A stretch of DNA of 64,000 bases from positions 93,570 to 157,569 of the forward strand of contig CAUJEL010000040.1 in assembly GCA_963169875.1 (NCBI GenBank), read 5' to 3'. Both the position numbers and the translations under genes were made by a program. Within the stretch, counting starts at the first letter, position 1. Every line of letters starts with the position of its first letter. The notes below the pieces were generated by a model, which saw only the letters and a list, made by a program, of their open reading frames with translations, was not told the DNA's origin and made no database searches. This DNA comes from Candidatus Zhuqueibacterota bacterium (GTDB lineage: Bacteria; Zhuqueibacterota; Zhuqueibacteria; Residuimicrobiales; Residuimicrobiaceae). Positions 1 to 64,000 of the stretch are shown piece by piece.

Positions 1-776
1 GAGCCTCCGCGCAGAGAACGGGAATATTCCATGGGCAGACTGTTGAATTGCTTGCCCGGCGGTGGCATGGAGCCAAGATATTCCTCATAATGATCGGAAC
101 ACCACTCCATGACATTGCCGGTCATGTCATACAAGCCGAGTCCGTTGGCGGCAAATTTGCCGACGGGCGCCGTGAAGATGTAACCGTCGTCATACGCCGC
201 GAAAAAAACCTTGAGTTTTAAAAGCGCTGCCGAGCCTCGGTCGCCGACATTGCCGCCGCGCGAAGCGGGGGGAGCGTCGTTGCCCCAGGCGTAGCGAATT
301 TTCTCGCCCTTGTTGCGGGCGGCATACTCCCATTCCGCTTCCGTTGGCAGACGCACGCCAACCCAATCGCAAAAGGCCTGCGCATCCGCCCAGCTGACAT
401 CAATGACAGGATGGGCGTCATCCTGCGGGAAACCGGGATTGCGCCAGTTGGCGCCGCGAATGCGGTCCCACTTGTCGCCGGTCCAGGCCCACCCCAGGCC
501 CTCCTTTTCCGCCTGCGTTTTGTAATCTGTGGCCTCAACAAACTTTTTGAACTGCCCGACCGTGATTTCGGTCGCGCTCAGATAAAATGTATTCATTTTG
601 ACTGTGGTCACCGGCAGTTCATCGCCGTCACCATCGCCGAACGTATCGCCCATCTCAAAGGCTCCTCCCGGAATTTTTATCAAATCCAGGCCTATTTCGC
701 GCACGTGGCGCTTGTGGCAGGAAGCAACGGTCAGAGTCATCACCAGACAAAACAAAATCAGATTTTTTTTCGCCAT
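1..776 (-). CDS. Formylglycine-generating-enzyme (FGE/SUMF1-like) domain lipoprotein, 3' end outside window
   Basis: Not in ORF track; manual translation from ATG at 776: MAKKNLILFCLVMTLTVASC (lipobox-like), IPGGAFEMGD, HPVIDVSWADAQAFC, RLPTEAEWEYAAR, NGLGLYDMTGNVMEWC. Confidence 0.9.
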   Translation of the reverse strand, partial: MAKKNLILFCLVMTLTVASCHKRHVREIGLDLIKIPGGAFEMGDTFGDGDGDELPVTTVKMNTFYLSATEITVGQFKKFVEATDYKTQAEKEGLGWAWTGDKWDRIRGANWRNPGFPQDDAHPVIDVSWADAQAFCDWVGVRLPTEAEWEYAARNKGEKIRYAWGNDAPPASRGGNVGDRGSAALLKLKVFFAAYDDGYIFTAPVGKFAANGLGLYDMTGNVMEWCSDHYEEYLGSMPPPGKQFNSLPMEYSRSLRGG

Positions 777-918
777 GAGAATTCCTTGTTTCGTGAAACA
801 TGCAAATAATTTAGGATATTTATAGAATATTATCAACTCTTTTAGGAAAAATGCAGGAATATCTTTGTACCAGATTGTGTTTTTTATTCGTAAACCTGAA
901 CTACATAGAGAGGCTCCC

Positions 919-1710
919 ATGTCCCGAAATACACTCCTGTGGATTCTGGCAGTGATCATCACCCTGGCATCGGCTGTGTATCAACGCCTGACGGGGCCGA
1001 CCCATCCTGCACGCGGAAAAATAACCCTTTCAGAAACAGTAGTTTCCTACAAACTCCCGCGTGCGCACATCATCGGCGAACCAGCAGTTATAAGAGTTAC
1101 AGCTGCTTCCGCACAAACGACCGGCAAACTTGTTTACCGGCGTCATAATTCCAATGATAACTGGACTTATGCCGATTTGGAGAAGGGGGACGGTCATCTA
1201 TCAGGCGTTATTCCTGAACAGCCGAGCGGCGGCAAGATGCAATACTATATCGAACTCAGCGATCAAACCGCGACGCAGCGCATTCCTCCCACGCACTTTA
1301 TCATTTCCAGATTTCGTGATGCCGTGCCGCCCTGGGCCCTGATTCCGCATATTATTTTCATGTTCATGGCCATGCTGCTCTCCACGCGCACCGGACTGGA
1401 AGCCCTGCAAAAAAAATCATCCCTCAAGATCTGGACCGATTGGACTCTGCTCGCGGTTTTCGTCGGCGGCATGATCTTCGGCCCGCTGGTGCAAAAATAT
1501 GCCTTCGATGCCTATTGGACCGGGTTTCCGCTTGGCCATGATCTAACGGATACCAAAACCCTGGTGGCGCTGGCCGCGTGGATCATTGCTGCCGTCCACA
1601 TTCGCAAAAAACCACAAGCCCGTGGCTGGGTTGTGGCAGCCGCCATCGTCACACTGCTGGCCTTTGCCATCCCTCACAGTGCCCTGGGCACTGAACTCAA
1701 TTATTCTTGA
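919..1710 (+). CDS. Hypothetical multi-pass membrane protein
   Basis: ORF 865..1710; ATG at 919 after GAGAGG; N-terminal TM, soluble domain, about 4 C-terminal TMs. Confidence 0.8.
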   Translation: MSRNTLLWILAVIITLASAVYQRLTGPTHPARGKITLSETVVSYKLPRAHIIGEPAVIRVTAASAQTTGKLVYRRHNSNDNWTYADLEKGDGHLSGVIPEQPSGGKMQYYIELSDQTATQRIPPTHFIISRFRDAVPPWALIPHIIFMFMAMLLSTRTGLEALQKKSSLKIWTDWTLLAVFVGGMIFGPLVQKYAFDAYWTGFPLGHDLTDTKTLVALAAWIIAAVHIRKKPQARGWVVAAAIVTLLAFAIPHSALGTELNYS

Positions 1711-1752
1711 TGGATGCAAATAAGCATCGCGTATTCATCGTCCCTTCGTACA

Positions 1753-1785
1753 ACACAGCCCGTTCCCAAGCGGGCTGTGTTTTTG
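1753..1785 (+). terminator. Rho-independent terminator
   Basis: ACACAGCCCG-N8-CGGGCTGTGT followed by TTTTG. Confidence 0.75.
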
Positions 1786-1927
1786 TGAGCCGCCCGCGTC
1801 TGTCCTGTTTTTTTGACGTGCGTCGCTTTTCCCATACAGTTTTCTCCGCCTGTATTTCTCTCTCCATGGTTTAACGTTCCAATTTATTGTTTTTATTATT
1901 CATTTTTTATGGTGAAAAAGCAAATCC

Positions 1928-1943
1928 TGGCGCGCAGGTTGCA
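1928..1943 (+). promoter_or_regulatory. Sigma54-type -24/-12 promoter
   Basis: TGGCGC-GCAGG-TTGCA, canonical spacing, about 35 nt upstream of the MinD-like gene. Confidence 0.65.
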
Positions 1944-1978
1944 ATGCATTCCTTGAAGATATTTATTGAGGAGATGTA

Positions 1979-2935
1979 TTGTCAAACGCTGAATTTGCTG
2001 CCATCGACTTTGCGCGCTTGCTCGCACCTGAGCAGCGCCCCGTGCAGCGCGGGCCCCGGGTAATAGCGGTGAGTTCGGGAGGCCGCGGTACGGGTAAGAC
2101 TGCCATAGCCTGGCTCCTGGCGCAGACGCTGTCGCATTTGGGCCGCAGGACCATTCTGATCGACACGGACCTGACCGCTGCGGGCATTTACCATCGCGCT
2201 AAAAACATGGCGGCGGATAAAATGATACAGCAATTCCTGCAGCAGCGAGAGGATGTCAATATTCTCACGCAATCGACTCCCTGGAAAAACCTCTATTTGA
2301 TCACCGGTTCGGCCAATGTCAGCTCCCATGCCAGAATGACCTTTGCGGCGAAGCAAAAGCTGCTGCTGCAGTTGCGCCAGCTAAAATCCGACTATGTCAT
2401 TCTCGATACGGGTGAAGGCAGCAGCTATCTGCATCTCGATTTCTTCCTGGCGGCGGATCTGGCGATCGTGGTCACAGGATTCTCCAGCGCACAACTGCTT
2501 GAAGCCTACCAATTTATTCGCACGGGATTCTACCGCCGTATGCAGCCACACGGCCGTCGTTGGCAGGATTTATTCAGCTATGTGACCTCTCTGGGCGAAT
2601 TGAACCGGCAGGGAAGCGTCCGGTCTCTTCCCGATTTTTTGCGAACCCATGATATTCCCCATGCGCATGTGTGTAAAATAATCAGGGACCAACTGCGCGG
2701 TTACCACCCGATCCTGCTCTTCAACCAGGTCGAGGCGGACCAGGACCACTCCAAAGTAGCGCTGCTCTTCAATGTTCTGCAGGAGGTCATGGGCATTACA
2801 GCCGCGCATTGGGGAGAAATACGGCGCGACGAACGCATCGGCAAATCCCTATTGCAAGCCAAACCGCAGTTGATGCTGGGCGGCCCTGCAGGCATGGATA
2901 TCGGCGAGCTGGTGCGCAAGCATCTGATGTCATGA
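1979..2935 (+). CDS. MinD/ParA/FlhG-family P-loop protein with degenerate deviant Walker A
   Basis: VIAVSSGGRGTGKT, ILIDTDL, YVILDTGEG; TTG start after GAGGAG. Confidence 0.8.
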   Translation: MSNAEFAAIDFARLLAPEQRPVQRGPRVIAVSSGGRGTGKTAIAWLLAQTLSHLGRRTILIDTDLTAAGIYHRAKNMAADKMIQQFLQQREDVNILTQSTPWKNLYLITGSANVSSHARMTFAAKQKLLLQLRQLKSDYVILDTGEGSSYLHLDFFLAADLAIVVTGFSSAQLLEAYQFIRTGFYRRMQPHGRRWQDLFSYVTSLGELNRQGSVRSLPDFLRTHDIPHAHVCKIIRDQLRGYHPILLFNQVEADQDHSKVALLFNVLQEVMGITAAHWGEIRRDERIGKSLLQAKPQLMLGGPAGMDIGELVRKHLMS

Positions 2936-3076
2936 AGGAGGCCTAACCCTCCATTCCTTGCCGGCGGGTTTTCGCCACCCTGCGATTCACCCTGAATAAC
3001 CGAATTGCACGGCGGGTGTAACCCGCCCAGGTGCATGAGCGCAGCGCAGCCCTGCCCCCCTCCTGCACGATTTCGC

Positions 3077-3105
3077 TTGCACTTCCCTTCAGATTCCATT
3101 ATCTT
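3077..3105 (+). promoter_or_regulatory. Sigma70-type promoter for a probably leaderless mRNA
   Basis: TTGCAC-17nt-TATCTT, then 5 nt to ATG 3111; no Shine-Dalgarno. Confidence 0.5.
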
Positions 3106-3110
3106 ACATC

Positions 3111-3461
3111 ATGAAAAACCTGCGCCAAAATAGTGAACCCGTTTTTCTGCTGGCTCTTTATTGCTTCATTGTTGTGGCCGGATCCCTTCTATCCGTTAGT
3201 ACTTTTTTATATTTCCACAGTTATAAAGTTACCATAGAACCTTCGCAGGGTAACGCGCCGGGCAGCGGGCAGCCGTCCTGGGTGCAGAATAGACATATTC
3301 CAGCGTTTCCCAAGCTGGAAACCAATCCATCCGCACTGGCCCTCCAAGTGCCATTCCCGCAAACCGCCCGGTGTGAATACCTTCACTATGTGCAGCCTTT
3401 TCTTCTTTCCTGTACATTCAAATTTTTCCGCTTCCTGCCCCGCGATCCTCCATCAGCGTGA
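3111..3461 (+). CDS. Small TM protein with C-terminal RDPP (RAPP-like arrest-peptide candidate)
   Basis: 116 aa; hydrophobic N-terminal segment; ends FFRFLPRDPPSA. Confidence 0.55.
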   Translation: MKNLRQNSEPVFLLALYCFIVVAGSLLSVSTFLYFHSYKVTIEPSQGNAPGSGQPSWVQNRHIPAFPKLETNPSALALQVPFPQTARCEYLHYVQPFLLSCTFKFFRFLPRDPPSA

Positions 3462-3570
3462 GTCATAATTACCACCCATTTTTATATCCTGATATTCCAG
3501 TCCGGAATCTGCTGCACTCTGCGGATTGACTGGAATCACGCTGACTTTTTATTATTTGGGAGGCTTACTC

Positions 3571-3699
3571 ATGAAACCAGAAGAGAAAAAGACCCCTCAG
3601 AACAGCAGTGATTTTTCATTCATATACCCCGTACTGCTGCTGGGTGCCATCGTCATCGGCATCCTCGTCCTCGGATTGCGCATGGTTGGTGTTTTTTAA
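3571..3699 (+). CDS. 42-aa single-TM small protein
   Basis: Below ORF-track cutoff; GGAGG SD; MKPEEKKTPQNSSDFSFIYPVLLLGAIVIGILVLGLRMVGVF. Confidence 0.7.
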   Translation: MKPEEKKTPQNSSDFSFIYPVLLLGAIVIGILVLGLRMVGVF

Positions 3700-3714
3700 C
3701 AAGGAGGATTACTC

Positions 3715-3840
3715 ATGTCGACCAGTGCCTGGATCATGATGCTCTGCACCTGGGCGGTTGCCATTTTTTTCGTCGTCAAATTATTTATCAAAGTCCTGCG
3801 ACTGCCGCTGGACCAGAAGCGTTCTGTAAAAGACAACTGA
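3715..3840 (+). CDS. 41-aa single-TM small protein, resembles small accessory subunits of Na+-dependent transporters
   Basis: AAGGAGG SD; MSTSAWIMMLCTWAVAIFFVVKLFIKVLRLPLDQKRSVKDN. Confidence 0.7.
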   Translation: MSTSAWIMMLCTWAVAIFFVVKLFIKVLRLPLDQKRSVKDN

Positions 3841-4166
3841 AATGGTGTGGCATGCCGCGCCATTGAACGTACAGCTGTTTGCTTTGGGAGTGGCAATACG
3901 GTGCCCCGGCACCGCTCGAACCGCGCGGACGTGTCGGCGTGGTTCGAGCGCCGTCGTGGCGGCGCACTTCACTGCTGAATGCACAAGAGCTGGATTTTGC
4001 GATGAACTTGAGCGAAGGGACCGTTACAGGGATTGCCACATTAGGTAATCGTAAAAGAGGTCAGCACACCTCATGCACCTGTCCGGTATTTCGTGCGGAA
4101 TTCTGAAGCGATGTGTTGCGTTTAAGGATGGGATTTCGCGGGTGATCGCCCAGCGGCAGGCATGCA

Positions 4167-4358
4167 TCACGCTTCCTTGCAGCAGGACTCCTCGTCCGCA
4201 TGGCGCAGGTCATGTTCGGCGCAGCGGGTGCCGGTGCTGCAGTGACCGCCGCCGCAGCAATCGCTCTCCGGCCGCTGTTTATATTTACTGAAATGCAAAG
4301 CCAGCGCAAGAAATAAAAAGACAATAAAAAACAGACCAACGACTGCCAGAAACTGCAT
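4167..4358 (-). CDS. nqrM: NqrM-like Na+-NQR maturation protein
   Basis: 63 aa; one TM followed by Cys-rich tail (SDCCGGGHC...C...CC); directly after apbE; GAGGTG SD. Confidence 0.55.
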   Translation of the reverse strand: MQFLAVVGLFFIVFLFLALALHFSKYKQRPESDCCGGGHCSTGTRCAEHDLRHADEESCCKEA

Positions 4359-4365
4359 ATGCACC

Positions 4366-5421
4366 TCATTTTTGAACGTACGCAGCAAAAGCTGCTGTAC
4401 TGATTTCGCTGAAACCGCTGTCCGACTTGACCAGCATAAAGACCGCCAGGGATTCCTGTTCAGCCAGTTCAAGTCCCTTTTCCGGACCAAGCACATCGAG
4501 GGCCGTGGCATAGGCATCGGCCATCATGCAGGAGGCATGCACCACACTCACCGAAGCCAGATTGTGGGTGATGGGCCGGCCCGTGTGCGGATCGATGGTA
4601 TGCGAATAGCGCACACCTTCTTTCTCGTAATAATTGCGATAATCCCCCGAGGTCGCCACGCCGGCGCTTCCCGGAGAGATCACCTTTTGCACGACCTGGT
4701 CAGCACGGGGTGAAGAGATGCCGATCCGCCATGGAATCGCCGCGGCATTGTTCCCGCGCACCCGCACTTCGCCGCCGATCTCCACCATGTAATCCCATAT
4801 ATCTTTGGACTCGAGGTACTCCGCGACGCAGTCAACCCCGTACCCTTTGGCGATGGCCGACAGATCGCAGTACATGCCCGCCGTCCGTTTCATCACCTGC
4901 AAAGAGTCTCGCTTCAGGAGGAGGTTGCTGAAACCGACCATGGATTTGCGCGTCAGAATGGCCTGAGAATCCGGCAGAGCATCCGGGCGTTTTTCCGGAC
5001 CAAAACCCCACAAATTGACCAGCGGTCCAACGGTGACATCAAAAGCGCCGTTGCTCTTTTCACTCATCTCCTGTGCAGCGGCCAGGACCAGCATCAGTTC
5101 ACGCGAAACAGGATGCCAGGCGCCGGGGGCTGCACGATTCAATCGCGACAGCTCCGAGTCGGCAATATAGGTGGACATCACCTGATTGATCTCTGTCAGA
5201 AGCGCATCGATTTGGCTTTGCAGTGTATCAGGTTCAATCGTCCGTCCGGCGGGTGCAACAACCTTGACGCTGTAGATGGTGCCCATGGTCGTACCGCGGA
5301 GGCTGTAAAGCGTGCGTTGAGGTTGCGGGGATGTGCAAGAGACAAAAAGTAACGAAACAATGCACAAAACAACACATGCGGGCCAAGTGCGTCCGCTACT
5401 TTTTCCAGCGCCAGTTTTCAT
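4366..5421 (-). CDS. apbE: FAD:protein FMN transferase (lipoprotein)
   Basis: TMGTIY, FDVTVGPLVNLWGF, DLSAIAKGYGVD, VATSGDYRNY, YSHTIDP, ADAYATA. Confidence 0.95.
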   Translation of the reverse strand: MKTGAGKSSGRTWPACVVLCIVSLLFVSCTSPQPQRTLYSLRGTTMGTIYSVKVVAPAGRTIEPDTLQSQIDALLTEINQVMSTYIADSELSRLNRAAPGAWHPVSRELMLVLAAAQEMSEKSNGAFDVTVGPLVNLWGFGPEKRPDALPDSQAILTRKSMVGFSNLLLKRDSLQVMKRTAGMYCDLSAIAKGYGVDCVAEYLESKDIWDYMVEIGGEVRVRGNNAAAIPWRIGISSPRADQVVQKVISPGSAGVATSGDYRNYYEKEGVRYSHTIDPHTGRPITHNLASVSVVHASCMMADAYATALDVLGPEKGLELAEQESLAVFMLVKSDSGFSEISTAAFAAYVQK

Positions 5422-5854
5422 AATATTCCCAGCTGACCATGTGATTCAATTCATCAAATTCCCGTGTTTTTTCCAGCAAGGCCGTCCGGATGACATCACC
5501 GCTGGAAAGGACACCGATGATCTTGCCGTCCTTTTCAACCGGCAGATGGCGAATCCGCAAACCCAGCAATTTGTCCATGAGGCGATAACACGGTTCCGTA
5601 TGCGGGACGGTGATCAGTGGCTTGGACATGTGCTCGGCGATCGGAATGAGGCGTGGATCGAAACCCGGAATCAGATTGGCGCGCAGCAGATCGCGCTCGG
5701 ACCAGATTCCCACCATTTCACCCTTGTCTTCCACCAGTATCGCACCAATTCGCTGCGCAATCATGATCTCTATCGCGTCGTGCAGGGTCGCTGTGATGGG
5801 GACGGCGTGGACATACCCCCCTTTTTGCTGGAGGATATCTTCAGCTGTTTTCAT
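5396..5854 (-). CDS. Stand-alone CBS-pair protein
   Basis: RIGAILVED..MVGIWSERD, IRHLPVEKDGKIIGVLSSGD; ATG 5854 after AAGGAG. Confidence 0.9.
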   Translation of the reverse strand: MKTAEDILQQKGGYVHAVPITATLHDAIEIMIAQRIGAILVEDKGEMVGIWSERDLLRANLIPGFDPRLIPIAEHMSKPLITVPHTEPCYRLMDKLLGLRIRHLPVEKDGKIIGVLSSGDVIRTALLEKTREFDELNHMVSWEYYENWRWKK

Positions 5855-5989
5855 AGACAGGTCTCCTTTTTTCAAGGTTATGGAACCATGGGCCATGCTG
5901 CATTTGGCTCGAACAGGCCCGTCGGGCACGCGCACAGCAGCGGCGCCTGCAGGCGCCGCCAAGACGGTTTGTTTGTTGGCTGATCACTG

Positions 5990-7225
5990 TCAGACGCCAA
6001 AATCGTCGAACAGGATATTTTCACGCTCGACGCCGAGATGATCGAGCATCCTGAACACGGCCTGATTCATCATCGGGGGGCCGCAGAGATAATATTCACA
6101 ATCCTCGGGCGCGGGATGATCCTTGAGATAGTTGTCATGCAGCACCTGATGGATGAAACCGACATAGCCGGTCCAGTTATCCTCGGGCAGCGGTTCGGAG
6201 AGCGCGAGATGGAACGTGAAATTCGGATTTTCTTTGGCAAGCTGTATGAACTCGTCATGGTAAAAGCTCTCGCGCATGCTGCGGGCGCCGTACCAGAATG
6301 ACATTTTGCGTTTCGAATGCAGCCGTTTCAGTTGATCAAAAATATGGGAGCGCATGGGCGCCATGCCTGCGCCGCCGCCGATGAAGACCATTTCGTTATT
6401 CGTGTCGCGCGCAAAAAATTCACCGTAGGGACCGGAGATGGTGACTTTGTCTCCGGCCTTGAGGTTGAAAATATAGGAAGACATCTGTCCGGTCGGCGCC
6501 TGGGGTTTGTTCGCAGGGGGCGTGGCAATGCGCACGTTGAGCATGATCATGCCAAGTTCTTCCGGATAATTGGCCATGGAGTAAGCGCGCACCACCGGCT
6601 CATGTACTTTGGAGTGCAAGGAAAACAGCTTGTATTTTTCCCAGTCCGGCCGATACTGTTCATCGATGATGAAATCCGCATAATTGAGATGATGCGGCGG
6701 AGCCTCGATTTGAATATAACCGCCGGCGCGGAAATCGACATGTTCCCCGGCTGGCAGATCGAGCACCAGCTCCTTGATAAACGTCGCCACATTGCGGTTG
6801 GAGCGGACCGTGCATTCCCATTTCTTGATCTCAAACACTTCCACCGGGACGGTCAAACTCAGATCGCTCTTCACAGCGACCTGGCAGGAGAGGCGGTATC
6901 CTTCGCGAATCTGGCGGCGATTGAGTTTGCTCTTCTCCGTCGGCAGGGCGTCGCCGCCGCCCGAAGTGATGATGCACTTGCATTCGCCGCAGGTACCGCC
7001 GCCGCCGCATGCCGAAGGCAGGTAGACGCCCTGATCAGAGAGCACATTGAGCAGCTTGCCGCCTGTCGGGACATGATACGTATGATTGGGATCGTCGTTG
7101 ATGACAATGACGGCATCGCCAATTTTAACCAGTTTACGTTTTGCCAGTAAAATGATGGAGATGAGCACCAGGACAATGAGGGTGAACATCACCACGCCGA
7201 TGAGTGCCAGTCCAGTATTAGACAT
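5990..7225 (-). CDS. nqrF: Na+-translocating NADH:quinone reductase subunit F
   Basis: [12 protein letters not shown] 2Fe-2S motif, [37 protein letters not shown]. Confidence 0.98.
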
Positions 7226-7234
7226 CAAAACCCT

Positions 7235-7852
7235 CTATAATTGGATTCCAGAAAACAACATGAAAGCGATCGCCATCAGACCGACCGTGATAAAAGTGAT
7301 GCCCAGACCGCGTAATCCCGCGGGAACATTGCTATAGCGCATCTTCTCCCTGACACCAGCCAGGGCGATCAACGCCAGCGCGAAACCCGTGCCCGAGCCA
7401 ACGCCAAACACCGCGCTTTCAGCAAAGGTATAGTTGCGTTCGACCATGAAGAGCGATCCGGCCAGAACGATGCAATTGACGGTGATCAACGGCAGGAAGA
7501 TGCCCAGCGAATTGTATAACTTGGGGAAAAAACGGTCCAGCAGCATCTCCAGGATCTGCACCATGGCGGCGATGACGCCGATGTAGGAAATCAAGCCGAG
7601 GAAGGTGAGATCAACGTCTGGCAGCCCGGCCCATGTCAGGGCCCCTTTCTTGATGATGGCCGTATAAATGAGATTGTTGACGGGTACGGTGATGGCCTGA
7701 ACCACGATCACAGCGATGCCCAGTCCAAAGGCCGCTTCCACGCGTTTGGAGATGGCCAGAAAAGAGCACATGCCGAGAAAAAATGCCAGGGCCATATTCT
7801 CCACAAAAATCGATTTGATGAACAGACTCAGATAATATTCAAACATACTCAA
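7235..7852 (-). CDS. nqrE: Na+-NQR subunit E
   Basis: [28 protein letters not shown]; operon order. Confidence 0.97.
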
Positions 7853-8466
7853 TCCTCTTCGACTTGCTCGGGTTTGAAGGTGCGCACAATCCAGATAAAA
7901 AAGCCGATCAAAAAGAACGCGCTGGGCGCCAGCACGAACAATCCATTGGGGACGTACCAGCCGCCTTCGGTATAAACCGGCAGTATCTGATAACCCAGAA
8001 GTTTGCCGGCACCCAGCAGCTCGCGGATGAACGCCATGACGATCAACACAAAACTGTAGCCCAAACCATTGCCGATGCCGTCGAGAAAGCTGGGGATGGG
8101 TGGATTTTTCAGGGCGAACGCTTCGGCCCGGCCCATGACGATGCAGTTGGTGATGATGAGTCCCACATAAACGGAGAGCTGTTTGCTGATATCGAAGGCG
8201 AAGGCTTTGATGATCTGGTCGGCGATGATGACCAGCGAGGCGATGATGGTCATCTCCACGAGGATGCGAATGCTGCTGGCGACGTGGTTGCGCACCATAC
8301 TGACCGCCATATTGGAAAACGCGGTCACAAGGGTCACCGACAACGCCATCACAATCGCGGTCTCCAGTTTGGAGGTCACCGCCAGCGCGGAACAGATGCC
8401 CAGAATCTGCAATCCGATCGGGTTGTTATTGAAAACAGGATCCAGCAGGAGTTTTTTAACCTTCAT
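7849..8466 (-). CDS. nqrD: Na+-NQR subunit D
   Basis: [35 protein letters not shown]. Confidence 0.97.
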
Positions 8467-9259
8467 GGTGAACGCCCTCTTTTAACGAATTCAAAAACCG
8501 TCCGTAGCCGTCTTCGCTCAACCAGAACTTGATCATCGCATCGAGGCCGCGGGTCGTCAGCGTCGAACCGGAAAGACCGTCGATCTGGTGAATGGCGCCG
8601 GGCTCGCGGGGATCCACTTTGCCCTTGATCACCTCAAGAACCAGTTTGCCATCGGCCGCAAAGGCCTCCTTGCCTTTCCAACTGGCTTTCCAGCCTGGAT
8701 TATCCACCTCGCCGCCCAGTCCGGGCGTTTCACCGTGTTCGTAGAAGGTGATGCCTCTTACCGTGCTGAGGTTTTCGCCCAGCGCGATGAATCCGTACAG
8801 GGTTGACCACAATCCTTTGCCGTAAATGGGGAGAATCACTTTATCGATGCGTCCTTCATGGATGATCTCATAGAGCGTCATGTAACGCGGCATGCGCTGA
8901 ACGTTAATGATATCCTTATCGGCCGGAATAGCCCGGCCATACTCACGGCTGTCCGCGATCTCTTTGATATTGAATTTTTCCGGATCAAATCCGGCCGGAT
9001 ATTGATCCGGTGTAAGCATCCGGCCGTCCTCGAGATCGACCACCACGGTGCGCACCTGGTCGCGGAAGACCTTGATGACATCCACACCTTTGGTCGGGAG
9101 ATCGCCGGCTTGCAAGATATTTTTCACTTTATCCAGTTCCTTGTTGCGCTCCTGACGGGCGTGCAGACTCACGGCGGCCGCCGAGACCAGCACCGAACAG
9201 ACCAGACAGACGCCCAGCGCAACCAGAAGAATTTTTTTGGTGGAATCATTGGACGGCAT
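8456..9259 (-). CDS. nqrC: Na+-NQR subunit C
   Basis: [26 protein letters not shown] site DGLSGSTLT. Confidence 0.97.
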
Positions 9260-10442
9260 GGCGGGCGAGTCTCCTTTTAATATTCGCATTCATTACCAGG
9301 CGATCGATGATCGGCGCGAATACATTCATGAACAGGATGGCCAGCATCATGCCTTCCGGGAAAGCGGGATTGACCACCCGAACCAAAACAACCAGAATGC
9401 CGATCAGAAATCCATAGATCCATTTTCCCGTTTCAGTGGCCGTGGCGCTGACCGGGTCGGTCGCCATGAAGACGGCGCCAAACGCAAATCCGCCCGCCAC
9501 CAGATGCCACAACGGCGTGACCTGAAACATCGGGTTGGTGCTGCTGCCGATGAAATTAAACAGCGAGGACATGGCGACCATGCCGATGAGCGTGCTCAGC
9601 ATGATGCGCCAGGAGCCCACTTTGGAGATGATTAAAATCAGGGCGCCGATCAGGCAGGCCAGCGTCGAGGTCTCCCCCATGGATCCGGGTATGAACCCGA
9701 GAAAGGCGTCTTTCCATGAGTAGGTCATCTCCAGCAGCGGATCGGCCATTTGCGCCAACACCGTGGGCTGGCTCAATCCATCGACCGCCACCCAGACCTT
9801 GTCACCGGATATCTGTGCCGGATAGGCGAAGAACAGGAACGCGCGCGCTGTGAGTGCCGGATTGAGGATGTTCATACCCACGCCGCCAAAAACTTCCTTG
9901 CCGATGACCACGCCGAAACTGATGCCGATGACCACCTGCCAATAGGGAATGGTGGGCGGCAGAATCAACGGGAAGAGCAGGCTGGTGACCAGAAAGCCTT
10001 CGGCCACTTCATGCTTGCGCACGACTGCGAAGAGCACTTCCCAAAAACCGCCCGCCGCCAGCGTGATGATGTAGACCGGGAAAAAATAGAGTGCGCCGTG
10101 CACCATGCAGGCCCAGATATCGGCCGGGTTGAAACCGATATTGAGGAAACGCAATACATCCGCCTGCCAGGTCGACGACGCCGCCCCGGCGGCAATAGCC
10201 AGGTTCGCCTGATACCCCGTATTGTACAGGGCCATAAAGACCGCCGGTATCAGGGCGTAGACCACCATCATCATCATGCGTTTCAGATCCATGGCATCGC
10301 GAATGTGGGCGCCGGATTTGGTGGTGGCGCCGGTGGAATAGATGAATGAATCGATGGCTTCCCACAGAGGGTACAAGGATTTGAGCTTGCCCTCGGTGAA
10401 ATGCCTTTCCTGTTTGTCCATGAAACGTCGTAGTGCCTTCAC
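9246..10442 (-). CDS. nqrB: Na+-NQR subunit B
   Basis: [47 protein letters not shown]. Confidence 0.97.
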
Positions 10443-11788
10443 TATCCTTCTTTCTCCATTAAGGTCAGTGTGTTGCGCAGGTTTTCACCATGATCGATTT
10501 TCGAGGGGCACACATAGGTGCAAAGCGCCAGATCTTCTTCCACCAATTCAAGACAGCCGAGTTTCTCGGCCTCTTCGACATCGTTGATAGCCAGAGAGCG
10601 CAATAGCGGGGTGGCGAGCAGATCGAGGGGCATCACCGCCTCATAACTGCCGATTGGCACGATGGCGCGTTGGCCGCCGTTGAGCGCCGTGGTGAATGCA
10701 AATTTTTTACCGGGGAACAGTTTCGAAGCGACGATGTTTTTGATCGAATAGAGATCAACACCCAGGCTCAACCAGCCGAGGAAGCGGCGTTCTCCGCCTT
10801 CGCGCAGGGCCGTGACCTGCTGATGGTAGCGGCCGAGAAAGCTGTTAAAGGGGCCGGCCATGTGTCCGGTGAGCACGGAACCGGACAAGAGCCGATGCTG
10901 ACCGTCGGCCAACTCGCCTTCCACAAGCGCTGTCAGATCCGCGCCGAGCCGCGTGCGCAGCAGGCGTGGATTTTTCACCGAAGGCCCGGCCAGAGAAACA
11001 ATGCGGTCGACATCGAGCCGGCCGCTGGTGAAGAAGCGTCCGATGGCGATCACATCCTGGAGGCCAATGTGCCAGACGGTTTTGTGGCGGTCCACCGGAT
11101 CAAGAAAATGGATGTGGGTTCCGGGCAGGCCGGCTGGATGCGGACCCGCGAAGGTTTCGAGGGATATTCGTTCGCCGCTGACTTTGACGCCGGCCTCCGG
11201 CTTCGCGCAAACATACACGCGGCCTTCCGTGAGGTGCGTCAGCGCCGTCAACCCGTTGTGGAAATCTTCTTCACGGCCACGGAGAATCACGGCCATGTCC
11301 GGCGCCAGGGGGTTGGTATCCATGGCATTGACAAAGATCGCGTGCGGCTCGACGTCCGGATTCGCCACTCTGCCGTAGGGCCGGGCGCGCAAAGCGGTCC
11401 ACAGTCCGGAATCGATGAGCTGCTGGCGCACTTTTTCACGGCCCAGGCGCGCCAGAGCGGGCGCGTTGTGCGCCTCAAAGGGGATTTGTTCATCCCCCTG
11501 CAGCTCAATGACGACGGCGATAAGCGCACGTTTATCACCGCGATGTATGGCGCTGATAGTGCCGGCGCCGGGCGCGGTATATTTGACGGCCGGCATTTTT
11601 TTGTCGCTGAACAGCACCTGGCCGGTTTTGACCCTGTCACCGACGGCCACTTCCATGGTCGGCTTCATGCCGACATAGTCCTGACCCAATAAGGCGACCT
11701 GCTTGACATTTTTTCCATCATGGACAGCCTGTTCAGGCGTTCCACTCAGGGGGATATTCAACCCCTTTTTGATTTTTATCAATCCCAT
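10442..11788 (-). CDS. nqrA: Na+-NQR subunit A
   Basis: [43 protein letters not shown]. Confidence 0.97.
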
Positions 11789-12253
11789 AGTTTTCTTTCC
11801 GACTCCGAGGTTGTGCTCTCCTTCACGTTTTACAAGAACTGCATTTTTCATGCAGGGAGGATTTTTGTACGGCAACGAGTCATGATTCGACCGCGGGGCA
11901 AATGGCACATAAGTCCTGTACAACCATCACCCCAAAATCTTTTTTTCACGCCCTAAATTATCACATTTTATTCAATAATTCAATTTATTTGTTTTTTTTT
12001 ATGCAGACCATGCGAAATATTCACACAGGTTCTTGCGTGGGGTGGCGTCGTCCATGCACGTCACATCTTTTGGGGAGTTACAGGGATTGCACGTTATGAC
12101 CAGGTAAAAAACGGAGGGGTATAGTACCGGGATGGAGGAGACGATGGACTAAAGAGGCCAGGCGGGCAGTAATAGACAGAAACTGATTTTTTTCACGACG
12201 TATAGGCGACTGCCAGGAGACCATCTCGACCCACACGCAGTGATGTGCACGAC

Positions 12254-13528
12254 CTAATTCATATTTTTCACAGGGCAGACATTGCCGGGATTCTGAAAGT
12301 TGCACTCGCCCCAGGAAGGACACCAGGTGCCACAAATCAGCGTCGCCGCATCGATTTCCGCCACGCGAACCTGTTTGAGTTCAAAAGCGGCTGGTACGCG
12401 ATTTTTGCAGTCCAGCAGATCATCACACATCTTTTCCACATACTGACAAGTCGTGCTGGAGGCAGGGGACAATTGGATCAGGGAATTGCTTCGCACCGCT
12501 TGACGCAGGGCCATATCAAACGGGACTGCACCGGCCAGCATGAGTTTAAAGCCGACTTCCTGCTCCAGATGAAGATTGAGCAGTTTCATGTCCTTCAAAT
12601 ACGTCTGGTCCGTCACCTGATTGAAAATGATGCGCAAGTTAAAGCTGCCGACGATGCGGCGCATCAACTCTTCGGCGGGCAAATCCAACGCCTGCATATG
12701 CTGGATGGCCTGGTGCAAAAGCGGCGCATGCTCATTCTGAACGAATTGCTCATCCAGCCCGCGCTGACTCAGACTGTCCACAGCCAGTTGCAGTTTCTGT
12801 TTGACGATGGTTTTGATGAATTTGGAAAGATTTTCCAGTGCAGTGGGTTCCGGTGAAGTCACCACCAGGTTCAAATCGGAGGTGAGAAAGTAGCCCAGTT
12901 CGCGAAAATCGGTACGCGGGCCAAAATCGAGCAGCACATATTCAGCGTCGAGTTTGCGCAGGGCGCGGACAAAATTTATGCGGCGGAGTATGGTGGTCTC
13001 TTCCGCGTCATGCCCGTACTCGGGCGCGGTGATCAGGCGAATATTTTCAATAGAGGTGGGCAAAGCTGCTTTGACAAGACTTTCACCCTGGTCCACGAGA
13101 TCCCAGAGATTGGGTGATGAGTTGCGCATGCCAAAAAGCTGCCGCTGATTGGCGCCATCAAAATCGGCGTCCACGATCACCACGCGCCGGCCTTTGCGTG
13201 CCAGGGACATGCCGAGCAGGGTGGTGAGTACGGATTTACCGACGCCGCCCTTTCCGCCTGCGATGGACCACAGCTTGGCGCGGCGGAGATGTCCATTGTT
13301 GCGGATGAACGGCTGCATCCCCTGTAAATAACCAGCCAATTGATGATGTTGTCCATTGGTGATGATGTCGTTGGGATAGAGCAATCCTTGCAAACCCCAC
13401 AACGCCAATGCGTAGGAGCTTAACGGGCCGATGTGGCCATCCTTATGCTCAATAGACCACATCCGCGTCTGTCTGCCAAAAGTTGCCGTTTTCATAGTGC
13501 GCCATTTTGAAACAATGTACTGAAACAA
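12254..13528 (-). CDS. MinD/FlhG-family ATPase with C-terminal Cys cluster
   Basis: AGGKGGVGKS, DADFDGAN, SPEPTALEN; C-terminus CGTWCPSWGECNFQNPGNVCP; start codon uncertain (13495 possible). Confidence 0.85.
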   Translation of the reverse strand: MFQYIVSKWRTMKTATFGRQTRMWSIEHKDGHIGPLSSYALALWGLQGLLYPNDIITNGQHHQLAGYLQGMQPFIRNNGHLRRAKLWSIAGGKGGVGKSVLTTLLGMSLARKGRRVVIVDADFDGANQRQLFGMRNSSPNLWDLVDQGESLVKAALPTSIENIRLITAPEYGHDAEETTILRRINFVRALRKLDAEYVLLDFGPRTDFRELGYFLTSDLNLVVTSPEPTALENLSKFIKTIVKQKLQLAVDSLSQRGLDEQFVQNEHAPLLHQAIQHMQALDLPAEELMRRIVGSFNLRIIFNQVTDQTYLKDMKLLNLHLEQEVGFKLMLAGAVPFDMALRQAVRSNSLIQLSPASSTTCQYVEKMCDDLLDCKNRVPAAFELKQVRVAEIDAATLICGTWCPSWGECNFQNPGNVCPVKNMN

Positions 13529-13712
13529 ACCACAGTGCCAACTAAATCAGACCCACCTCTGACGTGGCGCCTGGCAGTAATTAAAAATGCACCACGTTAA
13601 ATAACAGAATAACAACACTTCCCTGAGCAGCCATATTCCCTGTATGGATCGGATATGGATACTCCCCATCTCCGCGCAAAGATATGCAAAGTTCATACCA
13701 AAATAAAAAAAA

Positions 13713-14816
13713 TTATCTCGTCACCCCCAGGCAGGTGCCGACCGCCTCAGCCACGTCGAGCATGGGAGAATCCAGAGGTACTTTCCGGGTTCTCCCGCCC
13801 ACTTCTTGCAGCGGCACGGCGACAATCTGATCGCCGCGCAGAGCGACCATCTGGTTCAACCGCCCCTGCACCAGAAGATCGGCAGCGCCGACGCCGAACC
13901 GGGTTGCCAGGATACGGTCATAGGCTGTCGGCGATCCGCCGCGCTGCAGATGTCCGAGCACGGTGGCACGGGTTTCCAGTCCGGTGCGGTCCTCAATTTC
14001 GTTGCCCAACTTTAACGAGATGCCGCCGAGGCGGACCGCTTCCACACTGTCCTTGACGATGCGGCTCACCACCAGCTCCCCGCCTTTGGGTTTGGCGCCT
14101 TCGGATACGGCAATGATGCTGAAGCGGCGGCCGATGCGGCTGCGTTCTTCCACCTTTTCACAAATAATATCCAGATCATATTCCAGTTCCGGAATCAGAA
14201 TCACATCAGCGCCCCCTGCTATCCCTGCCCCGAGGGTGAGCCAGCCCGCATAACGCCCCATGATCTCCACCAGCATGACGCGATGATGGGATTGCGCCGT
14301 GGTGTGGATGCGATCTATGGCCTCAGCGCCGATGGAAACAGCCGTATCATAGCCAAAGGTCACATCCGTGCCGTAGAGATCATTGTCGATGGTTTTCGGG
14401 ACGCCCACGACCGGCACGCCATGTTCCATCAGTTTGCGGGAGATGGTCATGGTGCCGTCGCCGCCGATGCAGACGATGGCGTCCAGTTGCCATTTTTCAA
14501 TATGTTTGAGCGTTTGCTCAGAGAGATCGACGATGACGATTTTGCCGTCTTGCATGACAGGATTGCCAAAGGGATTTGCCTTGTTGGACGTACCCAGAAT
14601 GGTACCACCGCTTTGTAAAATGCCGGAAACATCGCCCCATTTGAGCTCCCGCATCCGATTCTCGATCAGTCCCTGGAACCCATCCTCGATGCCAATGACG
14701 CTGATGTGTTTTTTCACCATCAGCGACTTGGCCACGGCGCGAATCACGGCGTTCAATCCCGGACAATCACCGCCTCCGGTGAGGATGCCCACCCGTCGCA
14801 AGGATCCTGTTGTCAT
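13713..14816 (-). CDS. pfkA: 6-phosphofructokinase (ATP-type GGDG)
   Basis: TGGGDCPGLNAVIR, GGTILGT, IGGDGT, PKTIDND, EIMGRYAG, LGHLQRGG. Confidence 0.96.
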   Translation of the reverse strand: MTTGSLRRVGILTGGGDCPGLNAVIRAVAKSLMVKKHISVIGIEDGFQGLIENRMRELKWGDVSGILQSGGTILGTSNKANPFGNPVMQDGKIVIVDLSEQTLKHIEKWQLDAIVCIGGDGTMTISRKLMEHGVPVVGVPKTIDNDLYGTDVTFGYDTAVSIGAEAIDRIHTTAQSHHRVMLVEIMGRYAGWLTLGAGIAGGADVILIPELEYDLDIICEKVEERSRIGRRFSIIAVSEGAKPKGGELVVSRIVKDSVEAVRLGGISLKLGNEIEDRTGLETRATVLGHLQRGGSPTAYDRILATRFGVGAADLLVQGRLNQMVALRGDQIVAVPLQEVGGRTRKVPLDSPMLDVAEAVGTCLGVTR

Positions 14817-14892
14817 TGAAACACCTCCTGTATATGTCTGCGAATTATTCATCCGGTTAATGTAGCATTTTTTCCCGGCAAATCAAAATAAA

Positions 14893-14927
14893 AAGCCCCG
14901 GACAACCTGCGACGGTTGCCCGGGGCT
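14893..14927. terminator. GC-rich hairpin terminator after fibre gene 1
   Basis: AAGCCCCGG...CCGGGGCTT with an A-run on the left (T-run on the minus strand). Confidence 0.7.
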
Positions 14928-15029
14928 TGTATGAAAATATCCGGGTGATACCAGGAGAAAATCGCATCCAGGTTCTAGCTTGCAAGCCAGGGGGCACCTG
15001 GATACGAGAGATTCATGCCAGGCCTCAGG

Positions 15030-16784
15030 TTACGGCTTGACATACTCCACATCCAGTGCGGCCACATCCTTGCGCACCGCCTTGACTTCCCAATAGAATT
15101 TCTGATCATTTTTGCCACCGGGGGCGGTTTTGACGGTAAATTTGCCCGCCGCGATAGCGCCATCCACATAGAGCGGTGACCAGCCGTTTTCGCAGGTGAG
15201 CTGTACCGTGCGCTCCTCTGTGCGGGTCAGTGCTTCGAAATATTCCGGCAACGTGACAACCGCCGCGCCGTTGCTCAATTCGGCTTTGCCGCGATAATAG
15301 ACGCCAGCTTCCGCTCCTTCCAGACTCGCATGCACCAGGCGACGGCCTTCATCTTCATAACGCGGATCGGCGATGTCGAAATTCTTGGTGCCGCTGGCGG
15401 AGAGGTTCCCGGTGATGGTCACATTGCCCCCGAAAGTTGATGCCCCGCCGGTGTTGATGCCCCCATGGTCAATGGAGAAATTCCCATCCGGATGAAAAAT
15501 AAACCAGCGTTGTGTACCATCTGTGCGCTGAGCAATCACGCAATAAGGATCCGCTTCACCCAGCCGATCATGATCATTATAGAGGTGCCATTTAACCGCA
15601 CCTTGATTGTAAAGGCGCATGCCGGTATCGCCATTCAACTCTGAATTTGCATCCAGATAGATGAAATTGCCGGGCCAGCCATTGGAGACGATATGAATGG
15701 CGGCCTGCGGACTGGTCACACCGATGCCGATGCCGGCTTCCTGCTCCATGAGCAGATTCATGACGCCCGCGGTCTGATTCACCAGCCATAGATTGGGTTG
15801 ATTGTTCGAATAGGAATGAATGGCAAGGTAGCCGTTTGTGGTATTAAATTGCCCGATGTCGAAGTCATAGGTTGGCGTGACCAGATCAAAGGGATCATTC
15901 AGACGCAGCTGGGCATATCCACCTCGCTTTATTTCAAGGCCCGTTGTGGGCGCGGTGGTGCCAATGCCGAGGCGTTCATTGGTATTGTCCCAATACAAAT
16001 CCGCATTGGAAGTGATGGAAGTGGTCCCATTCCAGAACGCCACGCGGGTTGCGGCACCGCTGCCGCTCACATAGGTTGGCAGCGTTACCGAATTGCCATC
16101 GAGAATGGACAAGGTGCTGCCCGAAATGCTTAAAGTTTGATTGTCCCCGTCCCAGACATTGGCGGGCAGGGCGCGCGGGACAACATCTCCAAAGGTGGTT
16201 TTGCGCACCAGAACATTCATATCCGCGGTCGTTGCTGTTCCCAATGTACCGGAGAGTCGCAAGGTACCGGTGCTATGAATACTGGCTTGCGGAGCCGTCA
16301 AGCCAATGCCCAGGCGTTTGTTGGTGTTATCCCAATAGAGAGCCGCATCAGAGCCCAATGCGCTGGCGGAGCTCCAGAATGCCACGCGCGTGGCAGCGCC
16401 CGCACCACCAACGCCAGACGGAAGGGTTACCGAGTTGCCATCAAGAATGGACAGCGTCGTTCCAGAGATGCTCAATGTCTGATTGTCCCCATCCCAGACA
16501 TTGGCGAGCAGGGAACGCGGCAGAACATCACCATCGCTCTGGCGCACCAGGGCAGTCATATCCGCGGTCGTTGCGGTTCCCAACGTACCCGCCAACCGCA
16601 CCGTTCCACTGGTATGCAGCCGCGCGGCTGGCGTGGAAGTACCGATACCAATACCTACGTCTCCTCCCTGGGTGATGTTCATAATGACACTGGGCACTGA
16701 ATTCTTGATCTGCAACTGTGCGAACATAACCTGACTGGCCAGCAGCAGTACGATCAAAAAGTAGAAAAAGAGATCTTTACGCAT
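15030..16784 (-). CDS. Secreted phage-tail-fibre-like repeat protein 1 with chaperone-like C-terminal domain
   Basis: Signal peptide ...MFA|QLQIKNS; GIGT-x-x-P repeats; two about 113-aa tandem units; C-terminal SGTKNFDIADP..LVHASLEGAEAGVYYRG. Confidence 0.8.
   Translation of the reverse strand: MRKDLFFYFLIVLLLASQVMFAQLQIKNSVPSVIMNITQGGDVGIGIGTSTPAARLHTSGTVRLAGTLGTATTADMTALVRQSDGDVLPRSLLANVWDGDNQTLSISGTTLSILDGNSVTLPSGVGGAGAATRVAFWSSASALGSDAALYWDNTNKRLGIGLTAPQASIHSTGTLRLSGTLGTATTADMNVLVRKTTFGDVVPRALPANVWDGDNQTLSISGSTLSILDGNSVTLPTYVSGSGAATRVAFWNGTTSITSNADLYWDNTNERLGIGTTAPTTGLEIKRGGYAQLRLNDPFDLVTPTYDFDIGQFNTTNGYLAIHSYSNNQPNLWLVNQTAGVMNLLMEQEAGIGIGVTSPQAAIHIVSNGWPGNFIYLDANSELNGDTGMRLYNQGAVKWHLYNDHDRLGEADPYCVIAQRTDGTQRWFIFHPDGNFSIDHGGINTGGASTFGGNVTITGNLSASGTKNFDIADPRYEDEGRRLVHASLEGAEAGVYYRGKAELSNGAAVVTLPEYFEALTRTEERTVQLTCENGWSPLYVDGAIAAGKFTVKTAPGGKNDQKFYWEVKAVRKDVAALDVEYVKP
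15969..16649 (-). repeat. Two tandem intragenic units (339 and 342 nt)
   Basis: GIG..HxxGTxRLxGTLGTATTADM..ANVWDGDNQTLSISGxTLSILDGNSVTLP..GAATRVAFW..LYWDNTNxRL occurs twice. Confidence 0.9.
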
Positions 16785-16966
16785 ACTCGAATCCTTTCCA
16801 AAGAGTACACCATCTCCCCCCGTGAGAAACATATGAATGACACGTGTAATAAATTTATTACAGTCAATTACAATTGACCGGGATAGCAATGACGATTTAT
16901 TGTGTTGATTATAATTGAGTTGATTTGTGTCGAACGAGAATTGGAGGATATCACAGAAGTTAAGTA

Positions 16967-16982
16967 AGCAATAAATGTGCCG
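16967..16982 (-). promoter_or_regulatory. Sigma54-type promoter of fibre gene 1
   Basis: Minus strand CGGCAC-ATTTA-TTGCT. Confidence 0.7.
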
Positions 16983-17063
16983 TTGCCATGGTTGCGGCCC
17001 CCCATGGGTTGCGACATCTTCTTGACCCTCACAGCCTGCAGAGACGCCGCATCCTGGCAAAGC

Positions 17064-18239
17064 CTAGAGAAGTGGATTGCGTATCTCCGTCACCTTGCCG
17101 TCGCGCAGGTAGACGCGCGGCAGCCTTCTGCCCCAGCGCGCCAGCACCTCATAGGAGACCGAATCGATCTTGCGGGCGATGTCATGGGGCGAAATTTCTT
17201 CGCCGCCTTCCCGGCCCATGAGCGTGACCTCATCGCCGGGGCGCACGTGCGGAAAATCCGTGACGCGGACGAAGCAGGCGTCCATGCACAAGCCGCCAGC
17301 CAGTGTGGCGCGGCGGCCCTGAATGAGCACCTCGCCGATATTGCGCAGTTTGCGGTCATAGCCGTCCGCATAGCCTATGGGCAGCACGGCGATGCGCTCC
17401 TCTTTTTCGGCCATGAAACGGCGGCCGTACCCCACCGTGTCGCCGCGCTGGATGGTGCGCAACGCCGCAATCCGCGTCACAACCCGCGCCGCCGGCTGCA
17501 ACTGAAACGGCCGGTTGACATCGCTGGAGGGATAATAGCCGTAAAGCAGCAATCCGACCCGCACCATGTCGAGATGCGCCTGCGGCAAATCCAGAACCCC
17601 GCCGCTGTTGCACATATGCCAGAGGGGGATTGAAATGCCTTTTTTCTGCAGCGTCGAGCGGATGGCTTTGAAGCGCTCCATCTGCAGCAGCGCAAAGCTC
17701 TTGTCCAGGCCATCGGACATGGGGAAGTGCGTCATCGCACCCGCCACGCGGATACTACGAAAATGAGAAAACGCTTCCACGGCCGCAATCGCATCGCGCC
17801 AGGATACCCCGTAACGGCTCATGCCGGTGTCGACCTTGACATGCACCACAGCCTCTGTGCCGCAGGCAGCCGCTCTGGCATTCAGCGCTTGCATGACGTC
17901 GGATTGAAACGCCATCTGTTCGAGATGGTATTCGACGACCGCCTCTGCCTGGTCCGGGAAAATGGCGCCCATGTTGAGAATGGCACAGTGCACGCCGGCG
18001 CGGCGCAGTTCAATCGCTTCGTCCAGGGTGACCACAGCCAGCCGCTGTACGCCCTGCTGCTCCAGCCAGCGCGCCACCTCGATGGCGCCCAGGCCATAGG
18101 CATCCGCCTTGACCACCGCGCACAATTGCACCGCGCCAAGGTTGGCGCGCACCTGCGCCAGGTTGGCGGCAATGGCATCCAAATCCACTTCCATCCAGGA
18201 AGGACGGTAAAAGTACGTTTGCGATTGTGTTTTTGACAT
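17064..18239 (-). CDS. alr: Alanine racemase
   Basis: AVVKADAYGLG, HVKVDTGMSRYG, MVRVGLLLYG, VGYG, PIGYADG, GGLCMD. Confidence 0.96.
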   Translation of the reverse strand: MSKTQSQTYFYRPSWMEVDLDAIAANLAQVRANLGAVQLCAVVKADAYGLGAIEVARWLEQQGVQRLAVVTLDEAIELRRAGVHCAILNMGAIFPDQAEAVVEYHLEQMAFQSDVMQALNARAAACGTEAVVHVKVDTGMSRYGVSWRDAIAAVEAFSHFRSIRVAGAMTHFPMSDGLDKSFALLQMERFKAIRSTLQKKGISIPLWHMCNSGGVLDLPQAHLDMVRVGLLLYGYYPSSDVNRPFQLQPAARVVTRIAALRTIQRGDTVGYGRRFMAEKEERIAVLPIGYADGYDRKLRNIGEVLIQGRRATLAGGLCMDACFVRVTDFPHVRPGDEVTLMGREGGEEISPHDIARKIDSVSYEVLARWGRRLPRVYLRDGKVTEIRNPLL

Positions 18240-18428
18240 CTTGATCCTCAGCACCGGTTCCATTCCAACCACTTAACCATTTTCAAACCGTGCGTTTACA
18301 TGAAAAATACGCAGGCACGAAGCTCATGAGAGCACAGGGCAGGTTACGGCGTTTTCTTATCGCCACAATCATGCCAGCCAGGGAAATATGAAGGCCGGTT
18401 ATTAATATTCGCGGCGCTCAAATCAGAG

Positions 18429-19730
18429 TCACGACAGATTTGCATGACGAATGCGTTTCACGACGCCCGGCAGATAAAAAGAGCGGCTGAGCAGCCGCAA
18501 GTTCGGCCACGCCGCGCGCAGAAAGAAAAGACCGCCATAAGCCGCCGCCGCATAAGAGATAACTGTTGCCAGGGCGGCGCCTTTCAATCCCCATAACGGT
18601 ATTAAAAACATATTTAACCCGATATTGAGAACCGCACCGCTGAAGTGCAGCAGCAAAAGATAGCGTTGCCGGTTCTCGGCCAAAAACCAGCGGCTGCCGG
18701 CCTGCGACATGAATACGAACAGCAGCGACGGCACATGCCAGCGGATGACCGCACAGGCGGGCAGATAATTTTCGCCATAGAACCACAACAAGAGCCGGGG
18801 GCCAAACAACCACAACGCCCATGCGATGAACATGCCGCTCCAGATCATCAAGTCGTAGAAATACTGCAGCCGCCTTTGATAGCGCGCTTCGTTCTGTGCT
18901 TTGGCGGTCAAAATCGGCGGATAAAAAGTGCTCGTCAGCGCCGCGGGGATGAAAAAAAGAACCTCGCTGACCCGCACCGCCGCGCTGTACTGTCCCACGG
19001 CATCCAGTCCCAGCCAATGCTGCAGCATGATCTGATCCACTTTCAGATAGGCTGCAATGGCGATGCCGGTGAGCCATACCGGCCAAGCCTCTTTGCACAG
19101 CGAAAAAGCGATTTCACCCTTCCAGCGCCAGGCACGAATATGCTGCCCGAGGCGGTGATAGTTGAACACCAACCCCAAGCCGAGCAAAACCGATTCCAGC
19201 GTCAAAACCAGGGCAAAATAAAAAACCGGGGCTTGGGTCAGAATGAGTGCCACTTTGCCCAGCGATGAACACAGCAGCGCGATCACCTTGGCCTGCACCG
19301 AAAGCAGCGCGGCGACGCGATGCTGAAAATAACTGTCGATGATGCCAATGGCCGGCGAGATCAGGCTCAAGGACAGGATGATGATCATCCCCTGGACCGG
19401 ATCGATCATGGGCCGGAATACGAGCACGAGACAGAGGAGCATGAGAAGCAGGAGCGCAGCCAGCAGGCGCAGGAAAAAAGCGCTGCCCATCCAGAGATGG
19501 TGCTGATTCGGGTGGCGAATCAATTCGCGCACCAGAATCGCGTCCAGGCCGAGCGTCGCAATGGGCGCGCACAGACCGACAATGCTCAGGGCGTAGCTGT
19601 AAGCGCCGTAGGAAGCCGGCCCGAGGTAGCGCACCACCCAGATGCCAACGGTGAAGCCGATGCCGAGTTGCACGGCGCGTTCGGCAAAAATCCACAAGGT
19701 ATTCTTTGCGTATTTACGTGCATTTGTCAT
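18429..19730 (-). CDS. Polysaccharide flippase (Wzx/MOP family)
   Basis: 433 aa multi-TM; VVRYLGPASYGAYS, KVDQIML..GQYSAAVR. Confidence 0.9.
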   Translation of the reverse strand: MTNARKYAKNTLWIFAERAVQLGIGFTVGIWVVRYLGPASYGAYSYALSIVGLCAPIATLGLDAILVRELIRHPNQHHLWMGSAFFLRLLAALLLLMLLCLVLVFRPMIDPVQGMIIILSLSLISPAIGIIDSYFQHRVAALLSVQAKVIALLCSSLGKVALILTQAPVFYFALVLTLESVLLGLGLVFNYHRLGQHIRAWRWKGEIAFSLCKEAWPVWLTGIAIAAYLKVDQIMLQHWLGLDAVGQYSAAVRVSEVLFFIPAALTSTFYPPILTAKAQNEARYQRRLQYFYDLMIWSGMFIAWALWLFGPRLLLWFYGENYLPACAVIRWHVPSLLFVFMSQAGSRWFLAENRQRYLLLLHFSGAVLNIGLNMFLIPLWGLKGAALATVISYAAAAYGGLFFLRAAWPNLRLLSRSFYLPGVVKRIRHANLS

Positions 19731-19914
19731 TGTAACCTGGTCTGGTCATAAACCGCCGCGCGTGGAGCCTGCCCGGTTGCTTTCGTTTGCATCATCGAAC
19801 AAGTTTTACTTTGAATTTAGTCTCGGTCATTTAGTCGGCGTCGATACTTTTTATGTTTTTCTCTTTTTGCGAAACACGCATTCCTGGTGAAAGGCAATTC
19901 AGGTTGATGCCTTT

Positions 19915-20754
19915 TCAACGGTGTTGCTGTTGTTTTGCAGCAAAGACATACAGTGTGTATTCTCCAAGATTCCAGAACGGTGTATGGTTGAGCAAGCCAT
20001 CCAGCCGCCACAACATTTTTCCCAGCCGGCCCTGTACGGGGATGAAACGGTGCCGGTACCAGGCCGGGTAAATGATGGAATAGCCGCGGCGTTTGATGAG
20101 CCGGGCGTGCGGAGCAAAGAGCCTTTTGATCTCGCTGGCTGAGCGGCACATGCTGTCCAGCGGCCGTTCCGGCGCATATCCCGCCCATTTTTGCGTGACG
20201 CGTGCCAGCGCGCGTCGCGGCCGGCCCCTGAGAAAATGCCACAGGATATCGAACAAATACCAGCGGTTCACAAAGGTGAGCACCATGACGCCGCGGGGTG
20301 AAAGCACCTCTGCAAGCGCCGCTGCGGCCGCGCCCAGATCAGTCACGGTATTGAGGGCTCCGAAATAGCAGTAGACCAGGTCAAAGCGCTGCCCGGGGAA
20401 CAGGGTTTTCAACATTTCGGGGGTGCCAGTGGCAGCCCGGACGTCGACCGCATCGAGCGCAGCCAGCTTTGCCTGCGCCTGATCCACCATGCCCGGTGAG
20501 ACATCGATGCCGCGCCACAGCAATTGAGGATATTTGCTGGCATAATAAAAGAGGTCTATGCCCGGACCGCAGCCGATCTCCAGACCCGATGTGAAGGGAT
20601 AGGTCTCGGTGATTGCGCGAAAATCAGTGCGAATGCGCTGCAAAATGGGATTGTTGTCGTAATGCCTTTCAAACGCAGCGGCTTCCTGATCATAATAACG
20701 CGCCACCTCGGCATAATAGGCAGGGTCCTGCAAACCCGCTGACCGGCGTTTCAT
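19915..20754 (-). CDS. Class I SAM-dependent methyltransferase
   Basis: LEIGCGPG, GIDVSPGM, FDLVYCYFGALN. Confidence 0.9.
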   Translation of the reverse strand: MKRRSAGLQDPAYYAEVARYYDQEAAAFERHYDNNPILQRIRTDFRAITETYPFTSGLEIGCGPGIDLFYYASKYPQLLWRGIDVSPGMVDQAQAKLAALDAVDVRAATGTPEMLKTLFPGQRFDLVYCYFGALNTVTDLGAAAAALAEVLSPRGVMVLTFVNRWYLFDILWHFLRGRPRRALARVTQKWAGYAPERPLDSMCRSASEIKRLFAPHARLIKRRGYSIIYPAWYRHRFIPVQGRLGKMLWRLDGLLNHTPFWNLGEYTLYVFAAKQQQHR

Positions 20755-21659
20755 GGCACCTCCTGTTCCTGCAAGCGGTTGGCAAACGCCCGCATGATTT
20801 CTCCTTCTGTCGGATAACCATGTGACTTGCTGTAGCGCTCACTGATGCCGCGGAGCAAGGCATCGCGCGTCTGCGCGTCATGACGATAACGCCACCCCCA
20901 GACCATCCGCCATATCCGCGGTAAAATCGACTCGATGCCATCCACGATGAAATTTTTCAGGGGCCATTCCAGGGCTCTTTGCAATCGGCTGGCGCCATGA
21001 TAGACGCAGTGCCCGGGATCGGGTGCCAGATAATAATTGGGGAAAAAGCCGGCGACCCACTGATTGCAGCGCATGAATCTCTGAAAAAGTTGCATGCCAT
21101 AGAGAGGCGCCAGTCCCGTGACCTCGGCCGCGGTATAGAGATTTTTGTGTTCCAGTTCAAGATGGCTCTCGGCGAGGAGGTAATTAAAACAGAGCAGTTT
21201 GCGCGGGTTTAATCCCGGGATGCGGCGAAATAGAGCCAGCGCCACCTTGCAAATCCAGACCCTGCGTTCGGCCGTGAGGATGAAAAAATCGATGTCGCTG
21301 TCCGGCCCAGCGACGCCCTTGGAGAGGTCGCCGGACAAGCAGATGCCGCGCACAAAAGGCAGATGACGAATCCGGCCTGCGGCTTTGACCGCCATTTGCC
21401 ACAACTCCCGTGCCTGGCGTTCCATGTGCAGACGCGTATCAACCAGCTCAGAGCGTCCGCGCAAGTAACAAAAACCATTGCTCCTTTCCAGAGACTCTTC
21501 CAGGCCGGAAGCATTGAGCGCTTGCCGTATGGCCTGGCGGCTTGCTTTCTGCTCCATGAGGAAAAATACCAGTTGTTCTTCGGTCAAGGGATAATCGAAC
21601 ACATCGAAATAAAGAACCGTTTTGAGTATCGCCTTTTCCGTGTTTGTCATTTTCTTCAT
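20751..21659 (-). CDS. Pol-beta-superfamily nucleotidyltransferase-like protein of unknown function
   Basis: LYFDVFDYPLT N-terminus; LPFVRGICLSGDLSKG..DSDIDFFI motif. Confidence 0.75.
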   Translation of the reverse strand: MKKMTNTEKAILKTVLYFDVFDYPLTEEQLVFFLMEQKASRQAIRQALNASGLEESLERSNGFCYLRGRSELVDTRLHMERQARELWQMAVKAAGRIRHLPFVRGICLSGDLSKGVAGPDSDIDFFILTAERRVWICKVALALFRRIPGLNPRKLLCFNYLLAESHLELEHKNLYTAAEVTGLAPLYGMQLFQRFMRCNQWVAGFFPNYYLAPDPGHCVYHGASRLQRALEWPLKNFIVDGIESILPRIWRMVWGWRYRHDAQTRDALLRGISERYSKSHGYPTEGEIMRAFANRLQEQEVP

Positions 21660-21716
21660 ACTCGCGTCTGTATAATCAATCCCTGATGAAGCGGTTGCGG
21701 TGAACCAACCAGGTTA

Positions 21717-21840
21717 ATCACGCGGGTCTGCTGCAAAGCAGTGACGAGGTTATGTTCCTCGGCAGAGACTCGGCTGCAATACTCGCGTGTTCGCGAGCGC
21801 CGGCAATCATGAACGAGTGATGCCAGCAGACCCGCGCGAT
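21717..21840. repeat. REP-like element with long terminal inverted repeats (family A, copy 1)
   Basis: CGCGGGTCTGCTG 21721-33 / CAGCAGACCCGCG 21824-36; related copy at 44610-44768. Confidence 0.7.
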
Positions 21841-21983
21841 TCGCCGGCACGCGAAAGCGTATCAGCGAATACAATTTTGGATAATCCCAATATAAAATAA
21901 AATTGCGAAAAAGTAAATATTTTCCCATATTATCCCGGACTTATCCGGAACCAAGATCTTTTAACTTCGCCAAGAAGGACACC

Positions 21984-22586
21984 ATGAAAAATTCGCTATC
22001 AGCACCCTATCTAACCCTATTGATCGCGCTCGCTGCGCTTGTTGTTGCTGTGATTGCGCTGGTCACCGCGAAAGGTGCCAAAGAGATGGCACTCTCTGAA
22101 GTGACCATCGAAGAGGGCGAGACCGTGACCCTGCCCCTGTTCGATGAGGAGCAGAACCGTTTCAGTTTTCTGGTCCTGGTGGAACTGCACATCAGCAATC
22201 AGGGCGGCCCGGCCGTTGAACTACTGCAACTGAGCCGCAACTTAGCGGACGCCGGGTTTCTCATCGGCCTGAAGAACCAGGAAATTCAATCCGGCGACCT
22301 GAAACCGCAGTTTTATGCCATCGAGCAGCCCTTTTCAGAACTGCAGGCCAACCCGCGGCTGCTCAAAGACGTACTCAAACAGAGTCCTGTTCAGGACATT
22401 CCCATCCGTCATACCCTCGAATCCGGGCAGAGCAGAACCGTGCGCTATGCCGTGCACTTTTTCCCCTATGATGACGGGAAACGGACTTTGGCTGATCTGG
22501 TGCTGATATCGACGCGATTGACCTTTGCCAATGGCGCGATCCGCATGATGCGGCACGGCTATCCGATCCTGCCCCTGGTGCCGTAA
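21984..22586 (+). CDS. Hypothetical membrane-anchored protein
   Basis: ATG after AAGGA; N-terminal TM, 200 aa. Confidence 0.75.
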   Translation: MKNSLSAPYLTLLIALAALVVAVIALVTAKGAKEMALSEVTIEEGETVTLPLFDEEQNRFSFLVLVELHISNQGGPAVELLQLSRNLADAGFLIGLKNQEIQSGDLKPQFYAIEQPFSELQANPRLLKDVLKQSPVQDIPIRHTLESGQSRTVRYAVHFFPYDDGKRTLADLVLISTRLTFANGAIRMMRHGYPILPLVP

Positions 22587-22624
22587 TTCCTTTCATCCAT
22601 CAACACACGGAGCAGGCAAAGTCA

Positions 22625-23824
22625 ATGATGGCAAAAGCAGCAAATCGCCTGGGCATGAAGGGATTATCCCGCAACGTGATCATCCTGGGAGTGGTCAGTC
22701 TGTGCAATGACGCAAGCAGCGAGATGATCTATCCGCTGCTGCCGCTTTTTTTGACCGCGACTCTCGGTGCCACCACGCAGATGCTGGGGTTTATCGAAGG
22801 CGTAGCGGAATCGACAGCCGCCCTGTTGAAGCTGTATTCCGGCTGGCTCTCCGACCGCCTGGGCAAACGCAAGGCCCTCACCGTGGCCGGTTATTCGCTT
22901 TCAACCGTGACGCGCCCCTTGATTGCGCTGGCGACCGCGAGCTGGCAGGTCCTCGGCATTCGCTTCGGCGACAGGGTCGGCAAGGGCGTGCGCACCGCAC
23001 CGCGCGACGCACTGATCGCGGATTCGACCGCGGCGGATGCGCGCGGCAAAGCCTACGGATTCCATCGCGCCATGGATCATGCCGGCGCGGTGATCGGCCC
23101 TTTGCTGGCCATGGCGGTCCTTGCCCTGTCAGCCAATAACTACCGGCTGGTATTCTGGCTGGCGGTGATTCCTGCGGCCCTGGGCGTTATGGTCCTCATC
23201 CTTGGCGTCAAGGAAATTCGCCCGCATCGGGAGGCGCAGCGGCCCTCCTTTCGCCTGGCCCTGTTTGATGGGAATTTTCGCTATTATCTCTTTGTCATCA
23301 TCCTGTTCACCCTGGGGAATTCCAGCGACGCCTTTCTGCTGCTGCGCGCCAGTCAGATGGGACTCTCGCCTGCCTTGATTCCGCTGCTATGGGTATTTCT
23401 GCATCTCGTGAAAATGCTCTTTTCCACCCCGTTCGGCGGCCTATCCGACCGCATCGGCCGCAAGCGTGTGATCATCGCCGGCTGGTTCATCTATTCACTG
23501 GTCTATTTCGGCTTTGCATTTTGCAGCGCCGCCTGGCACATCTGGCTGCTCTTTGCCGTTTATGGCCTCTTCTTCGCGCTGACCGAAGGCGCCGAGAAAG
23601 CGCTGGTGGCGGATCTGGTCAGCCCGGAGCTGCGCGGCACGGCTTTTGGCGTTTACAATTTTGCCATCGGCATCGCCGCACTGCCCGCCAGCGTGATCAT
23701 GGGATTCCTGTGGCAGGAAGTATCCATCGCCGCCGCCTTTGGATTTGGCGCGGGCATGGCGTTGCTCGCAGCCGTGCTCATCGTGCTGGTCCGCGTGCCG
23801 ATGGTTCCACAAAAAAGTGCTTGA
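22625..23824 (+). CDS. MFS transporter
   Basis: GWLSDRLGKRK and GGLSDRIGRKR motif A, about 12 TMs. Confidence 0.93.
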   Translation: MMAKAANRLGMKGLSRNVIILGVVSLCNDASSEMIYPLLPLFLTATLGATTQMLGFIEGVAESTAALLKLYSGWLSDRLGKRKALTVAGYSLSTVTRPLIALATASWQVLGIRFGDRVGKGVRTAPRDALIADSTAADARGKAYGFHRAMDHAGAVIGPLLAMAVLALSANNYRLVFWLAVIPAALGVMVLILGVKEIRPHREAQRPSFRLALFDGNFRYYLFVIILFTLGNSSDAFLLLRASQMGLSPALIPLLWVFLHLVKMLFSTPFGGLSDRIGRKRVIIAGWFIYSLVYFGFAFCSAAWHIWLLFAVYGLFFALTEGAEKALVADLVSPELRGTAFGVYNFAIGIAALPASVIMGFLWQEVSIAAAFGFGAGMALLAAVLIVLVRVPMVPQKSA

Positions 23825-24058
23825 TGGATTAAACTTTTTAAATTTTTATACGTATAATTTTAGATTCGTGAAAGTATGTAACCTTCGCAAAGGTGTGTCA
23901 GGCAGGACAAATCGCTTAATGTAGCCTGTTTTATTCTTGAACCGCCGCGTGCGCAGAGCCCGCCGATCTGGTTTTGTCGGGATTATTGAACAAATTTTGA
24001 TTTGAACGTCCATTCAGTTTTAAGAGATGCCATCCATACCATTTTAAATTGTTCTTTT

Positions 24059-24089
24059 CTTTGCATATCTCCGCGTTCCTGGCGGTGAA
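24059..24089 (-). repeat. Short intergenic repeat family B copy
   Basis: Minus strand TTCACCGCCAGGAACGCGGAGATATGCAAAG. Confidence 0.7.
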
Positions 24090-24122
24090 TAATTCACGTT
24101 CGCTATATAATCGGAGGAACCC

Positions 24123-24860
24123 ATGACTTCTCACGTGCGCTTCACAATGATCCTGACCCTGGTGCTGGGTTTATTGGCTCTGACCCTGCCCTGCGCCCAG
24201 GCACAATCCACGGTTCAGGCCGGATTCGGCGGCCAGCTCGCCTTCCCGCAAAACGAATTCGCCAAACAGGTAGATCTGGGCGGCGGTCTCGGCGGCGAAT
24301 TTCTCTATTCACCGGCTGCGGGTCCCTTTGGCATCGGCCTGACGGTCAATTATCTGATCTATGGTTCTGAGACCAGACGCGAACCATTCAGCACCACCAT
24401 CCCCGATGTCGAAGTCGACGTCACCACCGAGAATCAAATTGTGTTGGCCCATCTGCTCTTCCGCGTCCAGGCCAAAGGCGGTCCCATTCAGCCGTACGCA
24501 GATGGATTGGTGGGATTGAATTATCTCTATACCCAGACCCGCATCAAGAGCCTCGATTGGGTCGATGATGATGATGATGATGTCGCCTCTTCCACCAATT
24601 TCGACGATACCGCCTTCAGTTACGGATTCGGCGGCGGCGTGATGGTGCGGGTATGGCAGGGTGAAGCCAACAGCGAATCGGACAATCCGCAGAAGCTGCA
24701 GGTGTTTGTGGATTTGCGCGGTCACTATATGCGCGGCGGCGAAGCGGAGTACCTGAAAAAAGGATCGATCCGGCGCGTCAATGGCAAAGTGTTGTACGAT
24801 ATCAGCAAATCCACCACGGACTTGCTGCTGTTCAAGATCGGCGCGACCGTGGCGTTCTGA
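24123..24860 (+). CDS. Outer-membrane beta-barrel protein (OmpA-like 8-strand type)
   Basis: Signal peptide, alternating beta strands, C-terminal Phe (GATVAF). Confidence 0.8.
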   Translation: MTSHVRFTMILTLVLGLLALTLPCAQAQSTVQAGFGGQLAFPQNEFAKQVDLGGGLGGEFLYSPAAGPFGIGLTVNYLIYGSETRREPFSTTIPDVEVDVTTENQIVLAHLLFRVQAKGGPIQPYADGLVGLNYLYTQTRIKSLDWVDDDDDDVASSTNFDDTAFSYGFGGGVMVRVWQGEANSESDNPQKLQVFVDLRGHYMRGGEAEYLKKGSIRRVNGKVLYDISKSTTDLLLFKIGATVAF

Positions 24861-24958
24861 TCGCTTTTCATGGAAAAATAGCAGACATAGAGCATGAATA
24901 CGGACCTTGGTTGCGATACTGCAGGACATGGAGACCTGGCTATCTTATAGAAATGGTC

Positions 24959-25942
24959 TCAAGTATGTAATTCGATCACATCCCGGTCCTGGAGGATGTA
25001 GTCGCGCATCACGCGCTGGCCCTCGAACTTGCCATGCCCCCAAAGCCGGGCGAATTTGAGTTTATCGGCAAAATCGCGATGCACCGCGCGGGCGAACTCG
25101 ACCACCGTGCTGCCATGCGGCAGCAGATAGGGCCGCTCGTGCTCCACCTCCGCGCCGGGTTTCTTGGAATAGACCCGGACGATCTCCAGGGCGGAGAACA
25201 GCGCGCTTTTTAAGGCCTGCATATTTTCACCGGAAGTTGAGGAAACGGCAAGGGCAGGATATTGGTTGCCGAAAGATCCGCGCAAGCCGCGCCAGCGCGC
25301 CGCTGCTTCGGGGAGATCGGATTTATGACCGATGAGAACGGCGCGCTTTTCCGCCACCCCCGCCCAGTGATCCGGCAGGGGCCGCTGCGCCACCAGTTTC
25401 ATCTTGGCGTCGGACAAAATCTGGATTACCTCCTGCGTCTCCGCGACGACCGCCGCACTGCCGAGGTCGCAAACCAGCAGCACCAGGTCAGCCGTGCGGA
25501 TGATATTGGGCACCCAAAACTCCATGTGCTGCCGCGAAACCGGCGGCAGATCGACCAGTTGGATCTGAATGTCCTCGAAAGGCATCATCACCGGCTGCGG
25601 GTGCCGCGTGGTGTAGGGATAGGGTGCCACTTCAACGCTGGTTTGGCTCAACACGGCGGCCAGCTGTGATTTTCCCGCGTTGGCCGGACCGACCAGCGCC
25701 ACCTGGCCCGCCCCCTCCCGCTCCACTTTGACGCCGAATCCCTTTTTTTTGTCCCCCTTTTGAATCTCCTCGCGCAGGGAGGCCATGCGGCGTTTCAGAT
25801 CCGCCTGCATCTTCTCGGTGCCTTTGTGCTTCGGCAGTGCCGCCATCATCCGCTTCAAGGCTTCCAGACGATCTGCGGCGCTGCCCGCCTTTTTGTAATC
25901 CTCTTCAGCGCGCAGATAATCCGGCGTCAAATTCGCAGGCAT
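24959..25942 (-). CDS. DRG/OBG-family GTPase with C-terminal TGS domain
   Basis: MPANLTP start, PKHKGTEK, GPANAGKS, YPYTT, DLPP, HRDFADKLKFARLWG. Confidence 0.9.
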   Translation of the reverse strand: MPANLTPDYLRAEEDYKKAGSAADRLEALKRMMAALPKHKGTEKMQADLKRRMASLREEIQKGDKKKGFGVKVEREGAGQVALVGPANAGKSQLAAVLSQTSVEVAPYPYTTRHPQPVMMPFEDIQIQLVDLPPVSRQHMEFWVPNIIRTADLVLLVCDLGSAAVVAETQEVIQILSDAKMKLVAQRPLPDHWAGVAEKRAVLIGHKSDLPEAAARWRGLRGSFGNQYPALAVSSTSGENMQALKSALFSALEIVRVYSKKPGAEVEHERPYLLPHGSTVVEFARAVHRDFADKLKFARLWGHGKFEGQRVMRDYILQDRDVIELHT

Positions 25943-25985
25943 CTCGCTCTCCTCATTAAAATCAAAGGGCATCCCATCTGAGTCA

Positions 25986-26109
25986 TTCACCGCAAAGGGC
26001 GCAGAGATACGCAAAGACAAGAAAAGTAGGGCTCTCTAAAATCGAAACCGGAATGAGATCGATACCTAACCAGAAATATTCACCGCCGAAAACGCGGTGG
26101 AACGCAAAG
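25986..26109 (+). repeat. Two copies of repeat family B (25986-26016, 26079-26109)
   Basis: TTCACCGCAAAGGGCGCAGAGATACGCAAAG and TTCACCGCCGAAAACGCGGTGGAACGCAAAG. Confidence 0.7.
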
Positions 26110-26191
26110 AAATATAGCATATTTTTTTCTTTTTGTCATCCTTTTTATGCTTATATTTCCATAAAATGGATTCGGGATTATTGGAGGATTT

Positions 26192-26638
26192 ATGAACATC
26201 GCTTATGAAAATTCGCAGACGGGCTATATCATCATCGCCGTCATCGTCATAGCGCTGCTGGTGATACTCTCCACGCTTTCCCTGGAGCAGATCGCCCTGC
26301 ACCAGTATCTGATCATCGTGACGCTTGTCATCGGTCTGGTCCTTTTTTACAAACTGACGGTGCGCGTGGACCGGGGCATCATCACCTGTTCGTTTGGTCA
26401 AGGCATGATCAGCAAGCGCATCCTGGCCAAAGAGCTGAGCAGCTGTCAGGTTGTGAAAACCCATTGGTATGAGGGACAAGGCATTCGCCTGACATCCAGG
26501 GGATGGATGTACAATGTGGGTGGCACCAAAGCGGTGGAATTGACCTACAAATCGGGGAAAAAGTTTCTCATCGGCAGCAATGAAGCGGAGACGCTGTGCG
26601 AGGTGATCACAGAGGAGATTCAACGGCAGAGATCATGA
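26192..26638 (+). CDS. Small membrane protein, bacterial PH-domain-like
   Basis: 2 TMs then WYEGQGIR..GWMYNVGG..AVELT..FLIGS. Confidence 0.75.
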   Translation: MNIAYENSQTGYIIIAVIVIALLVILSTLSLEQIALHQYLIIVTLVIGLVLFYKLTVRVDRGIITCSFGQGMISKRILAKELSSCQVVKTHWYEGQGIRLTSRGWMYNVGGTKAVELTYKSGKKFLIGSNEAETLCEVITEEIQRQRS

Positions 26639-26804
26639 TGGACGGGGCGCGATCTCGGTAAAAAAATCGATTCTATCGTTTGTGGTTAAAACAGGAAATC
26701 GATCGATTGGCGCATTTTTGTTCAGGCAGCGCCAGCGACAGCCGTATCGCCGGTAATCGTGAAAACCTTCCGGGAGTAATTTGACCTCGTGCCCGTAAAT
26801 AATT

Positions 26805-26832
26805 CAGCCGGGCAAAAAAATGCGCCCGGCTG
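26805..26832. terminator. Hairpin between convergent genes
   Basis: CAGCCGGGC-N10-GCCCGGCTG. Confidence 0.55.
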
Positions 26833-26877
26833 GATAGAGTCAGCAATCAATTTGCTGAAAAGATTGCCCTATGATGA

Positions 26878-28503
26878 TTAAAGCGTATTGAGTATGGCTT
26901 GACTCAAATGGCCGCCGTCATGAGACCAATACCGTATGATGACATCTGCAGAATTATGGTAATTCTGGCCATACGGGTTAGTGCACCAAAGTTTGAATCG
27001 AATGAGTGTCATATCCGGTATTTCCGCATCCGAAAGCGTCCACTGCAGATAAAACTTATCGTCTACTGAGATATCATCATCCTGTGCATAGACGGATCGC
27101 TCGGCATAATAGGGGGTCGCCACCCAGGATGATCCATTCCATTTTTCAATGGTCAAGTGGGAGACGTTCCATCCACCGTCATCGTCTTCGTCAACTCCAC
27201 CATCGTCTCCATCATTTTGTGCCGAGGTAATTAAAAACATTTCGAGATAATCATGCGTCTTCACGCCAACTTCGTATGCCGTTGCCAAATAGTGAGATAC
27301 AATATCTGCATCGTCGATACGATTCCCAGTAGAAAGACTCGAAGCATCGCGATAGCGGACGTTGCCGGAATTGTCAACCGTGAGGAGCCGGGTGTTGCTT
27401 GTGCTCGCCGTGATGCCGTCGAGCCGCAGCACTTCGGTCTGCGCGCCCCTCGTGATATGAAGAGGTGCGGAGGGTGCGGAGTTACCGATTCCAATATTTC
27501 CACTTGGATTCAGATAAAATGTTGCTGTGGCACTCGCACCGCTGCGCATCTGGATGGCAGACCCTGAACCGGTAGCCAGATCAAGGATGCCCTGAGAATA
27601 GATATTGGCAGTTTCGGTTCCCGAAACATGAAGCTCATTACCAGTGTTTGAAGCAATACCAAGGCTGCCGCTTGGATTGGTCTGGCCAATACCCAACCGG
27701 CTGTTGGTGTTATCCCAGTACAAGTTGGCATTGGACGAGAGGGTCGTGGAAGCTGCGCCGGCGGTGCCGCTCCAGAACGCCACCCGCGTCGCCGTGCCGC
27801 TGCCGCCGACACTGCCTGACGGCGGCACCTGCCAGGTACCATCGCCACGCAGATATTGTGCCGTCGTTCCAACCCCCAGGGCCGAGAGATCGCCGCTGGC
27901 ATTGGCCAAGACCACCTTGTTGCCCGTCGTCGCCATGCCCGCCACCCGGATCACGCCTCCGGTGCCGATGTGCAGTTTGGTGGCAGGACTGGTGGTGCCG
28001 ATGCCCACATTGCCGGACTTGGCAATGTTCATGGCATAAATGGGAGAAGTGGTTCCATCGGCTACCGTGAATTGGATGTTGCCTCCCGTTCCTCCATCAA
28101 TATACTTGTTCGACAGGATCGTATTTCCGTTACTGGCCAGCAGTGTCAGTGCACCCACATTTTGATTTGCAGGAATAAATTGGGGCGACGAGATGCTTTG
28201 CGCGATATCCAAAGCAATGTTCCCCTTCTGGATATAAAGCTTGGGCAGATAGAGCAAATCGGCCGTGGTGCCCACCGCCACTCTTCCATTTTGCTCAATT
28301 TGCATGAGCGTTTGGTCCAGACTGTTTTTTACAGCCATCTGAGCAAAAGAGTCTATGGCAGATGCAGCGATGACCAGTAGCATGAAAATGAACAAATGCT
28401 TCAACTGAATCAGATTCTTTGCATGAACACCAGATTTCCGATAGCGTTTGAGTTGAATCATATTCAAGTCCCTTTCGATTTTTTTTAACCTGGTTCTGGT
28501 CAT
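26878..28503 (-). CDS. Secreted phage-tail-fibre-like protein 2 with unrecognised acidic C-terminal domain
   Basis: ...SFA|QMAVKNS; GNVGIGTTSP, ATRVAFWSG..LYWDNTNSRLGIG module shared with protein 1; start codon uncertain. Confidence 0.8.
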   Translation of the reverse strand: MTRTRLKKIERDLNMIQLKRYRKSGVHAKNLIQLKHLFIFMLLVIAASAIDSFAQMAVKNSLDQTLMQIEQNGRVAVGTTADLLYLPKLYIQKGNIALDIAQSISSPQFIPANQNVGALTLLASNGNTILSNKYIDGGTGGNIQFTVADGTTSPIYAMNIAKSGNVGIGTTSPATKLHIGTGGVIRVAGMATTGNKVVLANASGDLSALGVGTTAQYLRGDGTWQVPPSGSVGGSGTATRVAFWSGTAGAASTTLSSNANLYWDNTNSRLGIGQTNPSGSLGIASNTGNELHVSGTETANIYSQGILDLATGSGSAIQMRSGASATATFYLNPSGNIGIGNSAPSAPLHITRGAQTEVLRLDGITASTSNTRLLTVDNSGNVRYRDASSLSTGNRIDDADIVSHYLATAYEVGVKTHDYLEMFLITSAQNDGDDGGVDEDDDGGWNVSHLTIEKWNGSSWVATPYYAERSVYAQDDDISVDDKFYLQWTLSDAEIPDMTLIRFKLWCTNPYGQNYHNSADVIIRYWSHDGGHLSQAILNTL

Positions 28504-28610
28504 TTAACCACTTTTTCGGCAAATGACCATCAATTTATTTATTTATGACATCCCGTCACAAAAAAAGGACATACTCTGCTAACTTTGGCGTTGAGCCATT
28601 AAATATTATC

Positions 28611-28628
28611 TTATTATTATTATTATTA
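28611..28628. repeat. (TTA)6 microsatellite in leader of fibre gene 2
   Basis: TTATTATTATTATTATTA. Confidence 0.8.
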
Positions 28629-28687
28629 TATTTATAAAGTTGCATGTCCATTGCTTTTGGCGATGGGCTCACGCATGACAATGAGGA

Positions 28688-28703
28688 AGCAAATATCGTT
28701 CCA
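28688..28703 (-). promoter_or_regulatory. Sigma54-type promoter of fibre gene 2
   Basis: Minus strand TGGAAC-GATAT-TTGCT. Confidence 0.6.
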
Positions 28704-28800
28704 ATACAAACGCAGGATTGAAAGGCTTGTAGTCGATGGTTGGTTTCCGTGTGTAACGATTAGCAACACGAGATTACAGTCAGGCTTCCTGGCCCATACC

Positions 28801-29286
28801 TCATCCCACCCGGTAGCCAATCTTTTGCAGAAAAACGCGCCGAGCCTGAACATCCGCTTCGGTTTCGATGCCGAGGGGTGATTGGCCGTCGATGACGCCG
28901 AGGATGCCTCTGCCCTGCTCGCTTTCGGCCACGACAGCTTGCACCGCATTGGCGCTGGCGCAGAAAAAGCCGACGATCTCGGGCACGTCCCGGAGCACGC
29001 GCAGTACGTTGATGGGATAGGCATTGCCGAGGAAGAGGATGAAGGAATGCCCGGCGCCGAGGGCGAGGGCGTTGTCGCGCGCCAGTTCGATCAGATGCGG
29101 ATCCGTTCCGGTCAGACGCACCAGCCGCGGGCCGGACGCTTCGCAAAAAGCCAATCCGAATTGGATGCCGGGCACCGCCGCAACCAGCGCCTCATGAACG
29201 TCATCCACGGTTTTGATGAAATGCGTTTGTCCGAGAATGAAATTGAGGGCATCGGGATTCTTTATATCGACCAGTTTTATATCCAT
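28801..29286 (-). CDS. DUF355 / adenosine-specific kinase family protein
   Basis: NFILGQTHFIKTVDD, GLAFCEASG, YPINVL, FCASAN, GRGILGVIDG. Confidence 0.9.
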   Translation of the reverse strand: MDIKLVDIKNPDALNFILGQTHFIKTVDDVHEALVAAVPGIQFGLAFCEASGPRLVRLTGTDPHLIELARDNALALGAGHSFILFLGNAYPINVLRVLRDVPEIVGFFCASANAVQAVVAESEQGRGILGVIDGQSPLGIETEADVQARRVFLQKIGYRVG

Positions 29287-29302
29287 GGTGTCTCCATAGT
29301 AT

Positions 29303-29983
29303 TTATCCTAAAATCTCCAAAACTTTGGGGAGATCGCTGAGATCCGGGAGGAGAAAATCGGGATTATAGGGCGCCAGATCGGCGGCGCTGTGATGGGCGG
29401 CGGCCACGGCCACGGCTTTGGCGCCATGGGGATGGGCGCAGAGGATATCCGAAGGCGTATCGCCCACCACATAGACTTCTTCAGGGCGCGGCACCAGGTT
29501 ATGCAGACGTGTGAACCGCTCCACCGCGTAGGGCAGCAGATCTTTGCGGATTTCCGAGTCATCCGAAAAAGCGCCGAAGTGAAAATAATGGTCCAGGTTG
29601 AAATCCGCAAGTTTCATATACCCACTGGTGCGCCAGTTGCCGGTGAGGAGGCCGAGATAGACCTCTTGCCGCTGCGCCAGCGCTTTTAAGAGTTCGGCAG
29701 CGCCCGGCATGATGCGTTTTCCCGGATGCGGCTGTGGCATCTCCTTGCGAAGGTACTCAAAATAGAGTTTTTGAAAATCGCCCAACACCTCATGAGAATA
29801 GGGCAAACCGTGGACGCGCAGGGCATCCTGGAGAATGGAGGTATCGGTGCGCCCCGCCAGCTGCACGCCCAGGAAAGCATCGGCAATGTCGAACAGCTGG
29901 TCAAAGGCCTGGGTCATGGCGCGGAGGCCTGCTCCGCCCGATAAGATGAGCGTGCCATCAATGTCGAACAGTACGAGTTTCAC
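29303..29983 (-). CDS. HAD-family hydrolase
   Basis: LFDIDGTL, LLTGN, VVGDTPSD. Confidence 0.93.
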   Translation of the reverse strand: MKLVLFDIDGTLILSGGAGLRAMTQAFDQLFDIADAFLGVQLAGRTDTSILQDALRVHGLPYSHEVLGDFQKLYFEYLRKEMPQPHPGKRIMPGAAELLKALAQRQEVYLGLLTGNWRTSGYMKLADFNLDHYFHFGAFSDDSEIRKDLLPYAVERFTRLHNLVPRPEEVYVVGDTPSDILCAHPHGAKAVAVAAAHHSAADLAPYNPDFLLPDLSDLPKVLEILG

Positions 29984-30046
29984 ATGCGCTCCCTTGAGTT
30001 ATAGTGAGAAAATAAAAAAAAGAAACGCATTCTGCAACATAAAAAA

Positions 30047-30067
30047 AATGCCCCGAATCGGGGCATT
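30047..30067 (-). terminator. Terminator of fibre gene 3
   Basis: AATGCCCC-GAATC-GGGGCATT with T-run on minus strand. Confidence 0.75.
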
Positions 30068-30088
30068 GGTTGAAGTTTCATGCTTGCG

Positions 30089-31459
30089 TCATGGCAGCCG
30101 TTTCTTCATTTCCTCCATTTCGGCTTTCATGGATTTCACAACTTCGAGCAGATAGACACTGACCTTTTCATAGCTCACCCCATCGGGACGGCCGTCATTG
30201 TCATAAACCACCAGGTTTTTCAGTCCCAGATCTTCCAGTTCCTCGGCGATATAGCCATAATTTTTAACACCACTGTCTTTATACGTGAAGGAAACAGGCC
30301 TGGCCTGCAGAATGGCATCAAAGTTGTCCTGCAAGTCGCTGACCTTTTCCTTGTAACGAATGGATGATGACTGTTTGACAATTTTCCCGGAACTCACATA
30401 GAGAATATTCCCGGTCCCATTGTCCAGGCCGGTAAAATTGACGGCGTTTGAAGTAACCGTGAGAGGACCCGTCGACACCGATGCCGAGCTTATAGCACCG
30501 GTGGTACTGATGCCCCCGGTGCCGACGGACAGCGATCCGGATGGATGCGTGGTTACATTTCCGTTTTCATAGACCGCGAAAATTTGCACGCCGGCATCTC
30601 CATAGTTGGCGCCATCATGGCGGATTTCGAAATACTCGCCGGTGTTATTCTTGTCGAAATCGAGCCAAAAAACCCAATTGCCGTTCGAACCGAGACGGTT
30701 CGTATTTGACAGCGCGGACAGAAACATGATCGAGCCATCGGGATGATCCGTACGAATGCCGGCATCAGATGAATTGATATAAAGGCCAGCCCCGGTCTGC
30801 ATGGCGGTCGTGCCGATGGCCAGATGACCCACATTCAGAATATCCTGCAAGGTGGCGTTATTGCCAACGGTCAACACCTGACTGAGATTCTGAATCTCAT
30901 TGCTGGCGCTTTGGTCCACGGCGGAGACGGTTCGGCCGGACACCGTGATGCCTGCCCCTGCCAGAGGCGTTTCATTGGTGATGCTCTGATCAACCGCGGT
31001 TACGGTGCGCCCTGAAACGGTGATCCCTGCCCCGGCCAGGGGCGTTTCATTGGCCGGATCGGCATCGGCATCGTTGATCAAATCCGTAAAAGCGATGGTG
31101 ACATTACTGCCAATGGTTCTCGTTAAGGTCAGGGTTTTCGACGTGGTGCCGCTGACACTGCCACCGTTGACCACGCCATCAGCGCCGGAAGGCGCTGCGG
31201 CCCAGCCGCCATTGCCAAGCCCATCCGTGGCGGTCCACACATATCCGGCGGTGGAAGTGCCAATCTGCAGGCTTTGCGTTTTGGTCTTGCCCTGAACATC
31301 CAGCTTGCTCGCCGCATCCGGGGCAGCGGCGCCAATGGCGACGCCGCCTGTCTGCGTCACCTGCATCAGGAGATTATTATTCGAATTCTTGATTTCCAGC
31401 TGCGACCATGCACTGCAATACGATACCCCAAAAACAAAAAACAGTATGCGAATTTTCAT
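30089..31459 (-). CDS. Secreted phage-tail-fibre-like protein 3 with peptidase S74-type intramolecular chaperone
   Basis: ...AWS|QLEIKNS; SSIRYKEKV..ARPVSFTYK..YGYIAEEL..VSYEKVSVYLLEVVK plus coiled coil. Confidence 0.85.
   Translation of the reverse strand: MKIRILFFVFGVSYCSAWSQLEIKNSNNNLLMQVTQTGGVAIGAAAPDAASKLDVQGKTKTQSLQIGTSTAGYVWTATDGLGNGGWAAAPSGADGVVNGGSVSGTTSKTLTLTRTIGSNVTIAFTDLINDADADPANETPLAGAGITVSGRTVTAVDQSITNETPLAGAGITVSGRTVSAVDQSASNEIQNLSQVLTVGNNATLQDILNVGHLAIGTTAMQTGAGLYINSSDAGIRTDHPDGSIMFLSALSNTNRLGSNGNWVFWLDFDKNNTGEYFEIRHDGANYGDAGVQIFAVYENGNVTTHPSGSLSVGTGGISTTGAISSASVSTGPLTVTSNAVNFTGLDNGTGNILYVSSGKIVKQSSSIRYKEKVSDLQDNFDAILQARPVSFTYKDSGVKNYGYIAEELEDLGLKNLVVYDNDGRPDGVSYEKVSVYLLEVVKSMKAEMEEMKKRLP
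30902..31051 (-). repeat. Two 75-nt (25-aa) tandem units
   Basis: NETPLAGAGITVSGRTV(T/S)AVDQS occurs twice. Confidence 0.9.
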
Positions 31460-31597
31460 GATTTTCTCCACGTAAAAATGTCATAAAAAATTTACACTTG
31501 TCGTAAATCAAATACAGGTTGATTTACCCACAAATGTTGGATATAATTATTTTTATTATGTTTAAGATGTTCCTCACATGAGATGCATTGCCAGAAA

Positions 31598-31613
31598 AGC
31601 AATTTTCGTACCA
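31598..31613 (-). promoter_or_regulatory. Sigma54-type promoter of fibre gene 3
   Basis: Minus strand TGGTAC-GAAAA-TTGCT. Confidence 0.7.
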
Positions 31614-31771
31614 TTTGCCTGTGCATACAAAAAGAAAAAAGCAAGTTTGACGAAACAGGAGCAAGTACCGCATCTGATAGATTGCAAATAGTGGATAGAA
31701 TGGTTGGGTAAAATCGTTTGAGTGGAGTAAAGCCGGCAAGTCCATGTTAAACTTGCCGGCTGAAGATAAGA

Positions 31772-32914
31772 TCAGAACTCGCCTTCGACGCCCAGGCCCG
31801 GCTTGTCCGGCAGAATCAACCAGCCGTCTTTCACCCGTACGCCCTTGAAGGGGTCGCCGGCCAGGAGCAGGTTGCCGTCGAGATCCGGATAGTCGGTCAA
31901 GGGTGACAGGTGCGCCGCCGCGGTGATGGAGAGCGAGCTGGAAACCATGCAGCCGAGCATGATCTTCATGCCCAGCGAACGCGCCATCCAGATCATGCGC
32001 AGCGATTCCTGCAAGCCGCCCGCCTTGTCCACTTTGATGTTGATGCCATCAAACGCCTCGGCCAGTTTGGGAATGTCGCGGCTGGTTTTCACCGATTCAT
32101 CGGCGATGATGGGTATCGACGCGCGTTCCTTCACCCAGGCCGTCTCCTCGAGCATATCGGAGGGCATGGGTTGTTCGACGATATCCACGCCATTCTGCGC
32201 CAGCCACTCCACCTTGCGCAGCGCCAGTTCCTTGTCTTTCCAACCTTCATTGGCATCCACCCGCAGGGTTTTATTGGTGACGCTGCGTACTGCAGCCAGA
32301 ATCTCTTCGTCGTTCTCCTTGCCCATCTTGATCTTGAGCAGAGGATAGGGCGCCGCCTCTTCCACTTTCTGCTTGACCATGTCCATGGTATCGATGCCGA
32401 TGGAAAACGTGGTTTGCGGCGCTTTGGACGCATCCAGACCCCACATCTGATAGAGCGGAATGCCCAGCGATTTGCTCACCCAATCCATCAGCGCGATATC
32501 GATGGCCGCCTTGGCCGCAGTCTGGCCTTCGCACACCGCCTGAATGGCATCATTGACATCGACGAATTTCCAGGGATCGCACGCCGCCAAAATGGGCCGT
32601 GCCTTTTCAAGCGTCGCCAGAATGGATTCCAGCGACTCGCCGTAACGCACGTTATGCGCGGCTTCGCCGAGTCCGACCACACCGTCTTTTTCGAGTTTGA
32701 CAAACGCATATTCTTTATAGGTGCTGGTGTTGCGGGCGATGGTCCAGGCGTGGCGAAGGTCGAGACGCTTGGTCTTGATCTCCATCTTGAATCCGCCCGC
32801 TGATTTGCTCTTTTTCGCCTCCCTGGCCAGCAAGGGAGAGGCTGTGGCAGCCGCGCCCGCGGCGAGTACGGTCTTGCCCGTTGTTTTCAAAAATTCTTTT
32901 CGCGACATGGACAT
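31772..32914 (-). CDS. Dipeptide (L-Ala-D/L-Glu-type) epimerase, enolase superfamily, with Tat-like signal
   Basis: SRKEFLK leader; KIKMG, RVDANEGW, EQP, ADES, NIKVDKAGG, GCM, DLDG; AGGAGG SD. Confidence 0.9.
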   Translation of the reverse strand: MSMSRKEFLKTTGKTVLAAGAAATASPLLAREAKKSKSAGGFKMEIKTKRLDLRHAWTIARNTSTYKEYAFVKLEKDGVVGLGEAAHNVRYGESLESILATLEKARPILAACDPWKFVDVNDAIQAVCEGQTAAKAAIDIALMDWVSKSLGIPLYQMWGLDASKAPQTTFSIGIDTMDMVKQKVEEAAPYPLLKIKMGKENDEEILAAVRSVTNKTLRVDANEGWKDKELALRKVEWLAQNGVDIVEQPMPSDMLEETAWVKERASIPIIADESVKTSRDIPKLAEAFDGINIKVDKAGGLQESLRMIWMARSLGMKIMLGCMVSSSLSITAAAHLSPLTDYPDLDGNLLLAGDPFKGVRVKDGWLILPDKPGLGVEGEF

Positions 32915-33130
32915 TCTTATCCTCCTGAAAAGTTTCACAAAGTTACGAGATTCCCCGCAAAAAGGCAACTGATATGTTGTATTCTGATTCGCGGTCGTCG
33001 CCCCTGTTTACGAACCGCCGAGTTGCATCAACACCCTTTTATTTTGCCAGTTAACAGCAAATCTGGACTAAATTATCTTTCATTGAATGTGTTACTTTTT
33101 TAACTTGGTTACGTATGAAAAAGAGAAAAT

Positions 33131-34246
33131 TTGAGGTGTATATTGACTTCTTCAACCCAACAATCTGAACAACAGCCTCTGGGCAGAGTGATACGCGACG
33201 ATCTGCGCCGCGGTGGCTATTTCACGCAGATGCGCCGCGAATACGCGGAGCTGAAAGAGTTCTATCTGACCGAAGAACAGCATGCCAAACTGCGCGCCTC
33301 CTCGGCGGTCAAAGGATTCTTCTTAACCAGCTGGTGGCTCTTCAAGAGTCTGTTGTTACACATGAATTCCTTCCGCAGGATTCTGCTGCTGCTCACGCTG
33401 CTGCTGCTGGGACTGCCGCGCTGTGAATATCGCGGCGAGCAGGTGCAAACCGTGGCCGAAACCAGCGGTGCCATCATTGTCGTGCTGCTGCTGTTGCTCA
33501 TGATGGAAGTAAAAGACAAGATGCTGGCCCGCAGCGAATTGCAGGCGGGACGCCTGGTGCAAAAAGCCCTGATTCCGGAAACGCCGCCCGTGATCCCGGG
33601 CTGGTCCATCTGGCTCTATTATCACCCCGCCAACGATGTCGGCGGCGATCTGCTCGATTATCTGCCGCTAAGCGACAAACGCCACGGCCTCGCCATCGGC
33701 GACATCGCCGACAAAGGCCTCGGCGCCGCTTTGTTGATGGCCAAGCTGCAGGCCACCCTGCGCGCCCTGGCGCCGGAGACCAAAAATTTATCGCAATTGG
33801 CCCACAAAATCAATCAGATCTACGTCCGTGATACCCTGGCCAACCGCTTTGCCTCACTGATTTATCTGGAAATAGCGCCGGCATCGAGCAAGGTACGGTT
33901 CGTCAATGCCGGTCATCAGCCGCCGCTGTGGATCAAATCTGATAGGATCGAAGAATGGCACAAAGGCAATCCGGCGCTGGGCATTCAGTCCAATCTGGAA
34001 TTCGCGGCGGACCGTGTGGAAATGGCGCCTGGAGACATGCTGCTCTTTTATTCGGATGGATTGGTCGATGCCCGAAATTGGGAAGGCGCCTTTTATGGCG
34101 AGGAACGGTTGCGGGCGGATCTGGAACGCTATAAAACCTCGGATGCGAAACAATTGGGCGAAAAGCTGATCCGGCGGCTGCAGGCCTTTGTCGGCGAATC
34201 CCCCACCCACGATGACATCACCATGATTCTGCTGCAAAGGGTATAA
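33131..34246 (+). CDS. Membrane-associated PP2C/SpoIIE-family phosphatase
   Basis: VGGDLLD, IGDIADKG, NAGH, YSDGLVD, HDDITMI. Confidence 0.92.
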   Translation: MRCILTSSTQQSEQQPLGRVIRDDLRRGGYFTQMRREYAELKEFYLTEEQHAKLRASSAVKGFFLTSWWLFKSLLLHMNSFRRILLLLTLLLLGLPRCEYRGEQVQTVAETSGAIIVVLLLLLMMEVKDKMLARSELQAGRLVQKALIPETPPVIPGWSIWLYYHPANDVGGDLLDYLPLSDKRHGLAIGDIADKGLGAALLMAKLQATLRALAPETKNLSQLAHKINQIYVRDTLANRFASLIYLEIAPASSKVRFVNAGHQPPLWIKSDRIEEWHKGNPALGIQSNLEFAADRVEMAPGDMLLFYSDGLVDARNWEGAFYGEERLRADLERYKTSDAKQLGEKLIRRLQAFVGESPTHDDITMILLQRV

Positions 34247-34510
34247 TCCCCGTCAATCCTTATTTAAAATACGATCGTCCGGGGACTCTTCCCCGGAGGG
34301 AAGGACGGTGCCCTGAACGCAGCGGAGGGTCTCCTGCACACAGGTACGACTTGTTCTTCCGCCCAGGGAAAGAATTCGCTGGGCGATGGGGTTCTTCCTT
34401 TTTCTCCCGCAGACGCAGACGCTGAGAAAAAGCCAGCTTACTCTTTTCCTCTGCGCCTTGGCGTCTTGGCGCGAGTTGATTTACATAATTGGTTCCGCCC
34501 AGGGAAAGGA

Positions 34511-34627
34511 CAGGCTGTCCAGGAACCTCGGGAATCGAGTTTAGACGACTGAATGTGGTGCGAATACTGTTTTCTTGATCCACATATAGTTGATTTTGCT
34601 CAAAACAGCTAGTTCCTGGACAGCCTG
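34511..34627. mobile_element. 117-bp MITE with perfect 16-bp TIRs and 4-bp target duplication
   Basis: CAGGCTGTCCAGGAAC ... GTTCCTGGACAGCCTG flanked by AGGA on both sides. Confidence 0.75.
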
Positions 34628-34702
34628 AGGATTCCTTGGGCGATCGAAATCGTGAGATCCCGTCGCAGGACCTAAAAGATGCTTACAGCATGACAAAAAT
34701 GC

Positions 34703-36322
34703 TCAATCCACGCCCGAAATCTGCCGGTCGCGCGGATAACTCACTTTAAAATGAAGGGTTACTTCCTTCTTTTCCTTCGGCTTGAGTTCCACATTCCAGC
34801 TCAACTTCTGATTTTCTTTATTCCATTCGCTCGCATCCGGAACCAGTTTGACATCCTCGACCTTGACTTCTTCCTGAAGCGAACGCGGCAGCTGATCCAC
34901 CAGCGTCAGGCGCACCGCCTGGGCCTTGTAATTCTCCAGCGTGATGCGATAATCGTATTCCACTTCATGCTTTTTACTCACCACGCCGGCATTGCTGTCG
35001 TATTTTTTCACCAATTCGCGTTTGACTTTCATGCCCTCATCAATGCCCAGTGACAAATCCACTTTTTCGCCGGGCGCCAGGGCAGTAAACGCGCTGCGGC
35101 CGACAAAATCGCCGTCCACATAAACCAGTGCCTCGCCGCTGAGCATGGGATAGGCGCTGCTGTTGGTCAGCTTGCCCTGCAGATAAACAAAAGGACTCAA
35201 CCTGGGGATTGTGATATAAGCCATCTCCGCCGGGAACGTCTCACGGGAGATCAAGACCTTGGCCGGTTCTTCACCGCTCAGAACATCCCGTTTGCCGGTG
35301 ACCGCAAACTGTGCCGTTATGGATTTGCTCTCCAGCCGTGTCGGCGCGGGCGCCATCACCATATCCAGCGTACCCGTTTCTTCCGCCTGCTGCACCGCCA
35401 ACGCCATCTGCTCGCGATTTACCTTGTGCAGCGAAACGGGCCGTTCTTCCCACAGCCGCACATCCCAGGGCCGCCATTCCGGCGCCCTGGCACTGCGATG
35501 CGGCGAGGCTGTCGACAGCACCACATCCACCTGATTCCAATCCTCGCCGCTCTTTTGCCGGATATGGCCGGAATAGACAACTTCCACCTTGCCCGATTGC
35601 GGCAGCGCCCTGACTTCATAGCTCGGCCACCAGCTGACATCCTCCACCAGATAGGAGATCAAAACATCCACCGGCCCGCTCCTGGCGGCGCGCAAAGAAA
35701 GCGTGATCGATTTCTCCTCGCGCGGTTTGGCGGATTCCATGTCGCTCATCTGCTTTTTCAGGACCTCCATCTGCGTCTTGAGGTCCTTGCGCTTATACTC
35801 CAACCCGACTTTCCGGGTGTAAACTTTGTTGAGATTCTCCGCGATGAATGACATGCTTGAGGACCAGGCCGCTGTGGCGGGTTTGCCCAAAGCCACCTGC
35901 TTGCCGGCTTCTGCGCTGCTGGTGGATTGAATGGAAGTGAGAAAAGTCTCCTGAGCCGCCAGCGTTTTCAGCTCCGTCTCCAATAATTTGTCCTCTTTTT
36001 CGAGATCGGCGATCTCGTCGGCCAGCTTGCGCACCTGGCCTTCTTCCGGCTTTTCCAGGTACCAGTGCTCGACCACCACATCTTCCAGCTGCACCTCGGC
36101 GGCGCCCTCCACTCTGGCATAAACCGATTCGTCCTGCAGGATGGCCGGCAAGTTCTGGATCGTCACCTCATTGAGACCCGCCTGCAACCGCACCGCCGCC
36201 TGGCGCTGTACCATGGCCATCTCCGGATAGACGATGACCTGGACGATTTCCGTTTTGATATCCGCGGCAACAAGCGCGGTTGCCGTCAACAACAAAAGCG
36301 CCATGTTTTTGAACATATTCAC
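34703..36322 (-). CDS. DUF4140/DUF4139 (MuiA-like) exported protein
   Basis: IVQVIVYPEMAMVQR, SYLVEDVSWWPSY, QKSGEDWNQV..LST. Confidence 0.88.
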   Translation of the reverse strand: MNMFKNMALLLLTATALVAADIKTEIVQVIVYPEMAMVQRQAAVRLQAGLNEVTIQNLPAILQDESVYARVEGAAEVQLEDVVVEHWYLEKPEEGQVRKLADEIADLEKEDKLLETELKTLAAQETFLTSIQSTSSAEAGKQVALGKPATAAWSSSMSFIAENLNKVYTRKVGLEYKRKDLKTQMEVLKKQMSDMESAKPREEKSITLSLRAARSGPVDVLISYLVEDVSWWPSYEVRALPQSGKVEVVYSGHIRQKSGEDWNQVDVVLSTASPHRSARAPEWRPWDVRLWEERPVSLHKVNREQMALAVQQAEETGTLDMVMAPAPTRLESKSITAQFAVTGKRDVLSGEEPAKVLISRETFPAEMAYITIPRLSPFVYLQGKLTNSSAYPMLSGEALVYVDGDFVGRSAFTALAPGEKVDLSLGIDEGMKVKRELVKKYDSNAGVVSKKHEVEYDYRITLENYKAQAVRLTLVDQLPRSLQEEVKVEDVKLVPDASEWNKENQKLSWNVELKPKEKKEVTLHFKVSYPRDRQISGVD

Positions 36323-36350
36323 GCTCCAAATTTATTTAATGATAGGTTTC

Positions 36351-37112
36351 TTACCAGCCTTTTTCAGCCACAACCAGCAGTTCAAAGTGATCTCCGGTCA
36401 AGGGCCTGTCCACTTGGAAATCCCCGGTATCGCATCCCCATATTCTGATATTGCGGCACTGCAGCGTCTTCAACATCCAGGTGATTTCCGAAGGCGCATA
36501 GTAGCGCTCATTGCATTGCATGGTGCGAACCTGACCGTCATCATCCGCGCATTCAAAAGTGGAATGGTCCCGGAAGGTCATGAGATCAAACTGATGTTGT
36601 GAACTTTTACCCTCCACCGTGTTATCGGCCATAAACTGTTCGGTTGAATGCGTCAGCGGAAAGAGAGCATTGAGGGAAGTGAAGATGAGCAGGCCTTTGG
36701 GTTTCAGGGCCATGACGGCGCTGGTGAGGATGTTGAAATTCATCTCATCGGTTTCCATGAGGGAAAACCCGCCTTCGCAGAGCATAATGGCCACATCGAA
36801 TTCTTCGCTGAACTGCAGATGGCGCGCATCGGCGACGGAAAAGTCGACCTGCACGCCCGCGGCAGCGGCTTTTTCCGCAGCGCGCTGAAGCTGCGAGGGG
36901 GAGAGATCAACGCCGGTCACCCGATAGCCGCGTTTGGCCAGTTCGATGGCGTGGCGGCCCGTGCCGCAGCCGATAACCAGAATGGTGCGGGAGCGATCCG
37001 CATGGATGAGTTTCTCGATGAACTCCACTTCCTGCAGGGTGCCCTGGGTGAAATGCTCCTGATCATACGTGCGGGCATAATTGGTGAACAGGGTCTGATA
37101 CCATTGTGTCAA
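36351..37112 (-). CDS. Class I SAM-dependent methyltransferase
   Basis: ILVIGCGTGRH, GVDLS, DARHL, LCEGGF. Confidence 0.9.
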   Translation of the reverse strand: MTQWYQTLFTNYARTYDQEHFTQGTLQEVEFIEKLIHADRSRTILVIGCGTGRHAIELAKRGYRVTGVDLSPSQLQRAAEKAAAAGVQVDFSVADARHLQFSEEFDVAIMLCEGGFSLMETDEMNFNILTSAVMALKPKGLLIFTSLNALFPLTHSTEQFMADNTVEGKSSQHQFDLMTFRDHSTFECADDDGQVRTMQCNERYYAPSEITWMLKTLQCRNIRIWGCDTGDFQVDRPLTGDHFELLVVAEKGW

Positions 37113-37194
37113 GGGAAAGGCTCCTTATCGATAACGCGTTTGCCTGCCTCTATTTGCTAAAATATGTTGGGGGTGCTTTTCCGGAACGAGCACA

Positions 37195-37368
37195 CTAGCG
37201 AAAAAATTGCCGCGCCATGTGTATCAATGGCCAGAGAAGCAATAGCAGTATAATGAACACCGTGATCTTGTATCTCATTCGCAGGCGCGGAAATTCATAG
37301 CCGCAGATGGGACAGCGCCCGGCGTCGCCACGGATTTCCACTGCACATGAAGGACATTCTTTCCGCAT
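37195..37368 (-). CDS. Small zinc-ribbon membrane protein
   Basis: CPSC..CPICG followed by a TM helix, 57 aa. Confidence 0.75.
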   Translation of the reverse strand: MRKECPSCAVEIRGDAGRCPICGYEFPRLRMRYKITVFIILLLLLWPLIHMARQFFR

Positions 37369-37480
37369 CACCACCCCGTTTATCAAGGAGTCATCTAGCC
37401 ATAAGGCAGGTATTTTAAAGTATTAAACAAACCCTAAAATAGCAAGATAAAATTGCGAACGCAGCCGGATGCATGAGCTG

Positions 37481-37509
37481 TTGACTCTGTGGCAGTAATT
37501 TGCTATATT
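37481..37509 (+). promoter_or_regulatory. Sigma70 promoter
   Basis: TTGACT-17nt-TATATT. Confidence 0.65.
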
Positions 37510-37542
37510 AATGGGTCTTACGGCATTGATTCATGAACAGGA

Positions 37543-38667
37543 TTGAAAACCATGCAGGATCCGCGTATTGAAAAACTGGCGCACATCATAACGACGCACT
37601 CTTTACGCGTGCAGCCGGAGGAGCGCGTCTTTATCGAAGCCACCGATGTGCCCGAGGAGATCGTCATCCAGCTCATGCGCCGGATACGGGATGCGGGCGC
37701 ATGGCCTTACGTCCATCTCAAAGGTAATCGCATCCAGCGCGAAATTTTCCGCCTCTGCGACGCAGCAACGCTGGAGAGAATGGGTCAGTGGGAGGCGGCA
37801 CAGATAGCGGACATGCAGGCCTATATCGGTCTGCGCGGCAGTCACAACGTCAACGAACTCTCCGACGTGCCGGATGCGCAGATGCGCCTCTATCGCGAGT
37901 TATGGTGGCAGCCCGTGCACCAGGCCATCCGCATCCCCAAGACCCGCTGGGTGGTGCTGCGCTGGCCCCATGCCGCCATGGCGCAGCTGGCGCAGATGAG
38001 CACCGAGGCCTTTGAAGATTTTTATTTCCGGGTCTGCACCCTGGATTATGCCAGGATGGCAAGCGCCATGGAAAATCTGGTCGAACGCATGCAGCGGACC
38101 GATCAGGTCCAAATCGCCGGACCGGGCACTGATTTGCACTTTTCCATCAAGGGCATGCCCGCCATCGCCTGCGCCGGCACTTACAATCTGCCCGACGGCG
38201 AGGTCTATACCGCACCCATCAAAACATCGGTTCAGGGACGGGTTCGCTTCAGCGCCCGTTCCATCTATCTGGGCGTCGTTCATGAAGGCATCGAGCTGGA
38301 ATTCAGGGACGGCAAAATCATCGCCGCCACCTCGGATAAGGCTTCGTTGCTCAACCAGATCCTCGACTCGGATGAAGGCGCCCGCTTCATCGGCGAGTTC
38401 GCGCTGGGCGTCAATCCCCATATCACCCGGCCCATGCTCGACATCCTCTTTGACGAAAAAATCGCGGGCTCTTTTCATCTCACGCCGGGCAGCTGCCTCG
38501 ATAACACGCCCAACGGCAACCGTTCGCAGATACACTGGGACATGGTCTGCATCCAGACCCCGGAGTACGGCGGCGGCAAAATATTCTTCGACGATGAACT
38601 TGTCCGCAAAGATGGCCTCTTTGTTCCGGCCGACTTGCAGGAATTAAATCCACAGCAACTCGTTTAA
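37543..38667 (+). CDS. Aminopeptidase, M29 (AmpS/AmpT-like)
   Basis: NLPDGEVYTAP, GEFALG, FDEKIAGSFHLTPG, IHWDMV. Confidence 0.92.
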   Translation: MKTMQDPRIEKLAHIITTHSLRVQPEERVFIEATDVPEEIVIQLMRRIRDAGAWPYVHLKGNRIQREIFRLCDAATLERMGQWEAAQIADMQAYIGLRGSHNVNELSDVPDAQMRLYRELWWQPVHQAIRIPKTRWVVLRWPHAAMAQLAQMSTEAFEDFYFRVCTLDYARMASAMENLVERMQRTDQVQIAGPGTDLHFSIKGMPAIACAGTYNLPDGEVYTAPIKTSVQGRVRFSARSIYLGVVHEGIELEFRDGKIIAATSDKASLLNQILDSDEGARFIGEFALGVNPHITRPMLDILFDEKIAGSFHLTPGSCLDNTPNGNRSQIHWDMVCIQTPEYGGGKIFFDDELVRKDGLFVPADLQELNPQQLV

Positions 38668-38679
38668 GGAGATCCTCCC

Positions 38680-38901
38680 ATGAAAATGACCATCGAATAT
38701 TGCGCCCAATGACACTATGATCCGGAAGCGGCCAGGTTGGCCGACGCGCTAAAAGACAAGTATGGCGTAAAAGCAGAACTCATCCCCTCCGGCGGCGGCG
38801 TCTTTGAAGTACGCAAGGACGGCGAACTGATTTTTTCCAAAAAAGCCAGCGGGCGATTTCCCCAACACGAGGAAATTTTTAACAAACTGGATGGAAAATA
38901 A
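38680..38901 (+). CDS. SelW/SelT/SelH (Rdx-family) selenoprotein, 73 aa
   Basis: MKMTIEYCAQ-UGA(38710-12)-HYDPEAARLAD..GGGVFEV..LIFSK..GRFP; frame stays open to TAA 38901. Confidence 0.92.
38729..38743 (+). promoter_or_regulatory. Bacterial SECIS hairpin
   Basis: CGGCCA-GGT-TGGCCG starting 16 nt after the UGA; G-containing apical loop like the E. coli fdhF SECIS. Confidence 0.75.
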
Positions 38902-38903
38902 AC

Positions 38904-39818
38904 ATGTTAAAAATTCCAGGCATCATGCTCATGGCATTTTTTCTAAACTTTTCCCAATTGACTCAGGGTTTTGCGATGGAAAAGAACGTGTCGCATCTGC
39001 AACAACAGATAGTAGACCTCACCGCCCATGAAACCGCTCACTTTGCGGTCGCTTATCGCGATCTCGGCAGCGGCGATTCGTTGTTCATCGATGCGGATAC
39101 GTTGATGCACGCCGCCAGCACCATGAAAGTGGCGGTCATGATCGAAGTCTTCCGCCAGGCGGATCAGGGTCTTTTCAATCTCGATGATTCATTGCTGGTC
39201 AAAAACGGGTTCGCCAGCATCGTGGACGGCCAGCCCTACGCCATCGAGCTGCCGGAGGCGGAATGGGATCCCACCGTGGGCCGGCTGGGGCACAAGATGC
39301 CCATCCGCGAACTGGTGCTGCACATGATCACCGTGAGCAGCAACCTCGCCACCAATGTGCTGGTGGACCGGGTCGGCGCATCGAACATACAAGCGACCAT
39401 CCGCAATCTTGGCACAAAGCATATGCAGGTGCTGCGCGGCGTCGAAGATCCCTACGCCTATGAAAAAGGACTCAACAACCGGGTCACGGCGGCAGATCTG
39501 GCCATTCTGCTGCAAGCCATCGCGGAGCATCGCGCCGCAGCGGCTGCGGCCTGCGATGAGATGATCCACATCATGCTGCAACAAAAATATCGCGATTGTC
39601 TGCCGGCGCTGCTGCCCGCGGAGGTGCAAGTGGCCAGCAAGAGCGGCTCGATCACCCGCATCTGCCACGACGCCGGGATCATCCTTCTGCCCGACGGACG
39701 GCGCTACGTCCTGGTGGTGCTCACCAGGGGCGAAGACAATCAGAAAAAAAGTTCAGACCTTATCGCCCGCATTTCGCGTTTGGTTTATGAGTATATGGTA
39801 ACAAAGGATTCCCGTTGA
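38904..39818 (+). CDS. Exported serine hydrolase, class A beta-lactamase-like fold
   Basis: AASTMK (SxxK), SSNLATN, KSG triad. Confidence 0.85.
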   Translation: MLKIPGIMLMAFFLNFSQLTQGFAMEKNVSHLQQQIVDLTAHETAHFAVAYRDLGSGDSLFIDADTLMHAASTMKVAVMIEVFRQADQGLFNLDDSLLVKNGFASIVDGQPYAIELPEAEWDPTVGRLGHKMPIRELVLHMITVSSNLATNVLVDRVGASNIQATIRNLGTKHMQVLRGVEDPYAYEKGLNNRVTAADLAILLQAIAEHRAAAAAACDEMIHIMLQQKYRDCLPALLPAEVQVASKSGSITRICHDAGIILLPDGRRYVLVVLTRGEDNQKKSSDLIARISRLVYEYMVTKDSR

Positions 39819-40867
39819 TGATTTCAGCAGATGATAAAATTGAAATTTTCCAGCTCATTGTCGCCAAGGAGTACCGCCAGGCTCTGGTGCTGCTGGATGC
39901 CATGATCGCCAGGGATGGGGCCTCTGAAGAGTGGCTGCGGCTCAAAGCGCGCTGTCTGCTGGGTCTGGACGATTTCGATGCCGCCTCAGAACTCTACAAT
40001 CGCATGCTCGAAAAAGGCGCAGCCTGTTCCGCGGCCGCGCGCGGGGAGGCCGCCCTGCTCCTGGGACAGAATAGTGCGGCGTGCACGTTTTTTGAACAGG
40101 CCGGTGCCGCCAACCTGGGGGACGATGGTTTGCTCCTCGCCGCCGCCGGCAGCTATCTCAGCGGCCGCATCGTAACCTGCATACATTACCTGGGTGTCTA
40201 TTTCAAGTCCGGCGCTGATTGGGACGAGGATGATCCCATCGATCTGGTCCTGCAGCAGGTGCTGGCGCGACATGAATTCTACGATTTTGAACAGATATAT
40301 CTGGATGTTCAGGAATCAGTCCTGGAAAGCGTGGAAAACCCGCGCAATCGCTGGTTTTCCATCAATATCCCGGTATATGAACTCTACACCGCCAGCACGC
40401 CCGCCAAACAACGCCAACGGGCCCAAGCCCTGGCAGCCATCCTGTCACCACAACAGAAAATCGAGTTCTCCGGCGCAACGCAGCAGCTGCAAAAAATTCT
40501 CCAGGATTTTGCCGCCAGCGAAGAGGACGCCCGCTTCGGGCTGGAAAGCCTGAAATTGTTGCATGAATCCAATTGGAGTGAACTCGCCAAGTTGGTTCTG
40601 GCCATGCAGCTGGAGCATTTAAAAGAATTCTCGGAGCGATTTGCGTTGACGCAGGAGCGCATAGCGCAGAGTTCCCTGCAGCAGATCATCCCGCTGCTGC
40701 CGCTGCGCCTGGCCATGGCTTTGATGGTGCTCTATGCCATCGCCGACAGCGAGGACCGGCTGTTGCAGCGCATGGTGCAGGAAATAGAAGGCGACATTCT
40801 GGCCGGACTCATCCAGCTCGCCTTTCAGGCCTTTTATGTGGAAATCGATCGCGCTGGAGGAGTCTGA
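39815..40867 (+). CDS. TPR-like helical hypothetical protein
   Basis: Ala/Leu-rich helical repeats in N-terminal half; overlaps the upstream stop codon. Confidence 0.7.
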   Translation: MMISADDKIEIFQLIVAKEYRQALVLLDAMIARDGASEEWLRLKARCLLGLDDFDAASELYNRMLEKGAACSAAARGEAALLLGQNSAACTFFEQAGAANLGDDGLLLAAAGSYLSGRIVTCIHYLGVYFKSGADWDEDDPIDLVLQQVLARHEFYDFEQIYLDVQESVLESVENPRNRWFSINIPVYELYTASTPAKQRQRAQALAAILSPQQKIEFSGATQQLQKILQDFAASEEDARFGLESLKLLHESNWSELAKLVLAMQLEHLKEFSERFALTQERIAQSSLQQIIPLLPLRLAMALMVLYAIADSEDRLLQRMVQEIEGDILAGLIQLAFQAFYVEIDRAGGV

Positions 40868-41054
40868 AACAACCACTGCGATCCCTCGCGATCTATAGTC
40901 TCTATCGCTTTTTTCCCGCTGAGACGCAGAGACGCTGATTAAAAGCTTTTTTTTCTGCGACTTGGCGCGAATCGTTTTTATCGTCCAGATCTGCCCAATG
41001 ATAAAATTCCCCGGGCGATCGAAATTTTACCCGTGCCCCCTGGGGCCAAATAGA

Positions 41055-44000
41055 TCATCCCCTTGATGCAGTCGTAGCGACTTGGTCAACACCGGACCCG
41101 CTGCTGCGCGCACCTGGCAGAGAATCGCACAAGATCCAGCGCTGCCAAATCAGGGTGACGGCCAGTATGAAGATCAGGCTGAGCAGATATCCGGTCTGCG
41201 CGCCGGGATAGGCCGCATAAACCATTCCCTTGACGGCCACGACCAGGTAGAGCGGAACAGCCAGCCACACCGCCGCGGACATATGGCGCCGCAATACCAG
41301 CACATAAGTGATGCAGAACAGTATCCCTTTCACGGCTCCCATCAGCAACCAGAATGCAATCGAACCGGATGCATCGACATCGGTCAAGGCGAGACCAGCC
41401 AGAATGATCAACAGAACCGCTGCCGGTTTTCTCCGGGTCCAGGCGTGACTCATCTGATCGACGACGACGAACAAGAGCAATAAAATCGTCCCGCTCATGA
41501 GCAACCCCGTTATCCCGTCGAGCGCCAGACCGGCAACCGTCCAGCGCTGGCTGAGGCCGCTGTAATCCGCCCACTTGGGTTCCAGGGACGGTGCCAGAGA
41601 GGCGATCACGGCGAGAACGCCCAGAATGAAAAATCCGGCGCCCAGCGCGGCAAGGGTGCTTCCCGATGTGGCTGCCGCCCAATAGCGCTGTTTGACGCGG
41701 ATAAAACCGTTCACCATGCCCACAGCGGCGCTGGCGACGACAACCGACAAGGCGGAAAAGATGACGGCCAGCAGAATTTGATGCTGCCACGGCGCCGCGG
41801 TCACAAATCTCGATTGCAGATTCGACCAGTTGTTGACCAGGCCGAAAAGCATGACCATCAGAAACAACAGACTGACCTTCAAAAAGAGCTTTACATCGAA
41901 TTGGCGGCGGCTCCAGTAGATGATCGCAAAGACCACTGCGACGATCAGGGCGATAATCGGCAAGGCGCCGCGCACGGTATCGATGATGTTGATCAAGGTA
42001 TTTTTCTCCCGCTCAGCCCGGCTCCACGCTTCGGGTACGTAGACCATCTGATAGGCGTTTGCGATCTCTTTGCCCGCCAGTTCAACCATGATCCGGCATT
42101 CACCGGAACGCAGCGGGTAGCGGGCGGTATCCGCCCAGACGAACTGCCAGTCGATGCGGTTTTTCAATTTCGTCGGCGTGACCGATACTTTTTTGAGTTG
42201 CGCCGCATCGAGTCCGAATCTATCCAACAGTGCGCCTTCAGCAATCGCCCGGGCCTCCTCGATGGCCAAAGAATCTCCGGGAGCGTTTTCGGGCAGAATA
42301 TGAATGTAACGCACTTGTTGAGGATTCACGAGTGCAAATTGGTATTCTTCCGCGCGCGCCACGACATCGCCTTCAAACAGGGCATGTCGAACCAGCCAGA
42401 AGGGACCCTGCATATAAGTGCCCATCAGCGCCGCATACATCGAGTCCCCCTCTTCCTGCCAGATAAAGCGGTCATTCTGGTTCAGCGGCGATTCCAAGCG
42501 GCTGAGTCGTTTCCACGCCGGCGGCAGTGCTATACCCTGCTCGGCCAGCCGTTCCTGGGCGATTTTTTCGGCCATGTCTCGGTTCAGCACAAGCCGGGGA
42601 GAATCGACCTCCCAGGTTGTAAAAGCGCCCCAGAGGAGCACACCGGCGATCCCGGCCAGGGCAAACCACAGGGTGATGCGTTTGCTGCTTTGCAGTATGG
42701 CAGGCTGTTCCGCCTGCACCTCCTCGCGATGCACCGGGGCGGATGGCAGGAAGGCCTGGTTCTTCAGTTCTTCCGGCGCCGCAGGCGACCATTTTTTCTC
42801 GCGCAAACGCGCCCGCAGCACAATCCACAACGGGATCAGCGTGAACAGGATGACCAGCAGCTGCTGCACCCAGATACCTGGGGACGAGGAGACAAACAGC
42901 GGCAGCGCGAACCAGACCACATCATAGGCGAAATGAAGGATAATGCCGGGCAGCAAGCCGAAATAGAGATAGACCAGGCCGAAAGCAATAGACGGCAGGA
43001 GGAGTTCCACGACCCGGGCATAAGCGGGCTGCATCGGGTAATTGGCATGGCCGGCCCCGAAGATGAGCGCCTGCACCAGAAACGCTGCAACGAGCCATAC
43101 TTTTTCCCGACCGTATTTGCGGCCGATGAGCACGGCGCCGGCAATGGGTATGGCCCGGAACAGGCACTCCTCCCAGAATCCGGCATGCAGGGAGATGGCT
43201 ACAGAAGAAAGCCAGGGTTGATAGGTGGCGAGGATATCGGGATCAAACAGGGAACTCGACGGGGTCCACCAGCCCAGGACGCGGGTGGCAAAGAAATAGA
43301 GCCCGATATCAAAGGCAAAAAAGAGGCTCACGCCGAGGAATCCCCCCACTGTATGGCCCAACACCGGTTTGCTGGCCGTTGCCGGTGAAAGCCAGTTTTT
43401 CCATAACTGAATCTGATGCGGGAAGGCCTTTCGGGTCAGACCCTCCGCCGCCATAAAAGTCAACGTCAATAGCAGCGTCTCACCCAGAAATATCAATAGC
43501 AGCTGCAGGATTTGCTGCATGAAAAAACTGTTGTAAGAAATGGCCGTATCATAGCCCATCCACAGCAGCGGCCACTGGTTCAACTGGGCCAGTGCCTGAA
43601 GCAAACCAATGCCGAGCCCCCACAGAAGCGCGGTGCGCCATTGCAGCCAGCGTTCCTTGAGCAGATAAAACAGACCAAAGCCGATGCCCAACAGACCGTA
43701 TAGCACTGCCACAGCGAACAGGGCCACCGAGGCCAGGGTATCGTTGGTGGAGCGCATCTCCTGATACCGCCGCTCAAACGCCTCCGGCACCTTGACATAG
43801 TGCTGCAATCCGGTCACTTGCGCACCGGAAACGGTCACGGCCAGCCGGTACAAGCCTTCACCCAGTTTCTGATCGCTTCTTTCAAAGGTGAACAGGTGAT
43901 CCGTGCGCCCGCCGATGCGTTTCTCAAGGGATTTTTCAATCAAGGCGTAGGGGCTGAGATCGATACCCCATTTATGCGCACCCGTCCGGGCGATGGCCAG

Positions 44001-44438
44001 GGCCGAGTCAACGGCCAGGGAAGCACCCGGCTGGTTCTCCGGCAATTGCTGCGTAAAACCATAAAAACGGCCGTCCGGGGTGAAGCGCAGGACGGTCTCT
44101 GTTTTTTCATTCTCCTTGAAATGGCGGACGATCCACTTGTAGGGCGCATAGAGATCGCCCTCGAGCAGTTCGTTAAACGCGTCAACACCGCCCGCCTCCA
44201 GCTCGACAAAATGTTGCAACTCGCTGTCCAGGGAAAATGTGGCTGCCTGCTGACAGGGCGCCGGGCCCCATCCCTCCTGCTCAGCCAGTTGCAGGGCTCT
44301 GGTCAGCGCCTGCTGCCGGCTCATGCTGATCTTGACATTGGCGATCGGGTAGGCCTTGGGAAAATAGGCGAATGTAAAAAGAACACCGAGGGCGCTGAGA
44401 ATGACAAATACGATCCAAAACAAGCTTTTGCGGGTCAT
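41055..44438 (-). CDS. Large (1127 aa) CPBP/CAAX-protease-family membrane protein
   Basis: GFWEECLFRA, FGAGH, HFAYD motifs; two related extracytoplasmic domains. Confidence 0.85.
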   Translation of the reverse strand: MTRKSLFWIVFVILSALGVLFTFAYFPKAYPIANVKISMSRQQALTRALQLAEQEGWGPAPCQQAATFSLDSELQHFVELEAGGVDAFNELLEGDLYAPYKWIVRHFKENEKTETVLRFTPDGRFYGFTQQLPENQPGASLAVDSALAIARTGAHKWGIDLSPYALIEKSLEKRIGGRTDHLFTFERSDQKLGEGLYRLAVTVSGAQVTGLQHYVKVPEAFERRYQEMRSTNDTLASVALFAVAVLYGLLGIGFGLFYLLKERWLQWRTALLWGLGIGLLQALAQLNQWPLLWMGYDTAISYNSFFMQQILQLLLIFLGETLLLTLTFMAAEGLTRKAFPHQIQLWKNWLSPATASKPVLGHTVGGFLGVSLFFAFDIGLYFFATRVLGWWTPSSSLFDPDILATYQPWLSSVAISLHAGFWEECLFRAIPIAGAVLIGRKYGREKVWLVAAFLVQALIFGAGHANYPMQPAYARVVELLLPSIAFGLVYLYFGLLPGIILHFAYDVVWFALPLFVSSSPGIWVQQLLVILFTLIPLWIVLRARLREKKWSPAAPEELKNQAFLPSAPVHREEVQAEQPAILQSSKRITLWFALAGIAGVLLWGAFTTWEVDSPRLVLNRDMAEKIAQERLAEQGIALPPAWKRLSRLESPLNQNDRFIWQEEGDSMYAALMGTYMQGPFWLVRHALFEGDVVARAEEYQFALVNPQQVRYIHILPENAPGDSLAIEEARAIAEGALLDRFGLDAAQLKKVSVTPTKLKNRIDWQFVWADTARYPLRSGECRIMVELAGKEIANAYQMVYVPEAWSRAEREKNTLINIIDTVRGALPIIALIVAVVFAIIYWSRRQFDVKLFLKVSLLFLMVMLFGLVNNWSNLQSRFVTAAPWQHQILLAVIFSALSVVVASAAVGMVNGFIRVKQRYWAAATSGSTLAALGAGFFILGVLAVIASLAPSLEPKWADYSGLSQRWTVAGLALDGITGLLMSGTILLLLFVVVDQMSHAWTRRKPAAVLLIILAGLALTDVDASGSIAFWLLMGAVKGILFCITYVLVLRRHMSAAVWLAVPLYLVVAVKGMVYAAYPGAQTGYLLSLIFILAVTLIWQRWILCDSLPGARSSGSGVDQVATTASRG

Positions 44439-44609
44439 AGAATCCTCGCTTTCGTGAAATCCGCCCTTTCCGTCCAGATGATTTAATTCCGGAGGGGCTT
44501 CCAGGTACAGTACACCAGCCTATCCGGGTAATAATAGTAGATATTGAAGCCAAAATCAAGTAAAAATCCCCCGTGACCATGATGGCGCGGACTAGCTTTG
44601 CGCCGCGCC

Positions 44610-44768
44610 ATCGCGCGGGTCTGCTGGCAGCACGCGGTCGCTCATGCGATACGCGTTTGTTCGCGCGACACTCGTTCGCTGGCGCAGGGGCTTGCGAACA
44701 AGCGCATGCCGCCGGCGATTCGGCGCAGATTGACAAACCTTCATCTCAGAATAGCGGCAGACCCGCGC
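44610..44768. repeat. REP-like element family A, copy 2
   Basis: GCGCGGGTCTGCTG / CGGCAGACCCGCGC TIR; 20-bp perfect inverted match to 21821-21840. Confidence 0.7.
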
Positions 44769-44875
44769 ATTTTTTGAGACGTTCCGCAAGCTCACGAGGC
44801 CTTTTTGCCAATTCATCCACGCAATCGCAACAGATGCGCGCGCTTTTGCAGACATTTGGCCGCGCCAAAATTGCC

Positions 44876-44904
44876 TTGACTTTCTGGCTTTAAAAACCTA
44901 AAAT
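44876..44904 (+). promoter_or_regulatory. Sigma70 promoter of pruA
   Basis: TTGACT-17nt-TAAAAT. Confidence 0.65.
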
Positions 44905-44967
44905 AAGACGCAAAAAAAGCAAGAGATTCCCGTCTTGCAGAACACCTATTCGATCAGGAGGCGTTTT

Positions 44968-46518
44968 ATGCTGTATGAATTCCGTAATGAAGCCTACACC
45001 GATTTTTCAAAACCGGAAAACCGTCAGAAACAGGAAGAAGCCCTCAAACTGGTGGCCAGCCAATCCAATCGCGTCTATCCCCTCTACATCGATGGCAAGG
45101 ATGTAACCACCGATAAATACATCAAATCCTGCAATCCTTCTCATACCAGTCAGCTGGTTGGGACTTTTCATAAAGCCGGCAAAGCCGAGGTCGATCTGGC
45201 CATGGATGCCGCCCTGCGCGCTTTTGAAAAATGGCGTCTGGTGTCGCCCAAGGAACGCGCGATTGTCCTGTTGAAAGCCGCCCAGATCATGCGGCGCCGC
45301 CGCTTCGAGGTCAACGCCTGGATGATCACCGAAATCGGCAAGAGCTGGATCGAGGCGGAAGCGGACATGGCCGAAGCCATCGATTTTCTCGATTTTTATG
45401 CCCGGGAGATGCTGCGCTGGAGCGAAATCAAGGGCACCCTGCCCTTCCCGAACGAATTCCCCGAACTCAGCTATATTCCCCTCGGCGTCGGCGCGGTGAT
45501 TCCGCCGTGGAATTTTCCCATGGCCATTCTCACCGGCATGACCACCGCCGCCATTGTCACCGGCAATACCGTACTGCTCAAACCCGCATCGGACACCCCC
45601 TGCATCGGTTACCTCCTGGTGGAGATCATGAAAGAAGCCGGATTGCCCCCCGGGGTGCTCAATTTCATCCCCGGCAGCGGCGCCGAGATCGGTGACTATA
45701 TCGTCAGCCATCCCAAAACCCGTTTCATCTCCTTCACCGGTTCCAAGGAAGTGGGCTTGCGCATCAATCAGCTGGCCGCCCAGGTCTCACCGGGGCAGAT
45801 TTGGGTTAAGCGGGTTGTCGCCGAGATGGGCGGCAAGGACACCATTGTGGTGGACAGCGACACCGATTTGAACGAAGCGGCCACTGCGGTGGTGGCTTCG
45901 GCCTTTGGCTTTCAGGGGCAGAAATGCTCAGCCTGTTCGCGTGTCATCGTGGTGGAAGAAATCTACGAAAAACTGCTCTCCCTGATTGTTGAAAAAACCA
46001 AAAAGCTCACCGTCGGGCCGCCCGAGTTGCCAACCACCTATATGGGGCCGGTGGCCAATCAGGCTTCCGAAGAAAAAATCCTCAGCTACATTGAAATCGG
46101 CAAGAAAGACGGCCGCTTGATGTGCGGTGGCGAAAAAGCGCCGGGCGATGGCTATTATATCCAGCCGACCATCTTTGCCGACATCAAACCCGGCACGCCG
46201 CTGGACCAGGAAGAAATCTTCGGACCGGTATTGGCGGTCATCAAAGCCAAAAATTTTGATCAGGCACTGGAGCTGGCCAATGCGACCGAATTCGGTCTCA
46301 CCGCTGCGGTTTGGACCAGCAACCGCTATAAAATCGAAGAGGCGAAAAACAAGGTGCATGTGGGCAATCTGTACATCAACCGCAAATGCACCGGCGCCAT
46401 GGTGGGCATCCACCCCTTTGGCGGATTTAACATGAGCGGCACCGATTCCAAGGCGGGCGGCATGGATTATCTCGGTTTGTTCATGCAGGCCAAATCGGTT
46501 TCGGAGAGACTCATCTAA
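44968..46518 (+). CDS. pruA: L-glutamate gamma-semialdehyde (P5C) dehydrogenase
   Basis: IPPWNFP, FTGSKEVG, AEMGGKD, GFQGQKCSACSR, EEIFGP, GNLYINR. Confidence 0.95.
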   Translation: MLYEFRNEAYTDFSKPENRQKQEEALKLVASQSNRVYPLYIDGKDVTTDKYIKSCNPSHTSQLVGTFHKAGKAEVDLAMDAALRAFEKWRLVSPKERAIVLLKAAQIMRRRRFEVNAWMITEIGKSWIEAEADMAEAIDFLDFYAREMLRWSEIKGTLPFPNEFPELSYIPLGVGAVIPPWNFPMAILTGMTTAAIVTGNTVLLKPASDTPCIGYLLVEIMKEAGLPPGVLNFIPGSGAEIGDYIVSHPKTRFISFTGSKEVGLRINQLAAQVSPGQIWVKRVVAEMGGKDTIVVDSDTDLNEAATAVVASAFGFQGQKCSACSRVIVVEEIYEKLLSLIVEKTKKLTVGPPELPTTYMGPVANQASEEKILSYIEIGKKDGRLMCGGEKAPGDGYYIQPTIFADIKPGTPLDQEEIFGPVLAVIKAKNFDQALELANATEFGLTAAVWTSNRYKIEEAKNKVHVGNLYINRKCTGAMVGIHPFGGFNMSGTDSKAGGMDYLGLFMQAKSVSERLI

Positions 46519-46527
46519 GCTGATCTA

Positions 46528-46667
46528 TTCACCGCCGAACGCAGAGACACGCAAAGGAAGAAAAACGTTCAACTGGTGTTGATCAAGATCGAGATGAAAC
46601 TCAAATCAGCACTTGTTCTGTAATCACAGCAAAAACATCTCTGCGGTCTCTGCGCGCTTGGCGTTTT
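46528..46667. repeat. Repeat family B copy with inverted partner
   Basis: TTCACCGCCGAACGCAGAGACACGCAAAG at 46528-56 and CTCTGCGGTCTCTGCGCGCTTGGCGTT about 90 nt downstream. Confidence 0.65.
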
Positions 46668-46937
46668 ATGAAAAGAACAGACTAAAGGACGTATAGGCCG
46701 AAATCAGTGGACTCCACCTGCTTTTGGCGGGGCCCAACTTGACTATTCCCGGCCGATTGCGGATGCTCCACAGTGGTGCTTATCAGCGGCCGTCGGGTTG
46801 CGGCGCGTTGGCAACAGTTCCAGCTTCATCTGCTGAAAAAACCGTCTATAGACGGAAGTACAAACCATGGCATGCCGCAAAAGGCGCCAGAAAACCCGCT
46901 GAACATGTGCCCGAGCCTGTCTCAGCCTGCTTCCCAC

Positions 46938-46984
46938 AATAAAAAATCCCGGTGTAATTGATCTACACCGGGATTTTTATTTTT
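46938..46984. terminator. Bidirectional terminator
   Basis: AAAAATCCCGGTGTA-N7-TACACCGGGATTTTT with A/T tails. Confidence 0.85.
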
Positions 46985-47006
46985 CAAGCGCTACTGCAAC
47001 AGCCGA

Positions 47007-47516
47007 TCAGAACCCCACACCGCAGGCAGGGCGCATGCCGCGCGGACCGCGGAAGGAATGTCCACCACGGCCAGGCCTGCCTTCGCGACCAAATTCATGC
47101 AGGCGTTTGCCGCGCTGTTCCTGCCAAATCTTGCGTTGTTCGGGCGTCAGCATATCCCGCATCTTGAGACGGTGCGCGATCTGCTTTTTCTGGATTTCCG
47201 CTTTGACTTTGGCCAAATCATCGACCAGCGCATTGATCCTGGCGATATTGGGTTGTTCTGCAGCCATCTCTTCCTGCAAATCGATCTGTTTGGATTCGAG
47301 ATTGCCGCGCAGCGGGATCATCTCTTTGCGCATTTGCGTGCGCAAAGTCTGCATGGATTTCTTCTGCTCGGCGGTCAGCTCCAGCTTCTCCATGGGTGCG
47401 GCGTCGTCCATCCACTCTGGACCATCACCCGGTTCCATCATCGCCGCTGGCGGCTGCGCCCAGGCGTTGAACGCCACGGCAAAAAATATCATGGCAAGGG
47501 TTAATAAGCGTTTCAT
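47007..47516 (-). CDS. Spy/CpxP/ZraP-family periplasmic protein
   Basis: Signal peptide; LTAEQ and LTPEQ motifs. Confidence 0.9.
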   Translation of the reverse strand: MKRLLTLAMIFFAVAFNAWAQPPAAMMEPGDGPEWMDDAAPMEKLELTAEQKKSMQTLRTQMRKEMIPLRGNLESKQIDLQEEMAAEQPNIARINALVDDLAKVKAEIQKKQIAHRLKMRDMLTPEQRKIWQEQRGKRLHEFGREGRPGRGGHSFRGPRGMRPACGVGF

Positions 47517-47544
47517 ATGAATCTCCTTTTGTTTGTTTTTTCGT

Positions 47545-48048
47545 TTAGCGCTGCCGGTCCGGCATCAGACCCCGGGGTCCGCGCCGGAAATCGGGCATGC
47601 GTTTTTCCATCACTTTGAGCAAATTGGTCCACTGTTCTTCGTTCAAAACGGCGCGCATGGCGAGAAAATGTTCAACCGTCACCCGTTCCAGATCACCCTG
47701 CAATCTGGTGATGCGCTGCAAGGCGAGATCGATGGAGTCGCGTGCTGCTGGCTGCTGGCCCATCAGCCGCATCAGATCGCGCCGGGTGGCATCGAGTTCC
47801 CGGGCAAGCGGTTGCATCTTTTCATGGTACGCACTGCGCAAGCCCTGAAGCTCCGGCCGCATGCCGAACGGCCGCCCGCTGCCATCCGGTGGGGGGCCAT
47901 CCGGCCACCTGTTGTTTCTTGAATGCAGCATCCACGGCGCATCCATGGGTGGAGGCCCCGGCTTTTGCCAGAAATATATCAGCGTGCCAACCGCAGCGAT
48001 ATTGATGGTCAGGGAAAAGACCAGCAGAGCAATCACCCATTTATTCAT
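47545..48048 (-). CDS. Membrane-anchored periplasmic heavy-metal-sensor/Spy-like protein
   Basis: FSLTINIAAVG TM; LNEEQ motif. Confidence 0.8.
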   Translation of the reverse strand: MNKWVIALLVFSLTINIAAVGTLIYFWQKPGPPPMDAPWMLHSRNNRWPDGPPPDGSGRPFGMRPELQGLRSAYHEKMQPLARELDATRRDLMRLMGQQPAARDSIDLALQRITRLQGDLERVTVEHFLAMRAVLNEEQWTNLLKVMEKRMPDFRRGPRGLMPDRQR

Positions 48049-48493
48049 TTTCTCCCCCTTCCTGCCAGGTTATCTGCAGATAATTCGATGTCAAGGAACC
48101 CTCGCTCATCTCGCTGTATAAAGCGGCTTCATCCGATTGATTGATATCCTGGGTCACGTCTGGCCAGTGCGTCGACAAATTTGCGCCCAACAGAGCGCCG
48201 ATGGCGAGCCCGGCGGCGACCATCGCAGGAATCAACCATCTGTTGAGCATTCCCGCGGGCGCGCCGGTGCGACGCGGCGCAGTGACCGCGGCACGAACCC
48301 TGCTGATCATGAAAAGATCCGGCGGCAGGGTGTCAGGTTCTGCCATCCAGCCATAGACCCCTTTCAGTTCCGCCGCCACCCGGCTGCACTGGGGACAATC
48401 CAGCAAATGCGCCTGAATCGTGGCCGTTGCCTGTTGATCCAGTTCGCCGTCCTGGAAAGCGGACAGCCTCTTTTGTACCATTGTGCAGTTCAT
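48041..48493 (-). CDS. Zinc-finger (zf-HC2) anti-sigma factor
   Basis: C..LSAFQDGEL..HLLDCPQC plus one TM. Confidence 0.9.
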   Translation of the reverse strand: MNCTMVQKRLSAFQDGELDQQATATIQAHLLDCPQCSRVAAELKGVYGWMAEPDTLPPDLFMISRVRAAVTAPRRTGAPAGMLNRWLIPAMVAAGLAIGALLGANLSTHWPDVTQDINQSDEAALYSEMSEGSLTSNYLQITWQEGGENE

Positions 48494-48530
48494 AATACTC
48501 TCTTTATGTTACCACCCATTTTGGTTGCGG

Positions 48531-49124
48531 TTATCTTACGTAAGCCGCCAGCAGGGCGGCCAGTTTGCGCTTGGCCCGATGCAGGCGTGATTCCACAGCA
48601 GCCAGACTGATGCCCATCGTCTCGGCGATCTCCTGATACGACAATCCCTGATATCTGTGCAAAATGACGACGGCCCGCTGTTCCTGGGGTAATTTTGCCA
48701 GTGCTTCCCGGACCAGAGCAATGCGTTCTTTCTGCTCGATCTCCTGTAAAGGCGTATGGACATCTTTTGCTTCGATCTGAATCTCCTCATCCCCATTGTG
48801 GAGTGTGGAGAAAGGCTGCATCCAGCGGCGGCGGCGCTGTGCGCGCAACGTATTTAAACACTGATTGATGGCGATGCGGTAGAGCCAGGTGCTGAATTTG
48901 GCTCTGGGTTCGAAATTGTCCAGTGCCTGATATGCGCGCACAAAGGTATCCTGCGCCGCATCCTGAATATCCGGCGGATGAGGGAGATAATAGCGGCACA
49001 ACGTACGAATCTGCCGTTCGTAGCGCTGCACCAGTTCATCAAAAGCCCGTTGGTCGCCATGCTGGAACAGCTTGATCAACTCCTGATCTGTCCGCACGAC
49101 AGGTTTTTCTTCACTCATTCTCAT
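48531..49124 (-). CDS. ECF RNA polymerase sigma factor
   Basis: AFDELVQRY, DAAQDTF, FSTWLYRIAINQC, LSYQEIA..SRLHRAK. Confidence 0.95.
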   Translation of the reverse strand: MRMSEEKPVVRTDQELIKLFQHGDQRAFDELVQRYERQIRTLCRYYLPHPPDIQDAAQDTFVRAYQALDNFEPRAKFSTWLYRIAINQCLNTLRAQRRRRWMQPFSTLHNGDEEIQIEAKDVHTPLQEIEQKERIALVREALAKLPQEQRAVVILHRYQGLSYQEIAETMGISLAAVESRLHRAKRKLAALLAAYVR

Positions 49125-49463
49125 CCCAAGTCCGGCGCGTGCCCGAGTGTTTCGTATCGGTTTTCATATATACTAACACCAGCCGCGCAAAAAACTTGCC
49201 TCTTGTATATACATTTTCTCGCGAAAAAAAACAACACCGAAATCAATCAGAGAATGGCACACTTTTTGAGGATGAAAAGATGAAGTTGCAGAAGCGCAAA
49301 TAATCAGATATTGATTATATATAAGTTAGGTCTATTTCTTACACCTGGCAGGATATTTTGACTGCAAAAATTGTGGCACCGGTCTCTCAAGAGCTTTAAT
49401 CTGTGTGTCCTGAATGGGTCATTGTTTTGCATGAGGAGCAGCGTCGTGAAAAAAGAAATCGCC

Positions 49464-50912
49464 ATGAAGACTGGAAACTTTCTCGATGACAGGAACAGCC
49501 GCATCTGGTGGTTCTGTCTCATTGTCATTGTGTTGTTAATCCTGTTGAATGGGCAGAGTTTTGCGCAGGCTTCGGTGAGCGGATATGCGTACATGGATGC
49601 CAATCAAAATGGCATACAGGAAGAGAGTGAACGCGGGTTTTCGGGTATCCGCGTCGGACTCTATCGCAGGATCAGCAGCGAAGCCTTTCAGGAACTGACA
49701 AGCCTGCGCACGGAGACAAACGGGCATTTCATATTCATCATCGCCTCTGAAATATTGCCCGGGGATTTCTATCTGCAGTTTGAAAAGGTGCCGGGCTTTT
49801 ATTTCAGTCCTGCCGACCAGGGCGGCGACGATCTCTTCGACTCCGACCCGGACTCGAGTAACGGCCGCACGGCGCCATTTTATCTAGCCAATATCACCAA
49901 TGCCAACGGTATGAATGCCGGATACATGTCCGCGCCACTGGCGCCTCCGCCACCGGTCATCAATCCCATGGCAGATCTGGCCATAATCGGGGGTACCATC
50001 CCCGACTCGGCGCGCATCGGAGATGAACTATCCTATTCATTTGATGTCACCAATTTCGGTCCGGACACGGCAAAGGGGATACATATCTATTTTCCGGTAT
50101 CCGGGTTGATCGAAATCACCGCCATCGAGCCGGCGCCCGAAGACACCAGCGCCAATCCTCTGCACTGGATTGTGCCTGATCTAAGTGAGGGTGACCTGAT
50201 GACGTTTCGCGTGGATTTCAAAATTCTGGCTGAAGGAGAAGTCCGCGAGGATTTATGCAGCGTCACCGAGACCAGCGAATCCAGTGTCAGCAATAACTGC
50301 ACTCTGTTCAGCATTAACCTCAGGGTTCCCGTCGAAATGGTATCTTTCACAGGCGCTATGGCCGGAACCGGCGTGCGGCTGCAATGGGTCACTGCATCAG
50401 AGACTGAGAACCTCGGCTTTAATGTGTTCCGCTCGGATGATGAGCATGGTCCTTTTGTGCAAATCAATACCCCACTCATTGCGGGGGCCGGCACGTCATC
50501 CATCGAGCACCGCTATCATTTTATGGATGATGACATTAACCGGGATCGCACCTATTACTATAAAATCAACGATGTTGATTATGCCGGCCAAATCAGCTGG
50601 CACGGTCCCATTTCAGTGGTCACGACATCACCTTCGGCTTTTCAACTGGAGCAGAATTATCCCAATCCTTTCAATGCGCAAACAAGAATTCGTTTTCAGG
50701 TCGGCCAGGCCGCGCATTACGAGCTGAGCATCTATAATCATCTCGGTCAGCAAGTTCGTAACCTCATCAATCAGGAAATGGCACCCGGCGCCCATGAAGT
50801 GCTTTGGGATGGCATGGACAACAACTATCTTCCGGTTTCAAGTGGTAATTATTATTATCTATTGCGCAGTAAAGAGCAAACTGAGAAAAAATCAATGCAG
50901 CTGTTGAAATAA
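49464..50912 (+). CDS. Secreted protein: SdrD-B-like + DUF11 + FlgD/T9SS-like C-terminal domain
   Basis: YMDANQNGIQE, ADLAI..VTNFGPD, PVEMVSF..W.TASETENLGF, LEQNYPNPFN; start could be further upstream. Confidence 0.85.
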   Translation: MKTGNFLDDRNSRIWWFCLIVIVLLILLNGQSFAQASVSGYAYMDANQNGIQEESERGFSGIRVGLYRRISSEAFQELTSLRTETNGHFIFIIASEILPGDFYLQFEKVPGFYFSPADQGGDDLFDSDPDSSNGRTAPFYLANITNANGMNAGYMSAPLAPPPPVINPMADLAIIGGTIPDSARIGDELSYSFDVTNFGPDTAKGIHIYFPVSGLIEITAIEPAPEDTSANPLHWIVPDLSEGDLMTFRVDFKILAEGEVREDLCSVTETSESSVSNNCTLFSINLRVPVEMVSFTGAMAGTGVRLQWVTASETENLGFNVFRSDDEHGPFVQINTPLIAGAGTSSIEHRYHFMDDDINRDRTYYYKINDVDYAGQISWHGPISVVTTSPSAFQLEQNYPNPFNAQTRIRFQVGQAAHYELSIYNHLGQQVRNLINQEMAPGAHEVLWDGMDNNYLPVSSGNYYYLLRSKEQTEKKSMQLLK

Positions 50913-50967
50913 AGAGTCCCCCTATCACCACCAGAAGAATCTGTCTCTTCTGGTGGTGATCCCCCCT

Positions 50968-51065
50968 CAAGTCCGGTTCGCCGCTGGTCCCCAAGCATAA
51001 CCATAATTGGCGACTCCCTCGTGCGCGGCAACTACTCCATCCCAAGGCCGGTTCGCCGCTGGTCC
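50968..51065. repeat. 23-bp direct repeat pair (1 mismatch), 75-bp period
   Basis: CAAG(T/G)CCGGTTCGCCGCTGGTCC at 50968 and 51043. Confidence 0.85.
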
Positions 51066-51383
51066 ATAAAAGTTACATCTGGCACAATATTGTTCTCTTT
51101 TTGGCACAATTGTTGAATGATTAGCCTGCAGAGGTCACAATTTGGCTTTTTACACGGTCTCAATAAATTTACTAAATATTATTAGTAAATTAATTTTTAT
51201 TAACTTAAGTCGACAATGGCCAAATCAAAGAAAAAAGTGCATTTGATGAATGTGGCGCGAACGCCACAAAAATTGTGGCTTCACGTACTGCTCCTTGCAC
51301 CATACACTTGCAGTTATCCTTCTTTTGAGGTGCTTCAGCGTACCTGCACGCAATGTACAGGATTCCATTTATGGAGGTTGGGT

Positions 51384-53570
51384 ATGAAGGGTTTCAAGTT
51401 GTGCAAAAGAGGTACGGTCGTATTTGGGATGGGGATCCTTGCACTCTGTTCACTTTTTTCGCCGCTCTTCGCGGGTGAAATAATCATTCCGCCGCAGGGC
51501 AGCAACGTAGTGATTCAAACCAATGGCCCCAACGGCGAATTGGATAACGGCGACTACTGGAGCAATGCTTCGGCCAACGCGGGCCAACAGCCGCATGCTT
51601 ATCAGCTGTTTGTGCCGGCGACCGTACCACTGGATTTCCAGATCGAATTAGGGGTTTATGATCCGGAATGCTACCAGACCGGCAATGAAATGGATGAGAT
51701 GAAAGGGGATGGCTGGGACCAGACGCACTTCAGGCTCATTGCGCCGAATGGGTCAAGCGTGGTCGCTGACACTTTTTATCCGCCCGCCGGCGGGACATCA
51801 GAAAAATGGCGTTCTCTTGCCCAATTTACGCCTCAGTCATTTGGCTATGGGATCTATCGTCTTTTTGTGACAACCGAAAATGACGATGAAAACATGTATC
51901 GACTCAAAATTGTCGAGAATGATCCCGACGGCATCGCCAACAGCGGCGATGAGATGCATCTGGCCGTCGTCAAAGCCTCGCACCAAATGCTCAACGATGC
52001 TGCTGCCACCTTATCTTTCTATGTGCCGGCATCAATGCCGGAAGTCGTACTTGCCAACTTTGACCTCGATGGATCAGGCATGGTAACCTACACGACACCC
52101 GGCGGCGTGCTCCTCACGGGCACGACGTCGGGCGAATCGAGGTGGAACAATACAACGGATGCCTTTCTGCCGCCTCCGGGAGGTGATGTCTACTCCGCTC
52201 CGCAATCCGGCTGGTGGACAGCGTCTGTCAGCAGTGATTCCGGAAACGGCTTCACGTTTTATCCGAGTCTGCCCTATTTTCTCTATGAGCCTCCCGACTC
52301 CCCTGATTTGACGATCACCATCACCGACGGCAGGGACGCGATCACCAAAGGAGAACAAACGACTTATGCCATTGAGATTGTGAACAATGGCGCTGGCCCG
52401 GCATTATCCTGCCAGCTTATCACGTACCTCTCCGGTGGATTGACGGTCACGGACACCGGCGGCGGCACTTTGCTCGCGCCCGATCGTATTTCCTGGGAAT
52501 TCGGGCCGCTGCTCCCGGGGCAGACGCAGTCCTTTTCAGCCACCGTAGTGGTTGGCGACGGGGCAGTCAATCCAGTCGTGGCCACAGCCTCCGTCACCTA
52601 CGAAAATGTTCTTTTCAATCATTTCTCCAGTGCCTATGTGCTGGACATCGACCAACTCAGCGTGTCCGGCAGCATCAGTGGCACGATCTGGAACGATACC
52701 AACCATAACAGCCTGCGTGAAACCCTGGAACCCACCCTGGCTGATATCAGAGTGCATCTGATCTCGCAGAGTGGCGATACCGTGGGTGAGGCGACGACCG
52801 GCGATAACGGTTTCTATGCCTTTACCGACCTGCTCATCGGTGATTACCAGGTCCGGCCGGATGCCATATTCCTGCCGCAGGGGTGGGATGTAACCACGAC
52901 GGTGCAGCAGACCTGGTTGACCATCACGGATTTGGGCGAATCCCATCAAAACATCGATATCGGCTATGGCCAATTCGAGACGCCGGTCGAGTTGACCACC
53001 TTCACAGCCAGCTTTTCCGGCTCACAGGTTGAAATCGTCTGGGTCACAGAGAGCGAAACGGACAACCTCGGATTTTATATTTATCGCAGTGATTACGATG
53101 ACGGACCTTTCAGCAGAATCACTTCCAGGCTGATTTCCGGTGCCGGGTCGACGCAGCAAAGACAGACCTATCGCTATGCGGATCAAAATGCACCCGCCGG
53201 AAAAACCTGTTATTACAAACTCAGCGATATCTCCTATGCCGGTGTGGAAACCATGCACGGACCCGTTGCGGTGCAAACAAAGGCTGCGCCAGAGGCCTAT
53301 TCGCTGGGGCAGAATTATCCCAATCCATTCAATGGCAGCACGGTTATACCGTTCATCTTGAAAGAAGCAGGTGCGGTTCGCATGACCCTGTATAATCTTC
53401 TCGGACAGCAGGTGCGCCTCCTGGCGGACGGCACCATGGCGGCAGGGTCGCATCGCGTGATATGGGATGGCAAAGATGATGTCGGACGGGACGTCCCGGC
53501 GGGCGTGTATCTTTACAACATGATTGTGAATGATTATCGTTCAATGCGCAAGTTGCAATTTATAAAATAA
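51384..53570 (+). CDS. Secreted protein: novel N-terminal domain + DUF11 + SdrD-B-like + FlgD/T9SS-like C-terminal domain
   Basis: ATG after GGAGG; DLTITITD..IVNNG, IWNDTNHN, PVELTTF, LGQNYPNPFN. Confidence 0.85.
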   Translation: MKGFKLCKRGTVVFGMGILALCSLFSPLFAGEIIIPPQGSNVVIQTNGPNGELDNGDYWSNASANAGQQPHAYQLFVPATVPLDFQIELGVYDPECYQTGNEMDEMKGDGWDQTHFRLIAPNGSSVVADTFYPPAGGTSEKWRSLAQFTPQSFGYGIYRLFVTTENDDENMYRLKIVENDPDGIANSGDEMHLAVVKASHQMLNDAAATLSFYVPASMPEVVLANFDLDGSGMVTYTTPGGVLLTGTTSGESRWNNTTDAFLPPPGGDVYSAPQSGWWTASVSSDSGNGFTFYPSLPYFLYEPPDSPDLTITITDGRDAITKGEQTTYAIEIVNNGAGPALSCQLITYLSGGLTVTDTGGGTLLAPDRISWEFGPLLPGQTQSFSATVVVGDGAVNPVVATASVTYENVLFNHFSSAYVLDIDQLSVSGSISGTIWNDTNHNSLRETLEPTLADIRVHLISQSGDTVGEATTGDNGFYAFTDLLIGDYQVRPDAIFLPQGWDVTTTVQQTWLTITDLGESHQNIDIGYGQFETPVELTTFTASFSGSQVEIVWVTESETDNLGFYIYRSDYDDGPFSRITSRLISGAGSTQQRQTYRYADQNAPAGKTCYYKLSDISYAGVETMHGPVAVQTKAAPEAYSLGQNYPNPFNGSTVIPFILKEAGAVRMTLYNLLGQQVRLLADGTMAAGSHRVIWDGKDDVGRDVPAGVYLYNMIVNDYRSMRKLQFIK

Positions 53571-54174
53571 GGATCCCCTTTGTTGCGGCGGCGCGTTTTG
53601 CCGCCACCCAGTATAATGCCGGGTGTTCCCGGCATTGCACCACCTCAAAACCATTTGTTATGAGGAGTTCAGCGAGCGACGTTGAAGAAGGCAGGTGATC
53701 GCTGGCGACAATGCCGGACAATCGGGCATGAAATTCATTCAGCTGCGCGCTTCCGCAGGTATGCCAAATCAGAAGCATGCCCCCAGGCCGCAACACGCGA
53801 TGAATTTCGCGTAATGCCGTTTGCGGCGCCCGAAAATGCGGAAACGTTGAAAAGCAGATCACTTTATCAAAACTTTTCGCAGCCCAGGGCATAAACGAGA
53901 CATCGGCACAGACCGGAACGATCCCGTGTTGAGCATAGCGTTCTTTCCCCCCCAGCAACATCTGCTCGGCGATATCGACGGCGGTGATCAGACCCTCCTG
54001 CCCTGCCAGCTGTCGTAACAGGGGAGCGAGGATTCCTTTTCCGGAACCGAGATCCAGCACACGGTCACCGGGCTCGATGCCCAGGTTCTCCAATTGCTGG
54101 CAAGCCGCAGCAGCGGCTGCGCCGCTCCACTCCGGCGCTATGGCATTGAAATATGCACGATGCGGGTGTGACAT
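53560..54174 (-). CDS. Class I SAM-dependent methyltransferase (UbiE-like)
   Basis: VLDLGSGKG, AVDIAEQM, FDKVICFSTFPHF. Confidence 0.88.
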   Translation of the reverse strand: MSHPHRAYFNAIAPEWSGAAAAAACQQLENLGIEPGDRVLDLGSGKGILAPLLRQLAGQEGLITAVDIAEQMLLGGKERYAQHGIVPVCADVSFMPWAAKSFDKVICFSTFPHFRAPQTALREIHRVLRPGGMLLIWHTCGSAQLNEFHARLSGIVASDHLPSSTSLAELLITNGFEVVQCREHPALYWVAAKRAAATKGILIL

Positions 54175-54175
54175 A

Positions 54176-54694
54176 TCATGCCTGCAGCCTGTAGAGACTC
54201 TCATGTTTAAGCCGGCCAATGAGGACGGGCAAAAAAATCAGCATGCACAAGATGCCGGGGATACCGCGCACCACAGCCGCGATGGAGAACACGTGCGCCG
54301 GCCAGCCAAGCCACGGCGCAATCAGGCTCACCATGAATACTAGGGCTAACCGTGAGAGCGCCAATCCCAGAATCAACTTCCACAATATCCCCCATGCCGT
54401 GTTCACATAAAGAAAACGGATGGTCGCGTTGAGAACGAAAAGTTCAGCCATCATGACGTATACCAGGGGTGGCGCAAAGGGCGGCATGCCGGTCAATAGA
54501 CTGGAGATCAAAGGCGTGAAAAGCGCCAGCGTCAGCGCATAAGGAGTCGATAAAAAAAAGGCGCCTGCCGCAACCGGCCAGAACATGGGCAAGAACATAC
54601 TCCCCAGCCCTACGGCATGAAATATCATCGGCCAAACCAGGCCAAGGGCCAGAAACATGGCCGTGAGCGTCAGTTCCAGATTGTGTTTTTTCAT
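54176..54694 (-). CDS. ECF transporter S component
   Basis: LTAMFLALGLVWPMIFH..FLPMFWPV..PLISSLLTGMPP; about 6 TMs. Confidence 0.85.
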   Translation of the reverse strand: MKKHNLELTLTAMFLALGLVWPMIFHAVGLGSMFLPMFWPVAAGAFFLSTPYALTLALFTPLISSLLTGMPPFAPPLVYVMMAELFVLNATIRFLYVNTAWGILWKLILGLALSRLALVFMVSLIAPWLGWPAHVFSIAAVVRGIPGILCMLIFLPVLIGRLKHESLYRLQA

Positions 54695-54699
54695 TTATT

Positions 54700-56523
54700 C
54701 TACCAGGTAAAAGTCCATTCGATGCGCCCGTTTCGGCCTGGCATGGGATATCCCAGCAGACTCTGATATTCTTGATCGAACAAATTATTGACCATCGCCC
54801 GCATCTGCAAGCTGCGCAGGATCTGCCAGGTCAGAGAGGCCGCAACGGTTGCATAGTCGGGCAATGGCTGACGGTAATAGTCAGCCGCATAAAGATCCCG
54901 GATATATTGCGCCTGCAGCGACCCGATCAATCGACGCCAGGGAACGGTCACGGCGAGCGTCGCTTTTTTTCCCGGGGCATAGAGCGTCTGATCATCGGGA
55001 TCCAGTTTGCTCCAGGTCGCGTTGATCTCACAGCCATTACCTGGCAGCCAATGCAGACTCGCCTCATAGCCCGTATGATAAAATGCGCCGCTGTTGACAT
55101 GGTGCGGCCATCGCAAACGAATCAGATTTTGACCTTCGATAGCAAACAAAGCCGCTTCGAGTTTCAAATGGTCGCCGATCCGGTGCGATACGCCGATTTC
55201 GCGATTCCACAATTCTTCCGGCTGCAGATCCGGCGTCGGCGCTGGAAACAGATAGAGTTCGCGAATGGTCGGACTACGGAATCCTTTGGCAACAGAGAGC
55301 CGCAACGAAGTAGCAGAAGTCATATGTACGACCACGCCCAGTTTGGGAAGCAGACGCCGGCCAAACACCTCATGCTGTTCCAGTCGCACTCCGCCGGATA
55401 CCAGGAGACGTTGAAGCAGGAGCTGCTGAACGTGAAGATAAGGGGCATATTCCGTGATTTCATGTTCACCATAGTTCAGGTGACTGAGGACGTTGCTGGC
55501 CAGCCCTCCGTATGATTTCCAGTCAAAGCCTGCGGTGAGGCCGGCATCGCGCCAGGGCCGCGCCGTATGATAAAGCATGAGTCCATAGGTATGATCCGTG
55601 GAACGGAAGCCGTCATAAATACGATGTTTTCCAAAATTGCCATGGAGGCGAACAAAACTCTCGCCGCAATGGCTATCATGTGACAAGGAGAGATCGCCAC
55701 CCCAGCGGCGGATATCATACCAGTGATCGCTAAAGGGCTGCGAGACGGTTCCCGGATCGAAAAGGTCAAAATCCGACCAATTGGCGTTCGCTTCGAATCG
55801 GGTGTGCTTTCCCGCCTGATAACCGCCATGAAGCGTATAATGCAGGGCCTCATAATCGGAAAACGCGCGATGACCGTCGCTGTGGTTGTACGCAGCCATG
55901 AGAAAATAATCCAGGCGGCCTTGTTTGCCGCCGTGCTGTGCCATGGCGGAACGCGTGGCGTAACTGCCCATGCTGGCACGGAGCCGGGTCTCGAAACCGG
56001 GATCACGACGCTGCCTGGTGACGAGATTGATGACACCGCCCATGGCGTTGGTGCCATAGAGAAATGAAGCTGGTCCGCGCACGACTTCCACCCGTTCAAT
56101 GCTGGACATATCATAGGAATCGGGCAGAGGATGCCCCATTAATCCCATCATATCCGGACGTCCATCGCGCAATACCAGAACGCCCGTCACGGGTGATCCA
56201 CCTGTGCCGCGGATGGAGAGGCCACCCGCCGCACCATTCGCCACACCAAATCCCATCAGCCCCCGTTCCGTGAGATAGAGTCCGGGTACCTGGTACTGAA
56301 CGGCTTCCAACACGGAATGGCTGTTAAACCTGGACAAATTTTCTGCATTTATCACGGTGATACTGGCGGCGATTTCGCGCTGGGATTCGGCCATCTTGCT
56401 GGCGGTGATGACCATTGGATCGAGATGGTAGCGGATGGAATCGCCAGGCACCTCCTCGGCGGAACCAGCTGCATATGCCATTAAGAAGCAAATGAAGCAG
56501 ATATGTAAAAATGCTCTTTTCAT
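54700..56523 (-). CDS. TonB-dependent receptor, probably nickel/cobalt related
   Basis: Plug SIERVEVVRGPASFLYGTNAMGGVINLVT, NNLFD, C-terminal FTW. Confidence 0.93.
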   Translation of the reverse strand: MKRAFLHICFICFLMAYAAGSAEEVPGDSIRYHLDPMVITASKMAESQREIAASITVINAENLSRFNSHSVLEAVQYQVPGLYLTERGLMGFGVANGAAGGLSIRGTGGSPVTGVLVLRDGRPDMMGLMGHPLPDSYDMSSIERVEVVRGPASFLYGTNAMGGVINLVTRQRRDPGFETRLRASMGSYATRSAMAQHGGKQGRLDYFLMAAYNHSDGHRAFSDYEALHYTLHGGYQAGKHTRFEANANWSDFDLFDPGTVSQPFSDHWYDIRRWGGDLSLSHDSHCGESFVRLHGNFGKHRIYDGFRSTDHTYGLMLYHTARPWRDAGLTAGFDWKSYGGLASNVLSHLNYGEHEITEYAPYLHVQQLLLQRLLVSGGVRLEQHEVFGRRLLPKLGVVVHMTSATSLRLSVAKGFRSPTIRELYLFPAPTPDLQPEELWNREIGVSHRIGDHLKLEAALFAIEGQNLIRLRWPHHVNSGAFYHTGYEASLHWLPGNGCEINATWSKLDPDDQTLYAPGKKATLAVTVPWRRLIGSLQAQYIRDLYAADYYRQPLPDYATVAASLTWQILRSLQMRAMVNNLFDQEYQSLLGYPMPGRNGRIEWTFTW

Positions 56524-56530
56524 AAACTTC

Positions 56531-56950
56531 CTATTTCAGGTGTTTTCCGGTCGTGGTTGCCACCAGCTTGCCGTGTTTGACGCCTTTCATGCCAATCAGG
56601 GCATCGGCGAGATGTTGCACAGCCTCCGCCTTCCCTTTGACGGCAAGCACCTCCAGACAGTTATCGTGATCCAGGTGAATGTGCATGGTGGAAAGGATTT
56701 CGTCGTGGTGGTCATGCTGGACGTGGGTGAGACGTTCGCTGATATCGTGGCGGTGATGATCATAAATCAGGGTGACGGTGCCGACTTTTTCGAGATCATC
56801 GCGTTCCCATTCGCGTTGTACCAGGGCATCGCGAATAAGATCGCGCAGCGCCTCGGAACGGTTATCGTACCCTTTTTCCGCGATGAGTTGATCAAAGGCC
56901 GCGAGGAGACCGGCATCCACAGAGACGCCGAAACGCATGAGTGAAGACAT
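56531..56950 (-). CDS. nikR: Nickel-responsive regulator
   Basis: RFGVS ribbon-helix-helix, [31 protein letters not shown]. Confidence 0.96.
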
Positions 56951-56959
56951 GGCATTCCC

Positions 56960-56988
56960 AGTGTTACTTTTTTTAAAAAGGTAACACT
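56960..56988. promoter_or_regulatory. NikR operator overlapping the nikR promoter
   Basis: AGTGTTAC-N13-GTAACACT perfect palindrome overlapping the -10 of a TTGCAA-17-TACCTT promoter on the minus strand. Confidence 0.85.
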
Positions 56989-57013
56989 ATTACAGGGAAT
57001 TTGCAAGGGAAAA

Positions 57014-58252
57014 TCAATACAGCAAATACTTTTCCCGAAGTGGCAGAAACGACTGCAGATCCGCCTCGGCCATGCGCCACAGAGAGTCAGCGGCAACGCC
57101 CTGCTGCAGGTTTTTGAGAATGGCGGCATCGCTGAGGAGACGGTTCAACGATGCCTCGCGTAATTTCAACGAGTCGGGGTGATGCTTGCGAATGGCTGCG
57201 AGCAGATACAATCCAAAACGCAGCGATTGAAACGCCCTGGGTTGCGTCACCGAAAAAAAGAGCCCGCGGCAAGGTTTCTGATCGTGTTTGTTGGCGGTGG
57301 CCACGCCCGGCAGGTCCTGCGGCACAAACGATACCGTGTCGATGCGCACTCCGGTGACGGGGGCGCCGCGCAGCTCATCCGCAATGGTCCCGGCGTTCAG
57401 CCACGGCGCGCCGATCTGTTCAAACGGATGCAGCGTGCCGCGTCCTTCCGACAGATTGGTCCCTTCGATCAAACAGGTGCCCGGATAGACCAGTGCCGTC
57501 TGCAACGAGACCATATTGGGCGAAGGCTTGACCCAGGGCAGGCCGGTCTCATCGAAAAGCATGTCGCGTTTCCAGTTGGCCATCTTGATGATTTTCAAAT
57601 CGGCCCGCACACCATTTCGCAGCCATTTTTCGCCATTGAACAGCAAAGCCAGCTCGCCCACGGTCATGCCGTGGCGGACGGGCAGTTCATGGATGCCGAC
57701 AAAGGATTTGAATTCCGCATCCAGCACAGGTCCCTCCACCAGATGGCCGCCAATGGGATTGGGCCGGTCGAGCACGACATAGGGTATCCCCTGTTCGGCG
57801 GCCGCCTCCAGGGTGAGGAACAAGGTGCTGATGTAGGTATAAAATCGTGCGCCCACATCCTGAATATCAAAGACGAGCACATCCACATCCTTCAGCATTG
57901 CCGCCGTGGGCTTTCGCGTCGCGCCATAGAGGCTGATGGCGGGTATTTCTGTCAGAGGATCCTTTTCGTCGGTAATGGTCGCACCCGCTTCGCTGTTTCC
58001 GCGCACACCATGTTCGGGGGCAAACAGCACCGTGAGGCGCACATTGCTGCAGGCCGCCATCAAATCAGCCGCATGGCGGTTGTCGGCCGTAACCGCTGTA
58101 TGATTGGTGATGAGACCAACGCGTTTGCCGGCCAATGCAGCAAAATCGTTCTCTACGAGCACGTCCAATCCGGACTGTACTTGATTCTCGGGTGCGGCGC
58201 AAAAAGCGGCGCATGTGAGCAGGCCGAAAATCACCGCAGATGCACATTTCAT
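57014..58252 (-). CDS. namZ: DUF1343 exo-beta-N-acetylmuramidase NamZ family
   Basis: GLITNHT, FAPEHG, FDIQDVGARFYTY, DRPNP, RHGMTVGEL, SEGRGT. Confidence 0.9.
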   Translation of the reverse strand: MKCASAVIFGLLTCAAFCAAPENQVQSGLDVLVENDFAALAGKRVGLITNHTAVTADNRHAADLMAACSNVRLTVLFAPEHGVRGNSEAGATITDEKDPLTEIPAISLYGATRKPTAAMLKDVDVLVFDIQDVGARFYTYISTLFLTLEAAAEQGIPYVVLDRPNPIGGHLVEGPVLDAEFKSFVGIHELPVRHGMTVGELALLFNGEKWLRNGVRADLKIIKMANWKRDMLFDETGLPWVKPSPNMVSLQTALVYPGTCLIEGTNLSEGRGTLHPFEQIGAPWLNAGTIADELRGAPVTGVRIDTVSFVPQDLPGVATANKHDQKPCRGLFFSVTQPRAFQSLRFGLYLLAAIRKHHPDSLKLREASLNRLLSDAAILKNLQQGVAADSLWRMAEADLQSFLPLREKYLLY

Positions 58253-58293
58253 GAGTGTCTCCTTTTGATGAACCAGCGCGAAAGATTCCATGG

Positions 58294-59310
58294 TTACTCC
58301 GTTTTGGGCAACTCAACTGGAACGATGGATATTTCGAGCTTTTCATCCCATCTGATGATCTGCAGTTGCAATGATTTGCCAATGGGCCACTTGGAGAGGA
58401 AGCGGTGCATGTCATCGATGGAAGAAACCTTTTCCTGGTTCATGGCGATGATGAGATCGCCTTCCTTGAAGCCGCTTTTGGCAGCAGGTCCATCCGCATC
58501 CACACTCATCACTTCCACCGCGGTTTCATTTTCAAGATGATGAAAGCGGATGATTTGGCGGCTGATGGGGCGGCTGCGGCCGCTGATGCCGAGGTAACCG
58601 CGGCGAACGCGGCCATTGCTGAGCAGCTGGGTGATGATCCATTGTGCGGTGTCAGCGGGGATGGCAAATCCAATGCCCTGCGCCTGGGGGATGATGGCGG
58701 TGTTGATGCCAACGACGCGGCCGTGCGTGTCAAGAAGGGGTCCGCCCGAGTTGCCGGGATTCAACGGCGCGGTGTGCTGGATGACGTTATCGATCTGGCG
58801 GCCATCCTGGCTGCGCAGTGAACGGCCCAGGGCGCTGACGACCCCGGAAGAGACCGTGGATTGGAAGCCCAGTGGATTGCCCATGGCGAGCACCAATTGA
58901 CCAACTCGAAGGGATGCGGAATCACCCAGCGTCAAATAAGGCAGTCCGGCGGCAGCGGCGCGGATGACAGCCAGATCAGAGGCTGGATCCAGACCAATGA
59001 TCGCCGCCTGGTAACGGCTGCCGTCGGTGAACACCACGTCGATGACATCAGCATTCTGGACAACATGAAAATTGGTGAGGATGTATCCGTCGGGCGTCAT
59101 GACGATGCCGGAACCGGCGCCGGCGGGTTCAAAACGGCGGCGGTTTTGTCTGCGCAGGAATATACTGACGACCGCGGGGCTGACCCCGTCAACCACGGCA
59201 ACGATCGCGCGCGAACAGGCATCCAGCAAGGCGATGGCATCCTGGTGTTCCACGGCTACCGTGCACCTTTTTTCGTCTCCTTGCGGTACAGCTTTTCCTT
59301 GATCAGACAT
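58294..59310 (-). CDS. HtrA-like trypsin serine protease with PDZ domain
   Basis: GSG..LTNFHVV, DLAV, NPGNSGGPL, C-terminal PDZ. Confidence 0.94.
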   Translation of the reverse strand: MSDQGKAVPQGDEKRCTVAVEHQDAIALLDACSRAIVAVVDGVSPAVVSIFLRRQNRRRFEPAGAGSGIVMTPDGYILTNFHVVQNADVIDVVFTDGSRYQAAIIGLDPASDLAVIRAAAAGLPYLTLGDSASLRVGQLVLAMGNPLGFQSTVSSGVVSALGRSLRSQDGRQIDNVIQHTAPLNPGNSGGPLLDTHGRVVGINTAIIPQAQGIGFAIPADTAQWIITQLLSNGRVRRGYLGISGRSRPISRQIIRFHHLENETAVEVMSVDADGPAAKSGFKEGDLIIAMNQEKVSSIDDMHRFLSKWPIGKSLQLQIIRWDEKLEISIVPVELPKTE

Positions 59311-59338
59311 AGTGATGCCCCTCAAGATTGAAACAACG

Positions 59339-61387
59339 TCAACTGGTCTCCTGGTTGAGAACACTGCTCTCCGTGATCGGCGTAACGGCCGGAAGCTGGA
59401 GTTCCTGTCCCGGCCGCAGTTTGAGCAAATCCTGATTTTTATTGAGGCGTTGCAGCAGCCAGACGGGTGCAGAAACCACCCGGTTGCACAGGTACCAGAT
59501 GCTGTCGCCGCTTTTTATGATATACGTGCGCGTGCTGTCGATGCGATAGTTGCTGAAAAAATCTTCCTGGATGCTGCGGTGAAACTCGAGACGGCGGCGA
59601 TGGAATTCCGCGGCTGTGACGCGGGAGAAATCCACGGTCAGCTTGTCGCCGAGCTGGATATTTTCGCCGGAGCCGATCCGGTTCAAGTCCCGCAACCGCT
59701 GCGCCGACGTGCCGAGCCATTCAGCCAGGTGTCCAATGGTCTCTTCCGGCTGCACGATGACGGTATTGGAAGCCGGAGCCTCAAAATTCACTTCAAACAG
59801 CCAATCGCCGAAACCATTGCCATTTTTTTGCTCCTTTTGCACCGGGCCGTAGATGGTTTTGCCATTGCCCGCTTGTGCGCGCGCCAGGTTGAGGAGTGAA
59901 GTATCCGCGGTTGCAACCGCTGCCATGGCGGTCGCGGTGACCGTATCCCGGGGTGTGACCTGGGCAACGGCCGGTTTATCAGCAGCCGGGTGCGGTGCTG
60001 AAGCGGTCGCAGTCGGGGCGGGTTTGGTGGCTGTGGTTGCAGCCGATGAAGCCGGGATGGGCAATTCGAGCAGCTGGCCGGCGCGAAGCCGGCGCGGGTT
60101 GCTGATATCATTCAAATCCATCAACGTCTCAACCGTGGTGCCGAATTGCCGGGCGATGGTGCCGAGATTATCCCCCTGCTCGACGCGATAATAGCGATCA
60201 GTGATTTGCGTGTCATATTTTTCAGCCGCGGGCAGCTGCGCATAGAGCGTCTGGGGATCAAATTCGGGCATGGCCGGCAGCCGCAGTTTGAATCCTTTGG
60301 GGATGCGCCGGGCTGATTTCAGGATCGGCCGCCGCAGCGAGGGATTGAGCTCCGCGACCACATCGCGATCCAGTTTGAATTTTTTCACCAGCGCATCAAA
60401 GGTGATATAGCTGGGCACTTCAAAGGTCGTATAAGCGACGGGCGTTTCCATCTCGACATCCGGGAAGTATTGGTGATAATTCTTGGCCACATGCCGGGCG
60501 GCGAGGAATTCAGCATAAAAGTTTTTCGAGGCAAACCCGAACGCTCTGCCGTTGTAGTATTCGATGATCGTTCCGAGATCATCGGTGTTGAGCTGTTTTT
60601 TGGCGCGCAGCATGCCGCCTTTGCCGTGGTTGTAGGCGGTGATGGCCAACGCCCAGTTCTGCAATTCGCTGTGATTATGGCGCATCAATTTGGCCGCGGC
60701 CTCGGTGGCGAGATAGGGATCGAACCGTTCATCGATCGCGTAATCAATCTTCATATAAATCCGTCCGGTCGAACGGGTGAACTGCCAGATGCCCGCCGCA
60801 CCCAGTTTTGAATAGGCGCGATAGTTGAATGCGGACTCTACATGCGGCAGATAGCATAAATCTTCCGGCAAGCCGTGTTGGCGAAATACGGTCATCATGG
60901 TATCTAGGTAGCGTCCGGATCGCTTCAATCCCTTGAGAAAAAGCTGATTGACGCCGGCCTGGAGATGAATGTTTTTTTCCGCCGTGGCGAACTTCTTCGG
61001 GTTACTACGGAAGGCCCACAGGCGATACACCTGACGCTCACGCTGGTTGAGTTTCAGCGTGTCGACCGGTTCACTCAACAGGCTGAGCTTCTTGAGCGCG
61101 GCACGCACCTCCTGCCGCGTCGCCTCCACCCTGCTCCAGCGCGTACGCTTCGAGAGTGTGGTATCGCCGAGATCGATGACATCATAGACCACGTTGAGGT
61201 GATCTGTGTCGTGAATGATAACGTGTTGTCTTCCATAGATCGTGAACGCCTTGATCCAGAAATCCACCCGGTGCTGTACCTGAGGGGAGACGGGAAATAC
61301 TTCATCCGCCCAGGTATTTGCGGAAGATGCCATCCATAACCCCGCCACAACCCACGCTGTTGCCAGCCAAGTTCTGCGTTTGCTCAT
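59339..61387 (-). CDS. MltD-like lytic transglycosylase with LysM domains
   Basis: LPHVESAF, AAGIWQF, DERFDP, AITAYNHG; LysM repeats. Confidence 0.92.
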   Translation of the reverse strand: MSKRRTWLATAWVVAGLWMASSANTWADEVFPVSPQVQHRVDFWIKAFTIYGRQHVIIHDTDHLNVVYDVIDLGDTTLSKRTRWSRVEATRQEVRAALKKLSLLSEPVDTLKLNQRERQVYRLWAFRSNPKKFATAEKNIHLQAGVNQLFLKGLKRSGRYLDTMMTVFRQHGLPEDLCYLPHVESAFNYRAYSKLGAAGIWQFTRSTGRIYMKIDYAIDERFDPYLATEAAAKLMRHNHSELQNWALAITAYNHGKGGMLRAKKQLNTDDLGTIIEYYNGRAFGFASKNFYAEFLAARHVAKNYHQYFPDVEMETPVAYTTFEVPSYITFDALVKKFKLDRDVVAELNPSLRRPILKSARRIPKGFKLRLPAMPEFDPQTLYAQLPAAEKYDTQITDRYYRVEQGDNLGTIARQFGTTVETLMDLNDISNPRRLRAGQLLELPIPASSAATTATKPAPTATASAPHPAADKPAVAQVTPRDTVTATAMAAVATADTSLLNLARAQAGNGKTIYGPVQKEQKNGNGFGDWLFEVNFEAPASNTVIVQPEETIGHLAEWLGTSAQRLRDLNRIGSGENIQLGDKLTVDFSRVTAAEFHRRRLEFHRSIQEDFFSNYRIDSTRTYIIKSGDSIWYLCNRVVSAPVWLLQRLNKNQDLLKLRPGQELQLPAVTPITESSVLNQETS

Positions 61388-61433
61388 GCCTGAAATGCGA
61401 TCTCCTTGCTATGTGACGCCCATGAAGGTACGG

Positions 61434-61898
61434 TTACTCAATTTGCTGATCTATCTCATCCCAATCCGACAGCCGTCTGCTCAAAAACAACTCGGCATAT
61501 TCCGGATTCTGTCTCAAAATATTTTCAATGATTTCCAACAACCGGCTCTTGTCCATCTTTTTCACTTCCTGGAGAGCCTTATCGACATCGAGGAACTCTT
61601 CGCTATCATTCAGCCAGGCATAGAGAAGCGCCACGATGTGTTTGCAGATTTTCCGCGATTTCTGGCAGGTGCAGGAGCCGGCAAAATCCTGCTCGTGAAA
61701 GGTGAGGCGGACATCATGATTTTCGACATAATTGCCCACCCGGGCGGATATCTGGTTATGAAAAACGGTTGACCGGGTGATGAGCGCGGTTTCGTAATAG
61801 GAGAGGCCGTTGCCGTTGACTGCTTCGCGGTCCAGCGCCGTCACCTGCCCAAGCGTGAGGCTATTCAGCATAGAGGATGTTTTTTTTCTTGCCGGCAT
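61434..61898 (-). CDS. SWIM zinc-finger protein
   Basis: CTC..ICKHIVALL. Confidence 0.85.
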   Translation of the reverse strand: MPARKKTSSMLNSLTLGQVTALDREAVNGNGLSYYETALITRSTVFHNQISARVGNYVENHDVRLTFHEQDFAGSCTCQKSRKICKHIVALLYAWLNDSEEFLDVDKALQEVKKMDKSRLLEIIENILRQNPEYAELFLSRRLSDWDEIDQQIE

Positions 61899-62302
61899 AA
61901 AGGGCCTCCAGATGCACACTTGAATCTTGGTTAATAACTACCCCGCTCATTTGCTGTCATGAGAGAAGCGCTTGTCACCATCTGATGATCAGGGAAAAGA
62001 CGCATGTCAGCGGGAACTGCGAAACGGGGCGAATACATGGATGATTTTAATTTCAGGCAGGCCAAACTGGCGCACCTCTCGCCACACTCACTGGTACATG
62101 ATACAAAAGAAATGGCACAAATTCAAGCTAAAAAGAAGTCAGCAAATTCACCGCAAGCGGAGATCTCGTCACGCGATGGCGCAAACCCCGGGTCCATCTG
62201 TGTACCATCATCACGCAGGCGGCCATGGTGCATCAAACTGGTAGAGCACAGCATACAGGTCAACGCCTGCTTATCCATAATATGCCAGCGACGGATCAAT
62301 GG

Positions 62303-62734
62303 TCAGTTAGGAGTAGCGTCCACAGCCTCTTTTCGCACAGTCAAATTGAGGCCATCCACGGATTCCACCCGCACGGCATCGCCTGCAGACAAATCCTGAT
62401 GGCAAACCGCTTGCCAGATCTCGCCGTCGATCTCCACCTGGTACCCTTTTGAAGTGCGGCGAACGACTTCTCCGCTGGCGCCCTGCAGTCCTTCCAGTCC
62501 GGTCACCGGATGACGCTGCAAAGCCTTCACCACCAGCAACGCGATTGCCAGACTGCCCAAAAACAACAAGGCATAGGTAAAATAATAGAGCCATCCGTGC
62601 ATGTCGATCACCTCGAACTGTTGCATGAGTACAACCATGAGCATATCATCCACTGCGAAAAAAAACGTCAATACGAGGATCAGTCCCAGCGTTTGTTGAC
62701 TGATCCGTGCGTGGTTCCATTTTGGCCATTTCAT
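62303..62734 (-). CDS. NfeD-like membrane protein
   Basis: 2 TMs; TGLEGLQG..GEIWQA..V.VESVDGLNL.V. Confidence 0.85.
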   Translation of the reverse strand: MKWPKWNHARISQQTLGLILVLTFFFAVDDMLMVVLMQQFEVIDMHGWLYYFTYALLFLGSLAIALLVVKALQRHPVTGLEGLQGASGEVVRRTSKGYQVEIDGEIWQAVCHQDLSAGDAVRVESVDGLNLTVRKEAVDATPN

Positions 62735-62739
62735 TGGGG

Positions 62740-63582
62740 TCACCCCTTGACGCTGCCGAGCGTCAATCCCGAGATCAGCCAGCGGCTGAGAAACATGAAC
62801 AGCAAAACCACGGGGATGCTCACCACCACCGCGCCCGCCGAGTAGAGCCCCCACGCCACCTCCATATTGGATTGAAACATCTTTAATCCCAGCGGCAGGG
62901 TGAACATGGTCTTATCCTGAATGATGACCGCGGCCACCAGATATTCGCTCCAGGCGGTCATAAAAGTGAACAGGGCATTGATCACCAATGCCGGCGCCGA
63001 CAGCGGCAGCACAATGCGCCAAAAGACTTCAAAGGGCGTGCAGCCATCGATGCTGGCGGCCTCTTCGAGGCTGAAGGGAATGGTATCGTAAAAACCCTTC
63101 ATCTGCCAGATGGTGAAAGGCAGCGCGGTTGCGGAATAGGCGATGATAAGTCCCAGATAATTATCATAGGCCTTGACCTTGATCAGCAGAATGAAGAGCG
63201 GCAGCAGCAGCATGGTGACCGGAAACATCTGGGTGGTGATGAGGCCGACCATGGCGGTGTCGCGGCCGCGAAATTTATAGCGCGAAAAGGCGTATCCCGC
63301 TGTAGCAGCCAAAGCGCTGCCCACCAGCGTGACCACCCCGGAGACAGCAAAGCTGTTGCCCATCCAGCGCAGGAAGGGTTCCTCCGTGAAGAGATGCACA
63401 TAGGTCTGCAGGGTGGCGTCCTCCGGAATGATCGCAAGGGAGCGGCTCAACAGCCGGTCTCCGGGCCGCAGGGAGACGGAGACCACTTGCAGCACCGGCC
63501 AGATCGCAAACAGGGTGAACAAGGTCAGCACCACATAGGCGGCTATTTTGCCGGTGGTGGATAAATCGCGCGGCTTACGCAT
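62740..63582 (-). CDS. Carbohydrate ABC transporter permease (MalG-like)
   Basis: EAA loop FYDTIPFSLEEAASIDG; AWSEY. Confidence 0.92.
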   Translation of the reverse strand: MRKPRDLSTTGKIAAYVVLTLFTLFAIWPVLQVVSVSLRPGDRLLSRSLAIIPEDATLQTYVHLFTEEPFLRWMGNSFAVSGVVTLVGSALAATAGYAFSRYKFRGRDTAMVGLITTQMFPVTMLLLPLFILLIKVKAYDNYLGLIIAYSATALPFTIWQMKGFYDTIPFSLEEAASIDGCTPFEVFWRIVLPLSAPALVINALFTFMTAWSEYLVAAVIIQDKTMFTLPLGLKMFQSNMEVAWGLYSAGAVVVSIPVVLLFMFLSRWLISGLTLGSVKG

Positions 63583-63605
63583 AATTGCCTCAAATTGAAT
63601 ATGAG

Positions 63606-63766
63606 TTATTTAGCAGATGACGGTTCAGCAGGGCGGCGTCCGCCCAGGGCCTTGCTGCGCTGGTATGCAGCCAGATTGAGCGGGACACTACGGTGCGCAG
63701 ACCGGCAATCATGGCCTCGGCCATCATGCCGGCGCCAATAAAAGCAATGGAGGTGGTTTCTTTCAT
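63606..63766 (-). pseudogene. proC: Pyrroline-5-carboxylate reductase remnant (large internal deletion plus frameshift)
   Basis: MKETTSIAFIGAGMMAEAMIAGL fused to RTVVSRSIW, then after a frame change AAYQRSKALG. Confidence 0.75.
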
Positions 63767-63833
63767 GACAATTTCCTGCTACTCTTAAAAATGTGTCCTT
63801 TTGCAGCCATGACGCATCGGTTCGCCCGGAGGA

Positions 63834-63999
63834 TCAGATGCGTGCGGCTGCGATTCTCTCCTGTAACAGTCGCATAAAATGTTCACGGTCCCGCGGAGAA
63901 ATCAGGATTTTCGCCGTGCGCGTCCTGATCGAGATGCGCTGCAGCGAGAGCGCGGGCGCGCTGAGAATGGAGGCGCTTTTCTCGACCCCCATTATATCT
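63834..63999 (-). CDS. Bacterial PH-domain protein, 5' end outside window
   Basis: Manual translation: ILSAPALSLQRISI..ILISPRDREHF..RI-stop. Confidence 0.75.
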   Translation of the reverse strand, partial: DIMGVEKSASILSAPALSLQRISIRTRTAKILISPRDREHFMRLLQERIAAARI

Positions 64000-64000
64000 T

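Follow-up and report, generated by a model that had tools for sequence, protein, structure and literature searches.

A candidate arrest-peptide leader with an RDPP core upstream of two micro-genes in a Zhuqueibacterota genome

Introduction

MifM of Bacillus subtilis is a monitor of YidC-type insertion whose stalled ribosome opens an mRNA structure hiding the next Shine-Dalgarno (SD) sequence, and VemP of Vibrio alginolyticus monitors the Na+-driven SecDF1, release of its arrest needing a sodium-dependent process. ApdA and ApdP (PMC7897499, PMC10951233) are small proteins with a localisation signal at the N-terminus and, at the C-terminus, an R-x-P-P motif preceded by an adjacent conserved stretch; the next gene lies immediately downstream in the same orientation. 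When these two peptides were mutagenised, the Arg and the first Pro proved irreplaceable, and position 2 supported arrest as A, G, S, D or P, though only partially as S, D or P; moreover, EF-P does not relieve RAPP/RGPP arrest (PMC12992588). The RQH and RAPP/RGPP small ORFs (PMC10987492, PMC12992588) and CruR of Bordetella (PMC9426467) are likewise small, transmembrane (TM) or secreted, and have a RAPP-like motif close to the C-terminus; their distribution is patchy and they stand before non-sec genes, and in the available part of the supplement of PMC12992588 RAPP/RGPP small ORFs precede cation:proton antiporters and CusA/CzcA pumps. The published small-ORF searches used RAPP and RGPP, not RDPP (PMC10987492, PMC12992588). 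In TnaC/SpeFL and mgtL/mgtP, too, ribosome occupancy near the end of a leader ORF controls a downstream operon, transporters included, and mgtP control works through Pro codons that answer proline limitation and hyperosmotic stress (PMC3641672).

Here we describe a leader ORF in a window of 64,000 nt from a Candidatus Zhuqueibacterota genome, and the family to which it belongs. A sequence-only reading of this DNA had proposed a leaderless, membrane-anchored arrest peptide that senses force and controls two micro membrane proteins; what it observed is confirmed, and what it made of the observation is partly supported. The leader has an R-x-P-P core with a permissive x, is small, has a predicted TM helix and carries its motif at the C-terminus, and on these sequence traits the family is best read as new within the known RAPP-like arrest-peptide class, a class that by 2025 already extended beyond sec/yidC. 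About half of the family has RAPP itself, as in ApdA/ApdP. Unlike those peptides, the present leader shows no homology to them outside the 4-residue core, is apparently leaderless, does not precede secDF, and has an extra mid motif at a fixed distance; its own core, RDPP, is known there only as a mutant, and the merely partial permissiveness of Asp at position 2 (PMC12992588) counts against the arrest reading. With MifM it would share one N-in TM helix followed by a near-C-terminal arrest sequence, topology and stall being predictions for the present leader, whereas the MifM arrest motif (RIxxWIxxxxxMNxxxxDEED; PMC12992588) is unrelated, its target is yidC2, and the present leader has about 80 residues from helix to stall. 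Like VemP, the family stands before Na+-linked genes, but the two share no sequence similarity, VemP controls secDF2, and the sodium link of the present family is one of gene neighbourhood. TnaC/SpeFL and mgtL/mgtP differ in being about 17-34 aa long, cytosolic and without a TM helix, and in sensing small molecules or tRNA charging. The family motif WTQHKHIP has no match in the available part of the supplementary text of PMC12992588, and the main text of that paper does not mention NhaA, NSS or trehalose contexts or a micro-protein partner.

Results

Table 1. Positions of the leader, its signals and the genes that follow (numbering of the window)
Feature	Position	Strand	Remarks
Upstream element CTGCAnnGATTTCn joined to -35-like hexamer (CTTGCAC)	3063-3082	+	six close loci; TTGCAC at 3077-3082
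-10-like hexamer TATCTT	3100-3105	+	5 nt (acatc) upstream of ATG
Leader gene	3111-3461	+	116-aa single-pass membrane protein ending RFLPRDPPSA-stop; homologues and alignments
TM-helix codons	3132-3218	+	residues 8-36, Tyr17 invariant; AlphaFold2, pLDDT up to 95
Mid motif W-V-Q-N-R-H-I-P-A-F-P-K	3279-3314	+	family consensus W-T-Q-x-K-H-I-P-x-x-x-K
Candidate arrest sequence, C-terminal decapeptide RFLPRDPPSA	3429-3458	+	conserved; pS 0.63, pN 0.06
RDPP codons	3441-3452	+	part of the C-terminal decapeptide
Predicted stall, Pro113 in P site and Pro114 in A site	3447-3449, 3450-3452	+	analogy with ApdA/ApdP
Extended stem-loop	3453-3545	+	outer stem 3453-3461/3537-3545 enclosing hairpin 3494-3536
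Leader stop-codon region GCG UGA GUC	3456-3464	+	can pair with 3562-3570
U-rich tract CUUUUUAUUAUU	3546-3557	+	between stem and SD; U-rich at the same place elsewhere
Micro-gene 1 ribosome-binding region	3558-3570	+	SD GGGAGG 3558-3563 and spacer to AUG
Micro-gene 1	3571-3699	+	42-aa single-pass membrane protein, MKPEEKK...GVF-stop
Micro-gene 2	3715-3840	+	41-aa membrane protein MSTSAWIMML...; SD AAGGAGG 3702-3708
Two G+C-rich hairpins (3841-3864, 3914-3949)	3841-3949	+	dG -68.7 kcal/mol, z -2.9

The leader ORF is a real gene (Table 1). No other in-frame start codon lies between the preceding stop and its ATG, its C-terminus reads ...FRFLPRDPPSA-stop with RDPP as residues 111-114, 2 residues before the stop, and the promoter, the ORF, the C-terminal motif and the 42-aa gene that follows are beyond chance, since all of them recur in relatives. 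The hydrophobic N-terminal helix and the R-D-P-P-S-A ending first read from the letters are present, the AlphaFold2 model (alignment n=24) showing the single helix, an unstructured tail and no other structure. The linker that had been called long and Pro/Ser-rich holds 9 Pro and 6 Ser in its 70 residues (37-106), and is thus only moderately Pro-rich. Neither the leader nor micro-gene 1 matches a Pfam or NCBIfam family at E of 1 or lower; the database homologues of the leader that bear any name are all "hypothetical protein", and none is a described arrest peptide.

TTGCAC and TATCTT stand 17 nt apart, with no GGAG-like sequence between TATCTT and the ATG, just as the sequence-only reading had it. 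In six close loci CTGCAnnGATTTCn and the -35-like hexamer are kept although the flanking DNA cannot be aligned; nine RDPP-type loci share the consensus CTTGC(C/A)-17/18-TATCTT, with TA(T/C)CTT or TACATT 5-8 nt upstream of the ATG and the SD absent. Such a -10 position would imply an mRNA that is leaderless or has a 5' leader of 2 nt or less, and, to judge from promoter spacing, translation of the leader probably begins at the first base of the message. The RAPP subfamily has a related element, GATTTnnGCTTGCA, and SD-less leaders with a -10 box roughly 15-20 nt upstream of the start. A second promoter-like sequence, TTGACT-18-TATTAT at 3526-3555, in and after the hairpin described below, is not conserved at other loci and was dismissed as chance.

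About 40 leader homologues keep the N-terminal TM helix, a W-T-Q-x-K-H-I-P mid motif and a C-terminal R-(D/A/P)-P-P, the last placed 2-7 residues before the stop. By profile search the core motif is RDPP in 19, RAPP in 18, RDPT in 2 and RPPP in 1, and is lacking in a single homologue (P0018); hence 40 of 41 carry it, and the expectation that relatives would conserve RxPP is borne out in every one but that. RDPP and RAPP interchange inside one homologous family, and the position-2 residues, which are D (19+2), A (18) and P (1) only, fit the published ApdA/ApdP mutagenesis, all being within the arrest-supporting set. P113 is invariant and R111 nearly so in an alignment of 24 sequences. Six close loci (35-60% identity) share the ending (F/Y)(F/Y)RF(L/Q)PRDPP(S/A)(A/V)-stop; more widely, the stretch before the core is conserved as (F/Y)R(F/Y)(L/Q/W)P in the RDPP subgroup and is S/T-rich in the RAPP subgroup. 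Over the last 10 codons pN/pS is 0.09, as against 0.57 in the linker (pS 0.72, pN 0.41); pN lies far below pS at the C-terminus, unlike the linker, which shows strong selection on the C-terminal peptide and not on the RNA. P0018 and the two RDPT members nevertheless count against the arrest reading.

The motif is also avoided elsewhere in the same genome. Among ORFs of at least 200 aa, RDPP was observed 0 times against 13.9 expected, RAPP 3 times against 22.8 and RGPP 5 times against 20, a deficit that agrees with the published avoidance of RDPP across proteomes (PMC12992588). Also in favour of the arrest reading, a second TM ORF with a RAPP ending stands before an RND efflux operon in this genome. 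The leader family itself is patchily distributed. When 125 genomes from the class and 167 from the phylum were searched with a profile, the only matches were in the three genomes already recognised.

Spacing is conserved as well as sequence. K68 lies 43 residues before R111 in all but one of 38 members, and Y17 lies 51 residues before K68 in 31 of them, at an identity of about 20%; fixed, ruler-like spacing of this kind is expected if ribosome or translocon geometry matters. Micro-gene 1 follows the leader in 9 of 9 RDPP-type loci having downstream sequence, so that the synteny looked for is found, and its family occurs only adjoining such leaders. These same observations can be turned to a different account, in which the small 116-aa membrane protein has a structural role, for instance in partnering the 42-aa protein or assisting Na+-coupled transporters, with no regulatory stall and with its RDPPSA C-terminus serving as a protein-interaction, processing or degradation motif. 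An exclusive neighbour does suggest a protein pair; the second conserved motif (WTQxKHIP...K), the invariant Tyr in the helix and the homologue without RxPP all suit a structural role, and the fixed spacing could come from a compact fold that escaped AlphaFold2, the alignment having only 24 sequences. The alternation of RDPP, RAPP and RPPP is harder to accommodate, for it matches the arrest-supporting set while surrounding residues vary; RDPP is otherwise absent from the long ORFs of this genome, the tail has no predicted structure, and a covarying pairing between the leader's stop region and the micro-gene's ribosome-binding region indicates that it matters whether a ribosome sits on the 3' end of the leader. 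On balance, we regard a purely structural protein as unlikely. The mid motif and the exclusive partner gene nonetheless suggest that the leader protein may have a function of its own too.

Between the leader and micro-gene 1, the bulged hairpin that had been proposed is present, its arms (3494-3502/3528-3536) extending into an inner stem; it folds to -20.7 kcal/mol (z -4.7, matched by 0 of 200 shuffles), in a region (3450-3560) whose folding z is -4.1. The sequence-only reading had overlooked the outer stem, in which UCAGCGUGA, the codons S-A-stop, pairs with UCACGCUGA over 9 perfect pairs. The hairpin itself is not conserved, however: at other loci the whole-spacer energies are unexceptional against shuffles, L024 excepted, which leaves a "conserved hairpin" unsupported. 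Rfam at gathering thresholds gave 0 matches in the whole window.

Taken with the U-rich tract, this stem raises the question of whether a real stall is read out by transcription attenuation. The stem and tract would then form an intrinsic terminator that closes only if the S-A-stop codons are free of ribosomes, a stall giving read-through into the micro-genes. The 9 perfect pairs of the outer stem run straight into CUUUUUAUUAUU, the same design is seen in L016, U-rich tracts follow structures at other loci, and leaderless translation would hold the first ribosome near the polymerase. A consensus scan of 2800-4400 nevertheless found no terminator, at this stem or anywhere else in that interval; the stems are long and bulged, the U tract of L012 starts 4 nt past its stem, the spacers at most other loci are no stabler than shuffles, and the conserved covarying helix includes the ribosome-binding region, not the U tract. 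Attenuation therefore seems to us doubtful.

That helix joins the stop-codon region of the leader to the ribosome-binding region (TIR) of micro-gene 1. The pairing register is common to the window and seven other loci, with compensatory changes, stop codons UAA/UAG being matched by U/C in the micro-gene TIR; in five loci the duplex reaches -14.6 to -20.7 kcal/mol with a shuffle p of 0.008 or lower, and cognate pairs exceed non-cognate ones (permutation p 0.00065). The pairing covaries, and it is this pairing, weak in the window, that is the conserved RNA feature. Within the window itself the duplex has 8 of its 9 positions paired (dG -9.5 kcal/mol), which is individually non-significant (shuffle p 0.20), and masking by a stalled ribosome raises the modelled accessibility of the SD only from 0.05 to 0.23; the weakness of the window duplex counts against the arrest reading. 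When all 35 nt under the stalled ribosome were set against the TIR, pairing was no better than in dinucleotide shuffles (p 0.05-0.8), a null that follows from Pro, Phe and Leu codons being pyrimidine-rich anyway; the narrower test on the stop-codon region was informative.

Both micro-ORFs and the SD of the first are as originally described. Micro-gene 2 scores 14.4 bits (E 0.024) against the MetS family NF033493, below the cut-off of 25, and is 85% identical to the gene that follows an NSS symporter in G010. Its homologues lie directly 3' of NSS genes in G010 and on contig C65 of its own genome, where an NSS gene and a micro-gene 2 paralogue are found away from the present locus; neither the window nor L031 has this arrangement. 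The idea of an NSS-only partner was rejected, since L031 has leader, micro-gene 1 and, immediately after it, micro-gene 2 without NSS. The G+C-rich hairpins beyond micro-gene 2 are the likely end of a small operon, which faces a convergent nqr/apbE cluster.

In relatives the genes after the leader cassette encode NhaA, a Na_H_Exchanger protein, OtsA/OtsB (trehalose synthesis), MscS, NSS and SSF symporters and an ABC2 transporter. Sec or YidC components are absent downstream of the leader, in the window and in relatives alike, which makes the physiological rationale of a force sensor hard to see. The proposed context of two micro membrane proteins in place of sec/yidC genes is thus right as to what is missing and too narrow as to what is there, the family reaching NhaA, NSS, trehalose and stress genes; the claim that such a context would be new is weakened by the 2025 report of RAPP/RGPP leaders before non-sec genes, cation:proton antiporters among them (PMC12992588).

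The list of neighbours bears on one more possibility, that the Pro-Pro pair senses the availability of proline, tRNA-Pro or EF-P as in Salmonella mgtL/mgtP, pausing being set by the supply of charged tRNA-Pro or EF-P, which is altered in hyperosmotic stress, and not by nascent-chain arrest or pulling. D-P-P is a strongly EF-P-dependent context, and the downstream genes of relatives are those of osmotic and sodium stress (NhaA, OtsA/OtsB, MscS, NSS and SSF symporters), for which mgtP provides a precedent (PMC3641672). A sensor of this sort would leave the invariant Arg, the (F/Y)RF(L/Q)P stretch, the TM helix and the fixed 43-residue spacing unexplained, and RAPP/RGPP arrest is refractory to EF-P (PMC12992588); we hold it to be very unlikely.

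Discussion

In our judgement the product of the ORF at 3111-3461 is probably a nascent-chain leader with a regulatory role, belonging to the RAPP-like arrest-peptide class and having RDPP for its native core. The stalling, membrane topology, release by force, signal and direction of regulation set out below are what we infer from the comparisons above. With the mRNA starting at the AUG or no more than 2 nt away from it, a ribosome would trail RNA polymerase from codon 1, and the N-terminal helix, N-in on account of its basic N-terminus, would be targeted to the membrane. Once the P site holds peptidyl-...R-D-P(113) and the A site Pro114-tRNA, peptide-bond formation would slow down, as in ApdA/ApdP. 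The stalled ribosome would cover the R-D-P-P-S-A-stop codons and about 2 nt more, bases that, if left free, could form pairs either with the 42-aa gene's ribosome-binding region or with the sequence 3' of the hairpin. For as long as the stall lasts the micro-genes downstream would be expressed, and so, in relatives, would transporter and osmo-stress genes. Pull on the nascent chain, from membrane insertion or from translocation of the roughly 80-residue tail, may release the stall.

A bolder proposal is that the family senses stress co-translationally, be it sodium, osmotic or membrane-energy stress, with VemP-like logic applied to ion homeostasis and not to the secretion machinery. The 43-residue ruler would time the R(D/A)PP stall so as to place WTQxKHIP at the tunnel exit or the translocon, and release would depend on translocation of the tail driven by ion-motive force; failing sodium homeostasis or membrane energisation would give a lasting stall that activates expression of the micro-proteins as well as, in relatives, that of NhaA, Na+-coupled symporters and trehalose synthesis. 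This extension we consider improbable.

Should stalling be confirmed, no earlier natural family of arrest peptides would have had an RDPP core, and nascent-chain regulation would reach operons of uncultured lineages for Na+/H+ antiporters, Na+-symporters and trehalose. The indel-free spacing of 43 residues between motif and stall offers a testable handle on how the chain outside the tunnel tunes arrest, and a leaderless start is unusual among RAPP-like arrest peptides.

Conservation of the leader and its C-terminal motif

The best explanation for the leader, and in our judgement a fairly probable one on sequence grounds, is that it is a RAPP-like (RDPP) translation-arrest leader controlling the downstream micro-genes. 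Its main rivals are a merely structural membrane protein, a stall of this kind acting through transcription attenuation, and a proline/EF-P sensor. The ORF is as the sequence-only reading had it, 116 aa long; it opens at the earliest in-frame start codon past the preceding stop and closes with FRFLPRDPPSA. Homologues of 115-116 aa with 35-60% identity lie at five more distinct loci, two in genomes of the same family (G010 and G003) and three on metagenome contigs (L011, L012 and L016), and in all five, as in the window, the C-terminus reads (F/Y)(F/Y)RF(L/Q)PRDPP(S/A)(A/V) and stop. Synonymous changes are near saturation throughout the leader, and by Nei-Gojobori counting the final 10 codons have a pN of 0.06 against a pS of 0.63 (pN/pS 0.09), compared with a pN of 0.41 (pN/pS 0.57) in the linker. 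Since the R, D, P, P, S and A codons vary freely from locus to locus, the conserved entity is the peptide and not the RNA. By these comparisons the leader is a real gene whose C-terminal peptide is under selection.

Profile searches of 1.84 billion representative proteins, and then with a second profile of a 5.8-billion-protein set, gave about 40 distinct family members, each about 116 aa, that have in common a basic N-terminus, an invariant Tyr within the TM helix, the W-T-Q-x-K-H-I-P-x-x-x-K motif, an FP dipeptide at about residue 83 and the C-terminal R-x-P-P. The homologue search thus finds RxPP kept among relatives, with one homologue (L027) lacking it: 19 sequences have RDPP as their core, 18 RAPP, 2 RDPT and 1 RPPP, and 1 has lost it; 24 carry the core 2 residues from the stop, the remainder 3-7. 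This spectrum agrees with saturation mutagenesis of the RAPP arrest peptides ApdA/ApdP, where Arg and the first Pro tolerate no substitution and position 2 is fully permissive for Gly and partially for Ser, Asp and Pro (PMC12992588). RDPP is among the most under-represented tetrapeptides of bacterial proteomes (PMC12992588); in ORFs of at least 200 aa of the window genome it occurs 0 times where composition would give 13.9, with counts of 3 for RAPP (22.8 expected) and 5 for RGPP (20.0 expected).

The AlphaFold2 model (24-sequence alignment) contains a single helix, the other 80 residues being without predicted structure. Spacing is nevertheless fixed, at roughly 20% identity and without predicted structure, with K68 and R111 43 residues apart in 37 of 38 members (42 in the remaining one) and Y17 and K68 51 apart in 31 of 38. 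An unconstrained disordered tail would gather indels. Constant lengths would make sense if, when the ribosome arrives at RxPP, it matters how far helix and mid motif are from the peptidyl-transferase centre. With the ribosome there, the mid motif would lie about 45-55 residues from that centre, near the tunnel exit.

Distribution and class membership

Among 125 genomes of the class only 3 carry the leader gene, as do only 3 among 167 of the phylum, and one distant family member comes from a MAG labelled Chlorobiaceae; such patchiness fits the pattern typical of arrest peptides (PMC10987492). The leader has the sequence-level features of the RAPP-like class, shows no homology to any described arrest peptide, and, having no downstream Sec/YidC gene, falls outside the definition of a monitoring substrate. 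The earlier suggestion of a new regulatory context is only partly borne out, because in December 2025 the class was widened to small TM or secreted RAPP/RGPP proteins preceding many other genes, seven of them validated in Streptomyces lividans (PMC12992588); its supplement names cation:proton antiporters and CusA/CzcA pumps. What seems undescribed is the leader family itself, its native RDPP core, the fixed spacing with the mid motif, and NhaA/NSS/trehalose contexts that come with a micro-protein partner. These four are absent from the main text of that paper, and the family motif has no match in the accessible part of the supplement text.

A second small TM ORF, MAKKAPSCIFLFFTIIALLVHAVIPHHHHPGSVCVDEDH...SVGLRAPPLA and stop, lies outside the window on contig C98 of the same genome. 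It is His-rich past the helix, ends in RAPP plus 2 residues, and is followed about 195 nt downstream by genes for an HlyD-type adaptor lipoprotein and an RND pump resembling CzcA/AcrB; it has the look of a RAPP leader responsive to metal, a class listed in PMC12992588.

Coordinates of features (window unless stated)
Feature	Position	Detail
Structured spacer	2936-3076	G+C-rich
CTGCAnnGATTT(C/T)n	3063-3076	directly 5' of -35
-35-like, TTGCAC	3077-3082	17-nt spacer follows
-10-like, TATCTT	3100-3105	5 nt to ATG 3111
Leader ORF	3111-3461 (+)	no SD
TM helix	residues 8-36	AlphaFold2, pLDDT up to 95
Outer stem	3453-3461/3537-3545	UCAGCGUGA (S-A-stop)/UCACGCUGA
Alternative pairing	3456-3464/3562-3570	8/9 positions
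Hairpin	3494-3502/3528-3536	
TTGACT-18-TATTAT	3526-3555	10/12 matches
SD, GGGAGG	3558-3563	CUUUUUAUUAUU between outer stem and SD
Micro 1	3571-3699	42 aa, good SD
Micro 1/micro 2 gap	3699-3715	15 nt
Micro 2	3715-3840	41 aa, good SD
Closing hairpins	3841-3864, 3914-3949	strong; face convergent apbE/nqr cluster
Small ORF	4167-4517 (-)	ends ...KYKQRPESDCCGGGHCSTGTRCAEHD...
RAPP ORF, C98	4992-5570	minus strand, plus coordinates
Split NhaA, L016	4634-7135	
Micro 1/micro 2 interval, G010 (locus L009)	4752-6415	holds NSS gene, 545 aa
NSS gene with micro 2 paralogue, C65	14305-16046	

RNA of the leader-micro 1 interval

The hairpin noticed by eye exists and continues inwards (dG -20.7 kcal/mol, z -4.7, 0/200 shuffles folding as well), and it is extended by a perfectly paired outer stem that takes in the last codons of the leader. 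If ApdA/ApdP are a guide, all stop-region/SD pairing partners would be hidden beneath a ribosome that stalls with Pro113 in its P site. In a general test, the 35 nt under such a ribosome paired with the ribosome-binding region (TIR) of the micro-gene no more strongly than dinucleotide shuffles did. A focused test set the end of the leader (its two final sense codons, the stop and 12 nt beyond) against micro 1 positions -19 to +3. Duplexes reached -14.6 to -20.7 kcal/mol in L012, L010, L016, L031 and L032, each with a shuffle p of at most 0.008, and -7.3 kcal/mol in L024 (p 0.05); the duplex is weak in the window (-9.5 kcal/mol, p 0.20), L011 (-5.5) and L009 (-5.0). Cognate stop-region/TIR pairs outscore non-cognate ones (permutation p 0.00065). 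In the common register, four loci have an A-U pair at the third base of the stop codon and the three UAG loci have G-C; the next position is U-A in five, G-C in one and C-G in one.

In the window itself, the corresponding pairing competes with the stronger outer stem, the SD is also paired, in the minimum-energy fold, to CCUCC from the D-P-P codons, and masking the footprint of a stalled ribosome raises predicted SD accessibility from 0.05 to only 0.23. Comparison across loci thus supports a TIR-unmasking read-out at the level of the family; for the window it is a candidate read-out. A live alternative is that the stall would act through transcription attenuation, the stem and U tract serving as terminator, although a consensus scan calls no terminator. 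The promoter-like TTGACT-18-TATTAT, which lies across the U-rich tract and the hairpin's 3' arm, is not conserved at other loci and probably reflects chance.

Downstream genes

Both predicted micro-ORFs are present, and the synteny search places micro 1 after the leader in all nine RDPP-type loci having downstream sequence; its family is found only beside such leaders. At the level of gene neighbourhood only, the recurring downstream theme is sodium and osmotic stress.

Genes that follow the leader, in order
Locus	Downstream genes
Window	micro 1, micro 2
L031 (leader 23% identical to the window's)	micro 1, micro 2, OtsA-OtsB fusion, Na_H_Exchanger protein
G010	micro 1, NSS symporter, micro 2, SSF symporter
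L016	micro 1, NhaA split by IS3-family element
L024, L032	micro 1 only
L025, L029, L030 (RAPP subfamily)	69-aa two-helix protein, NhaA, OtsA (3/3); plus OtsB (L025, L030) or MscS (L029)
L028 (RAPP subfamily)	two small ORFs, ABC transporter
L027 (motif-less)	183-aa protein, CLC channel genes

The NSS symporter of G010 is of the SNF family. Contig C65 of the window genome has an NSS gene (77% identical) with its own micro 2 paralogue and without a leader; between the window and G010, micro 2 is 85% identical and the leader only 38%. At L016, NhaA is cut at Pfam profile position 142/143 by an opposite-strand IS3-family transposase pair. The small minus-strand ORF that adjoins apbE and nqrF-C presumably resembles the Na+-NQR maturation factor NqrM; read as 116 aa, it has no NCBIfam match at E <=1 and no Pfam match above cut-off, and its true start is probably an internal Met (MQFLAVV...).

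Predicted promoter and probable leaderless start

The promoter and SD-less start proposed for the leader recur elsewhere. At the six close loci, the sole alignable upstream DNA is CTGCAnnGATTTCnCTTGC(C/A), 17-18 nt, TA(T/C)CTT, 5-6 nt and ATG; the more distant RDPP-type loci L024, L031 and L032 have TATCTT or TACATT 6-8 nt upstream of ATG. None of the RDPP-type leaders examined has an SD, whereas the micro-genes do, and the RAPP subfamily, likewise SD-less, has a similar -35 region and a -10 box roughly 15-20 nt before the start. Because -10 placement and SD absence recur across loci, a leaderless or nearly leaderless leader mRNA is predicted, with good support from these alignments.

The CTGCAnnGATTT(C/T)n stretch is conserved at L011, L012, L009, L010, L016, L025 and L029, and is shared even across the two subfamilies, RDPP and RAPP; a regulator or special sigma factor could bind there, which would add transcriptional control to any translational control. 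Between the gene for a ParA/MinD-like ATPase and the leader promoter, the spacer is structured (dG -55.5 kcal/mol, z -3.2) and is partly kept in the closest relative, L011.
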